A stretch of DNA of 44,908 nt, from positions 1-44,908 of IMG/VR virus record IMGVR_UViG_3300048796_000033. One strand, given 5' to 3'. Under the pieces are notes generated by a model. It made no database searches and had not been told where the DNA came from. It saw only the letters and a list, made by a program, of their open reading frames with translations. A program made the position numbers and the translations under genes. Positions 1 to 44,908 of this stretch are shown here, piece by piece; position 1 is the first letter of the stretch; each line of letters begins with the position of its first letter. Source of the DNA: a virus (Duplodnaviria > Caudoviricetes).

Positions 1-127
1 CCGTTCGCCAAGCCCTCCCATAGGCGCATACGCTCGAACGCGGCGTGCAGCGCCTTGCCGTCGTCCGGACTTACGTCGTCGCTCAGAAAGTCAATTCCGG
101 CACGGGTCATGTCCTGCGCGACCACGT
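1..127. repeat. Terminal direct repeat, copy 1 (identical to 44782-44908); circular assembly overlap
   Basis: Bases 1-127 (ccgttcgcc...gaccacgt) equal the last 127 bases; 127 is a typical assembler k-mer; the repeat lies inside the portal ORF. Confidence 0.95.
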
Positions 128-377
128 CGACCACCATGCCGCATATCCAGTTCGATCTGTACGCCGCTTCCAAGTTGTACGGATTGCGGCTGATAAAATC
201 TATTTGGAAATGCCCGGCGTCTTGCTGCGATCCGGCGCCATACCCGACACGCGCCGCGAAATTGACAAACGAGTCGCTGGTGCGCATCGCCTGGCGTGCC
301 GCGTCGGTACCGGCTTGAATCGTTGCGGCCTGGCGGGCTACTCGTTGCGCCTGACGGTGGTGCGTGTTCTTTCCCAT
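1..377 (-). CDS. Portal protein, N-terminal part (continues across the junction into 43686-44906; about 490 aa in total)
   Basis: ATG at 377 with an AAGGGG SD; reads MGKNTHHRQ...LEAAYRSNWICGMVVDVVAQDMTRAG, in frame with the 406-aa ORF at the window end. Confidence 0.9.
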   Translation of the reverse strand, partial: MGKNTHHRQAQRVARQAATIQAGTDAARQAMRTSDSFVNFAARVGYGAGSQQDAGHFQIDFISRNPYNLEAAYRSNWICGMVVDVVAQDMTRAGIDFLSDDVSPDDGKALHAAFERMRLWEGLAN

Positions 378-398
378 GCTTGCCCCTTAGTTTTCGAG

Positions 399-409
399 AT
401 TGTACGGCA
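399..409 (-). promoter_or_regulatory. Putative late promoter -10 element (TGCCG-TACAAT) upstream of portal
   Basis: The same GCCG-TA(C/G)(A/C)AT motif occurs at 4070-4080 and 42760-42770. Confidence 0.5.
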
Positions 410-434
410 AGATGCAAATATTTACGATATGTGG

Positions 435-463
435 TTGACGGCGTTGAATAATTCAACTATCCT
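435..463 (+). promoter_or_regulatory. Sigma70-type promoter TTGACG-N17-TATCCT with palindromic operator GTTGAAT-A-ATTCAAC (443-457) in the spacer
   Basis: Near-identical copy at 20216-20244; 17-nt spacing; directly upstream of the ORF at 490. Confidence 0.8.
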
Positions 464-489
464 CAAGTCCTATTTTCAAAGGACTTAAT

Positions 490-876
490 ATGCCAAAACT
501 TACTAAAATCGATGCGCTAAGTATGGCCGTTACCTTCGTGACTGCTTCGGGAGAGCAACTGAAAAGCGAGCCAGTCAATCTCTCAGAAGCCGAAAATCTC
601 GAAAGGACCGGCGTTTTAAGTGCTGCCGAATTTATAAAATGGCGGGACGCGGTAGAGGTAATGCTGGGCGACCCTGGCAAACTACTACCTACTACCTCAA
701 CTGCGGAATTTTCCGCACACATACGCCTCGACATAGATAAAACCCTGACGTCCATACGATCTGTATCGGTCAATCATGTGGGGCAAATTCACTTAATCGA
801 ATGGTCCCGAACAAGCGCAACTTCCCTTTTTAATTTCGGAAAAATCGAAGAACTGCTCTCAACCCGCAAGCCTTGA
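490..876 (+). CDS. Hypothetical protein (128 aa), opposite-strand gene between terL and portal
   Basis: AAAGGA SD and its own promoter; fills the terL-portal gap. Confidence 0.7.
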
Positions 877-2457
877 CCAGATATCTAATACGGCCCCGCC
901 CGGCGCGAAGCAAATCATCACGCTGTCTGCCAAGTTCGGGGAGCGCGTGCCGTCGGGGGCTTTGTCGACCAACATCTTACCGACACCCTTCAACGACCAG
1001 GTAGGCTGTGACAATTCGGCCACCAACTGTAATAGCATTTCTTTGTCCATGTCGCCGTCGAGTGAGATAATCTCGTCCGGATCGAACGCCATGCCTTCGA
1101 AGACAGCCCTGTAGGTATTCAGGAACAAGGTGCGTAAGTGCCACCACGCTTGCGCTTTAGCGTTGGCGAAAAAGTCTTTATTCTTGCGTTTATTAACCAT
1201 TTCTCCGTCGGGATCATGCACGGCGCCAGAGCCTCGGAACGGTTCGACCGTTAATTCCCCGCGCCCCTCGAATCGTCGTTGCTCGTTGATTACCCGCGCA
1301 TCCCCGCGCACACCTGCGCCCAACCCGTCAGCATCGTAATGGAAGCCGGCGTAACCATGCGCGTCGCATATGTCGAAACTTTTTTGCACCGACTCGAAGA
1401 TATCGTCGCCTTTCCCACTCCACGACTTCATAAAATTGACGAGAATGCCGTAGCGGCCACACAGTGCGTTTAAGTCGACGCCTCGGTCCGCTACGTCCAT
1501 CGCTGCCCGCTTGGCACCCGTCGGTTCGATACCGAGCATGATGTGCGCGTTGATCGATGCTTGCACCCACTCAGAAGGAATGAGCACGCCCTCAACGCTG
1601 GCGCTGTAGTTGATATCTATTTCCTGCGCCACGACGACGGGGCTATGCTCTGCGCGCATTTTAGCGTACCAGGCATCATCCTTGCGCGGATCGTCGCGCC
1701 AATGGAATGTGAACACGTCAATCTTGCCGCCGTGGCGCTTCTGTGCAAACGGATTGCCCAGGCCGTTAACGCTCGACAAATCTTGCCGGCAATTGGTCGT
1801 TTGAGACAAGCTGGCGTCGGTCAGCAGCGGGCGTTCCAAATGGGCCGCTTCGTCCACGAAGTAAATACTCGTACGATCACCGCGCCCGATACCGTCGCCC
1901 GACTCCCCAGATATGTGGCTGCCAGTATCGGGAAAGCTCAGGCGCATGTGCGGTGCATCGCCTGGCGTCCAACCACCGCGGAATTCAACGGGTAACAGCG
2001 CCATGAATTGCCGGGCTTTGTAGAATAGACTTTTTGGTGCGCCGATCTTGTCGACGTACTCTTCTTTGCGCGACCCGAACCCGATAACTAGATTGTCATG
2101 AAATAGGCATAGGGTGCACGCCAGGCCGACGGACAACCAGGACAGCCCCATGTCACGGGACTTTTCAGTCAGTCCGGGCTTTCGTGCGCGCCAGTGGTCG
2201 ACAACCCACTCTACCCACTCTTCCTGCCTGGGAAATAGTAGGAAAGGCATAACGACCGGCAAGCCTATATCGGCGTTGCGCGGATCTGAGGTCATGCCCC
2301 AGTCGATCATAAATTGTGCGGGATGCTCTTTGTAGAACGCTTTGAGCGCTGGCAGAATGGACGGGTCTTCGCGAATGCGTTTTAAGCGTTCAAGTCTGTG
2401 CGCAAACGCTGCAATGTAGTCTGGCGCTTTAAAATCAAAGGGGTACGGGATCGGCAC
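859..2457 (-). CDS. terL: Terminase large subunit
   Basis: Walker A-like KSRDMGLS, Walker B YFVDEAA, nuclease MDVAD and SPNLADS; located next to the portal gene. Confidence 0.95.
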
Positions 2458-2460
2458 CCG

Positions 2461-2895
2461 TCAACCCATCAACTTCTGATACTGACGCGCAGCCTCGAGC
2501 GGATCGGTCGTCGTTAACTGGACGGATATGCCTGCATGTTGAATCGGGCCACCGTTCAAGCCGGTTTGCTCGACGACAGACACTTCTTTCCAGCCGGCAC
2601 GACACTTGAGCCAGAATATCGCAGCCGATACGCTGGCCTTACCGTCGCCCATCGCTTTCAAATAGAGCGAGCGGGCAACCATGGCGTTCGCCGTCGACAT
2701 GCCGTCGTCCAGCTCGGCACGGAAATGTAAGCGCAAGGTTTTCTCGTCAATGGGTTTGCCGGTCGCTGGATTGACGAGCTGGCGACACACAAGGTCTTGC
2801 GGCATCCCACACGCGACGGCCACACGTACATTGTCGCGCTGTGACTGGGTGGGTTCAAACGGCGGGTTGCGCGGTGCGGCATATTTTTTAGTCAT
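2461..2895 (-). CDS. terS: Terminase small subunit
   Basis: Directly upstream of terL; DEKTLRLHFRAEL, AAIFWLKCRAGWKE and GLNGGPIQ are typical of TerS. Confidence 0.8.
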   Translation of the reverse strand: MTKKYAAPRNPPFEPTQSQRDNVRVAVACGMPQDLVCRQLVNPATGKPIDEKTLRLHFRAELDDGMSTANAMVARSLYLKAMGDGKASVSAAIFWLKCRAGWKEVSVVEQTGLNGGPIQHAGISVQLTTTDPLEAARQYQKLMG

Positions 2896-4063
2896 TTTCG
2901 AGCGTCGCTTTCTTGCCGGTGAATTGTTCCCAGCGCTTCACTATAACATCGACATAGCGCGGGTCAAGTTCCATGAGCCGAGCGACCCGGCCGGTCTTCT
3001 CGCACGCGATCAACGTCGAGCCGCTGCCGCCGAACAGGTCAAGCACGACGTCGCCGCCTTTTGAACTGTTCGTCAGAGCCTTGGCCACGAGTTCTACCGG
3101 TTTGGGCGTGGTGTGGCCTTCGACCCGTTCCTTATCGAAGCGCCAGACGCTCGTCTGCTTTCGATCCGAGTGCCAGGAATGGGCGCCGTTATCCATCCAA
3201 CCATACAGGCACGGCTCGTGCTGACTTTGGTAATCGGTCCGGGACAGTGCCAGGGAATTCTTGGCCCAAATAATCATTGAGCTGAAATGAAAGAATTCGC
3301 GGAACACAGTGTGAAATATGTCGGCGCAACGATCCGAGTGGAACACGTATATAGAAGCGCCCGACTTGGCCGAAGCCAGGTAGTTACCGAACGCGCCCCT
3401 TAATAGATCCGTCAGGCCGCCCCGGTCATCGTTCTTGATGCCTTCATAGTCGACGCCATACGGCGGGTCTGTAAAGATCATGTCAGCCTTTACGCCAGAC
3501 ATAAGGCGGTCCGCGGCGTCAATATCGGTCGCGTCGCCACAACCTACCCGGTGCTGGCCACAAAGCCACACATCGCCCAATTTAGCGACCGGGTCAGCCA
3601 GGACCGGCGGCACGTCGTCCTCGTCGGTTTCACCTGGCGGCAACTCTTCAGGCATGAGTTGTGACAATTCGTCGTCACTAAAGCCGAGCAATGTCAGGTC
3701 GAACCCGCCGTCTCCCAAGCCGATCAACTCGGCTCGCAACAGGTCCGCGTCCCACCCGGCATTTAGCGCCAGTTTATTATCCGCTATTACATACGCCCGC
3801 TTTTGCTCGTCCGTCAAACCCCCTAGCACGATGCACGGTACCAGGTCAATGCCACGCAGCTCGGCAGCCATATCCCGGCCATGCCCCGCGATAATCTCGC
3901 ACAACTCGTCAATCAGTATCGGATTAGTCCAGCCGAACGCGTCCAGGCTTCGGGCAATCTGTTCCACTTGCTCAACACTGTGCGTTCTGGAATTGGTCGG
4001 ACGCCGTACGAGCGATGCGCGCGGCAAGTATAAAATATTTAAAAGGCGGGAAGTTTGGTCCAT
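2888..4063 (-). CDS. ParB-like N-terminal domain fused to an N6/N4 DNA methyltransferase (beta class)
   Basis: ParB-like IIAGHGR and YVIADNKL; catalytic FTDPPY; HTTPKP; SAM-binding DLFGGSGST. Confidence 0.9.
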   Translation of the reverse strand: MDQTSRLLNILYLPRASLVRRPTNSRTHSVEQVEQIARSLDAFGWTNPILIDELCEIIAGHGRDMAAELRGIDLVPCIVLGGLTDEQKRAYVIADNKLALNAGWDADLLRAELIGLGDGGFDLTLLGFSDDELSQLMPEELPPGETDEDDVPPVLADPVAKLGDVWLCGQHRVGCGDATDIDAADRLMSGVKADMIFTDPPYGVDYEGIKNDDRGGLTDLLRGAFGNYLASAKSGASIYVFHSDRCADIFHTVFREFFHFSSMIIWAKNSLALSRTDYQSQHEPCLYGWMDNGAHSWHSDRKQTSVWRFDKERVEGHTTPKPVELVAKALTNSSKGGDVVLDLFGGSGSTLIACEKTGRVARLMELDPRYVDVIVKRWEQFTGKKATLEND

Positions 4064-4069
4064 TCGGGC

Positions 4070-4080
4070 ATTCTACGGCC
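4070..4080 (-). promoter_or_regulatory. Putative -10 element GGCCG-TAGAAT, 6 nt before the ATG at 4063 (leaderless-like)
   Basis: Motif shared with 399-409 and 42760-42770; no SD between it and the ATG. Confidence 0.5.
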
Positions 4081-4171
4081 ACATTGAGCGCTTGTACAGT
4101 CCTTGCAATGTTGCCCGCCGACACTTACGAATTTAACGGGTTTGGCCTCGGCCAGCCTTTTTCTATTTTGT

Positions 4172-4234
4172 AATCCTATAATATAACAATATACCTATTA
4201 CGTCCTATCATACCTATTGTTATATTATAGGATT
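4172..4234. repeat. Perfect 20-bp inverted repeat enclosing CCTAT repeats, in an AT-rich intergenic region (candidate origin)
   Basis: aatcctataatataacaata (4172-4191) is the reverse complement of tattgttatattataggatt (4215-4234). Confidence 0.85.
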
Positions 4235-4362
4235 TAATTCTCAAATACCAGGAACTAAAGTGAAAGGTGTTAAATACCGGTAAATTGCGTTAAAAACGAC
4301 CTTTTCGTTGTCCTTTGTATAAATTTTAGACTCTCTAAAATTCTTAAGCGTTCTTGAAGAGT

Positions 4363-4391
4363 TTCACCTGAATAGGATTTTAGATTATAAT
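4363..4391 (+). promoter_or_regulatory. Sigma70-type promoter TTCACC-N17-TATAAT
   Basis: Consensus -10 and 17-nt spacer; GAGGA SD downstream before the ATG at 4424. Confidence 0.6.
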
Positions 4392-4423
4392 CCTAGTTTT
4401 CAACATATGACTGAGGAAACACT

Positions 4424-5224
4424 ATGGATATCACCGAGCGGGAAACTGCTAGATTGGCTGGTCTGAAAGTCTATTTCACTGGAAAACTTTGCAAAAACGG
4501 TCACGTATCTCATCGCTACGTGCAGTCGGGGACTTGCGCCGAATGTATTAACGGGTCGAGGAACACGGACTTGCGCCGCGTGGGGTTGCCGGAAGATGTG
4601 GTGCGCGCCGAACTTAAGGCGCGGGAAACAGGGCAGGCCGAGGCAATCAATCGTGCCACTCTGCTGAAGGAAGAACACGAACAGCGCGTTGCTGCCGCCG
4701 CCAAAGCCCAAGCCGAGGCAGAGGCGCTAGAACGAGCCAGGGAACTTGCTAGGCGCGACATGCGTGTGCTGCATGCCCACATCGTTGAAGAGGACTTGAG
4801 AGCCATCCGAGAATTTGCGGTATTCATGGCTCAATCAGTCGCGCCTGTTTTGCAGTATGACGATGTGATCCGAGCAGACCATTATAAAAACGGGGAACAT
4901 TATCTTTTTTGGTTGCCTCTTGAGTGCAAGGCGTTGGTCGACGCGGAATGGCAACGGGCCTACAAGGTGCGCCGCCCTATTGTTCAGCCGTGGGACGGCG
5001 TGATGACCGTGGAACGCTTGCGAGGCTATTACCCGCAATGGTACGAGATTAACGGAGACCTTTATTTTACGGAACCACCTACCGTCGAGGTACGTAAGTA
5101 TGACGGGGAAGAAATGGTACGGCTTGGAGGGAGGTGGTACCGGGACTGGGAGTTAACCAGAATGATGCGTGGCACGCTGTCTGGCGCCGCTCCCGTTAGT
5201 GAGAGTTGGGCGCCGGAAGGCTAA
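4424..5224 (+). CDS. Protein with N-terminal Cys/His zinc-binding motif and coiled coil
   Basis: YFTGKLCKNGHVSHRYVQSGTCAEC, a motif common in phage proteins; good SD. Confidence 0.75.
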   Translation: MDITERETARLAGLKVYFTGKLCKNGHVSHRYVQSGTCAECINGSRNTDLRRVGLPEDVVRAELKARETGQAEAINRATLLKEEHEQRVAAAAKAQAEAEALERARELARRDMRVLHAHIVEEDLRAIREFAVFMAQSVAPVLQYDDVIRADHYKNGEHYLFWLPLECKALVDAEWQRAYKVRRPIVQPWDGVMTVERLRGYYPQWYEINGDLYFTEPPTVEVRKYDGEEMVRLGGRWYRDWELTRMMRGTLSGAAPVSESWAPEG

Positions 5225-5799
5225 GCGGCTAGACAAGTCAACATGGTGTTGGCCAGGTGTTGTAATTTCCGGGCCAGCTCTAACAGCTCGTCCGGAGACA
5301 CTTCAGGCGGGACGACTACATGCACGTGCGGCGTATCGAAGTAGAGACTGCCCGGCGTATCTGAGACGCGCCGCGCCGGCACAATATCAAGCGGTGTGGC
5401 TACCGTAACGCGGTTACGTGGCTCTCCAACGAAGTCGAGCACGTTGTCCATACTGTCCAGGCCGAGCGGCGCCAACAGCCCGGCAACAGCAGCAAGCGCG
5501 GCCTTTCCTTCGAAGTCACCAATAATCTTGGCAATCTTGCGCGGCCCGAGATGCTCGTACAGCTTCGCGCATCGATCCATGCGGCGGTTAACAGTTTGAT
5601 AGCTTCGGGAATCTGAGGTAAGGCAATCGACTTGCCCGGCGCTGGCGTAAATGCCACGTAGTACTTTCTTAGCGGCAAGAGAAGCGCCGCCGTGTACGTG
5701 ATAGGTGATCAGACTAACGGATAGTTCGACCTGTAGTGCCTGGCGGGACAGCAAAAGAGTGCCGCGCATTGCTTCGATGCAAAAGTTTAAATCTTTCAT
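5221..5799 (-). CDS. Hypothetical protein (192 aa)
   Basis: GAGGGAG SD; fills the region. Confidence 0.7.
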   Translation of the reverse strand: MKDLNFCIEAMRGTLLLSRQALQVELSVSLITYHVHGGASLAAKKVLRGIYASAGQVDCLTSDSRSYQTVNRRMDRCAKLYEHLGPRKIAKIIGDFEGKAALAAVAGLLAPLGLDSMDNVLDFVGEPRNRVTVATPLDIVPARRVSDTPGSLYFDTPHVHVVVPPEVSPDELLELARKLQHLANTMLTCLAA

Positions 5800-5819
5800 G
5801 GTGAAAACTCCCTCTAAAA

Positions 5820-5886
5820 AGTGAACTTCGGAAGCCTAGAGTAGGCCGACCCTGCCGCGCCGTATGTGCGGTACCCGACGTTCACT
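5820..5886. ncRNA. Candidate three-way-junction RNA or attenuator
   Basis: Closing stem agtgaac.tcgg/ccga.gttcact with two internal hairpins (gccta/taggc and gccgcgc/gtgcggt). Confidence 0.4.
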
Positions 5887-5902
5887 CTAAAAAAGGTAAA
5901 AG

Positions 5903-6091
5903 TCAACCAGATGTTGCTCTTTTGCGACAGTAGTCCCGACCGGCTTCGGTGATCTTATCGCCGACCATCCAACCGCGTGAGCGAAGCGCTTCCTTCGTGC
6001 GATGGTCGGCCATTGGCGGGAACCCTTTCGCAATTCGACGCAACGCTGTCAACATGGGGACTGAGCAATACGGTAGGGGCTTGGCTTTCAT
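5903..6091 (-). CDS. Small basic protein, possibly winged-helix-like
   Basis: MKAKPLP...EALRSRGWM...ITEAGRDY pattern; start uncertain (ATG 6091 or TTG 6109). Confidence 0.55.
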   Translation of the reverse strand: MKAKPLPYCSVPMLTALRRIAKGFPPMADHRTKEALRSRGWMVGDKITEAGRDYCRKRATSG

Positions 6092-6242
6092 GGTCACTTT
6101 CAAAGGCAAAAATACGTAAGTTGGTAAAGTCGCGCAGCGCGCGGGTTCATGACCGATTTTTCAGCAACGTTGCGCAGTGTTCCAAAGCGTCCTTTACTTG
6201 GTCATAACAAGACTCGCTGTCTGTACTCACATCTTCACCTGT

Positions 6243-7028
6243 TCAATGATTGATTCTGGGTCTATCCGCTCCAGCGATGCGCTTGATGGCAATTTCAAAA
6301 TATCCCGCGTTAATTTCCATGCCGATAAACTTTCGGCCAGTGTTCACGCAGGCGACGCCTGTTGTGCCGCTACCCATGCAGTTGTCGAGGACTGTGTCGC
6401 CTGCGTTTGTGTATGTGCGGATTAGGTATTCCATTAGGGAGACTGGTTTTTGTGTTGGGTGAAGTTTCAATAGTCGGTTGTCTTTAGCAAATTTTAATAC
6501 GCTACGCGGGTACCTAGACGATGATTCGTACGCGCCTCTGATAGCTGTTGATTTACTGTAGTTAGGGCCGTGCGAAGCGTAAGAAGCGTTAACACGTTTA
6601 ATAGTATGTCCTGCAGTCATTTCTGGATTATAAATTGGCTGCTTTTTATAAAAAACTAAAATGTTTTCGTGCGCTTTTAACGGTGACTTTTTCGCGTTTA
6701 AAAAACCTGTTGCTGCAGTCTTCTCCCATATCCATTCATAACGCAATAAATCTATCTGAGAAGCACCAAGCACTTTATCAAATGGTGTCTGCGCAGTGAG
6801 AACGATTGCGCCACTGCAGATACGCTTGTACTCTTTCCATAGAGCGTCCAACTGCAAAACGCTGTCCCACTTATTGCGCGTGGTACCATACGGCAAATCA
6901 CACAAGATCATATCAACGCTGGCGTCTGGGATTGATTTCATCAACTCTAAGCAGTCGCCTCGGTGTAATTTGATAGTCAATTTATTTCCCAGATAAACCC
7001 TATCCGGCAAGTTTTGGTTATTGGTCAT
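6243..7028 (-). CDS. N6-adenine/N4-cytosine DNA methyltransferase (beta class)
   Basis: GDCLELM, CDLPYG, HPTQKPV and DNCMGSGTTG motifs; AAGGAG SD; visibly AT-rich. Confidence 0.93.
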   Translation of the reverse strand: MTNNQNLPDRVYLGNKLTIKLHRGDCLELMKSIPDASVDMILCDLPYGTTRNKWDSVLQLDALWKEYKRICSGAIVLTAQTPFDKVLGASQIDLLRYEWIWEKTAATGFLNAKKSPLKAHENILVFYKKQPIYNPEMTAGHTIKRVNASYASHGPNYSKSTAIRGAYESSSRYPRSVLKFAKDNRLLKLHPTQKPVSLMEYLIRTYTNAGDTVLDNCMGSGTTGVACVNTGRKFIGMEINAGYFEIAIKRIAGADRPRINH

Positions 7029-7099
7029 TTCGGCTCCTTTAGTTCCGGTGATAGTTGGGTCATGCTAAATACTCCACGTTGTAAGTTGGATGCTGTTTT

Positions 7100-9466
7100 T
7101 CATTTCGATACTCCCTGTAAATTGCGGCTCATGGCCGCTTGTTGTGCTACGGAATAGGTGTAGGCCACGAGTGCCGGGTCGAGCAATTCGGAGGCGGGCG
7201 TGTCGGTCTTGACGTACAGTACCGGCCGCGTAGAGTCTGGCGACACGTCCGAAGTGGTACGCCCGCCAGGCAACGCGCGGTGTACTTCATAGCCGAGGCG
7301 CCCGAGTGTTTCCTTGATTTTAAGCGCGGACATAGGCTTATCGAGCCGGCGCTTAAGCATGACGACCGACACAAACCCGCCGCAAAAGCCCGGCTCTTGC
7401 AGCTCGACCCACTCTTGCAAATCTTGCTCGACACCGGTGCGGCCATCCTCGATCGCTTCCAATGTGGCCGACGTGCGCGGGGCTTCCTGGCAGCGGCCGC
7501 CTGGGTTGAAACGTGGGTCAATCTCGACGGTGTGTAAATACTCGGTAATGTAGGCGTAGCCGCCCGACTCGAGCCAGGGGATAAACTCGTCAGCAAAGAA
7601 TGCCTCGGATAGACCGTCGGCGGCGCGAGTTCGTTTATTTTGTTGCGCGCAGTATAAGGTAGCAATGCGGCGGGAGTCTTCAGTAATACTCATGCCGTCG
7701 CGATGGTTGTCGGTAAAAATCCAATTGCCGCAGATGTGCTTTTGTATAGAGTCGATACCTTTGTACGTAACCGGTTGCTCAGGCTCAGTGATTAAGCTTT
7801 TGAGCGCTTCCATCGTAGTGGTGCGGTCTTTAAGAGTGTAGATATCGTCAGCCACGTAGAGCAGGTTGTTTTCCATCCAGCCGTTGAACCCGTTTTCGAT
7901 CATGGGCGCTTTAACGTTGAAAACATATTTGTCGCCGAGTGCGCGACGTAAGCATTTAATAATCAAGCTTTTTCCGTTACCCTCGGTACCCTGTAGGAAG
8001 ATAGCCCAACGGAATTTGATTCCTTTGTATTGAACGACGGCGGCCAAGTAGGAAAGTAGAATTACCGCGTCGTCACCTTTCGGCAACAGTTTTTTAAGCA
8101 AATTCAGGAAGGGGGTAACGTCACCGACGCGACGGTCAACGGTCGCTTCTTTATAGACATTCACCCAGTCCCGTTCCCCCCGCGTGATGACCGTTTGAAA
8201 GGGCATATCAGGACGGAAACAGGTACCCTCGACGTGAGGGAAAGCAACGGCTTGATTCTCTAAAAATGCGGCCCATGGGTCAGTAGTAGTTTTGTCGTTC
8301 ATTGCGTCCATACAATACGACTTGCCTGCGAATCGCGCCTTGAATCGGCCCTGGTCCACAATGTCGCCATTCGGAAGCAATACCCCGTGATGGTCCTGCA
8401 CGTAGATGCATCCCTTGAATACTTCGGCCAGGCCGTCCACGTTGATAAACCCACTATCAGTGCGCGCGACGGCCACACGGATAGCGCCGGTTTGCTTTTC
8501 CGCGACGAGAGGTTTGTCGATCAATACGCCGCCGGCATGCGCGGCACACGCCTTGAGGATGGTCGTGGTCATGTAATCGTCGCGCTCCCACTTCTCACGC
8601 GCCAGTCCGGACAGACGCATCATTCGGTCGATACGTTCACAGTTTTTGCCAGTCCAGAAGGCCAACTGCATCGCCAGGGCAGAGTCGGCCGCCGAGCCGT
8701 CGTAAGGGTCGACCCCGTTGCCGTCAGGAGGGAAGGCCAGCGCCAGGCGGTCAAGGTCGCGGTTCCATAGATCCGCAAAGGTGGCACGTATCGTACCAAT
8801 GTCGCCGAGCTTAGACGAGGTGCGCAGGGCGCGTTCAATGATCCGAGCGTCACTATCCGCACAGTACCAGCCGTCGCAGCCTTCAGTCGTCCAGGTTTGC
8901 GGCGTGTCGGCGCTTCCTTCGAGGCGTAGCCATTTGTCCGTGATGGCCGACAGAGCAGAGGTGTGGACGGTACCCGCGTTGCCGATAATGCCGGTACCGG
9001 TGAGCGCCACAAAGCGCTTTTCCGTGTACAAGTCAAAGAGCTTGTTGGTTATGTCCTTTTTGCGACGATGCGTCGGCGCGACACCGATACCGATGATGTG
9101 GAGACCGCGACCTGACTGAGATATTTCGACGGCGGCGCCAGGGAGTCGGCCACACAGTTCGTGAACGATGGGTGTCCACTGGCCGGAGGCGTCAAGACAG
9201 TTATCGACGTCAATAAAGAAAAAAGGGTCTTGCTCGGTGAAGGTAAAGCCAACGCCATAACTGTCGCCCCACGCCGTCGCAGTACGACACGCGGTCGCCG
9301 CGTCAGTCCAGATGGCCGGATCGTGCGCGTCGTGCTTGCTGCCCGTGAGTGGGTGCAGCGGGTACTTAAAAGTCTTGCCGGGTTTGTCTGGGTCGGGCAC
9401 GAATTGACAGACAATAAATTGCCGGTAGAGCGCCAATGGCGCCAGTGCCTCGGGGAGAAATTGCAT
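7100..9466 (-). CDS. Primase-polymerase (AEP) fused to an SF3 helicase (NrS-1/D5-like)
   Basis: FIDVD and SQSGRGLH AEP motifs; LAFWTGKNCERIDRM helical domain; Walker A GTEGNGKS; likely start MQFLPEAL at 9466. Confidence 0.9.
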   Translation of the reverse strand: MQFLPEALAPLALYRQFIVCQFVPDPDKPGKTFKYPLHPLTGSKHDAHDPAIWTDAATACRTATAWGDSYGVGFTFTEQDPFFFIDVDNCLDASGQWTPIVHELCGRLPGAAVEISQSGRGLHIIGIGVAPTHRRKKDITNKLFDLYTEKRFVALTGTGIIGNAGTVHTSALSAITDKWLRLEGSADTPQTWTTEGCDGWYCADSDARIIERALRTSSKLGDIGTIRATFADLWNRDLDRLALAFPPDGNGVDPYDGSAADSALAMQLAFWTGKNCERIDRMMRLSGLAREKWERDDYMTTTILKACAAHAGGVLIDKPLVAEKQTGAIRVAVARTDSGFINVDGLAEVFKGCIYVQDHHGVLLPNGDIVDQGRFKARFAGKSYCMDAMNDKTTTDPWAAFLENQAVAFPHVEGTCFRPDMPFQTVITRGERDWVNVYKEATVDRRVGDVTPFLNLLKKLLPKGDDAVILLSYLAAVVQYKGIKFRWAIFLQGTEGNGKSLIIKCLRRALGDKYVFNVKAPMIENGFNGWMENNLLYVADDIYTLKDRTTTMEALKSLITEPEQPVTYKGIDSIQKHICGNWIFTDNHRDGMSITEDSRRIATLYCAQQNKRTRAADGLSEAFFADEFIPWLESGGYAYITEYLHTVEIDPRFNPGGRCQEAPRTSATLEAIEDGRTGVEQDLQEWVELQEPGFCGGFVSVVMLKRRLDKPMSALKIKETLGRLGYEVHRALPGGRTTSDVSPDSTRPVLYVKTDTPASELLDPALVAYTYSVAQQAAMSRNLQGVSK

Positions 9467-9480
9467 TATGTGCGTCCCGG

Positions 9481-9768
9481 TCAGATAAGAGAGGCGCGGG
9501 CCAGGACTTTCAAATCTTCCGGTGCGTGAGACGCTCGGGGGTCTTTCGCCGCCATCCCTTGCGCCACAATCTCGGGTATACGTTGCGCGATGGCGGCGCC
9601 CATGACCGCCCGTTGTAACATTTTCATGGTGGAGAAATGGTAATTGACGAGGCCACACGATATGCCGAGCGCCGCCGCCACCTTTTCGCGCCGGATATTC
9701 TGGTACCCGTCCGCTTTCGCGTGCTGGATTGCCATGTCGAGAATTGCGGTTTTATTTTTGTTAGACAT
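9481..9768 (-). CDS. TetR-like HTH DNA-binding protein
   Basis: AILDMA...GYQNIRREKVAAALGISCGLVNYHF matches the TetR N-terminal HTH. Confidence 0.8.
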   Translation of the reverse strand: MSNKNKTAILDMAIQHAKADGYQNIRREKVAAALGISCGLVNYHFSTMKMLQRAVMGAAIAQRIPEIVAQGMAAKDPRASHAPEDLKVLARASLI

Positions 9769-11263
9769 TTAAATAGCTTTCGATAAAGACTTGAGCTTGG
9801 ATAGCATTGATGGCGTTTCCGTAGGCGCGTGTTTTCCCCGATCTGTTGCTTATGTTTTTCGCAAGAGGGAAGGTATCGCAGGCATTCTTGAGTTTGGTTT
9901 CAGGCCAAGCCGAACATGCGTTTTGTGCCAGAATTGATGACAGTAAATGCAGAGGGTCTGTAGATTCTCGTCGGTATTGTTCGTCCAGTTCTCGTCTACG
10001 TGATGCACCTGTAGACGAGTCGTCGTACCACAACACTCGCAGGAGGGTTTCCGTTTCTTGCGGGCTTGGGCGTGAAATGCCTTGCGAGACAATCCCCCTT
10101 TGAGTCTCGAATTGGCGCAAGAAAGCGAGCAAAACCGGCGCTTCAAGTACGCTTGAAAGTCTTCCAGTCTCCCTGACTCGTTGCGCTTCCGGCTCAAGCG
10201 AGCGTCGCACATCAGACAACGCTTTTCCGATGTTTCTTTGATGTTCTATCGACCAGTCATTTATTTCTTTCTCGATTTTTTCAACGGTTCCGGGGCACAG
10301 TTCCCCCAGGCTTCGGGTAGACCCATCAACCATCTGCTTAAAGCCGGGTTGAACGGGGCGCCAGTAACCGTCTCGACAGGGAATCCAATCGGCGGCGGCC
10401 CAATAACCTCGGGTTGCTCCGTACTGCCGTGCGAGTCTGGAAACCCTCTCTTGTTCGCTCTCGGTGTTGACCATTCCAACAAGTTCCGGACGCTGTCCGT
10501 ATATCGATTGTTCCCCGCCTGATGACCGTTCGTATTGCTCGGACATGTCGGCGTGTTCCACGCTGCCAGAAACGCCTGCCTCGGCAACTGATCCGCTCGT
10601 TCTTTTCCGTCGCGCTGCGCAGTCATCCCCGGCGAGTCGGGACTGGAAGGACTCGCCGGGGTCACCCAGCTTGCTAAGGCAACTATCTGAGTTAGGGGTT
10701 TCCCTGAATCTTGAGGTCGAGCATCTTTCACACCCCGTGTCGCATCCTGAACAGTTGGGGTCGGCCACCCAGTAAGCGCGCTCTCTTCGATGCGGCCCCC
10801 CGACGCTACAAGACGGGAATGCGATCGCCCCGAAGGCATAACCCACGGCTTCCAGGTCAGTTTGTACAAGGTCGACCCAAGGTTCAACAGCCTTTGCCGC
10901 AACTTGTTCTCCAAAGACGACTGGAGGGTTGCACTGTTCGATGAGGTGATAGAAAGCTGGCCATAAGTGCCGCTCGTCATTGAATCCACCGCCTTTACCT
11001 GCCGAGCTGAAAGGCTGGCACGGGCAACTTCCCGTCCAAACTGGTCGAGAATCTGGCCACCCGGCCCCGCGTAAAGCGAGAGACCAGACGCCGATTCCGG
11101 CAAAGAAGTGGCACTGCGTGTAGCCGATAAGGTCATAGGGGGTAACATCCTCAATACTGCGTTCATCAACGTCGCCGGGAGCAATCAGACCGGCGGCTAT
11201 CAGGTTCCGTAACCATTGCGCGGCGTAAGGGTCAATCTCATTGTAATAGGCACGAGCGCTCAA
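9761..11263 (-). CDS. C5 cytosine DNA methyltransferase, catalytic (alpha-type) polypeptide
   Basis: Motif I FFAGIG, IV GSCPCQPFS, VI GEQV, VIII HRRERAYWV, X RAYGNAI; no motif IX in this frame. Confidence 0.9.
   Translation of the reverse strand: MSARAYYNEIDPYAAQWLRNLIAAGLIAPGDVDERSIEDVTPYDLIGYTQCHFFAGIGVWSLALRGAGWPDSRPVWTGSCPCQPFSSAGKGGGFNDERHLWPAFYHLIEQCNPPVVFGEQVAAKAVEPWVDLVQTDLEAVGYAFGAIAFPSCSVGGPHRRERAYWVADPNCSGCDTGCERCSTSRFRETPNSDSCLSKLGDPGESFQSRLAGDDCAARRKRTSGSVAEAGVSGSVEHADMSEQYERSSGGEQSIYGQRPELVGMVNTESEQERVSRLARQYGATRGYWAAADWIPCRDGYWRPVQPGFKQMVDGSTRSLGELCPGTVEKIEKEINDWSIEHQRNIGKALSDVRRSLEPEAQRVRETGRLSSVLEAPVLLAFLRQFETQRGIVSQGISRPSPQETETLLRVLWYDDSSTGASRRRELDEQYRRESTDPLHLLSSILAQNACSAWPETKLKNACDTFPLAKNISNRSGKTRAYGNAINAIQAQVFIESYLNV
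9850..10260 (-). CDS. HNH endonuclease nested in the +1 frame of the C5 MTase; in-frame TAG at codon 5 (possible pseudogene, or restart at ATG 10212)
   Basis: MTGR*NIKETSEKRCLMC...RRFCSLSC...CECCG...LQVHHVDENWTNNTDENLQTLCIYCHQFWH. Confidence 0.8.
10261..10980 (-). CDS. C5 MTase beta-type polypeptide (TRD modules plus motif IX) in the alternative frame
   Basis: ORF open 11184-10261; four W-x-T-P modules; motif IX-like FNPALSRWLMGLPEAW; candidate ATG 10980 with GGTGGA upstream; M.EcoHK31I-like organisation. Confidence 0.8.
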   Translation of the reverse strand: MTSGTYGQLSITSSNSATLQSSLENKLRQRLLNLGSTLYKLTWKPWVMPSGRSHSRLVASGGRIEESALTGWPTPTVQDATRGVKDARPQDSGKPLTQIVALASWVTPASPSSPDSPGMTAQRDGKERADQLPRQAFLAAWNTPTCPSNTNGHQAGNNRYTDSVRNLLEWSTPRANKRGFPDSHGSTEQPEVIGPPPIGFPVETVTGAPFNPALSRWLMGLPEAWGNCAPEPLKKSRKK

Positions 11264-11742
11264 AGCGTACCCTCACCAGAGCAGAACGCCGCGTCGCCGC
11301 CGAGCGAGATAATAAGTTGCGCCCACTCCAGTTGCGGCCCTTCGCGCGCAGGGTCTTCCCCGAACGTCCAACGAGAATGTTTGCATTCACGCGACACAAA
11401 GCGCCCACGTGGCTGCCCAACCTCGGCTAACGTAATCGGACGAGAGTCAATGCCGATCAGATCGCCGCTCTTGAGGACGGTGTTGCGCGCCTTGGAGTCA
11501 TTCGCCAGTCCGTAGCGCACTGGGCGCCCTGTTAAATCCTTGAGCGCGCCGACATTATTTCGGTATAAGCGGACGCCTTTTATCGCTCCCTCAAGCACGA
11601 CCCGAGATTGCACGCGGCCTTCCGATTCGTCGGTATCGGAACCGTTGAAGGCAGGACGGTCAACGTCGCCCCACATGGCGCGCAGTTCGATCAGAGCGTC
11701 CATGCCTACGTGATGCCGTAAAGCCCATTCATATAAAGTCAT
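11260..11742 (-). CDS. VRR-NUC family nuclease
   Basis: ESEGRVQ, LYRNNVG, SGDLIGI, SRECK, QLEW and GGDAAF motifs. Confidence 0.85.
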   Translation of the reverse strand: MTLYEWALRHHVGMDALIELRAMWGDVDRPAFNGSDTDESEGRVQSRVVLEGAIKGVRLYRNNVGALKDLTGRPVRYGLANDSKARNTVLKSGDLIGIDSRPITLAEVGQPRGRFVSRECKHSRWTFGEDPAREGPQLEWAQLIISLGGDAAFCSGEGTL

Positions 11743-11918
11743 TTGCGGGCTTCCCGAATAGATACGTCTGATATGTAGTTGCCCATAGCGAGCGGCACTA
11801 AAGGTTTTTGTTCGATGGTCAGAACAAACCCGAGAGCTTCCGACTCGGCAATTAAATTAATTGCTTTTAGACGGAGTAGGAATTTTTGGTGCGCTTTCAG
11901 GTACGTTTCGTTATCCAT
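11739..11918 (-). CDS. Hypothetical protein (59 aa; not in ORF track)
   Basis: MDNETYLKAHQK...VLTIEQKPLVPLAMGNY...ARK*; GAGG SD; ATGA overlap with VRR-NUC. Confidence 0.7.
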   Translation of the reverse strand: MDNETYLKAHQKFLLRLKAINLIAESEALGFVLTIEQKPLVPLAMGNYISDVSIREARK

Positions 11919-11920
11919 AG

Positions 11921-13795
11921 TTATTGCCTCTTCAAAAGTTGCACCGAGTTTATATTTAAACTGACGGTTGCGTCAATATTATTTAGGGCCAAGTGAGCAC
12001 TTATTTTTCCGACCCACTCCCACATTTCGCGCGCAGGCAAGGTTTGGATGGTGCCAACGTCGGTACCGAACGTAATAAAAAATTCCCGCCATTGTTCGGC
12101 GCGGTCTGTGATGCCTCGTGCGTCAAGGTACCCACCGTACCAGGCAAGCGCCCCAACGACGGCCACGTGCGCCTGGCGCTTCTCGTGCGCGATGTTGTAC
12201 AAGCGCCCGATGATGGCATCTGACGCCCCGAACGGTGTGGCGTACGCCTCGTTCTTAATGCCTTCAATCTTGGCGTACATTTGCGCCAGCATCGCCGCAT
12301 CCAGCTCGTTCAAATCGCCCTCGACCATTTCTGGTGCGGATCGATCTGCCGGCAACGGTACCGGGAAGTCGCAGTGCGGGCAGGCGACGCGGAAGCGTTC
12401 AAAAGGTTGGTCGCATATGGTACCGGTACCACCGTACTTGTGTACGACCCCGTCTATTTTCTCAAACGTGCCGCCGACGTTCAGGTTCGAACAGAAGCGG
12501 AAAGGGATTGCGTCGGTCGGCCCCGCATCAGTACGCCCGACTCGACGGTCAAGGGTCCACTCGCGGTGGCATAAGTCCATAACGAGCGTGCCGAGCCACG
12601 GATCCACGCGCATGACGGCGTGCCGGAAGACGTTACCGACATGGTCAATAATTACAAAGTGGGGTTTTGGACCGGTGGCAATGTGCGCCCGGCGTTGCTC
12701 GTCTGTCCTCTCGTCCCACGTCGCTTGCGTAGCGTCGTCTAGCATGACGCGGCCGGGGCGTAAAGACTGTTGGACGAACAGCGAGAACGATTCGGTCTTT
12801 CGCGCCAGGCTGACAACCTCGGCGGCCGGAAAGTCTACACCCTCCCCGAGCAGGTCCACGTTGACGAGCTGCAAGACTTGCCGGTTTTCGAAGCGGGCAA
12901 AAATATCGTTGCGTAAATCCTCGGGAGTGTCAGCGTGGACGACCTCGGCCGGCACCCCCGCCAGTTTGAAAGCTACGGCTATCTCGACCGCCGAGGCCAC
13001 GTCGACGGCAAACGTAATGCCAAGCTTACCTGGCGTGATGCGCAGGTAATGTTTGACTACGTCTCCCACGAACGTATCAGAGGCGTGGACTGCCTGGCAT
13101 AACTTGGCGTGGACCAGCTCCCCGGAAGGCCCTACCGGTACGGTGGTGTAGTCGATATCCGAGGGAGCCGTAAAAATGCGGTAATCGGTCAAGTACCCCA
13201 TGTGGATTAGTTCGCGCAGACTGGGCGCTTCAACCATGACGTCAGCCAGCCCGTCACTGTGAGAGCCGAGGCCGTTACCATCAGCGCGACTCGGTGTGGC
13301 TGACACGAGCAGCCCGCGCACATGTTCACTTGTGAACAATTTTACGGCACGCCCCCATTGGTTCTCTTTAAGAAAGTGGTGCCCCTCGTCTCCCACCCAT
13401 TTAGTAACCTGGCAGATCCACGGCCACTCTGGGGAGTCTTTCGTCTTGCGTGCCAGGGTACCAACGCCAGCCACACCGATCAGGGCGTTCGGGTCAACGA
13501 AATGACGGCCGAGTTTTTTAAGGTGCGAACGCTTGGCCGCTTTGGCCGTATCATCAGAGCCGATGATGCGGTGGCGCACCCCGTTGCGTGCGAGAGACAG
13601 GGAAATTTGCGTAACTAATTTGTCGCGGTGGGCGATGACACAACCGGCGCCGACGTGTTTGCGCATGACTTCGGAAAACACAACAGTCTTACCAGCGCCA
13701 CACGGCGCCACGGCAAAAACGACTTTGAAAAATAAGGACCAGGCTTGTTCGATTCGGGAAATAAGAGACGCTTGATAGGGACGGAGCGTAGGCAT
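11921..13795 (-). CDS. SF2 (DExH, ResIII-like) helicase with C-terminal Cys zinc motif
   Basis: LRPYQ, APCGAGKT, DEGHH, SATP, EGVDFP, IDHVGN and CPHC motifs. Confidence 0.92.
   Translation of the reverse strand: MPTLRPYQASLISRIEQAWSLFFKVVFAVAPCGAGKTVVFSEVMRKHVGAGCVIAHRDKLVTQISLSLARNGVRHRIIGSDDTAKAAKRSHLKKLGRHFVDPNALIGVAGVGTLARKTKDSPEWPWICQVTKWVGDEGHHFLKENQWGRAVKLFTSEHVRGLLVSATPSRADGNGLGSHSDGLADVMVEAPSLRELIHMGYLTDYRIFTAPSDIDYTTVPVGPSGELVHAKLCQAVHASDTFVGDVVKHYLRITPGKLGITFAVDVASAVEIAVAFKLAGVPAEVVHADTPEDLRNDIFARFENRQVLQLVNVDLLGEGVDFPAAEVVSLARKTESFSLFVQQSLRPGRVMLDDATQATWDERTDEQRRAHIATGPKPHFVIIDHVGNVFRHAVMRVDPWLGTLVMDLCHREWTLDRRVGRTDAGPTDAIPFRFCSNLNVGGTFEKIDGVVHKYGGTGTICDQPFERFRVACPHCDFPVPLPADRSAPEMVEGDLNELDAAMLAQMYAKIEGIKNEAYATPFGASDAIIGRLYNIAHEKRQAHVAVVGALAWYGGYLDARGITDRAEQWREFFITFGTDVGTIQTLPAREMWEWVGKISAHLALNNIDATVSLNINSVQLLKRQ
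11947..11976 (-). promoter_or_regulatory. Promoter TTGACG-N18-TAAACT with operator TGACG-N4-CGTCA, inside the helicase 3' end
   Basis: Minus strand TTGACGcaaCCGTCAGTTtAAatATAaacT parallels 13818-13847. Confidence 0.6.
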
Positions 13796-13817
13796 GGAAA
13801 AATATTTTCTAAAAAAG

Positions 13818-13847
13818 TTGACGGTGCCGTCAGTTCAAGCATATTAT
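13818..13847 (+). promoter_or_regulatory. Promoter TTGACG-N18-TATTAT with operator TGACGG-TG-CCGTCA
   Basis: In the divergent intergenic region, upstream of the GAGGA SD and ATG at 13890. Confidence 0.7.
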
Positions 13848-13889
13848 TGCACCGTTGCACAAACCGATCAATATTTTTCTGAGGATAAA

Positions 13890-14786
13890 ATGATTAAAAT
13901 TGAAGTGACTGACCCGGCGCTACTGAGTGACCGGGAATTAAAAAGCCTCGGAGAATTTTTTAATTCTCTGGCCGGTATCGCTGCCCCCGAACGAGAGGCC
14001 GTGTCTTATTTGAGTATGCCGATCCCCACAAATTTAGTAGCATCACATACCCACGCCCGCATCGACCAAATAATTACTTCGCAAGTCGAGTCCGTCGCGA
14101 AGGCTATCGATAACGACGATAACCCCGGCACCGGTGCCGAGACCGAGGAAGACAAAGCTTTCCGTGAAATGGCGAAAGCTTTCGGGGGTACTGGGATTGG
14201 AGGCGAAACTGAATCTATCCCAAAGTCTTCGGCAATACCTCACCCCGCTTGGCCGTTCCCGACTCTTGCATCTTCCCTTACGGCTGCCCCTTTGGCTGCA
14301 CCGGTACCGAATGCCGGGAACGCCGACCTTGACGCTGCTGGCCTACCTTGGGACGGTCGCATACATTCAAGCGGCAAGAAAAAGAATAAGGGAGACGAGT
14401 TGTGGACAGCGAAACGCGGCGTACCCCCCGCGCTCGTTGTTGCAGTTGAAACCGAGTTGCGGGCATTAATGGCGCTCCCAAACGTAGGTGGCAACATACC
14501 GTCGATACCCGTCCCCGGCGTAGCCGCTACGACTTCGGCCGCCATACGTCTGCCTGCCGAAGTTCCGGTACCCGGGCTTGTCGCGGCTGCGCTTCCCCTA
14601 CCAAATAGCGTTACGACTTTTGCGCAACTGGCGCCACGCGTCATGTCAGCGACAGCACAGGGCACGTTCACGCATGCCGATGTGGCCGCTGCTTGTAAAG
14701 CGTGTGGGTTGCCTAACTTCCCAAGTTTGGCCGCTCGTGAGGATTATGTGCCAGCAGTGTTTAAACTTCTTTTTCCGAACGGCTGA
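13890..14786 (+). CDS. Conserved phage replication-module protein, Pro/Ala-rich
   Basis: GAGGA SD; DAAGLPWDGRIHSS motif; precedes the nuclease and SSB genes. Confidence 0.75.
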   Translation: MIKIEVTDPALLSDRELKSLGEFFNSLAGIAAPEREAVSYLSMPIPTNLVASHTHARIDQIITSQVESVAKAIDNDDNPGTGAETEEDKAFREMAKAFGGTGIGGETESIPKSSAIPHPAWPFPTLASSLTAAPLAAPVPNAGNADLDAAGLPWDGRIHSSGKKKNKGDELWTAKRGVPPALVVAVETELRALMALPNVGGNIPSIPVPGVAATTSAAIRLPAEVPVPGLVAAALPLPNSVTTFAQLAPRVMSATAQGTFTHADVAAACKACGLPNFPSLAAREDYVPAVFKLLFPNG

Positions 14787-14788
14787 TT

Positions 14789-14896
14789 ATGAAAATCGAG
14801 AAAATACCGGACGAAGCGATACCGACGGCCGCTCTCGTTAAGGCATCGTTAAGCGTCATTGACGAAGTGCTCAAACAGACAGGTCTTGTAGAATGA
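14789..14896 (+). CDS. Small hypothetical protein (35 aa; not in ORF track)
   Basis: MKIEKIPDEAIPTAALVKASLSVIDEVLKQTGLVE*; exactly fills the gap; ATGA overlap with the next gene. Confidence 0.5.
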   Translation: MKIEKIPDEAIPTAALVKASLSVIDEVLKQTGLVE

Positions 14897-16026
14897 GCGG
14901 GCAACACGCATTCTTACCACCATCCGGCGCGGCAATTTGGGTGAAATGCGCCGCCGCGCCAACCATGTGGCGGCGATATCCCGAAGCGTCCGATAAGGTC
15001 GAGGCCATAGAAGGGGAGGGCGCGCACTGGGCATGTGAGGAAATGCAAGCCGGACGAGTGATCGATGTGGGTCTTGTCGCACCTAATGGCGTGGTGCTTA
15101 CCGAGGAAATGGTCGAAGGCGCGGAGTTGTATTTTGGTGAAATACTTGACGTTCTTGCCCGATACGCCGCGTTTCCTCGTCCCACTCTTCAAGTAGAGCA
15201 ACGCGTAACCATGCCGAGCATCCACCCGGAAAATTGGGGCACGCCAGATACTTGGTTTTGGGTAGACAAAGCAAAGCACCTGTACCTTTTTGACTACAAG
15301 TTCGGTCACGATTACGTGGACGAGTACGAAAACTGGCAGCTGATGGACTACGCGTCAGGCATTCTCGACATGCTCGGCATTGACGGCCACGAAGACCAGC
15401 GCACCACGGTAACTCTTACCATCGTTCAGCCTCGTTGCTTCGGGCACGGCGACCCGGTGCGACGTCTGACGGTTAGAGCGTCTGAGCTGCGCGCGTCGTT
15501 CAATATTCTACGCATGGCGGCCGAGGCAGCGACGGCACCAAATCCGGTCGCGACGGTTAACGCCAAATGCAAACACTGTGCGGGGCGTCATGCCTGTGAA
15601 GTGTTGCAGCGCTCGGCATATGAGGGAATGGCCTTGTCTAAAGTGTCGGTACCAGTGGATCTGCCGGCGCCAGCTCTCGGGCTTGAGTTGGCTATGCTTA
15701 AACGCGCAATGGAAGCAATGAAGGCCCGCGTGTCTGGTTTGGAAGAATCGGTCTTTGCGGCGGTCCAGCGCGGCGAACGTGTGCCGGGTTGGTTCGTCGA
15801 ATACTCGTCAGGCCGTCAGATATTTAACCGGCCCGCCTCTGAGGTTATCGCTCTCGGTGAACTAATGGGCATACCTCTCGGCAAGCAAGCGACAGTTACC
15901 CCGAAACAAGCTATCAAACTCGGCATCCCCGAGTCAATTATTACCGCCGTATCTGAAGTCCCACGCGGTGCACCTAAACTGGTCGCCGACAATTTAACTG
16001 CAATGAGAAAGGTATTTTCGAAATGA
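14893..16026 (+). CDS. Cas4-like PD-(D/E)xK exonuclease (DUF2800-like)
   Basis: HAFLPPSGA.W..C, EGEGAH, WGTPD, DYKFG, NWQL and CKHC...C motifs. Confidence 0.88.
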   Translation: MSGQHAFLPPSGAAIWVKCAAAPTMWRRYPEASDKVEAIEGEGAHWACEEMQAGRVIDVGLVAPNGVVLTEEMVEGAELYFGEILDVLARYAAFPRPTLQVEQRVTMPSIHPENWGTPDTWFWVDKAKHLYLFDYKFGHDYVDEYENWQLMDYASGILDMLGIDGHEDQRTTVTLTIVQPRCFGHGDPVRRLTVRASELRASFNILRMAAEAATAPNPVATVNAKCKHCAGRHACEVLQRSAYEGMALSKVSVPVDLPAPALGLELAMLKRAMEAMKARVSGLEESVFAAVQRGERVPGWFVEYSSGRQIFNRPASEVIALGELMGIPLGKQATVTPKQAIKLGIPESIITAVSEVPRGAPKLVADNLTAMRKVFSK

Positions 16027-17090
16027 GTAAAACGCAAATTAACATCACTACCCCGGTAGGCCGCATTGTAGGCGGTTCCCTATACGACGCGAAAACCACA
16101 GACTCCAAAGGTGCACCGCTCGTGTTCAAGTCAGGTCCGAACGTCGGGCAGCCACGCACTGAGTATTCAATCGGTGTGGCTTTCCCTAAGACCCCAGGCG
16201 TGACGCACTGGGCGCAAGAGGCTTGGTTGCAGCCTGTTTGGAATATGGCGCACGCTGCATTCCCGGCTGGCGAAGCGAAGCACCGCGACTTCAGTTGGAA
16301 GATTACGGACGGCGACTCAATCGAGCCGAACAAGAAGCAAAAGCGCCCGTGCGACCAAGAGGGCTACAAAGGGCACTGGGTGATCTGGTTCACTGACGCC
16401 AGCAAAGCGCCCCGCGTGTGTGACGCCAAAGGTACCGCACTTATCCTTGAGCGCAACGTCGTCAAACCGGGCTACTACGTGCAAGTGTCGGGAGTCGTGG
16501 ACGACAATAAACCGAGCGAGTCGCCCGGCCTGTACTGGCAGCCGTCCTTCGTGGCCTTCGCGGGTCATGGCGTCGAAATTAATTTCGGCCCAAGCTTGGC
16601 CGAGGCTGGATTCGGGAACGCGGCGTTGCCTGCTGGTGCCAGTCCTGTACCTTTGGGCGGCATGGCTGTCCCTGGCGTTCCCGCTCTACCGGCACCGGCC
16701 ATGCCTGCGGCAACGGTTAAAGTAATGACCGCTAAAGCCGGCGCGTTAAAGTATGAAGACTTTGTTAAACCGGGCAGCCCTTGGACCGACACATTGCTTA
16801 TTTCCGAGGGTTATATGGAAGCATCGGCGGCCACACCGCTCCCTTTGCAGAGCGCGGTTGGTTTTGTGCCGACGCCTGGCACCCCTGCCCCGATTGCACC
16901 TGTTCCCGTAATCGCTAATCCTGCGATGGCGGCAATACCGGTACCCGGCGCGGCGGCTGCCATCCCCTCACCTGGGCCGGTTGCACGAACTATGACGGCG
17001 GCGGCAGGCGGCTATACGTACGAGCAATTGATTGCGACGGGTAAGTGGACCGACGCCCTGTTAATACAAAACGGCTTGATGTTGGCGTAA
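16023..17090 (+). CDS. ssDNA-binding protein-like (DUF2815-like) with Pro/Ala tail and a duplicated C-terminal module
   Basis: TPVGRIV, WKITDGD and PGYYVQV motifs; position between nuclease and polymerase. Confidence 0.7.
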   Translation: MSKTQINITTPVGRIVGGSLYDAKTTDSKGAPLVFKSGPNVGQPRTEYSIGVAFPKTPGVTHWAQEAWLQPVWNMAHAAFPAGEAKHRDFSWKITDGDSIEPNKKQKRPCDQEGYKGHWVIWFTDASKAPRVCDAKGTALILERNVVKPGYYVQVSGVVDDNKPSESPGLYWQPSFVAFAGHGVEINFGPSLAEAGFGNAALPAGASPVPLGGMAVPGVPALPAPAMPAATVKVMTAKAGALKYEDFVKPGSPWTDTLLISEGYMEASAATPLPLQSAVGFVPTPGTPAPIAPVPVIANPAMAAIPVPGAAAAIPSPGPVARTMTAAAGGYTYEQLIATGKWTDALLIQNGLMLA

Positions 17091-17104
17091 CGGGCATAAC
17101 ACGG

Positions 17105-17257
17105 GGTTCCTATCCTTAACCGCGTTTGGTCACGTGGGACACAGGCCGAGAATGTTAACCGTCGCCTACCGTGAAAGCATTCATCGGGCGGCGGGTTGCC
17201 TACATAAACACGCGGGAACCGGCAACTGAACAGCGGGAATTCTCGGCAATCGACCAA
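17105..17257 (+). ncRNA. Candidate structured intergenic RNA
   Basis: Nested helices ttggtc/gaccaa, gccgagaat/attctcggc, ccgtcgcc/ggcggcgg and gttgcc/ggcaac. Confidence 0.5.
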
Positions 17258-17272
17258 TTTTAAAGGACGGGT

Positions 17273-17545
17273 ATGACGAAGAAAAAAAAACCGAAATTGT
17301 ACCGCTTCGGTGGCGCACATCGGCTGTTCGTACCGCCAGCCACGCTTGGGCAGCTCGTCGAGGTTTGGTGGCACCGAGGCATGAAAACGTCACCAGGCAT
17401 GCCAGAGTATTATCTACGCGAAAAGAGCCGCGCACGGGACGGATTGATACCCTTAAGTGTGCTGAAATTTAGACCCGGTGCAAAACCGGTACTGCCTGCG
17501 GGCATAAAACGACTTGAGGATATTGAGGGATATGAGCCGGAATAA
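17273..17545 (+). CDS. Hypothetical basic protein (90 aa)
   Basis: AAAGGA SD; co-oriented with neighbours. Confidence 0.65.
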   Translation: MTKKKKPKLYRFGGAHRLFVPPATLGQLVEVWWHRGMKTSPGMPEYYLREKSRARDGLIPLSVLKFRPGAKPVLPAGIKRLEDIEGYEPE

Positions 17546-17711
17546 ACGAGAAGGGAAGTACGCCGGTTGGGCGTTCGGAGAGCATTGTAGGGGCAACGGT
17601 ACTTTACCCGCTCCACGGACATGTGTTCTCGTGGTACCAAAATCTCTACATTACGGTAGAGTTCACATTTTTAAGTATCGTGCGCGGGTATGCCTGGCGG
17701 CGCATTTGTAA
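17532..17711 (+). CDS. Hypothetical protein (59 aa)
   Basis: GAGGG SD before ATG 17532. Confidence 0.5.
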   Translation: MSRNKREGKYAGWAFGEHCRGNGTLPAPRTCVLVVPKSLHYGRVHIFKYRARVCLAAHL

Positions 17712-17723
17712 TAGGGTTCTAAA

Positions 17724-17930
17724 ATGAAAATAATTAAACGCGGTATTCCTGACCCGGTTCTTATACCGACCCTTCAGGCAAATTGTCTAATTTGTAAAAC
17801 AGTATTCCAATTTTACGCGAGCGAGAGGCGGCGTGTTGAGAGTACCGGGGTGTGTTCGATTGATTGCCCCGTTTGCACTCAGCCGGTACTTGAAAATAAC
17901 TTTTATATTCCTAAGGTGTCTTATCAATGA
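17724..17930 (+). CDS. Small zinc-ribbon protein
   Basis: CLIC...CPVC; ATGA overlap with the polymerase gene. Confidence 0.7.
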   Translation: MKIIKRGIPDPVLIPTLQANCLICKTVFQFYASERRRVESTGVCSIDCPVCTQPVLENNFYIPKVSYQ

Positions 17931-20212
17931 TGCCTTTACCCCCAACTCTCGACTCTCTCCCTGCCGGACACCAGTTCTTCGTCGGCATGGGACGGGCGAC
18001 AGTCCTGCCAGATTGTGATTTTGAAACGTATAGCGAAGCCGGGCACACCTGGGACGAAGCAACCCAAAAATGGGAGACTTTGCCCGGTGCGGTAAAAAAG
18101 GGACTTCCCGCTACTGGTGCCGCCGCGTATGCCGAGCACGCCAGTACGGAAGTGCTGTCCTTTAAGTACGACCTCAAAGACGGACACGGCCGGCGACACT
18201 GGGTACCCGGCATGCCAAACCCCGACGACCTATTCGCGTGGCTGTCTCGGGGCGGTTTGATCGAGGCGTGGAACGTGGGCTTTGAGCGCTGGATATGGAA
18301 CACGGTTTGTGTTGTAAAGTACGGATGGCCTGTCCTGCACCAGGCGTCTTGCCGGTGCGCGATGGCGAAAGGGCGGGCGTCGGCCACGCCAGGGGCGCTA
18401 GACAAGGCGGCGGCCGTCCTGGCACTGGCTGTCCGCAAAGATGCCGACGGCGACCGGCTGATTAAAAAGTTTTCCATGCCGCGCAATCCGACGGCCAAAG
18501 ATAAACGTACTCGCTTGCTCCCCCCAGACGACCCGATCGATGGCCCGAAGCTGTACGCCTATAACGACCAAGATATTGTCGTCGAGGCCGAAGCATCTAG
18601 CCGGCTGCCGGATCTGGACGGGGAGGAGCTGGAATTCTGGCTATGTGACCAGGCCATTAACATACGCGGCGTCCAGATGGATCGCGAGGGTATAAACAAT
18701 TGCATCGTCATAATCGACCAAGCGCACACGAAGTACAACGCTGAGCTTTACGGCATAACCGGCGGGGAAGTTGCCCGAGCGTCCGAAATTGCAAAAATCC
18801 AGCAATGGTTGCACGCTCGGGGCGTTCACTTGAATTCACTCGATGACGAGGCCGTCGAGGCGGCGCTGAAGTTAGGTCATTTGGAGGCCCCCTGTCGACG
18901 AGTTTTGGAGATCCGAGCCGCGATAGGTTCGGCAGCGGTGAAAAAAGTGTACACCATGCGCAACCAGCTCACAAGCGACGGGCGTCTACATGACCTGTTC
19001 TCGTACCACGCGGCCCATACTGGCCGAGCGACCGGCAACGGGCCGCAACCTACCAACCTGCCGAACAGCGGCCCGGCGGTCCTGTTGTGCTCATGCGGTA
19101 AGCATTGCGGCATGCGGCATAAAGTAGTCTGCCCGTGGTGTGGGGCTTTTATGGAACCGGGGCAAAAGCCGGTTGAGTGGTGCGCGGCGTCTGCATCTGA
19201 CGCGCTCGAAGTGATCGCCACACAATCGCTCGAGACGCTGGAGTTTTATTTTGGTGACGCGATGTATACCATCGCTGGATGCCTGCGCGGGCTGTTTATC
19301 GCGGCGCCAGGGCACGACCTGATCTGCTCGGATTACTCGGCAATTGAGGCGGTCGGGGCGGCAATGATGGCCGGTGAAGAGTGGCGCATTGACGTGTTCC
19401 GTACGCACGGTAAAATTTACGAAATGAGCGCGTCGATGATTACGGGCGTACCGTTTGAGGAAATGATGCGCTATAAGGCCGAGACTGGTAACCACCATCC
19501 GACTCGGAAGACAATCGGTAAAATCGCCGAACTTGCCAGCGGGTACCAGGGTTGGATAGGCTCGTGGAAAGCGTTCGGCGCGGACGAGTATTTTACCGAC
19601 GAAGAAATAAAGGACGCGATTTTGAAATGGCGGGCCAAGTCGCCCAAGATTGTAGAAATTTGGGGAGGCCAGGCGCGCGGTAAACCTTGGGAAGCGTCGC
19701 ACCGGGCCGAGCTGTTCGGCATGGAGGGAGCCTTTGTGGCCGCCGTGTCAAGCCCAGGCAAGATGTTTTCCACGCACGGCATGGAGTTCACGTATCGGTC
19801 AGTAGAGGACGCGCTCTATTTACGGCTGTTGTCCGGACGCTACATTACGTATCGGGCGCCACGCCTCACGCCAGGCGGTCGAGACGGCCTGAGTCTATCG
19901 TACGAGGGTTGGAACACAAACCCCAAAAACGGCCCCATGGGGTGGATTCGAAAGAACACGTGGGGCGGTCGGCTCTTTGAGAACGCGGATCAGGCGACGT
20001 GCCGGGATATCTTGCGCCACGCTATAGTCAACCTTGAGCGCGCAGGCTATCAGGTCGTCCTGCACGTGTATGACGAGATAGTGGCCGAGGTTCCGCAAGG
20101 TTGGGGAAGTATTGAAGAGTTTGAACGCATCATGGCCACAATGCCAGCGTGGGCTGCGGACTGGCCGATTAAAGCGACCGGCGGTTGGCGACAAAAAAGA
20201 TATTGCAAATAG
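17927..20212 (+). CDS. Family A DNA polymerase with 3'-5' exonuclease domain
   Basis: DFETYS, WNVGFE, YNDQD, HTGR, motif A SDYSAIE, motif B GKIAELASGY, motif C HVYDE. Confidence 0.95.
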   Translation: MMPLPPTLDSLPAGHQFFVGMGRATVLPDCDFETYSEAGHTWDEATQKWETLPGAVKKGLPATGAAAYAEHASTEVLSFKYDLKDGHGRRHWVPGMPNPDDLFAWLSRGGLIEAWNVGFERWIWNTVCVVKYGWPVLHQASCRCAMAKGRASATPGALDKAAAVLALAVRKDADGDRLIKKFSMPRNPTAKDKRTRLLPPDDPIDGPKLYAYNDQDIVVEAEASSRLPDLDGEELEFWLCDQAINIRGVQMDREGINNCIVIIDQAHTKYNAELYGITGGEVARASEIAKIQQWLHARGVHLNSLDDEAVEAALKLGHLEAPCRRVLEIRAAIGSAAVKKVYTMRNQLTSDGRLHDLFSYHAAHTGRATGNGPQPTNLPNSGPAVLLCSCGKHCGMRHKVVCPWCGAFMEPGQKPVEWCAASASDALEVIATQSLETLEFYFGDAMYTIAGCLRGLFIAAPGHDLICSDYSAIEAVGAAMMAGEEWRIDVFRTHGKIYEMSASMITGVPFEEMMRYKAETGNHHPTRKTIGKIAELASGYQGWIGSWKAFGADEYFTDEEIKDAILKWRAKSPKIVEIWGGQARGKPWEASHRAELFGMEGAFVAAVSSPGKMFSTHGMEFTYRSVEDALYLRLLSGRYITYRAPRLTPGGRDGLSLSYEGWNTNPKNGPMGWIRKNTWGGRLFENADQATCRDILRHAIVNLERAGYQVVLHVYDEIVAEVPQGWGSIEEFERIMATMPAWAADWPIKATGGWRQKRYCK

Positions 20213-20215
20213 GGA

Positions 20216-20244
20216 TTGACGGTGTTGAATAATTCAACTATCGT
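20216..20244 (+). promoter_or_regulatory. Sigma70-type promoter TTGACG-N17-TATCGT with operator GTTGAAT-A-ATTCAAC
   Basis: 27 of 29 bases identical to 435-463. Confidence 0.8.
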
Positions 20245-20275
20245 GAAGGCTCTACCAATTTGAAAGGGTTCTAAA

Positions 20276-20578
20276 ATGAAAACATTATTCTTAATACTCT
20301 TTACCGCCTGCATGCTCTTGACCTCCGTCGCTCAAGCGAACGACGACAACGACTTGCACTGTGCGGCACTCGTCAACGCCCTGCGCGAGATTGTAAAGGA
20401 CCGTGTAGCGGGTGTGTCTAAAGAAGACGAACTGAAACAGTTAGAATCGGCCAACATGCTCCCCGCCGGCCGGGTCATCTATCGCACGCTAATTAACGAC
20501 GTATACGCTCTGCCTGAACGTAAAGTGCAAATGTACCCTTCTGTGTTTTTCAGCCAATGTTTATCGGGGATGCGGTAG
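20276..20578 (+). CDS. Secreted/periplasmic protein with Sec signal peptide
   Basis: MKTLFLILFTACMLLTSVAQA|N signal; two Cys in the mature part. Confidence 0.75.
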   Translation: MKTLFLILFTACMLLTSVAQANDDNDLHCAALVNALREIVKDRVAGVSKEDELKQLESANMLPAGRVIYRTLINDVYALPERKVQMYPSVFFSQCLSGMR

Positions 20579-20579
20579 C

Positions 20580-20747
20580 ATGGGCGCCAAAGAATCAGCC
20601 GCAATGAAAACCGCGCGCGAACTCGTAACGGGACCGCGTGGCCTGAATCAATCTCAAGCAGCCAAAGAAACCGGACTCACACGTGGCGCTATCAGCAAGG
20701 CCAAATGGTACCGGGAATTTAAAGCAACTACCGAGGGCAAAAAATGA
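20580..20747 (+). CDS. Small HTH (Cro-like) DNA-binding protein (55 aa; not in ORF track)
   Basis: MGAKESAAMKTARELVTGPRGLNQSQAAKETGLTRGAISKAKWYREFKATTEGKK*; ATGA overlap with the next gene. Confidence 0.75.
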   Translation: MGAKESAAMKTARELVTGPRGLNQSQAAKETGLTRGAISKAKWYREFKATTEGKK

Positions 20748-20929
20748 AAAAACCGTTCGTTTCACAGAGCCGATATCACGGCGACAAATTCCCCCGCACT
20801 TTACAAGAGGCGTTTGGGCCGTATGCCGAACTGCATGTTAAACCGCGTCGGGCGGCGTGGCCCGGCTGCCTTTTTGTGATCTTGATCCTTCTGTACATCG
20901 GCCTGGTCGTACGGGCGTTCTGGCCATGA
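20744..20929 (+). CDS. Small membrane protein
   Basis: FPRTLQEAFGPY followed by a C-terminal hydrophobic helix; GAGGG SD. Confidence 0.7.
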   Translation: MKKPFVSQSRYHGDKFPRTLQEAFGPYAELHVKPRRAAWPGCLFVILILLYIGLVVRAFWP

Positions 20930-21102
20930 CAGGCGCCTGCACCACGCGACAAGAGGGCGACGAGAAAGTGTGCGTGTGCGGGTTACGTTGGGACACCAAA
21001 GACGAACGTCCGGCGTGCCCTTCGCAGCCACATCGCCTCAAGCTGACCAGCACTCGAGCGCTCAGAAAAGCACTTAAAATTTTATCGGAAAAATCGAAAT
21101 GA
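20926..21102 (+). CDS. Small Cys-rich protein
   Basis: MTGAC...CVCGLRWD...C; ATGA overlaps on both sides. Confidence 0.6.
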   Translation: MTGACTTRQEGDEKVCVCGLRWDTKDERPACPSQPHRLKLTSTRALRKALKILSEKSK

Positions 21103-21299
21103 TTAATCGGACTGAACCTCGTTCTACTCGAAGCCGTATCGAGAGTGTAGCGACGAAGACTGAAAGGGATCGGATTCGTGCGTTGCCTGCGGTAACGACT
21201 ATCCCCCTCTATGGGCTTGAAGCGATCTATAACAGCAACTGCTCGTTAGAAATGGTGGCAAATGCGGCTATCGCGCAATTTCAGAAAGGGTTAGCGTGA
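21099..21299 (+). CDS. Hypothetical protein (66 aa)
   Basis: Start/stop overlaps with both neighbours. Confidence 0.55.
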   Translation: MINRTEPRSTRSRIESVATKTERDRIRALPAVTTIPLYGLEAIYNSNCSLEMVANAAIAQFQKGLA

Positions 21300-21550
21300 C
21301 CTCCGCACACGGCGCCTTGAAAGTCTTGGCAGCGTTTATTTGTTTTTGCGTGATTCCAATACTCTCGTATCAGGCGGGGTGTATCGTGCAGTTAAAACGG
21401 CAGCTAGCCGAGGCACGGGACGCCCCACTCTGTACGAATGTTGTCGAGCCGGTGCCGGCAGTCGAAGACTTAGGCCAACGTTGCGCCGGTTGGTACTTCG
21501 GTACCAATTTGGCCGACGCTAGACGCCGGATTTGCAGCAAGAGCAAGTAA
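21296..21550 (+). CDS. Hypothetical membrane-anchored protein (84 aa)
   Basis: N-terminal hydrophobic segment; AAAGGG SD; GTGA overlap. Confidence 0.6.
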   Translation: MTSAHGALKVLAAFICFCVIPILSYQAGCIVQLKRQLAEARDAPLCTNVVEPVPAVEDLGQRCAGWYFGTNLADARRRICSKSK

Positions 21551-22204
21551 AGCCGCGGCGGCCCATTTTTGGACGCCCGCGTAAATCAAAGTCCCTGTGT
21601 GGTAATCCTGGCCGAGCAGATCCAGGCATTCACTGGCGGGGGCTTCGTTCAATTCCACGTACTGCGCAACATCAACCCACGGTTGTCCCGGTAAGGTTAG
21701 AGGCAAATGAGGTACCGGGTCGCGCCCGTTCTTTGTACCGAACACCTGGCCGCAATGCCCGGCTACCAGGTCCCGCAACGTTGAGTACCCCGCACGCGGC
21801 GATTCGTATACCGAGAGCAGTTCGACCGGCACTCCGTACGTTGCGCATAAGCCTGCAAAGATCGAAGCGTGCATGCCGCCGAGAGAGTGGCCGCCAAGTT
21901 GGTTACGTGGACCAAAATACTGTCGGGCTTCATCGAACGCAACGGCCATCCCTTGCCAGCCTCCCTCGTGTATGACGCCGAGCGCGCCGTGCGAAACTGG
22001 TAGCGCTTCCGCATCAATCAAAACGTCGCGTACGTCATCAGTACCTCGAAATATGAAACGGCCAATACCGTCAGCCGTAGCGAACCCAAATACTACGCCC
22101 CCGATATTCCATACCTGCCTGAAGGCGGTCGAGTTCGGGTCGTATATTTCGACGCATGACAGGCGTGCGACCTCGACTATGTCAGCAACCTGGGCCGGAG
22201 TCAT
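21470..22204 (-). CDS. Class 3 lipase-like alpha/beta hydrolase
   Basis: FRGT, HEG, GHSLGG nucleophile elbow, ESPRAG, DPVPHLP and DYH motifs. Confidence 0.88.
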   Translation of the reverse strand: MTPAQVADIVEVARLSCVEIYDPNSTAFRQVWNIGGVVFGFATADGIGRFIFRGTDDVRDVLIDAEALPVSHGALGVIHEGGWQGMAVAFDEARQYFGPRNQLGGHSLGGMHASIFAGLCATYGVPVELLSVYESPRAGYSTLRDLVAGHCGQVFGTKNGRDPVPHLPLTLPGQPWVDVAQYVELNEAPASECLDLLGQDYHTGTLIYAGVQKWAAAALLALAANPASSVGQIGTEVPTGATLA

Positions 22205-23022
22205 TTCGGGATTACCGGGGGAGACAGCAGGGTAGGGGCGGGCGCAGCTGGCGGCATAACTGGTACAGGCGTTGGGGCAACGATGGCACTTGGAGTAGAT
22301 GCCGGCGGCGGCGTTACTGGCGCGATAGGAACAGTACGGCGCTTAGCCTTCGCTACGGGGGCTGGCGTCGGCGTAGAAGCTGCAGAGGGTACGACTTCAG
22401 GGACTTGCACGACCGGCGCAAGCGTGGCCGTCTGGGGCAAGCTTGCAGCGATGGCGGTAATTTGTGCCGACAGGGCAGCATTGCCGCTTATCGTTTCGGT
22501 AATCTGCGCGGCGGTCATTGCTGACTTGGTTACACACAGGGCGTTCACCCCATTGATATATTCCGCGTGTCGGTTCATCGCGTCGACAGACATGGTACAA
22601 AACTGCTCAACCGCGATCTGCAATCGTAAATCCTCGGCGGCGCGAAAATCGGTAATCGCGGTTTGGTTATACCCTGAGGCTACCGACGTAATGCCGGCGC
22701 AACCGTTCAAGAGTAACACGGCGCCTGATAGGAGCGCCAAAGCCAACAACGTATAGATTCGGGCAAACCCGGCCTGAGTCGTAACTTTAAAAGATATAGG
22801 CTGCGTGACAGCCACACGGGGCGTAGGCAGTCGAGAGTATAAATCGAGCGCTAGGATTGACAAGACGTGCCCGAACCATACGAGCGCGGACGCGACCAGC
22901 AAAACTACTTGAGGGGGCATAGCCATTTGTAGCTTAGTGTTCGCCAGCCATTCAACGGCCGGGGCGATGGCCGATACGCTGGCGCCCGCCATTAGCGTCT
23001 TACTACTTTGGGTGTAGCTCAT
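22201..23022 (-). CDS. Lysis-cassette membrane protein: N-terminal TM segments, internal lipobox, Pro-rich tail
   Basis: Hydrophobic segments, LLLNG|C lipobox; immediately downstream of the endolysin. Confidence 0.65.
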   Translation of the reverse strand: MSYTQSSKTLMAGASVSAIAPAVEWLANTKLQMAMPPQVVLLVASALVWFGHVLSILALDLYSRLPTPRVAVTQPISFKVTTQAGFARIYTLLALALLSGAVLLLNGCAGITSVASGYNQTAITDFRAAEDLRLQIAVEQFCTMSVDAMNRHAEYINGVNALCVTKSAMTAAQITETISGNAALSAQITAIAASLPQTATLAPVVQVPEVVPSAASTPTPAPVAKAKRRTVPIAPVTPPPASTPSAIVAPTPVPVMPPAAPAPTLLSPPVIPK

Positions 23023-23474
23023 AATATTTGCTCCAAGTTGTGCGCGGTCATCACTTCGATAATTTTAGTTGCGTAGTCCGGATCTGTAGCATAGCCGGCC
23101 GCAGCGATCGCCTGCGTAAAAGCTTCGGCGTTATCAACCAAAGCCAATGCGGCATGGTACCGTGGATTTGTCAGGATAAACGTGGCGTGGTCATCGATCG
23201 ATGCCTGCCAATTGAGGTACGCGCGCCAGAGAGCAGGCACGGTAATTTCGGTACCCTTATAAAATTCTTGGGTGGGCATAGCGACGGTTAGGCCATGCCA
23301 GGACGTATCGGCTTTGACGCCGAATAAATTATTTGCCTTGCCCACCAGACCAGAACCGCCCCAGCCGGACTCTAGCGCGGCCTCGGCGATAGTGAACGCG
23401 ACGGGAATACTGGTGAGTGCAGACGAGGCAATCGCGGCGGGTTTGATTTTATTGATGAAGTCGGCGGGTAACAT
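23019..23474 (-). CDS. Endolysin, GH73 glucosaminidase (FlgJ-like)
   Basis: AALESGWG, NNLFGVKA and GYATDPDY motifs. Confidence 0.92.
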   Translation of the reverse strand: MLPADFINKIKPAAIASSALTSIPVAFTIAEAALESGWGGSGLVGKANNLFGVKADTSWHGLTVAMPTQEFYKGTEITVPALWRAYLNWQASIDDHATFILTNPRYHAALALVDNAEAFTQAIAAAGYATDPDYATKIIEVMTAHNLEQIL

Positions 23475-23476
23475 TT

Positions 23477-23848
23477 TCACGGTATTAAGTCTTTCCAAGA
23501 GGGGAATTTCCCGTGCATTATCCCGAGGATCGTACCGTAAAGTATTACGATCGGTAAGATGATGCGGGCGGCCACGGAGAAAAACCGGCCTATTTTTACA
23601 ATCTTTCGTGCGCTCGTTTCAGAGAACGTAATTATCGAAACAACGGCTGCCGTCTGGTCGACGTTTTGTTGAGTAATGCGTGTATTTTCTGCGATCATGC
23701 CACGCGTTTCCTCTACCGCCGCTTGAAGCGCGACCATGGTTAGCCGGCCCGCTTCAAGCTGTTGCATCATGAATTCGCGGTATTGAGGCTCACTCATGCT
23801 TTGTACCGATACCCGGCGTTCTTTGAAAGAAGTGGTCATAAGGGTCAC
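23477..23848 (-). CDS. Holin-like protein (coiled coil plus C-terminal TM)
   Basis: Directly upstream of the endolysin; IILPIVILYGTILGIM. Confidence 0.55.
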   Translation of the reverse strand: MTLMTTSFKERRVSVQSMSEPQYREFMMQQLEAGRLTMVALQAAVEETRGMIAENTRITQQNVDQTAAVVSIITFSETSARKIVKIGRFFSVAARIILPIVILYGTILGIMHGKFPSWKDLIP

Positions 23849-24414
23849 TCTTGTTCGTGGTGGATAATTTCAATATCACTAAACTTGTAACCTTCGACAA
23901 GCCAGCCTTGCGCCAAGTATACCGGCATCGGTAAGTCGTGGATACCCTCGTCCTTACCGATGTGGAATTGTTTTGCGAGCAGTCTGCCGTTCACGGTCAT
24001 ATCATCAACGAACAGGTACGGGTCGACGACCTTTGTGTAGCTGTAGGTAGACACGTCATCGTCTGCCTGAACATCCACGACGGTCGCGCCGATAAAGAAC
24101 GAGTCCCAGTCAAAGGACTGCGCGTAACTGCCCCACATGCCAGCTTTACACGCTGCGGCAAAGCGCGGCCAATCCCAGGCTTCCGCAAAGCATCGTTCGA
24201 CTGGATGGTGGTGTGCCTCTAAAGGGTGTCCCGAGTCTTCAGCGGTCATGCCGGATAACCAGCACCGGCCATGCTCGCGGGCGATTAGTAACTTGCGAGT
24301 ACGAACAAACAGTGCCGACGCTGATCCCCTGGCGTCATGACCCGGCACGATGTAGTCAGCCGTTAGAGTGTCTTTCTTTTCGTGATCTTCAGTCACGGGG
24401 GTACGGGCGCCCAT
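23845..24414 (-). CDS. Hypothetical protein with a degenerate HNH-like His pattern
   Basis: GRCWLSG...LEAHHHP...NGRLLAKQFH...GIH. Confidence 0.6.
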   Translation of the reverse strand: MGARTPVTEDHEKKDTLTADYIVPGHDARGSASALFVRTRKLLIAREHGRCWLSGMTAEDSGHPLEAHHHPVERCFAEAWDWPRFAAACKAGMWGSYAQSFDWDSFFIGATVVDVQADDDVSTYSYTKVVDPYLFVDDMTVNGRLLAKQFHIGKDEGIHDLPMPVYLAQGWLVEGYKFSDIEIIHHEQE

Positions 24415-24415
24415 G

Positions 24416-24772
24416 CTATTGAATGACGACGGACAACGACGTCGGGACCGTCACCGCGACCGTTGGCGGCTGCACGACTACGGGGTCGGCCACAACGACA
24501 GTAGCGGTCAGGGGCACGCCGAGAGCGTTGCCGGCCGCGTCTGCCGCATCGACGGCTAAGTCATAGGTGCCGTTCGGGACGTTGACGAACGTGGCGACCA
24601 GAGGAAAGTCGGCATTTGTGGCTGAGTCGGTATTTTCAACAGCCCCTACTGACGGGACGACAGAAACACCATTGGCTGTGAGCGCAGCAAAAATGCCCGA
24701 GCTAACGGTACCGGCGGGAAATGTTGCAGCCGACAGGCCTGTAGCAATTAGAATTAAGACGGTGCGTGACAT
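24416..24772 (-). CDS. Small beta-rich (Ig-like) protein, possibly virion-associated
   Basis: GAAGGA SD; ATFVNVPNGTYDLAV motif. Confidence 0.6.
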   Translation of the reverse strand: MSRTVLILIATGLSAATFPAGTVSSGIFAALTANGVSVVPSVGAVENTDSATNADFPLVATFVNVPNGTYDLAVDAADAAGNALGVPLTATVVVADPVVVQPPTVAVTVPTSLSVVIQ

Positions 24773-24789
24773 GGTAATTCCTTCTGAAG

Positions 24790-25368
24790 TTAAGTAATAG
24801 ATTGAACGTCCGCGACAGTCGCGGCGGCCTGTACTGCTGCAATTTTTTGAACCAATATTTTCCAATCGGTTTGAACTACCGCGCCCATTGCGTCGGAAAG
24901 TCCTTGCAGGTCAGCGTAGGTGAAGACTTGAGCTACGTTGTTCGTGTCCAGCCACAACCCCATCGTCCAACCGGCGGCACCTACCGCTAAGGAGTCTTCA
25001 ACGTTTTGCTTGGCGGTCTGGCCGTTGAGCGCTACTACGTTGCCTGCTGAGTACGTGGACGTAACCCCTGCCGCATTTTTAAATGTGACGGGGGCGTTGA
25101 TTTCAGACTGGTACGTGGCTTGCAATAAGGCGACCTGTACCTTCTGGGCTGTTGCGACTAATTGAGCAACCGTCGGTGGTGTGCTGGCGGGTAAGCCGTC
25201 CGTTACGACAATTGAATTTCCAGCGGATAACCCAGAAACTAACAGGTCGTGCAATTCGTCCTCGATCAGAATTGAATCGCTTGGGACTAACCCGACGGTC
25301 GGCGCATCATCCTCGTACGTTTCGCTCTGGTAAAGGCCGCCCGTTGTCGGAGAGTAAAAAGAAGTCAT
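24790..25368 (-). CDS. Tail fibre assembly chaperone (DUF4376-like C-terminus)
   Basis: FYSPTTGGLY N-terminus and WLDTNN...FTYADL; follows the fibre gene; AAGGA SD. Confidence 0.7.
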   Translation of the reverse strand: MTSFYSPTTGGLYQSETYEDDAPTVGLVPSDSILIEDELHDLLVSGLSAGNSIVVTDGLPASTPPTVAQLVATAQKVQVALLQATYQSEINAPVTFKNAAGVTSTYSAGNVVALNGQTAKQNVEDSLAVGAAGWTMGLWLDTNNVAQVFTYADLQGLSDAMGAVVQTDWKILVQKIAAVQAAATVADVQSIT

Positions 25369-25385
25369 AGGTTTTGTTTCCTTGG

Positions 25386-27938
25386 TTAGCTGACGCGAAT
25401 CGCCCAAATTGTTCCCGTCGCGGTCGTGGTTCCTGACGTTTGCCCCATCAAGTAGTACGTGCTTGAAGAGGAGATATTCACATACGTCGAGGGGCAGACG
25501 ACGCCTATCCCTGCGGCTGACGAAGCCGTGGCGTTCACCTCGTTTCCTGCGGAAGGCATCGCCGAACTACTATTTAATCCCGCCGTTAAAATCGTAGTAG
25601 AGGTGGCCGTAATATTCCCTTGAACTTCCCACCGTCCTGCCGTTAAAGGAATGCTCGCGACGGCTGTCGCGGTAGTGCTGATTGAAACACTGGTTCCTGT
25701 TGCGGTTACAACTTGTCCTATCGTTCCTGCCGGTGCCGCTGCTCCCGAGGTAATGCCAACAATACCTCCGTTTGGGGTAAAGGTTCCTGCGGCAACGGTA
25801 GAAACAGCATTTAAATTAATCGCAGATAGATTAATTCCCGCCGTACCTCCAGTTGCAAGCCCGCGTATAGTGAACGAATAGCTGCCGCCGTTACTTCCTG
25901 CAGTATCGGAAATATCTAGGTTCATGTTCGGCGAACCTATCACATTTTGCCAGCTAATCTCCCCACCGTAATAGTTGAGCCCGCGAATATCTGAACCCGT
26001 CCCTGCGCCGGTACCGCCAATAGTTGTCCCGTTGCCAGTACTGTCAATTTGGACAACGCCTGTGCTCAGATTCACCATTAATGGGCGTGGTGTAGAAAAC
26101 CCACTTACCGCATTTGCCGCTGCCTGCGACGTCTGTACCGGGCTATTTAATAGGTAAGTCCATGACGCCCCGTCATTACCAAAATAAGTTTTATACCAAG
26201 TCGAACCGCTGCCCGAGACCGACGTTATGTTATACGCGGACCCTGATGCTAAAAATGCGGCGGCTGTGTAGGTGTTAGCTGCGGTCAGCGCGTTAGCCAC
26301 ACCTGCCGTCAGCGATCCTGCCGTTCCCGTTAGGCCTGTGCCCGCGCCTATAAAATCCGTCGAAGTGAGAGTCCCGGTAACTACGGCATCCCCTGAGTTA
26401 TCGACCGTTAGGATTTGTGTCGAACCTGCCGCGTTATACGCTATGAAAGCGTAAGCGGCGCTTGACCCAATATATCCCCGTTGGGTTCCCGCGTCTTGGA
26501 ATCCGATTTTATTGGGAGTAGAACTCGTGCTGTTGACGTTAATGGGTTGCCCGGTACCCGAGACAGTTAACCCGGCAACGGTATAGCTGTTAGCTGCGGT
26601 CAAGGCGTTAGCCGTACCCGCTGTTAGCGATCCCGCCGTCCCAGAAAAATTCGTTCCTGTTAACGTCGGCGCTAGCGTCCAAGCAGGAACACTCCCCGAA
26701 GTTACCGCTTGCAGAACGCCTGCCGCGTTCGTAACGTAAGACGTCACGCCGATTGCAGACTGATAGACGGAGTTCCCCGCGACGCCTCCAGATAAACTGG
26801 ACGCTGTTGCCGCAACTGGCGCTATCCATACTGCCGTCGAGGTCGTGCCGGTTGTCGTACAAGTATATAAGATGCCGTCCGTACTATCCCAACAGGACGA
26901 AGGGGGAACCGCGCCCGCAGCGGCATTGCCGGCCACATGTCCGTTAGGATTGCCCGCGTAGACCTGCACGGATGATACTCCCCCGAGTTGATCCGAGGCA
27001 TTCAAGCGTGCAGCCGTACCGAATTGAGAGTACACGATAGAGCCGACTACCCACGAGGTGGTTGGCGTGTCGTAGACCACCGAGACCAGCGTGCTGACCG
27101 GTAAGTCCCCTGGCTGTAGTGCCGCTCCATCGTCGCGAACCATAGCCTTGACGCCGCCACCCGCATTTAACGTGCTTGCCCCCGTATTCGCGTGGGCAAC
27201 TTTGAATCGGAAAGACATGCCGTTCGTGTAGGCCGTCGTAGGTGGAACCGTCGTAATAACGTACGCGTTCGCTACACCAGTATCAAGGTAGTAACCGCCG
27301 ATATCCGAAAGAGCTCGTGCCAGAAAGGCGGTGTTGACGATGGCGGTTGAGCTGTCCCCGATAGGCGCGGTTGCTGCGTCGGCCAGATCGTAAACAATAT
27401 TAGTGCCGTCGCAGGTAATCGTATCGGTGTGGCCTTGCGCTATCAGTACGCTACCGCCCGACGCGGTTTGAGCCGTAAGAGTGAAAGCGCCCGTCGTGGT
27501 ATTAATTATTTTCCACGTGCCGACCGCTGCCGGGAAAGTCAAAGCGGCGTTTGACGTAAGGACGCCCGTCACGAGAAGATATTTAGCGCCAAGCTGCGTC
27601 GAGCTTAAAACGGTCGTGCCGCCAGTTGTCGCTATCGTTGCCTCGTTGACTGAGACGCCGGCCGCGATGTTCTGGATAGCCAGTAAGAGATTCGCCAACA
27701 GCGTGGCCGTCGTACCATCATCGATCGCAGGTTGAGCCGCTTGTGCGTTTATTAATTGGCCGATGACCGAAGAAATAATAGACGACTGACGCCACACTTT
27801 GTTGACCGTGTTTTCGTCAGCGATGCCGACTTGAAAGCCGTTCGCAAGCAAGGTAGCGTTCGCCGCATACGTGGCTTGTGATATGACCGCCGCGCCGCTG
27901 CCTACTGCGAATGGTAGAAAATCATTTTCAAGAGACAT
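25386..27938 (-). CDS. Tail fibre protein
   Basis: NDFLPFA...NKVWRQSS...IDDG anchor; Gly/Thr/Ala-rich; follows the baseplate genes. Confidence 0.88.
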   Translation of the reverse strand: MSLENDFLPFAVGSGAAVISQATYAANATLLANGFQVGIADENTVNKVWRQSSIISSVIGQLINAQAAQPAIDDGTTATLLANLLLAIQNIAAGVSVNEATIATTGGTTVLSSTQLGAKYLLVTGVLTSNAALTFPAAVGTWKIINTTTGAFTLTAQTASGGSVLIAQGHTDTITCDGTNIVYDLADAATAPIGDSSTAIVNTAFLARALSDIGGYYLDTGVANAYVITTVPPTTAYTNGMSFRFKVAHANTGASTLNAGGGVKAMVRDDGAALQPGDLPVSTLVSVVYDTPTTSWVVGSIVYSQFGTAARLNASDQLGGVSSVQVYAGNPNGHVAGNAAAGAVPPSSCWDSTDGILYTCTTTGTTSTAVWIAPVAATASSLSGGVAGNSVYQSAIGVTSYVTNAAGVLQAVTSGSVPAWTLAPTLTGTNFSGTAGSLTAGTANALTAANSYTVAGLTVSGTGQPINVNSTSSTPNKIGFQDAGTQRGYIGSSAAYAFIAYNAAGSTQILTVDNSGDAVVTGTLTSTDFIGAGTGLTGTAGSLTAGVANALTAANTYTAAAFLASGSAYNITSVSGSGSTWYKTYFGNDGASWTYLLNSPVQTSQAAANAVSGFSTPRPLMVNLSTGVVQIDSTGNGTTIGGTGAGTGSDIRGLNYYGGEISWQNVIGSPNMNLDISDTAGSNGGSYSFTIRGLATGGTAGINLSAINLNAVSTVAAGTFTPNGGIVGITSGAAAPAGTIGQVVTATGTSVSISTTATAVASIPLTAGRWEVQGNITATSTTILTAGLNSSSAMPSAGNEVNATASSAAGIGVVCPSTYVNISSSSTYYLMGQTSGTTTATGTIWAIRVS

Positions 27939-27947
27939 ACCGTCGCC

Positions 27948-28562
27948 CTATGGTGAAACGATGTTGGCCCAAACCCCGTGACCAAACCCGCCAATAAAAC
28001 TGTTATCTACGCCGAAGCCAAAAAGCGGGCCGCCTGGCGCAGTCGGAAAAGCATATTTTGCATAAACTGCCGCTGGTCGAAACTGCATATATCCGCCTGA
28101 TACTGCCGCTTCGACCCCTGCGTCTGGAACCGCGCCAGCCACAGCAATCGTCATAGTCATGTCCTGGTTATCGATCATGAACAGACGCGAGTTAGGGCCG
28201 AGCGCGTTTTGCAAGTTATTGTACGCTGTCTCTATCGTTCCATCCCAACTATTTGCCGCGATTTTACCGTGCAGTAAAACGGAGTAGTCCGCATCTGATA
28301 GAGGTACGAGCGACGGATTAACCTGAGTGTAAATACCGGGCAAGCCGGTACCGAGGTTACGCGTAAGTCCCACGCGCGTACCGATCATGTCGAGCTGCGT
28401 CCACTGCGCCTCGTCCACATCAAACGCGGCTTGTAACGAGCCGAGAAAATTTTGCAGATCCACGAACCCTTGCGAAACCGCCCCGACCATCGCCATGAAA
28501 TTTGGTTTGCTGGCGTGCTCAGAAGTGATCAGCGCTTGATATGTGGAGATATTAGCCGTCAT
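27948..28562 (-). CDS. Baseplate protein (DUF2612-like)
   Basis: YQALITSEH, QLDMIG and IDNQDMTM motifs; position. Confidence 0.8.
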   Translation of the reverse strand: MTANISTYQALITSEHASKPNFMAMVGAVSQGFVDLQNFLGSLQAAFDVDEAQWTQLDMIGTRVGLTRNLGTGLPGIYTQVNPSLVPLSDADYSVLLHGKIAANSWDGTIETAYNNLQNALGPNSRLFMIDNQDMTMTIAVAGAVPDAGVEAAVSGGYMQFRPAAVYAKYAFPTAPGGPLFGFGVDNSFIGGFGHGVWANIVSP

Positions 28563-28563
28563 G

Positions 28564-29742
28564 TCACACCAGTGTAATCGTTACGTCGGACGGCGCCAGC
28601 GTCGCAGCTTGGTTAAACAGGATAGGCACGTCGACGGTACCCGGAGTGTTACCGTAAATTGCGACAGTCAAGGCGTCGATTTCGTAAGAGAGTCCGTCAG
28701 GGTTTCCAGTCAGTCCAGCGGGCGCCCATAAGCGGCCATAAATGACGTTGGCGCCCGTGCCTAAGCCGTTAACATATGTTGCAAGGGCGTTCTGAATTTC
28801 GACGCCGATTGCCGCCGTGTACCCATTGATAGCGTGAAGATTGAGGTTGATGATGATCCGCTCTTGAGTCGCGATAAAAAAGTTAATCGTCTCGGGGATT
28901 CCGTACGAGTTGGGCACGGTGGCCGAGGTGGTACCGTACGTTGCCGCCCCTTGTGTCTTCCGGTTAGCAATGGCTGTTGCAATATCGGTGGTGCCGCCGC
29001 CCTCGACGACGAGAGAAATGCTGTGCGCGGGTAGGCCGTTCGCGTCAGGTGTGCCGAGCGGGTTTTCATATCCAGTGACGCTCGTTACGCCAGCCACGCC
29101 CGCGACTGCTCCAACCGTAGAAAATAAAGGCGTCTGAGACGCGGGCGCAACAGACACAACCTGGCGTTGTTGCAGAGCCGGGTCCGTCTCTACCGGAGCG
29201 CCAGGCACGGCCGCTGCCGCATTCGTGGCCGACACCCACCCGAGCTGGGGTGTAATAATTTGGTTGATCGAACCGGGGATAGCAGCGACGGCACCGAGCG
29301 TTGCGCACGTAGCGGTCACGCTGGCAGTGCCCCCGCTCGAAAAGGTAACCGACGCGGGCAGCACCCAATTATTTTTTGCCGCGTCTTGCACGATGCCGTT
29401 GGTGATCGCCACACCGGCGGTTCCAACGAGGGAAAGGGTGGCCGTCGAATAGCTCGCAACTTTCCGCGTCATGCCGTTTAATTTAACATTGCTCGACAGA
29501 GAATTCCCTTGCGCGTTGGCTGGTGAGAAGGAATTGTAAACCGCAATCGCTACGCTGTTGGCATCATTAATCGACGTTGCAATGACCGCTAAAAATTGCC
29601 CGTCTTGACTGTCATTGCCGAGGTATACGTCCGACCCGTAGATGCCTTGGTACTGGGCTTGAAGATAGACCAATATATCCGAGTACGCCGGAGCGCTAAT
29701 ACCCGCACTTGAGAGAACCGGAGCTGTCGAAGTAATGGTCAT
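28564..29742 (-). CDS. Baseplate J-like wedge protein
   Basis: DSQDGQ, ETDPALQQR and PAHSISLVVEGG motifs. Confidence 0.88.
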   Translation of the reverse strand: MTITSTAPVLSSAGISAPAYSDILVYLQAQYQGIYGSDVYLGNDSQDGQFLAVIATSINDANSVAIAVYNSFSPANAQGNSLSSNVKLNGMTRKVASYSTATLSLVGTAGVAITNGIVQDAAKNNWVLPASVTFSSGGTASVTATCATLGAVAAIPGSINQIITPQLGWVSATNAAAAVPGAPVETDPALQQRQVVSVAPASQTPLFSTVGAVAGVAGVTSVTGYENPLGTPDANGLPAHSISLVVEGGGTTDIATAIANRKTQGAATYGTTSATVPNSYGIPETINFFIATQERIIINLNLHAINGYTAAIGVEIQNALATYVNGLGTGANVIYGRLWAPAGLTGNPDGLSYEIDALTVAIYGNTPGTVDVPILFNQAATLAPSDVTITLV

Positions 29743-29743
29743 T

Positions 29744-30094
29744 TTATAATGGGCCTTGGACTATAACCTGTCCGTAAATGGTGTTGAGCGTCACGGTAAT
29801 TGATAGCACGCGAGTGCTCGTATTTAAAGAGCTAGAGTACGCCGCGATGCTGGAAACGCCCGTCACGCTTAAAATTCTTTGCTTAATAACCGTATCGTAC
29901 GTGTCTTGCGTGTACTTGCCAAGCACTTCGGTACGCCACGGTGTTCCGTCGGTCAGATCAAGAAACCATTCGCCGGTATAAAGTCGCAGCGCGGTAAGAA
30001 CGGCTTGTTGCACGGCCTCGGGCTGATTGATGTAAAAGTCCGCACCGGTACCGATCGTATAGTCTCCATTCGCGTCTAGTTTTCGGTATCTCAT
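29744..30094 (-). CDS. Baseplate wedge / sheath initiator
   Basis: MRYRKLDANGDY...GEWFLD...TIYG. Confidence 0.8.
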   Translation of the reverse strand: MRYRKLDANGDYTIGTGADFYINQPEAVQQAVLTALRLYTGEWFLDLTDGTPWRTEVLGKYTQDTYDTVIKQRILSVTGVSSIAAYSSSLNTSTRVLSITVTLNTIYGQVIVQGPL

Positions 30095-30828
30095 CCGGTC
30101 GGCCCTCCCGTAACGCCGCCGCCAGTTTGCACCCCGGTATGCTTATGCGTCGATAAGGTGATGCCGTTGCCCGTAACTTCCCCCGTGGCCGTGACGGTAC
30201 CGTTGATCTGTACTGGCCCGTTTAGCGTAAATTGCGCGGCCGTCATGGTTACGTTTCCCGTCACGCTTGCATTTAAATTGCCCCCGGCGGTCACGCTGGC
30301 GTTACCGGGCGTTACTATGTCAATCTCATAGGTCGTCGGGTTCAGTTGGATGTACGCTTGGCCGTCATTGCTGCGCAACTGTACGGCCGTCGTGCTGATG
30401 TTAGAAATTTTATTGGGTTTGGACTGAGGGCCGAGAATTGCAAACCCGTCGCTCAGGTCATGTAAGCGCGGCTCCATCGGTAATTGCACGCCGCCAGATT
30501 GCCACCACCCATCGATGCACCGCGAAGAAAAAATAACCAGGCATTCATCGCCGGCCGCGATAGGGAATGTAAGGGTGCACCCCCCACCGCGTGGAAATAC
30601 AACCGGCACGTCCGGCAAGACTGGTAAATTGACGGCTTGGTAAGTACCGTCCTGTTGCTGCACTACGCCCTTGATTGCGGGCTGTATGACCGCCGTCACG
30701 TTGTCGGGATCTGCGGTATTAAACGACTGGATGATGCCCGGCAAGCACGTCCAAAGTCCTGCCCGGTTAGCAGTCATCGCCAGCCGTAACGCCTCTTCCG
30801 CTTCCGCAAATCGTTCTCGTCGGTCCAT
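30091..30828 (-). CDS. Baseplate central spike (Gp138-like)
   Basis: GDECLVIFSSRCIDGWW, RLHDLSD and C-terminal metal-binding HKH. Confidence 0.88.
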   Translation of the reverse strand: MDRRERFAEAEEALRLAMTANRAGLWTCLPGIIQSFNTADPDNVTAVIQPAIKGVVQQQDGTYQAVNLPVLPDVPVVFPRGGGCTLTFPIAAGDECLVIFSSRCIDGWWQSGGVQLPMEPRLHDLSDGFAILGPQSKPNKISNISTTAVQLRSNDGQAYIQLNPTTYEIDIVTPGNASVTAGGNLNASVTGNVTMTAAQFTLNGPVQINGTVTATGEVTGNGITLSTHKHTGVQTGGGVTGGPTG

Positions 30829-31761
30829 CTAATACCCCGTGCTTGAAGCTGTCGCATTGACGTAAGGGCCGGCCAGCGGCGCCGTGCCGTTGACTGCCGC
30901 GCAAATAATATCAGAGTACCATTCTTGACCCCGAGTGTCACCCGTCATTTTGACCGCGTAGACCTTATAAAACCCGTCGGTGTCCAAGCTCGGGAACTGA
31001 TTGATCGCGCCGTAAGCTACGCTGAACGAGGCCGTCTGTATGCTCGCATTGTCGAGTTGAATCTGACCTCCGTATTTGATTAACGGGTTGAGCAGCGACT
31101 TGACGACTATGCCGCTAATTGTCTGTACGGGCATGCCGATCAAACCTGAATCAGACGTGAGCACGATGGCCGCGCCGGGCAAGGTGCTGGCAATAGGGAT
31201 CATGTGAAGGGCGCCGTCTGCGATGCTCCAAGACGTGCCCGCGCTGTCGGCTAACGTTCTCATATAGTCGCGGGTCATCCCGTAACAAACTTTAGCGCGC
31301 GGCATAGAAGGGCCGCCAAATTCCGGCGTATACCCTTGCGTAATTCCGAACGGGCTAAACGCTTGCATAAGCTGACCGTGCAATGACGCTTGATTCCACC
31401 CCGCTGCAAGTGTTGTATTTACGACTGAAAAGTTATAACCCGCGTCGCCGTCCTGCGCGATAATCTCGAGGAAAGTATCGGTTTGATTTTCTCGGCCTTC
31501 ACGCTTCTGACGCATAGTGCCGTTAAAAATCAGCGCGTGGTTGCCGTCGTACCCGGCTTGCAAAAATACGTGGGTGAATTCGTTTTGTATTTGCTTGGCC
31601 GTGTTGTCGCTCAAGTTATAAACGCGGATAGTGGCGCTAGCAGGACTTTGCGTATCACTCTTATCTATAACGAACTTGACCCGAAGCGCCGACAACTCTA
31701 TGCCGTTGCCGCTCGGATCGCCCACGACCAATGAGCAAAAGCGTAAATACTGGGCGCTCAT
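30829..31761 (-). CDS. Baseplate hub protein
   Basis: IRVYNLS, LQAGY, GLIGMP and GDTRGQEWY motifs. Confidence 0.8.
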   Translation of the reverse strand: MSAQYLRFCSLVVGDPSGNGIELSALRVKFVIDKSDTQSPASATIRVYNLSDNTAKQIQNEFTHVFLQAGYDGNHALIFNGTMRQKREGRENQTDTFLEIIAQDGDAGYNFSVVNTTLAAGWNQASLHGQLMQAFSPFGITQGYTPEFGGPSMPRAKVCYGMTRDYMRTLADSAGTSWSIADGALHMIPIASTLPGAAIVLTSDSGLIGMPVQTISGIVVKSLLNPLIKYGGQIQLDNASIQTASFSVAYGAINQFPSLDTDGFYKVYAVKMTGDTRGQEWYSDIICAAVNGTAPLAGPYVNATASSTGY

Positions 31762-32078
31762 GTGGCCGGCACAAAATAGAGATGCGACGTTATGCCGAGG
31801 TTTTCGTATGTTGGCGCCGCGTATAGATCGCCATCGGTGGCCACGTATAGTGAGCCGCCCAGGTCCAGGTCCGGATAAGGTGCCATTAAATCAAGCCCCG
31901 GTAAGAGCGACAAACCTTGGATGATGGGTACGCCCGTTGACGTCATAATGTCGAGAAACCAGCCGCCCTCCGTAGCTGTGCGCCACATGACTTGCATTTG
32001 GTACTGCACCCCCGCCAGCGTCACAAAAAACGACTGAGCATTAGGAGATAGGGGTATTTCGTAAAAGGTCACCATCAT
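31758..32078 (-). CDS. Small baseplate component
   Basis: EIPLSP...GWFLDI...PTYENLG; position in the module. Confidence 0.7.
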   Translation of the reverse strand: MMVTFYEIPLSPNAQSFFVTLAGVQYQMQVMWRTATEGGWFLDIMTSTGVPIIQGLSLLPGLDLMAPYPDLDLGGSLYVATDGDLYAAPTYENLGITSHLYFVPAT

Positions 32079-32674
32079 TGCCCCGCTAGTATGCTTAACG
32101 CGCTTTGGTTCGGCGCGGCTGTCGGCGTCACGGTTCCGTTATTTTGTACCGCCGTCGTGTCCTGCGGATTGGACTGTGCCGACGCTGGTTGCAGTGCTGC
32201 CGTTGTCGTCTGCACTATGATGATCTGGCGCATGCCGACGGTAAGAATTAGCCCATTCTCGGTATCTCGATCCGTGGTCATCCCTACCGATTTTATAAGC
32301 ATGTTTGCATACGTGCGCTTGCCGGTCACGAGGTCGAACGCTTGCCGCGACGATTGGAGGTCGAGCATCTGTTGATACAACGTGCTTACGTCCGTAATAC
32401 CGCCCCCGAGCAGCACCCCTGCGATGATCGATTGCGAATTACTCCATCCTATCCGCATGGTAACCTGCGCAGGGTTGACGAACGAATGATCGGTAATTGC
32501 CGCACCTTGTTCGACTGGGTGGTCCGTAATGGTCAGCTCATCGGTGTGGTGTTCCTCGATCGTTACATCGGGGATGATGCCGCCGATAGACCGTCCGGAC
32601 ATGAATAGGGCACTTACGACGCTTACCGCACCGGATAGGATCGTTCCGCTTAATAGGTCGCCAATCTTGCTCAT
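32075..32674 (-). CDS. Tail tube initiator / Dit-like protein
   Basis: EEHHTDELTITDHPVEQGA and VTGKRTYANM motifs; follows the tape measure gene. Confidence 0.78.
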   Translation of the reverse strand: MSKIGDLLSGTILSGAVSVVSALFMSGRSIGGIIPDVTIEEHHTDELTITDHPVEQGAAITDHSFVNPAQVTMRIGWSNSQSIIAGVLLGGGITDVSTLYQQMLDLQSSRQAFDLVTGKRTYANMLIKSVGMTTDRDTENGLILTVGMRQIIIVQTTTAALQPASAQSNPQDTTAVQNNGTVTPTAAPNQSALSILAGQ

Positions 32675-34896
32675 TGCAGGACCGCCCCGCGCATGTTGCG
32701 TGTCAATTGCTCGTTGACGTTATTCTGAGCGGTCGATATATCCCGCGCCGTCGTTTTAGGATCAGTCGCGCCGGTTACCGTGATGTGCGTCACTTGGCTT
32801 ACCGTCACATCTTTACCGTTCTGTCCGGACGCCGTGTTTTGGCCGGGCGTGCTGGCTCTAGCGATCATTTCAGAGGAGTACGGATTTTTACCATTTTCAA
32901 CACGGACTATTGCGTCAATCATCCCCGACATTTGGGCCGGGTCAAGGTTCAGTTTTTGGTCGGGATCTACGCCGAGCTTTTTAGCCACGTTGGCGATATA
33001 CGCTTCGGTTTGATTTTCTTTCTTAGGAGCGTACCGGGCAATCATTTTACGCACTGAGTCTGTGCCGTGCGCCAAGTACGTGCGCAACAAATCGGCCAAA
33101 GCGTTCAAGCCGTCTTGAGCCGTCGCGAATTTGGCAAAGCGTTGTTCGGGACCGTCTTCCACTCCCGTGGCGCCGTGGGATTTGGCAAAGTTGCCCGTGT
33201 ATTCAATATTGCCGGGGTTATTATTTCGTAACCCGCGTTCGGTGCCCCACGAACCCTCCCCAGAGGGGGTGGTTGGAGATTCCGGAGACAACCCCGCGAC
33301 GCGTCGTGCCTCTGCCATCTGACGGGCTGCTTCAGTACGTAAGGTGGCTTTATCACCGTGCAAATTCGGCGCGTCTATATTTGGTTTTACGCGCTGATCG
33401 ACGGGGACGTTCGGCACCACGTGAGCCGCGTCGACGCCAACTTGCGCGGCCTCTTTAGCTTTGTTTTTCTCTACCAGATCAAGCGTGGCTTGCGCATCCT
33501 TATCGCCAAAAAATGCCAGCGTGTGAGTGATTGCCTTACCTATACTGTCGCCAAACTTGGTACCGGTAATGAGCTTGTCGTTAATGAGGGTACCTATTCC
33601 GTACCCGAGCGCCCCGGCCGCCGCGACGAGTCCCGCGTTGCCGAGCAATCCCGTCAACGCCCCAGTTAGGCGCGCGCCGATAGATACGCTTACTTTAGTG
33701 AACGCCCCAATCATACCGAGCGCCCACGAGCCAGCCACATAGGCCAGTAGGATTTCGAGAGCTGGTCGGAAGTCGCCCGCGAAACCGAGCAACGAATGAA
33801 TACTTTTACCGATTCTTTCGATACCGCCTATCGCGGCCTCAATCGCTGGCGACCAGGCCGTCCAGTCGATAAGAGACTTGCCGCCGGATTTCCATACTTT
33901 GTAATCGTCCCACAGCAATGCCAAGGCACCAATCAACGCGGTGATCTGCCCAAGCGGCGTGGCCAGAAACCCGGCGTTTAATACCCGCCAGGCGACCAAG
34001 ATCAATCCGAGCCATTTAATAACATTTTTAGAACCATCAGACAGGCCGTTAAACCAGTCAATCAATTTACCAAGCGCGTTAATGCCGCGCATCGCTAAGA
34101 TGGAAACAGCGTCGGCCAACCGGAATACGAACCCGAGAACCTTCGTAATAACGTCGACGATATGTTGGAAATTACCGATAAACATTTCTCGCAAGTGCCG
34201 GACGTTCTCGGCCATTTTGCCGGTCATTTCGGAACTGATTTTTTGTACCAAAATGGTGGCCGCGCCCTGAAGTAGGCGTAATTGGTTTAGAAAGGCGTGC
34301 GAATTTTTGGCCGCCTCTTGCGAGTTTAAACCCGCCGCGTGTAGCATGCCTTTGTACTCTTCGCCGAACTCCCCCATGCCTTTACGCATCGCCATAAGCG
34401 TACGCTCGTCGATACCAAGAGCTTGCGCGTAGGCGTTCGCTTTGTAGTAAGGCATGTCCGCAAATTTCTTGCCGAGGTCCTGCAGCATTTCAGCCGTGTC
34501 GCGCAGCTCTCCGTTAGCATCTCGGGTTTGTATTCCGATATTCTTTAGAAGCCCCTCCCCGCCCGGACTGTTGCGCAAGAGTCGCGCCATGTTCTCAAGG
34601 GAACCGACGGCGCCTTCAACCGAACCGCCCATTTGACGAGCGGCAAAACCGAGCGCTTGGATATTCTCGACCGTAGCATGCGTGCGTTCACTTGAGAAGT
34701 AGAGCTGTTCGAGGCCGTCGGCAATCTTTGCCACGCCAGCCACGACGAGCGTAGCCGCGCCGGTAACCGCCGCGCCGAGTTCGACGGCCTTGAGTGTGAC
34801 CGCCGCGAGAGTGTTGGAAAATTTCTTTTCGCTGTCCGCGTCGATCTTAAATCCGAGCGACACTAGAAATTCTTTGATGATGGCCGTATCGGACAT
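32671..34896 (-). CDS. Tape measure protein with C-terminal lysozyme-like domain
   Basis: IIKEFLVSLGF N-terminus; helical Ala/Gly-rich body; RGLRNNNPGNI...YAPKKENQT. Confidence 0.88.
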   Translation of the reverse strand: MSDTAIIKEFLVSLGFKIDADSEKKFSNTLAAVTLKAVELGAAVTGAATLVVAGVAKIADGLEQLYFSSERTHATVENIQALGFAARQMGGSVEGAVGSLENMARLLRNSPGGEGLLKNIGIQTRDANGELRDTAEMLQDLGKKFADMPYYKANAYAQALGIDERTLMAMRKGMGEFGEEYKGMLHAAGLNSQEAAKNSHAFLNQLRLLQGAATILVQKISSEMTGKMAENVRHLREMFIGNFQHIVDVITKVLGFVFRLADAVSILAMRGINALGKLIDWFNGLSDGSKNVIKWLGLILVAWRVLNAGFLATPLGQITALIGALALLWDDYKVWKSGGKSLIDWTAWSPAIEAAIGGIERIGKSIHSLLGFAGDFRPALEILLAYVAGSWALGMIGAFTKVSVSIGARLTGALTGLLGNAGLVAAAGALGYGIGTLINDKLITGTKFGDSIGKAITHTLAFFGDKDAQATLDLVEKNKAKEAAQVGVDAAHVVPNVPVDQRVKPNIDAPNLHGDKATLRTEAARQMAEARRVAGLSPESPTTPSGEGSWGTERGLRNNNPGNIEYTGNFAKSHGATGVEDGPEQRFAKFATAQDGLNALADLLRTYLAHGTDSVRKMIARYAPKKENQTEAYIANVAKKLGVDPDQKLNLDPAQMSGMIDAIVRVENGKNPYSSEMIARASTPGQNTASGQNGKDVTVSQVTHITVTGATDPKTTARDISTAQNNVNEQLTRNMRGAVLQ

Positions 34897-34899
34897 TTT

Positions 34900-35139
34900 T
34901 TAATCCTCTTTGCGCCCGTCGGCAATTCGTTGATTCTCCGCAATCACGTCCAGTGCGTCATTCATTAACGCAATGGCGGCCAAATCAAGGGTGCCATCTA
35001 TAAGCGATTCGTACCGGCACATTTGTTTGGTTACCGGGCGTAATAGCCAATCCTCACCCCCAGGTAACGACGCCCACTCTACTCCGTCGGGTTCGGCCCC
35101 GGCACCGCTTCCACGGAACGGAACCCTTGCATAAAATTT
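34900..35139 (-). CDS. -1 frameshift extension of the tail assembly chaperone (gpGT-like)
   Basis: Open -1 frame ...SLPGGEDWLLRPV...YESLIDGTLDL...MNDALDV...ED* with no clear independent start. Confidence 0.78.
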   Translation of the reverse strand, partial: KFYARVPFRGSGAGAEPDGVEWASLPGGEDWLLRPVTKQMCRYESLIDGTLDLAAIALMNDALDVIAENQRIADGRKED

Positions 35140-35513
35140 CCGAGACTCCCCCGGATAACTTGCACGACGACTTGAACGAGAACGGCTAGTTCTATGTCCT
35201 CAAACATGAGCGTACCTGATCGCCACACGGGCGCCCAGGTGGCGCCTTGTTTGCGCTGTACTACCGACAGGCACGCCGTAACGACTAAGTCCACGTCGTC
35301 CTTCGGCATGGCTGCCAGAACGCCGGTAAGGGGTTCCAGAATCGCACCCATCTGGCCGAGGTCTACCGCGTCACCCGTCTTTGGTAAGAGAGCAAGAATC
35401 GGCAAGAGCTTAGGCAGCACCGGGGCAATCTTGCGGGAGACGTGTAACTGAGCGAACGCGTCCAGCTTGCCCGCTCTGTATGTCTCCGTACCTACTTCAA
35501 ACTCGATAGCCAT
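35079..35513 (-). CDS. Tail assembly chaperone (gpG-like)
   Basis: Between tube and tape measure genes; KLDAFAQLHVSRKIAP. Confidence 0.82.
   Translation of the reverse strand: MAIEFEVGTETYRAGKLDAFAQLHVSRKIAPVLPKLLPILALLPKTGDAVDLGQMGAILEPLTGVLAAMPKDDVDLVVTACLSVVQRKQGATWAPVWRSGTLMFEDIELAVLVQVVVQVIRGSLGNFMQGFRSVEAVPGPNPTE
35133..35139 (-). other. -1 ribosomal slippery heptamer A AAT TTT
   Basis: X XXY YYZ in frame (GGA AAT TTT); GGGTTC/GAACCC stem starts 6 nt downstream. Confidence 0.78.
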
Positions 35514-35515
35514 GA

Positions 35516-35956
35516 TTAGTAAGTACCCAAGATGCCGTCGATTGCAACCGAGTCAAACACCCACTCGTACATGTCGCCATCTTCCGCGTATTTAATGGTC
35601 GGACGCTTTTTAAACGAGCACTGGCGCCCGGTATGAATGTCACCCACGGTCGCTTGCGATACAGTAATGACATTTTGCGCCCACAGGGACGCGGACATAG
35701 ATTGCGCATCGTATGCCGCCATCAGCACCGCATTAGCCGGAGCAGTCTTGAGTAAGCGCACCGTGATTTGACCAGACTTATCGGCGATTAGGGTGTTCAT
35801 ACCCTTTCCGTCCGCGCCGATAGTCATTTTATTTTTGTCGCCGGCCATCGCGATTTCAATACCTTCTTTCGCAACGGCCGCGCCGTACCCAAGACTCACG
35901 AGGAGGCCGGGGCCGGCAATGGTAGCGTTTACGTTCTTAAAGCTGTATGTGGACAT
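35516..35956 (-). CDS. Tail tube protein (DUF3277-like)
   Basis: TYSF, MTIGADG and EWVFD motifs; follows the sheath gene. Confidence 0.85.
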   Translation of the reverse strand: MSTYSFKNVNATIAGPGLLVSLGYGAAVAKEGIEIAMAGDKNKMTIGADGKGMNTLIADKSGQITVRLLKTAPANAVLMAAYDAQSMSASLWAQNVITVSQATVGDIHTGRQCSFKKRPTIKYAEDGDMYEWVFDSVAIDGILGTY

Positions 35957-35971
35957 TTCGGACCCCTAAAG

Positions 35972-37453
35972 TTATTGATTGACGCTGACCAGCACGTTTG
36001 CAAAATGCGTAGCCCCCGCCTGTTTTGCAGCGACTTGAAACGTTACGGATTTACGTGCGGCACGATCCGCTTGCGATTGAGACGAGACCGGAGGTGTGTA
36101 AATGTAATACCCGGTTGCCAAAGTTTGACCCGTCACGATAGCGCCGATATTCGGACCAGTCCATACGCCCGGTGCCAAAAATCCATTTTTGACTGCAGCT
36201 TCACAAGACTGAGTGATGTTGTTTGCAATCTGGTCTTGACCGCCGTCCGTTTGGGGTACTTTGCCCGCGCCATACAGGAAATTGAAAACGTTCGTTTGGA
36301 TACTTCCTTGAAACCAATCCACGTTTTGAATCTCGTCAAAGAACACGCCCGAGGCCATGACACCCTGCTGCAGGATAGCCACACCGTTTTGGTAACTGGC
36401 GTACACGTTGCAGTTTTTAGTGTTAAGGGTAGCCGCTTGGGATTCGGTCAAAGCTTCCGGCACGACGCCCGGCTCAGTTTTGAACTTGAGGGTAATTGTT
36501 GTATTCGAACCGGTAAAGTCGACCGTGAACGCTCGGGCTAATGCCGATGTGGCCGCGTAAGGGTTGGTCGAGCTGTACTGAGTGAACGTGCGGTTATACC
36601 CGAGCGCTGCCAACTCGGCGGCCAGATCGGTCGTCGAAGTAGATACCGTTGAGTTCGGATCTTGCGTAGTGATACCGAACACGTGCGACGGGTTTGCCGC
36701 TTCGATAAACCCGGCGACTGCTAAGTAATCCGCTGTTACTGTAGCAGTGCTGGCGACGTATAAGCCGTACCATTGTTGCGAAACGCTAGCTAGGGCGTTG
36801 ACCGCCGCTAAGCAGGTTTCAGCCGCAAGGCCTGCAACTGGAGCAATCGCACCGGTCGCGGCGGTCAAGGCCAACTGTGCGGAAATGTCGGTACCCGCGC
36901 CTGCCGTTGCGTACGCGACAGATGAAGCAATACCTGTTGTCGCGCTAACAATCTCAAAGCGGTTATAAGTCGCGTTCCAAGTGCAAGTGCCGTGAATCCC
37001 GAGTGCTGTATTTACGACAGCAGCAACGGCCGGCATATTGCCGACTGCTGAAAAGTTCAGCGTCTCTAAGTTACGCGCCGTCCCATCTATCACAATATCC
37101 ACACCGCCTGACGTGATGCCTGTCCAGGCGCTCGGCAACTGTTGCGCTGCCGTGAGTGGCCCACCGTGCAAAAGTCCCGGTGTTGCGGTCTGTGCCCACG
37201 CGCCGATATATACCTGGGTCGGTTGTGGGGATTGCGAGAAAAATTCTTGAGCGGCCAGGTACTCAGGCGTTGTGCTGCCGAAGTCTTGGCCGACGCCGGT
37301 CAATCCGGTATAGCTGCGAATACGTTGCACTACGTCGATTACTTGGGACGAGCCGAGAATTAAAAGTGTGCCGTAATTGCGCACCGCTGCGGCGATAGGG
37401 GAGAGTGAAACACTCACATTCACAACGTCGCTTACTGCTAGGGCGTTAGTCAT
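35972..37453 (-). CDS. Tail sheath protein (DUF3383-like)
   Basis: PEYLAAQEFFSQSPQP, TLKFKTEPGV, KVPQTDGG and SQADRAARKS motifs. Confidence 0.9.
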   Translation of the reverse strand: MTNALAVSDVVNVSVSLSPIAAAVRNYGTLLILGSSQVIDVVQRIRSYTGLTGVGQDFGSTTPEYLAAQEFFSQSPQPTQVYIGAWAQTATPGLLHGGPLTAAQQLPSAWTGITSGGVDIVIDGTARNLETLNFSAVGNMPAVAAVVNTALGIHGTCTWNATYNRFEIVSATTGIASSVAYATAGAGTDISAQLALTAATGAIAPVAGLAAETCLAAVNALASVSQQWYGLYVASTATVTADYLAVAGFIEAANPSHVFGITTQDPNSTVSTSTTDLAAELAALGYNRTFTQYSSTNPYAATSALARAFTVDFTGSNTTITLKFKTEPGVVPEALTESQAATLNTKNCNVYASYQNGVAILQQGVMASGVFFDEIQNVDWFQGSIQTNVFNFLYGAGKVPQTDGGQDQIANNITQSCEAAVKNGFLAPGVWTGPNIGAIVTGQTLATGYYIYTPPVSSQSQADRAARKSVTFQVAAKQAGATHFANVLVSVNQ

Positions 37454-37470
37454 TTTACGGCCTCTCTAGG

Positions 37471-38031
37471 TCAATTTGTAGTCACCGAGGTAACCCCGGA
37501 AATAATGTTTTCCACTGCATAGGTTCTTACAACCTGGCGCCGGAAGTATAACGGAATATCGCGCCGCCGTACCCATTGTTCGTTCACTAGCTCTGGAATA
37601 ACTTTGATCGTACCACTCTTGGTAAAGTCAATCAAATTTGTTTGCAGCACTTCGCTATTTTGAGGCACCGCCATGTTGTCACGAACTGCCGAAACATAAC
37701 CGCCAGAGTTCGGACCGTAAAAACTGACCAGCACTTCGACGCTCATGTGGCGCTGCATTAAATCTTGTCCAATCCCGCCGTTTGCCGCACCGTCATGAAT
37801 GATCGCGGGGCCGTCGTCGGGGTCTTGATCCGTAACGCCAATCGCGCACCAGTCTACTGACGCAGGCGGCTGCTTAGGCGGCGTGAGCTGCCATCGTGGG
37901 CGCACCATCGAACCGTCCAATCCCGTGATGCCGACAATGAGCGTTTGAAAGATCGCGGTAAGCGCGTCATCTTCCAGCGGCGCGGACGAGGTTGGAGTTA
38001 ATAGACCGCCAGTTGCGGAAGTGTTCGACAT
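37471..38031 (-). CDS. Neck/tail terminator protein
   Basis: MSNTSATGG..., VRPRWQ and PELVNEQWVRR motifs; precedes the sheath gene. Confidence 0.75.
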   Translation of the reverse strand: MSNTSATGGLLTPTSSAPLEDDALTAIFQTLIVGITGLDGSMVRPRWQLTPPKQPPASVDWCAIGVTDQDPDDGPAIIHDGAANGGIGQDLMQRHMSVEVLVSFYGPNSGGYVSAVRDNMAVPQNSEVLQTNLIDFTKSGTIKVIPELVNEQWVRRRDIPLYFRRQVVRTYAVENIISGVTSVTTN

Positions 38032-38402
38032 TACGCCCCCGCCAACGGTTGAATTGAACATGTGGCAGCCACAAATCCTCTGCCGAAATGTGAATAGTTT
38101 TTAACGTCTTTGACGAGGTAGTCCACGCCTTCCCACGTTACGTGATCCGCGTCCGTGTTCGGCCCGGCCATCGTGAGAATAAAAAGGGTGTGAATTATGA
38201 TCGTGCCGTGAACTTGAGACGCTGAATCGGTCCGTTCGATAACATCGCCCGACTCGTTCGTGACGACGCCCCAAAAATTGGAAGTCGTCGCGGCGAGTAC
38301 GGTATTGCCGTCGGACCCGACCGTCTCGACGCTGCGCGTACAAATTAGTTCGTCCGCAAAATCGGGGTCTTCGATAACTTCGGTAACGTCTAGGAAAGCC
38401 AT
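38031..38402 (-). CDS. Head closure protein
   Basis: FLDVTEVIEDPDF...YSHFGRGF; position in the module. Confidence 0.72.
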   Translation of the reverse strand: MAFLDVTEVIEDPDFADELICTRSVETVGSDGNTVLAATTSNFWGVVTNESGDVIERTDSASQVHGTIIIHTLFILTMAGPNTDADHVTWEGVDYLVKDVKNYSHFGRGFVAATCSIQPLAGA

Positions 38403-38938
38403 TATTTAGCCCGCCGTACGTAGGTAATCGCGTTGCGGTATTGAGCCGTATCGATCAAAGGTTTTGCTAGGTCGACGCTCGGGGTCAATCCGTCTGCTCT
38501 ATTCGCCAGTTCTTGAATAGCGCCCTTGCGGCCACGGCGTGCGCGTGCTTTGAGCGTTGACTCTGCCAGCGCTGGTGCGACGCCGGCATTAAGTACGGCC
38601 TTGACCGCACTGGCGCCAGCCATGCCCGCCGCGTCAAGCTGACGGTTCACTTCCGGCGTGTTGCCCGATAGCGCGGCGATTGTCGCCTTGCGGAATCGGT
38701 CAGCGATAATTGATTGTGCGTTCGTTACGCCCGGTACCAAGTGAGGCCGCGCCGGAATGTTGTTTGCAGGCGACCCGTTTTCTTGAATGTAGCCAATCGT
38801 GGCGTTGTTGATTTCTTCGCCCTTTTCCAGCCGGTCAGTACGGGTTGACGGTATGCCGACCATTACTTCCTGATTGGTTAACGCCTTAAGAGACGCAAGT
38901 AGCGCCGCTGTGCCGTCTTGGAGGACTGACAGGCTCAT
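38402..38938 (-). CDS. Neck / tail completion protein
   Basis: VMVGIP, ENGSPANNIPARP and KPLIDTAQ motifs. Confidence 0.78.
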   Translation of the reverse strand: MSLSVLQDGTAALLASLKALTNQEVMVGIPSTRTDRLEKGEEINNATIGYIQENGSPANNIPARPHLVPGVTNAQSIIADRFRKATIAALSGNTPEVNRQLDAAGMAGASAVKAVLNAGVAPALAESTLKARARRGRKGAIQELANRADGLTPSVDLAKPLIDTAQYRNAITYVRRAK

Positions 38939-39309
38939 AATTGGATCGGGCCAGCGCCAAACATGCGCATCAGCCCGAGCAGCTGTAAACCGTAGGACGT
39001 GCCGCCCCAGTGACCCGCGTTCTCAAGCTTGACCGAACTGGTATCGTACGAGACGGAAACCTTGTCGACGGTCTTGGATGCTTGTGGCGCCATGACCAGG
39101 CCGGTATAGCCGGGCCGGTTACGATACCCGAGGGTAAGTTCGTGCGCAATAAAAAATTCCGTTGCGTAGTCCAGCATTTCGCAGAACCGTTGCGCGTTCA
39201 ACAGAGTGAGCGCGTAGGTCAGCCAGAACGTGACCGCCGCGTCCGGATACTTTGTCGTATCTGAAAACTCAGGAAAATCTACCCGGAAGCTGGCGGCGGT
39301 CACGGTCAT
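38935..39309 (-). CDS. Head-tail adaptor (DUF4054-like)
   Basis: FRVDFPEF, FIAH, VSVSYD and TSYG motifs. Confidence 0.82.
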   Translation of the reverse strand: MTVTAASFRVDFPEFSDTTKYPDAAVTFWLTYALTLLNAQRFCEMLDYATEFFIAHELTLGYRNRPGYTGLVMAPQASKTVDKVSVSYDTSSVKLENAGHWGGTSYGLQLLGLMRMFGAGPIQL

Positions 39310-39312
39310 GGT

Positions 39313-39606
39313 TTATTTCTTTTTAGGGGCTTTGTCTAGCGCCTTTAAAACGGCGGCCATTTCATCGTCTTTCGCCAACAGCTCGGCTTCCAACTCGGCG
39401 ATACGCGCGCGTGCGACGGTCAGGTCGTGCTCGAGTTCGCCAGCCGAAGCGTCGACAGGCGCGGTCAAATGCGCCACGACGTAAGAATGCCCGGCCGCTT
39501 CGGAGTCAACCACATTGCGGCCTGCGACAAATTTTAAATCTTCTTTACCTGGGCGACGTAACGTGAACCCCCGGCCAACATGTACTACTTTTTGATCTTG
39601 TGCCAT
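39313..39606 (-). CDS. Small head-associated protein with coiled coil
   Basis: AAGGGG SD; follows the major capsid gene. Confidence 0.65.
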   Translation of the reverse strand: MAQDQKVVHVGRGFTLRRPGKEDLKFVAGRNVVDSEAAGHSYVVAHLTAPVDASAGELEHDLTVARARIAELEAELLAKDDEMAAVLKALDKAPKKK

Positions 39607-39623
39607 ATCGGCCCCTTGTGAAA

Positions 39624-39648
39624 TTGAAAGAGCCGGGGCGTACCCGGC
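39624..39648 (-). terminator. Putative intrinsic terminator after the major capsid gene
   Basis: GCCGGG-TACGC-CCCGGC followed by TCTTTCAATTT. Confidence 0.55.
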
Positions 39649-39664
39649 ATCCTAGTTACTCGGC

Positions 39665-40702
39665 TTAAATATTATCGCCGTATGCGCCCGTTTCAGGGTA
39701 CACCCATTCGACAGCACCCAGGCGACCAAAATACGTGGTCAACTGGTTCAAGCTGCGATATTCCAACGGAGTACGTTGTAATGGCACGAGCGGGAAGCGA
39801 ACACGAGAGCGGTCGTTGGTGTACGCAACCATACGATCAGTTGCACCCGCGCCAGCACCGGTCAACCATTTGACAGGACGTATATTTAACGGACGACCGT
39901 TTTTTGCCATCGAGATACAATTCATCTTGATGTATTCCAGCACGGACTGATTACCCGCGTTCGATACGATGGTCGTGACCAGAATAGCGAACTTCAAAGG
40001 CGGCAAGAGCAAATCGGTCGGGCAAAGAGCGTACCCAGTATTCGCCCAAGCTTCGGACAGTACGGCATTCACGTCGGCCAACATTGAAGCGGCGGTTGCA
40101 GTCGCCCAGCTACCGTTCGGCACATTACCTGCCGGTACTTGAGCATTGTTGACAAGACCCGTTACGCCCAACAGGGTGTCGCCGACATAAACTTGCTCGT
40201 CGATATCCATCTGATGCTTAAGGTTCATGCCTTCGATTTTTTGAGAGTCAACCGGACGGCCTAAGCGTTGTGCGCTTTCCAATTCTGGAATAGTCCAGCC
40301 AATTTCCATACCCCATAAGTTCAGAGGATTGGCAGTTTTGGCGATATCCAGCGCGATACCTTTGATAGCATTCGCGTCTTTACCAATCCAGTTTTTACCG
40401 CCCGGCGATGGACCGCCGGCCGCTGCAAAGAACGAGTTAGTAAAGCTGGACAGCTCGTCGGCGATTGTCACGTCTTCACGCATTTTAATATCGCGGGACC
40501 AGGTGATATCTACCAACGGCATGTTCAGCGTTTGGTCGAGGCGTTCTAATTCCCCGATCAGGAACGTACCGGCGCTGTCGACGGTCTGACGATCAAACGT
40601 CATCAATCCGTCGGTGGTGTACCGGCGAACCGGTTTAGCGTGGCCGTAAGACGAGGCCAACGCCGCCGCCATTGTGCTGGCGATGATTAATTTATTTTTC
40701 AT
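39665..40702 (-). CDS. Major capsid protein (DUF2184-like, HK97 fold)
   Basis: FLIGELERLD, TWSRDI, GRPVDSQK and DRMVAY motifs; 345 aa. Confidence 0.9.
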   Translation of the reverse strand: MKNKLIIASTMAAALASSYGHAKPVRRYTTDGLMTFDRQTVDSAGTFLIGELERLDQTLNMPLVDITWSRDIKMREDVTIADELSSFTNSFFAAAGGPSPGGKNWIGKDANAIKGIALDIAKTANPLNLWGMEIGWTIPELESAQRLGRPVDSQKIEGMNLKHQMDIDEQVYVGDTLLGVTGLVNNAQVPAGNVPNGSWATATAASMLADVNAVLSEAWANTGYALCPTDLLLPPLKFAILVTTIVSNAGNQSVLEYIKMNCISMAKNGRPLNIRPVKWLTGAGAGATDRMVAYTNDRSRVRFPLVPLQRTPLEYRSLNQLTTYFGRLGAVEWVYPETGAYGDNI

Positions 40703-40720
40703 GATACGCGGGCCTCTCGT

Positions 40721-41470
40721 TTAGATGTTGTATTGGATTTCGACGTTACCGCTTGCATCTGCGGCCGACTTGAACACGGCGCCAGGTAAAGGCACTGTGC
40801 TGCGCGCTACGGTAATAGTGAACGAGTCGCCCGCTACCATCGGTGTGCCGCCTACCGTAATCGTTGCAGTAATGCCGCCAGCCGAGTATACCGCGCCGGT
40901 TGAGCCCGCCACGTATTCAGTGCCGTCCGGTGCGCTCATGGTGAACTTGGTAGCCGCTGTCATCACGACGGTGTAGGCGCCCAACTGAGCCGCCGCTGTC
41001 GAAGATACCGAGCCGATCGTGCCGTTACCGGTATTGCCGACAGTAGCCGCGCCGACCGTGGTGCCTACAGCTGCCGCTTCGATACCACCAATAGGTGTGC
41101 CGCTCGCGGGGTTTGCTACACGAATATAAACTTGCCCTTCGGTTGCTGGCGTACCGGCATTGTTCACGACAGTCATAAATCCGCGACGCATCTGGTCACC
41201 AAACACGAAAGTCGAAATTCCCGAGCCGTCAGCGTTTGCCGTTTGGATCGGGTAAGGGCGTACTAGGAAGCCGGCTACGACTGCGGCGGTGTCGTTCGCT
41301 ACTAACGGAACGAAACAGCCGCTTACGAATTTACCGACCTGTCCGTACGCTGAAAAAGGTGTGGACGGGTTCAACTGCACCGGTTCGACTACTGTGAACT
41401 GGCGGCGGCTGACGTCGCCGGGTATGCCGGAATTCACCCGGTATAAGAGGGCATTGCTTTGACGGGTCAT
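40721..41470 (-). CDS. Head decoration/cement protein with an inserted beta-rich domain
   Basis: GIPGDVSR, GFLVRPYP and GNVEIQYNI motifs; precedes the capsid gene. Confidence 0.75.
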   Translation of the reverse strand: MTRQSNALLYRVNSGIPGDVSRRQFTVVEPVQLNPSTPFSAYGQVGKFVSGCFVPLVANDTAAVVAGFLVRPYPIQTANADGSGISTFVFGDQMRRGFMTVVNNAGTPATEGQVYIRVANPASGTPIGGIEAAAVGTTVGAATVGNTGNGTIGSVSSTAAAQLGAYTVVMTAATKFTMSAPDGTEYVAGSTGAVYSAGGITATITVGGTPMVAGDSFTITVARSTVPLPGAVFKSAADASGNVEIQYNI

Positions 41471-41502
41471 GATTGTTACCCCTTTCGTTTGGGTGAAGTG
41501 AA

Positions 41503-42750
41503 TTAATTAGTTTTCCAGAACTCTGCGTTCCGGGCGTTCATATCCGCAATTGACGGAGCCTTGCCAAAGTCGCCGGTTTTGACGCCCATGGAAACAGTGC
41601 TTGATTTCGCGTTGTTACGCGTACGTGCCATTTCGGTAGCGGCCACGAAAACAGTGCCGACCGCCGAAGCGTCCAGACTGTCTACCGTGCTTGCCCCGAT
41701 CAGCGACGCGACGATGGTACGGCCGTCCGCTGTCTTCATAGCTTCGCGCAACACGTGGCGGCGTGCAGTCACCAATGTGGCCGAAGTCAAAGTCCCGTCC
41801 ATCGTTGGCAATACCAGACCAGGCACCAGAATTTCGGCACGGCTTGTGATTTCGCGCAGGGAGTCGCCGGTCTTGATTTTGCCGGCTTCTTCGTTCGCTT
41901 CGTCTTCCATGCGTTTTTTCTTGTCCTCTTCGGACTCTTCCGGGTCGGCTGCATCTTTCACGAGCTTGGCGACAATCTTGGTCAGGCCGTCAACCGTGGC
42001 GACGAGCTTGGAAACTGCATCCTCGGTTTTCTTACCTTTTTCTTTGGCTTCACGCTCGGCTTTTTCTTCCGGCGTTTCGTCTTCCGCGTCTTCCATTGCG
42101 GCGGCTATTTGGTCCGCGTCACCCATACGGACGGCGCGCAATAGGCGTTTAAGTAATGTTTCTTTGTTAGTGGTTGCCATGCTTATATCTCCGTCTTGAA
42201 TTGAACAACGTGGGCCTGCTCTGCCGCGCTCGACGAGCGCGACGTGATTTCCAATAATGTTACGCTGGTACGCGACGCCTGGGCCGTCTTGCACGTAGTC
42301 GGCTTCATATCCGCACGATACGTCACGCAAGGGCTTGTCCCCCGGGATAGGCATGCCATAGGCGTCTTTTTTAACTTGTACTAATTCGATAGCATTCGCG
42401 TCGGTAATGAGCAGGTCGGCCAGCACGAGGTCGATTCTGTCGCCCTCTCCGCGCCGCACGTTCTGGACAGTACCGACGGTCAATTCACGCCAAGTATCAG
42501 GGTCCACAAAATTATGATCGATGGTAACGGACTTGCCTTCGAATGATGCCAACGTCTCGGGCCGGAACACTTCGGACTCTTCGCGAATGACTTTAATCAG
42601 GCCGTCTATGCTCGGTATTAATTCTTTTAATTCTGCCCCCGCGTACGTCTGCGAACCGGTACGAGCAATTGCGACACCTTGGCACAGCAAATAACCCTCG
42701 GGGGTCTTCGACTGCGTGGGGCCTAACTGTTCGGTGGCGTAGAATCTCAT
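41503..42750 (-). CDS. DUF2213-like prohead protease with C-terminal scaffold-like region
   Basis: TPEGYL, IARTG, VSCGY and NHVALVERGRAG motifs; charged C-terminal half. Confidence 0.85.
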   Translation of the reverse strand: MRFYATEQLGPTQSKTPEGYLLCQGVAIARTGSQTYAGAELKELIPSIDGLIKVIREESEVFRPETLASFEGKSVTIDHNFVDPDTWRELTVGTVQNVRRGEGDRIDLVLADLLITDANAIELVQVKKDAYGMPIPGDKPLRDVSCGYEADYVQDGPGVAYQRNIIGNHVALVERGRAGPRCSIQDGDISMATTNKETLLKRLLRAVRMGDADQIAAAMEDAEDETPEEKAEREAKEKGKKTEDAVSKLVATVDGLTKIVAKLVKDAADPEESEEDKKKRMEDEANEEAGKIKTGDSLREITSRAEILVPGLVLPTMDGTLTSATLVTARRHVLREAMKTADGRTIVASLIGASTVDSLDASAVGTVFVAATEMARTRNNAKSSTVSMGVKTGDFGKAPSIADMNARNAEFWKTN

Positions 42751-42759
42751 AATTTGGCA

Positions 42760-42770
42760 ATGCTACGGCA
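42760..42770 (-). promoter_or_regulatory. Putative late promoter -10 (TGCCG-TAGCAT), 9 nt before the ATG at 42750
   Basis: Shared motif; TTGTGC lies 17 nt upstream of the -10; no SD. Confidence 0.5.
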
Positions 42771-42797
42771 ATTTTTAAATTCGCACAACTATTTGCA

Positions 42798-43526
42798 TTA
42801 CTCGGGGATGATCGGGTCTGGGTAGCACCGGCAATTATAAATTTGCCCCGCGTGCGTTGTTGTACCGTCGCTCAAGGTGGGCGGCGTGTCCCACCGCACG
42901 ACCTTGCCGTTCATTTGCGCGTGGCTTTCCCGCACGTCCCCGTCCCCACTCGTGCGCCAGATATATGACGTTGACCCGATATGCGTAGCACGCGCCTCGG
43001 TCAATTTCGACGCCGTCCGGGCAACTTCGGTACGAGCAATGAGCGTTGCCTTCGATGCCGAGACGTTACCCGAATCAAGAATTGCCGCCTCTGCCTCTTT
43101 GGCGCGACTAGAATCCTCAAGACCCGTCATTGTCCACGCGTGAACGCGTTGCGCCGCGTCGAGCGGTATGGATTGAATAAGCGTGACCTGTTCGGCCAGC
43201 ATTGACCGCATGAGGTCGCCAGTCGGTGCGTTTTGTATCTCGTCGCGCAGGGCCTTAGACATTTGGATCGATCTATCGCGCCACATCTGCTCATTTTTAC
43301 GACCAACCACGTACAGCATACGAGCCGCCGCGGAGTGCGCCCAGTCGCCGAGCAGCTGCGAGTAGTCGTCCATGATGCGCCTGATTGCCACATCGGACTG
43401 CGGTGCGCCTGGCGGGTAACTGTTAATAATGTCGCCGACGTGCTTGGCGATTTTGCGCAACTGAACGCCGTACGCTTGTTCGGCCTTTTTAGTGTGCGCG
43501 GGATTGACGCGTTTTGGATTAGTCAT
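42798..43526 (-). CDS. Head morphogenesis protein (Mu gpF / SPP1 gp7 family)
   Basis: LIARTE, YIWRTSGDGDVRESH and AGQIYNCRC motifs. Confidence 0.9.
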   Translation of the reverse strand: MTNPKRVNPAHTKKAEQAYGVQLRKIAKHVGDIINSYPPGAPQSDVAIRRIMDDYSQLLGDWAHSAAARMLYVVGRKNEQMWRDRSIQMSKALRDEIQNAPTGDLMRSMLAEQVTLIQSIPLDAAQRVHAWTMTGLEDSSRAKEAEAAILDSGNVSASKATLIARTEVARTASKLTEARATHIGSTSYIWRTSGDGDVRESHAQMNGKVVRWDTPPTLSDGTTTHAGQIYNCRCYPDPIIPE

Positions 43527-43689
43527 CGAAGAAATGGGGTTTGCGTACGATAGCCGCGCCGCTGGTTACGTGCACCACGGTACCGACTGGTCGAGCGGTT
43601 ATGGCGCGACGGTTAGGGCATTTCACATGTGAACATTCCACGCGTGTCGCCCGATGGCAGACTTTACAGGGTTTGGGTGGCGTTTTCAA
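43519..43689 (-). CDS. Small Cys-rich (zinc-finger-like) protein, 56 aa (not in ORF track)
   Basis: TTG start overlaps the portal TGA; GGGGG SD; CKVC-x7-C-x4-C; stop overlaps the gpF start. Confidence 0.55.
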   Translation of the reverse strand: MKTPPKPCKVCHRATRVECSHVKCPNRRAITARPVGTVVHVTSGAAIVRKPHFFDD

Positions 43690-44908
43690 TCGACCCCCGG
43701 TATGGTTGCAGGGTCTTGGTCGCCCGGCGTGATAGTCGGGGCAATGTCAGCCGGCGTTGGCGGGTTATCCTCTAGCTCTTGAATCTCTTCATCGCTAATA
43801 TGCGTAAAGATACCGGTCGAGCGTGACGACTGGCGCAGCTCTTTTGCGGCTGTCGCTGCCGTGATAATGCTTGCCGATTCTGCGGCGGTGATCGCGTCTG
43901 TCGTGGTCTTAGCAACAGTTGCCTTTTGCTCGGCGTTCATCTGCCAGAGCGGTACAAACTCAAATTCAAACCCTGGGGGAAGTGACTTACCTAATTCCGA
44001 ACGGTGCAAGACCGGTAAAATTTGAGCGCCTAGGCCGGGCCGCAACTTCGCGTCCTGACTTGCCGCAACGCCGTCATAATATGTGATCAGGTCCGACTCC
44101 CCCGTGGAATTCATGCCGGCCGGTGACTGGCCGAACAGACGCACGAGCGGTATTTGTGTCGCGCCCGCCAATTGCTGCCCGAACTGTAAGAGCATGTCTG
44201 ACAAACCCGCAAAAGTATACGCGTGCGTTTCGAACGTATCGGCGCCGTCAATAAGGGTCAACCCTTCGTTCGTTTGGAACGTACGCATCATCTCGACTTG
44301 CTTAACCAGCCCCTCTAACGCACGTCCCCCGCCGGCCACAATCTCGCGGAAGCCTGGTATTTTGAGCGTACGTAAATGGGCCTTGAAGACGAGCTGTGCG
44401 GCGCCCTCGGTCGTACTGTCGAAGGCAACCACGCGGTCCCATAAGCGCTCGAGGACAGACTGACCCCAACCGTTCTCGGCCAGACGTTGACGAAACGGGA
44501 GTTCTAAGCCGTCCATTCGGACGACGCGGGAATAGTGGATATTTTGGCCGATCAGTGCTTGTGCGGCCGGGGTGACTGTGTAGAACTTAGGGCGCCCGAG
44601 GTCCGGTCCGAATTCAGTAACGAGATTGGATAGGCTCGGCGTAATCTGCCAGCGATCAAACGCTAACAACCCCTTGAACTGACCTTTGCCGATTGAGTCA
44701 ATACGTAAGGGGGTGGACAAGTCTTGGCCATCTATCAGCATGACGACGACGGCACCCCCATACAGGCGCGACCATTTGATACCGTTCGCCAAGCCCTCCC
44801 ATAGGCGCATACGCTCGAACGCGGCGTGCAGCGCCTTGCCGTCGTCCGGACTTACGTCGTCGCTCAGAAAGTCAATTCCGGCACGGGTCATGTCCTGCGC
44901 GACCACGT
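43686..44908 (-). CDS. Portal protein (DUF1073-like), C-terminal part
   Basis: WSRLYGG, IHYSRV, IPLVRLFGQSPAGMNSTGESD and FVPLWQ motifs. Confidence 0.92.
   Translation of the reverse strand, partial: VVAQDMTRAGIDFLSDDVSPDDGKALHAAFERMRLWEGLANGIKWSRLYGGAVVVMLIDGQDLSTPLRIDSIGKGQFKGLLAFDRWQITPSLSNLVTEFGPDLGRPKFYTVTPAAQALIGQNIHYSRVVRMDGLELPFRQRLAENGWGQSVLERLWDRVVAFDSTTEGAAQLVFKAHLRTLKIPGFREIVAGGGRALEGLVKQVEMMRTFQTNEGLTLIDGADTFETHAYTFAGLSDMLLQFGQQLAGATQIPLVRLFGQSPAGMNSTGESDLITYYDGVAASQDAKLRPGLGAQILPVLHRSELGKSLPPGFEFEFVPLWQMNAEQKATVAKTTTDAITAAESASIITAATAAKELRQSSRSTGIFTHISDEEIQELEDNPPTPADIAPTITPGDQDPATIPGVD
44782..44908. repeat. Terminal direct repeat, copy 2
   Basis: Identical to 1-127. Confidence 0.95.

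Follow-up and report, generated by a model that had tools for sequence, protein, structure and literature searches.

Endonuclease genes of the HNH type that lie out of frame within an open methylase frame were described in 2025 in mycobacteriophages (the ShiLan domain, PMC11855218). That account likens the start of the insert to its downstream flank and leaves open how the hidden HNH is translated; related papers are PMC9957025, PMC12613952 and bioRxiv 10.1101/2025.01.02.630785. A second relevant group comprises homing endonucleases encoded out of frame in inteins (bioRxiv 10.64898/2026.09.14.751524; 10.1101/2025.01.02.630785), which combine a second-frame endonuclease, purifying selection and an open host frame, as does the locus described here. 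The intein insert, however, is removed by protein splicing, whereas no splicing domain was found in our locus and its host-frame residues are constrained. The third precedent is M.EcoHK31I (PMC2836561), whose beta subunit is encoded inside the alpha gene in another frame, with the catalytic motifs and motif X in alpha. Our locus is alike in these respects but differs in two: no nested nuclease is described there for M.EcoHK31I, and its target recognition domain (TRD) lies in alpha, whereas here the conserved repeats belong to beta and alpha residues 180-266 are predicted to be disordered in the AlphaFold model.

The locus lies in a stretch of 44,908 nt (the window), a complete virus record with direct terminal repeats. 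The phage is contractile-tailed; its genes include those for a terminase, a portal, a sheath and a polymerase, and it has three methylase genes in all, the other two being at 2888-4063 and 6243-7028 (ParB-fused and N6/N4). In the window, two known oddities, an alternative-frame beta chain and a hidden HNH gene, are combined, and the combination is widespread. We consider it likely, at roughly three chances in four, that a 468-nt HNH element, which probably arrived by homing, occupies a two-frame C5 methyltransferase gene at a site where both frames are coding, and that it is read through unspliced.

With the ShiLan system (PMC11855218 and PMC9957025), the window shares an insertion in a phage methylase, an open host frame, an out-of-frame zinc-finger HNH, a flank-like insert start, the lack of an intron or intein and a patchy distribution. 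Across the window family, each of the features of the ShiLan type is found: insertion, open host frame, zinc-finger HNH, flank-like start and disjunct distribution. ShiLan gp65, however, is a DPPY amino-methylase with its HNH in frame +2, whereas the window encodes a C5 methylase with its HNH in the +1 frame. Comparison of gp65 with the insert and alpha profiles gave no match, and the HNH core matched at 5 bits only. Homology to the ShiLan element was rejected on these grounds: an amino-methylase host, frame +2 and no profile match past the weak HNH core. The window differs further in that both frames of its target were already coding, the duplicated end evidently serves to complete beta, the HNH start adjoins a host stop, and selection on the read-through peptide has been measured.

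A two-frame methylase gene and its inserted element

Relatives came from HNH searches: 8 loci at first, followed by 12 genomic loci and by the 80 best each of 117 viral and 167 metagenomic ones. Together with the window and four more, these 185 loci contain 143 distinct HNH cores, which are related sequences rather than 143 independent trials. Occupied alleles were picked by HNH and empty alleles by likeness to the window. Class A (n=108) was assigned by pattern.

The alpha chain (9761..11263, minus strand) is a C5 cytosine methyltransferase of 500 residues with a 156-residue read-through insert at residues 308-463. Its ORF matches Pfam DNA_methylase (E=1.7e-12) and phrog_363 (E=3e-80), and M.HhaI is the top Foldseek match of its model. 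An earlier reading of the DNA made from its letters alone (the sequence-only reading) had placed methyltransferase motifs I, IV, VI, VIII and X in this frame, and FAGIG, GSCPCQ, GEQV, PHRRER and a terminal YGNAI are all present. We take FAGIG to be motif I and YGNAI to be the core of motif X; 5' of FAGIG (region of residues 53-58) lies a motif II/III-like segment at 11263-11090, an unusual order. The motif X core (9809..9823, minus strand) is reached solely via read-through of the element, and its flank has diverged in the window (RSGKTR versus the consensus RVGRLR). An uninterrupted alpha links motif IV with motif X in 80 of the 91 evaluable class A loci; two carry stops and nine are not resolved by the pattern. 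In L194, a single alpha-frame stop falls elsewhere between motifs IV and X.

The beta ORF (10261..11184, minus strand) occupies the +1 frame, contains WPTP repeats, ends in a motif-IX-like segment and matches phrog_1008 at E=1.5e-26. Its start is uncertain and may be TTG 11184, ATG 11166 or ATG 10980. As the sequence-only reading had described, the ORF closes with TAA at 10261, and the next base, 10260, begins an ATG. Between motif IV and the IX-like motif, the beta frame is open in 62/62 empty and 47/48 occupied loci; such conservation of a second ORF nested in another frame is as in C5 methyltransferases of the M.EcoHK31I alpha/beta type. Beta carries an invariant WLMGxPxxW that resembles the motif IX consensus; comparisons with Pfam, PDB and hhalign profiles did not recognise a motif IX in beta.

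Comparison of 61 empty with 65 occupied alleles bears out the proposal that a discrete segment has been inserted, at 156 codons rather than the roughly 140 first suggested. Occupied loci are longer by 154 to 159 codons in 64 cases and by 170 in one. In the window, the element spans 468 nt (9875..10342, minus strand), with boundaries transferred from close occupied/empty pairs, and the insertion point lies directly past the alpha Pro-Gly at residues 306-307. Of four 42-nt stretches compared for conservation, the empty target ranks highest (0.885).

A 16-codon segment occurs twice in occupied alleles. Measured against the empty-allele profile, the 5' copy resembles it in the beta frame (0.74) more than in the alpha frame (0.34), whereas the 3' copy does so in the alpha frame (0.66) more than in the beta frame (0.37). 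Stops in the beta frame fall inside the 3' copy in 23 of the 65 occupied alleles and in the equivalent segment of none of the 61 empty ones. In four close pairs, the empty allele tracks the occupied one as far as the alpha Pro-Gly, after which it agrees with the 3' copy, not the 5' copy. The 5' copy is therefore part of the element and replaces the end of beta. The replacement 3' end of beta (10261..10342, minus strand) consists of a recoded 16-codon copy at 10339-10292, a Lys-rich tail and the TAA, while in the host's original copy (9824..9874, minus strand) conservation now lies chiefly in the alpha frame. The element-borne replacement of the beta end, the TAG described below and the 2025 precedent had all escaped the sequence-only reading.

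The HNH endonuclease gene (9850..10260, minus strand) lies in the +1 frame, with its ATG adjoining the beta stop. Its zinc-binding and catalytic residues are intact; it scores 20.4 bits against Pfam HNH, slightly below the cut-off of 21.4, and matches a PHROG HNH family at E=1.4e-11. The CxxC pairs and the HHxDxxxxNxxxNLxxLCxxCH motif are present as first reported, but the frame is not open: it begins MTGR and stops at a TAG at codon 5 (10246..10248, minus strand), which rules out an intact HNH ORF starting at 10260. The next ATG past this codon is at 10212, within the first CxxC. In 17 of the 24 relatives sharing the surrounding motif, the position is a Ser, and among the 108 class A loci the window alone has an early stop; three other loci have stops in the HNH body, and the gene is intact in 104. 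Because of this in-frame TAG, the window copy is probably decayed, a recent pseudogene. Alpha reads across the position unharmed, and alpha and beta are both intact. Recoding of TAG by the phage is unsupported, since 4 of 33 long ORFs terminate in it, a count that falls short of a full recoding test. A contig from run X1 (depth 20.9) is identical to the window across 9400-11600, including the TAG; it also speaks against mis-assembly, as a single contig that may be the source of the window and so is not independent.

The HNH start lies 0-3 codons past the beta stop in 93 of the 108 class A loci. Three others have tandem stops before the HNH start, two have a start further off or absent, and nine (L092, L094, L127, L130, L161, L172, L185, L243 and L250) fuse beta to HNH in frame with no intervening stop. 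In an uncontrolled count, on which we do not rely, 74 of 94 loci had SD-like 4-mers 5' of their HNH start.

Selection on the alpha frame across the HNH gene

The claim that the alpha frame stays open over the HNH gene is upheld: it contains no stop in 131 codons, against 6.5 expected from the codon usage of the phage. A stop-free outcome arose in 98 of 200,000 synonymous resamplings of the window HNH (P about 0.05%), and none of 61 blocks from the phage's own genes was stop-free in the corresponding frame. Homologues carrying the HNH might have shown alpha-frame stops; the host (-1) frame is instead stop-free in 139/143 cores, compared with 6 for the +1 frame and 19, 0 and 5 for the reverse frames. 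Two of the four exceptions, L169 (7 stops) and L175 (6 stops), are free-standing and do not lie in a C5 methylase, and the other two, L217 and L218, are nested copies with one alpha-frame stop each. Overall, 15 host-frame stops were observed versus 627 expected from within-gene synonymous shuffles, and a wobble T in a stop-making context occurs at 2/3189 nested versus 13/52 free-standing positions.

Selection was evaluated on pairs of present-day sequences: 89 of the 143 cores were selected, dereplicated to 83 and arranged as 41 disjoint pairs. Firstly, C/T differences silent in HNH were seen at 101/257 sites where alpha is unchanged, 129/958 where alpha is changed and 1/265 where a stop would be created, such that HNH silent sites are about three times less variable where the alpha residue would change. 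A by-column test of the alpha effect gave 10 vs 37 columns (p=1e-5). Secondly, changes at four-fold sites are conservative for alpha (BLOSUM 1.02 vs 0.26 +/- 0.09). Finally, a small control of 21 pairs of singly coded genes showed no effect (11/58 vs 99/794, p=0.16). Because HNH-silent sites vary less where alpha would change, these codon-level comparisons indicate that selection acts on the 156-residue read-through peptide itself. HNH, for its part, has a dN/dS of 0.19 (27 pairs), and its Cys, His and Asn residues are conserved at 98-100% in 89 cores. The naive alpha-frame dN/dS of 1.13 is uninformative within the overlap and adds no independent support; such a value is expected, because silent sites of alpha are second positions of HNH. 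The two-frame dN/dS and stop-avoidance analysis that the sequence-only reading had suggested thus gives purifying selection on HNH and a stop-avoiding alpha frame.

AlphaFold models the insert as all-helical, with four helices, two of them at a pLDDT of about 85-92, and a disordered middle. A search for fold matches to this model gave nothing meaningful; the best Z of 5.0 is uninformative for a helical bundle.

Distribution of the element and alternative explanations

A tree of the alpha N-terminal domain was built from 55 occupied and 71 empty loci (126 of 164 having usable, distinct sequence). The occupied or empty label requires 17 changes on this unrooted tree, at least 7 of them forced by well-supported branches, and monophyly of the occupied alleles is rejected (p-AU 3e-6). 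The nearest relative of the window is an empty allele. Among 48 occupied loci, identity of the methylase N-terminus correlates with that of both flanks (rho 0.31 and 0.38) and not with that of HNH (-0.04). This HNH family is missing in 78 of the 80 top-ranking alpha matches, one of which (L009:2784-3395) has an HNH of a different family at about that position while its alpha frame is open, which suggests a second invasion. Non-monophyly, together with HNH divergence that is decoupled from methylase divergence, fits what homing predicts.

Under the favoured reading, HNH would cut or nick the empty site, and the element, which interrupts that site, would be copied in through repair. Beta would be completed by the replacement 3' end of the element, ribosomes terminating beta could reinitiate at the HNH start by translational coupling, and alpha would be made with an extra, partly helical 156-residue loop inside its catalytic chain. 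In the window copy, HNH would since have decayed through the TAG while alpha and beta were retained. The original idea that a homing-type HNH persists as a tolerated, overprinted insertion is supported by the comparison of empty with occupied alleles, by stop avoidance and residue-level selection in the alpha frame, and by patchy distribution.

The best-surviving alternative, which we regard as unlikely, is a single old insertion that was later lost precisely, time and again, or overwritten when the locus recombined with empty alleles, with no active homing. Change counts on an unrooted tree do not separate gain from loss and are compatible with this account, and occupied alleles make up most of the deep branches in the sampled tree. 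An element that is not homing is nevertheless hard to square with an HNH under purifying selection and intact in nearly all class A loci, or with HNH genes 93% identical between methylases that are 66% identical and 49% identical between methylases that are 90% identical.

The sequence-only reading had offered as its alternative that HNH is a nested nuclease working with the methylase; the two would then form a restriction-modification or phage-competition pair. The tight coupling of HNH to the beta stop, the nine beta fusions and the purifying selection are what a partner might show, but the gene is missing from most of the best alpha matches, evolves independently of the methylase, has free-standing relatives and is broken in the window while alpha stays open. 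We consider the partnership very unlikely and find the suggestion unsupported.

Removal of the element by RNA splicing, protein splicing or ribosome bypass appears more improbable again. The window insert folds better than 100/100 shuffles (z -2.4) and the ends of the element resemble each other, but the median folding z across 27 homologues is 0.1, the insert contains no Rfam family, no intein family appeared when the window protein and 92 relatives were scanned with Pfam, and an insert skipped at the RNA level would give selection no reason to act on its alpha residues. A conserved RNA structure or group I/II intron is rejected on the Rfam and homologue results, and an intein with a Hint splicing domain in the host frame on the Pfam result and the all-helical model, in keeping with the initial impression of no evident intron or intein. 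Least probable of all is that motif X is supplied by a third chain from an internal start near the 5' end of the element, where numerous database proteins begin and Met is frequent in the 5' copy, since alpha is unbroken from motif IV to X in 80 of the 91 evaluable class A loci, the Met codons are forced by beta Arg-Trp codons, and even the window gene has a record (P0002) as a fragment with an internal start, a sign of gene-caller behaviour.

Sister group, relatives and significance

In a sister group (class B), the beta frame crosses HNH and reaches motif X in 21 of 22 loci, and alpha ends 5' of HNH in 20. Motif X is on the other chain in L134, L139-L148, L151, L153, L181, L245, L254-L257, L259 and L262, while in L138 a single frame holds everything. 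The chain that has to reach motif X is the one that stays open, and this supports read-through. A bolder version of our reading, which we think less likely than not, is that of a splicing-free homing element that repairs both overlapping proteins: it would bring beta a new end, be overprinted by alpha and start its own translation from the beta stop. Its shadow frame may now be a de novo helical domain needed by the methylase, and in the sister lineage the insertion would have moved motif X from alpha to beta and so divided the enzyme anew between its chains.

Related arrangements occur elsewhere. Staphylococcus phage CUB-EPI_14 gp45 (ON325435, L089:2830-4635; 36% GC) is a single-chain C5 methylase with an open host frame, and an unannotated +1 HNH sits in its variable region. 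The nested layout also holds in Komagataeibacter phage phiKX1 (L090:2900-4500), where the public annotation has fragments only and misses both the long alpha ORF and the HNH. One free-standing HNH (L175:2180-2641), 62% identical to that of the window, has 6 stops in its shadow frame, in which shadow residues are still recognisable, and is possibly an escaped copy.

A profile of the alpha-frame insert matched 634 protein clusters (50% identity) at E <=0.001 and 219 at <=1e-10. DNA_methylase was essentially the sole family in Pfam scans of the 92 longer clusters among the best 150, and the motif-X pattern forms the C-terminus in 140 of those 150. A literature search limited to main texts and to few subscription papers turned up no account of an HNH located within a two-frame methylase and no precedent for a dual-coded target, an element-borne beta end, an HNH start coupled to the beta stop or a sister group with beta read-through.

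The resemblance of the insert start to its flank can be explained as repair of the overlapping gene, and the coupling of HNH to a host stop offers a testable answer to the question of translation left by PMC11855218. With 634 clusters matched, an unannotated nuclease is probably hidden in many annotated long phage methylases. More generally, the codon-level tests indicate that the unused frame of a selfish gene can be selected as protein, a path to new domains.
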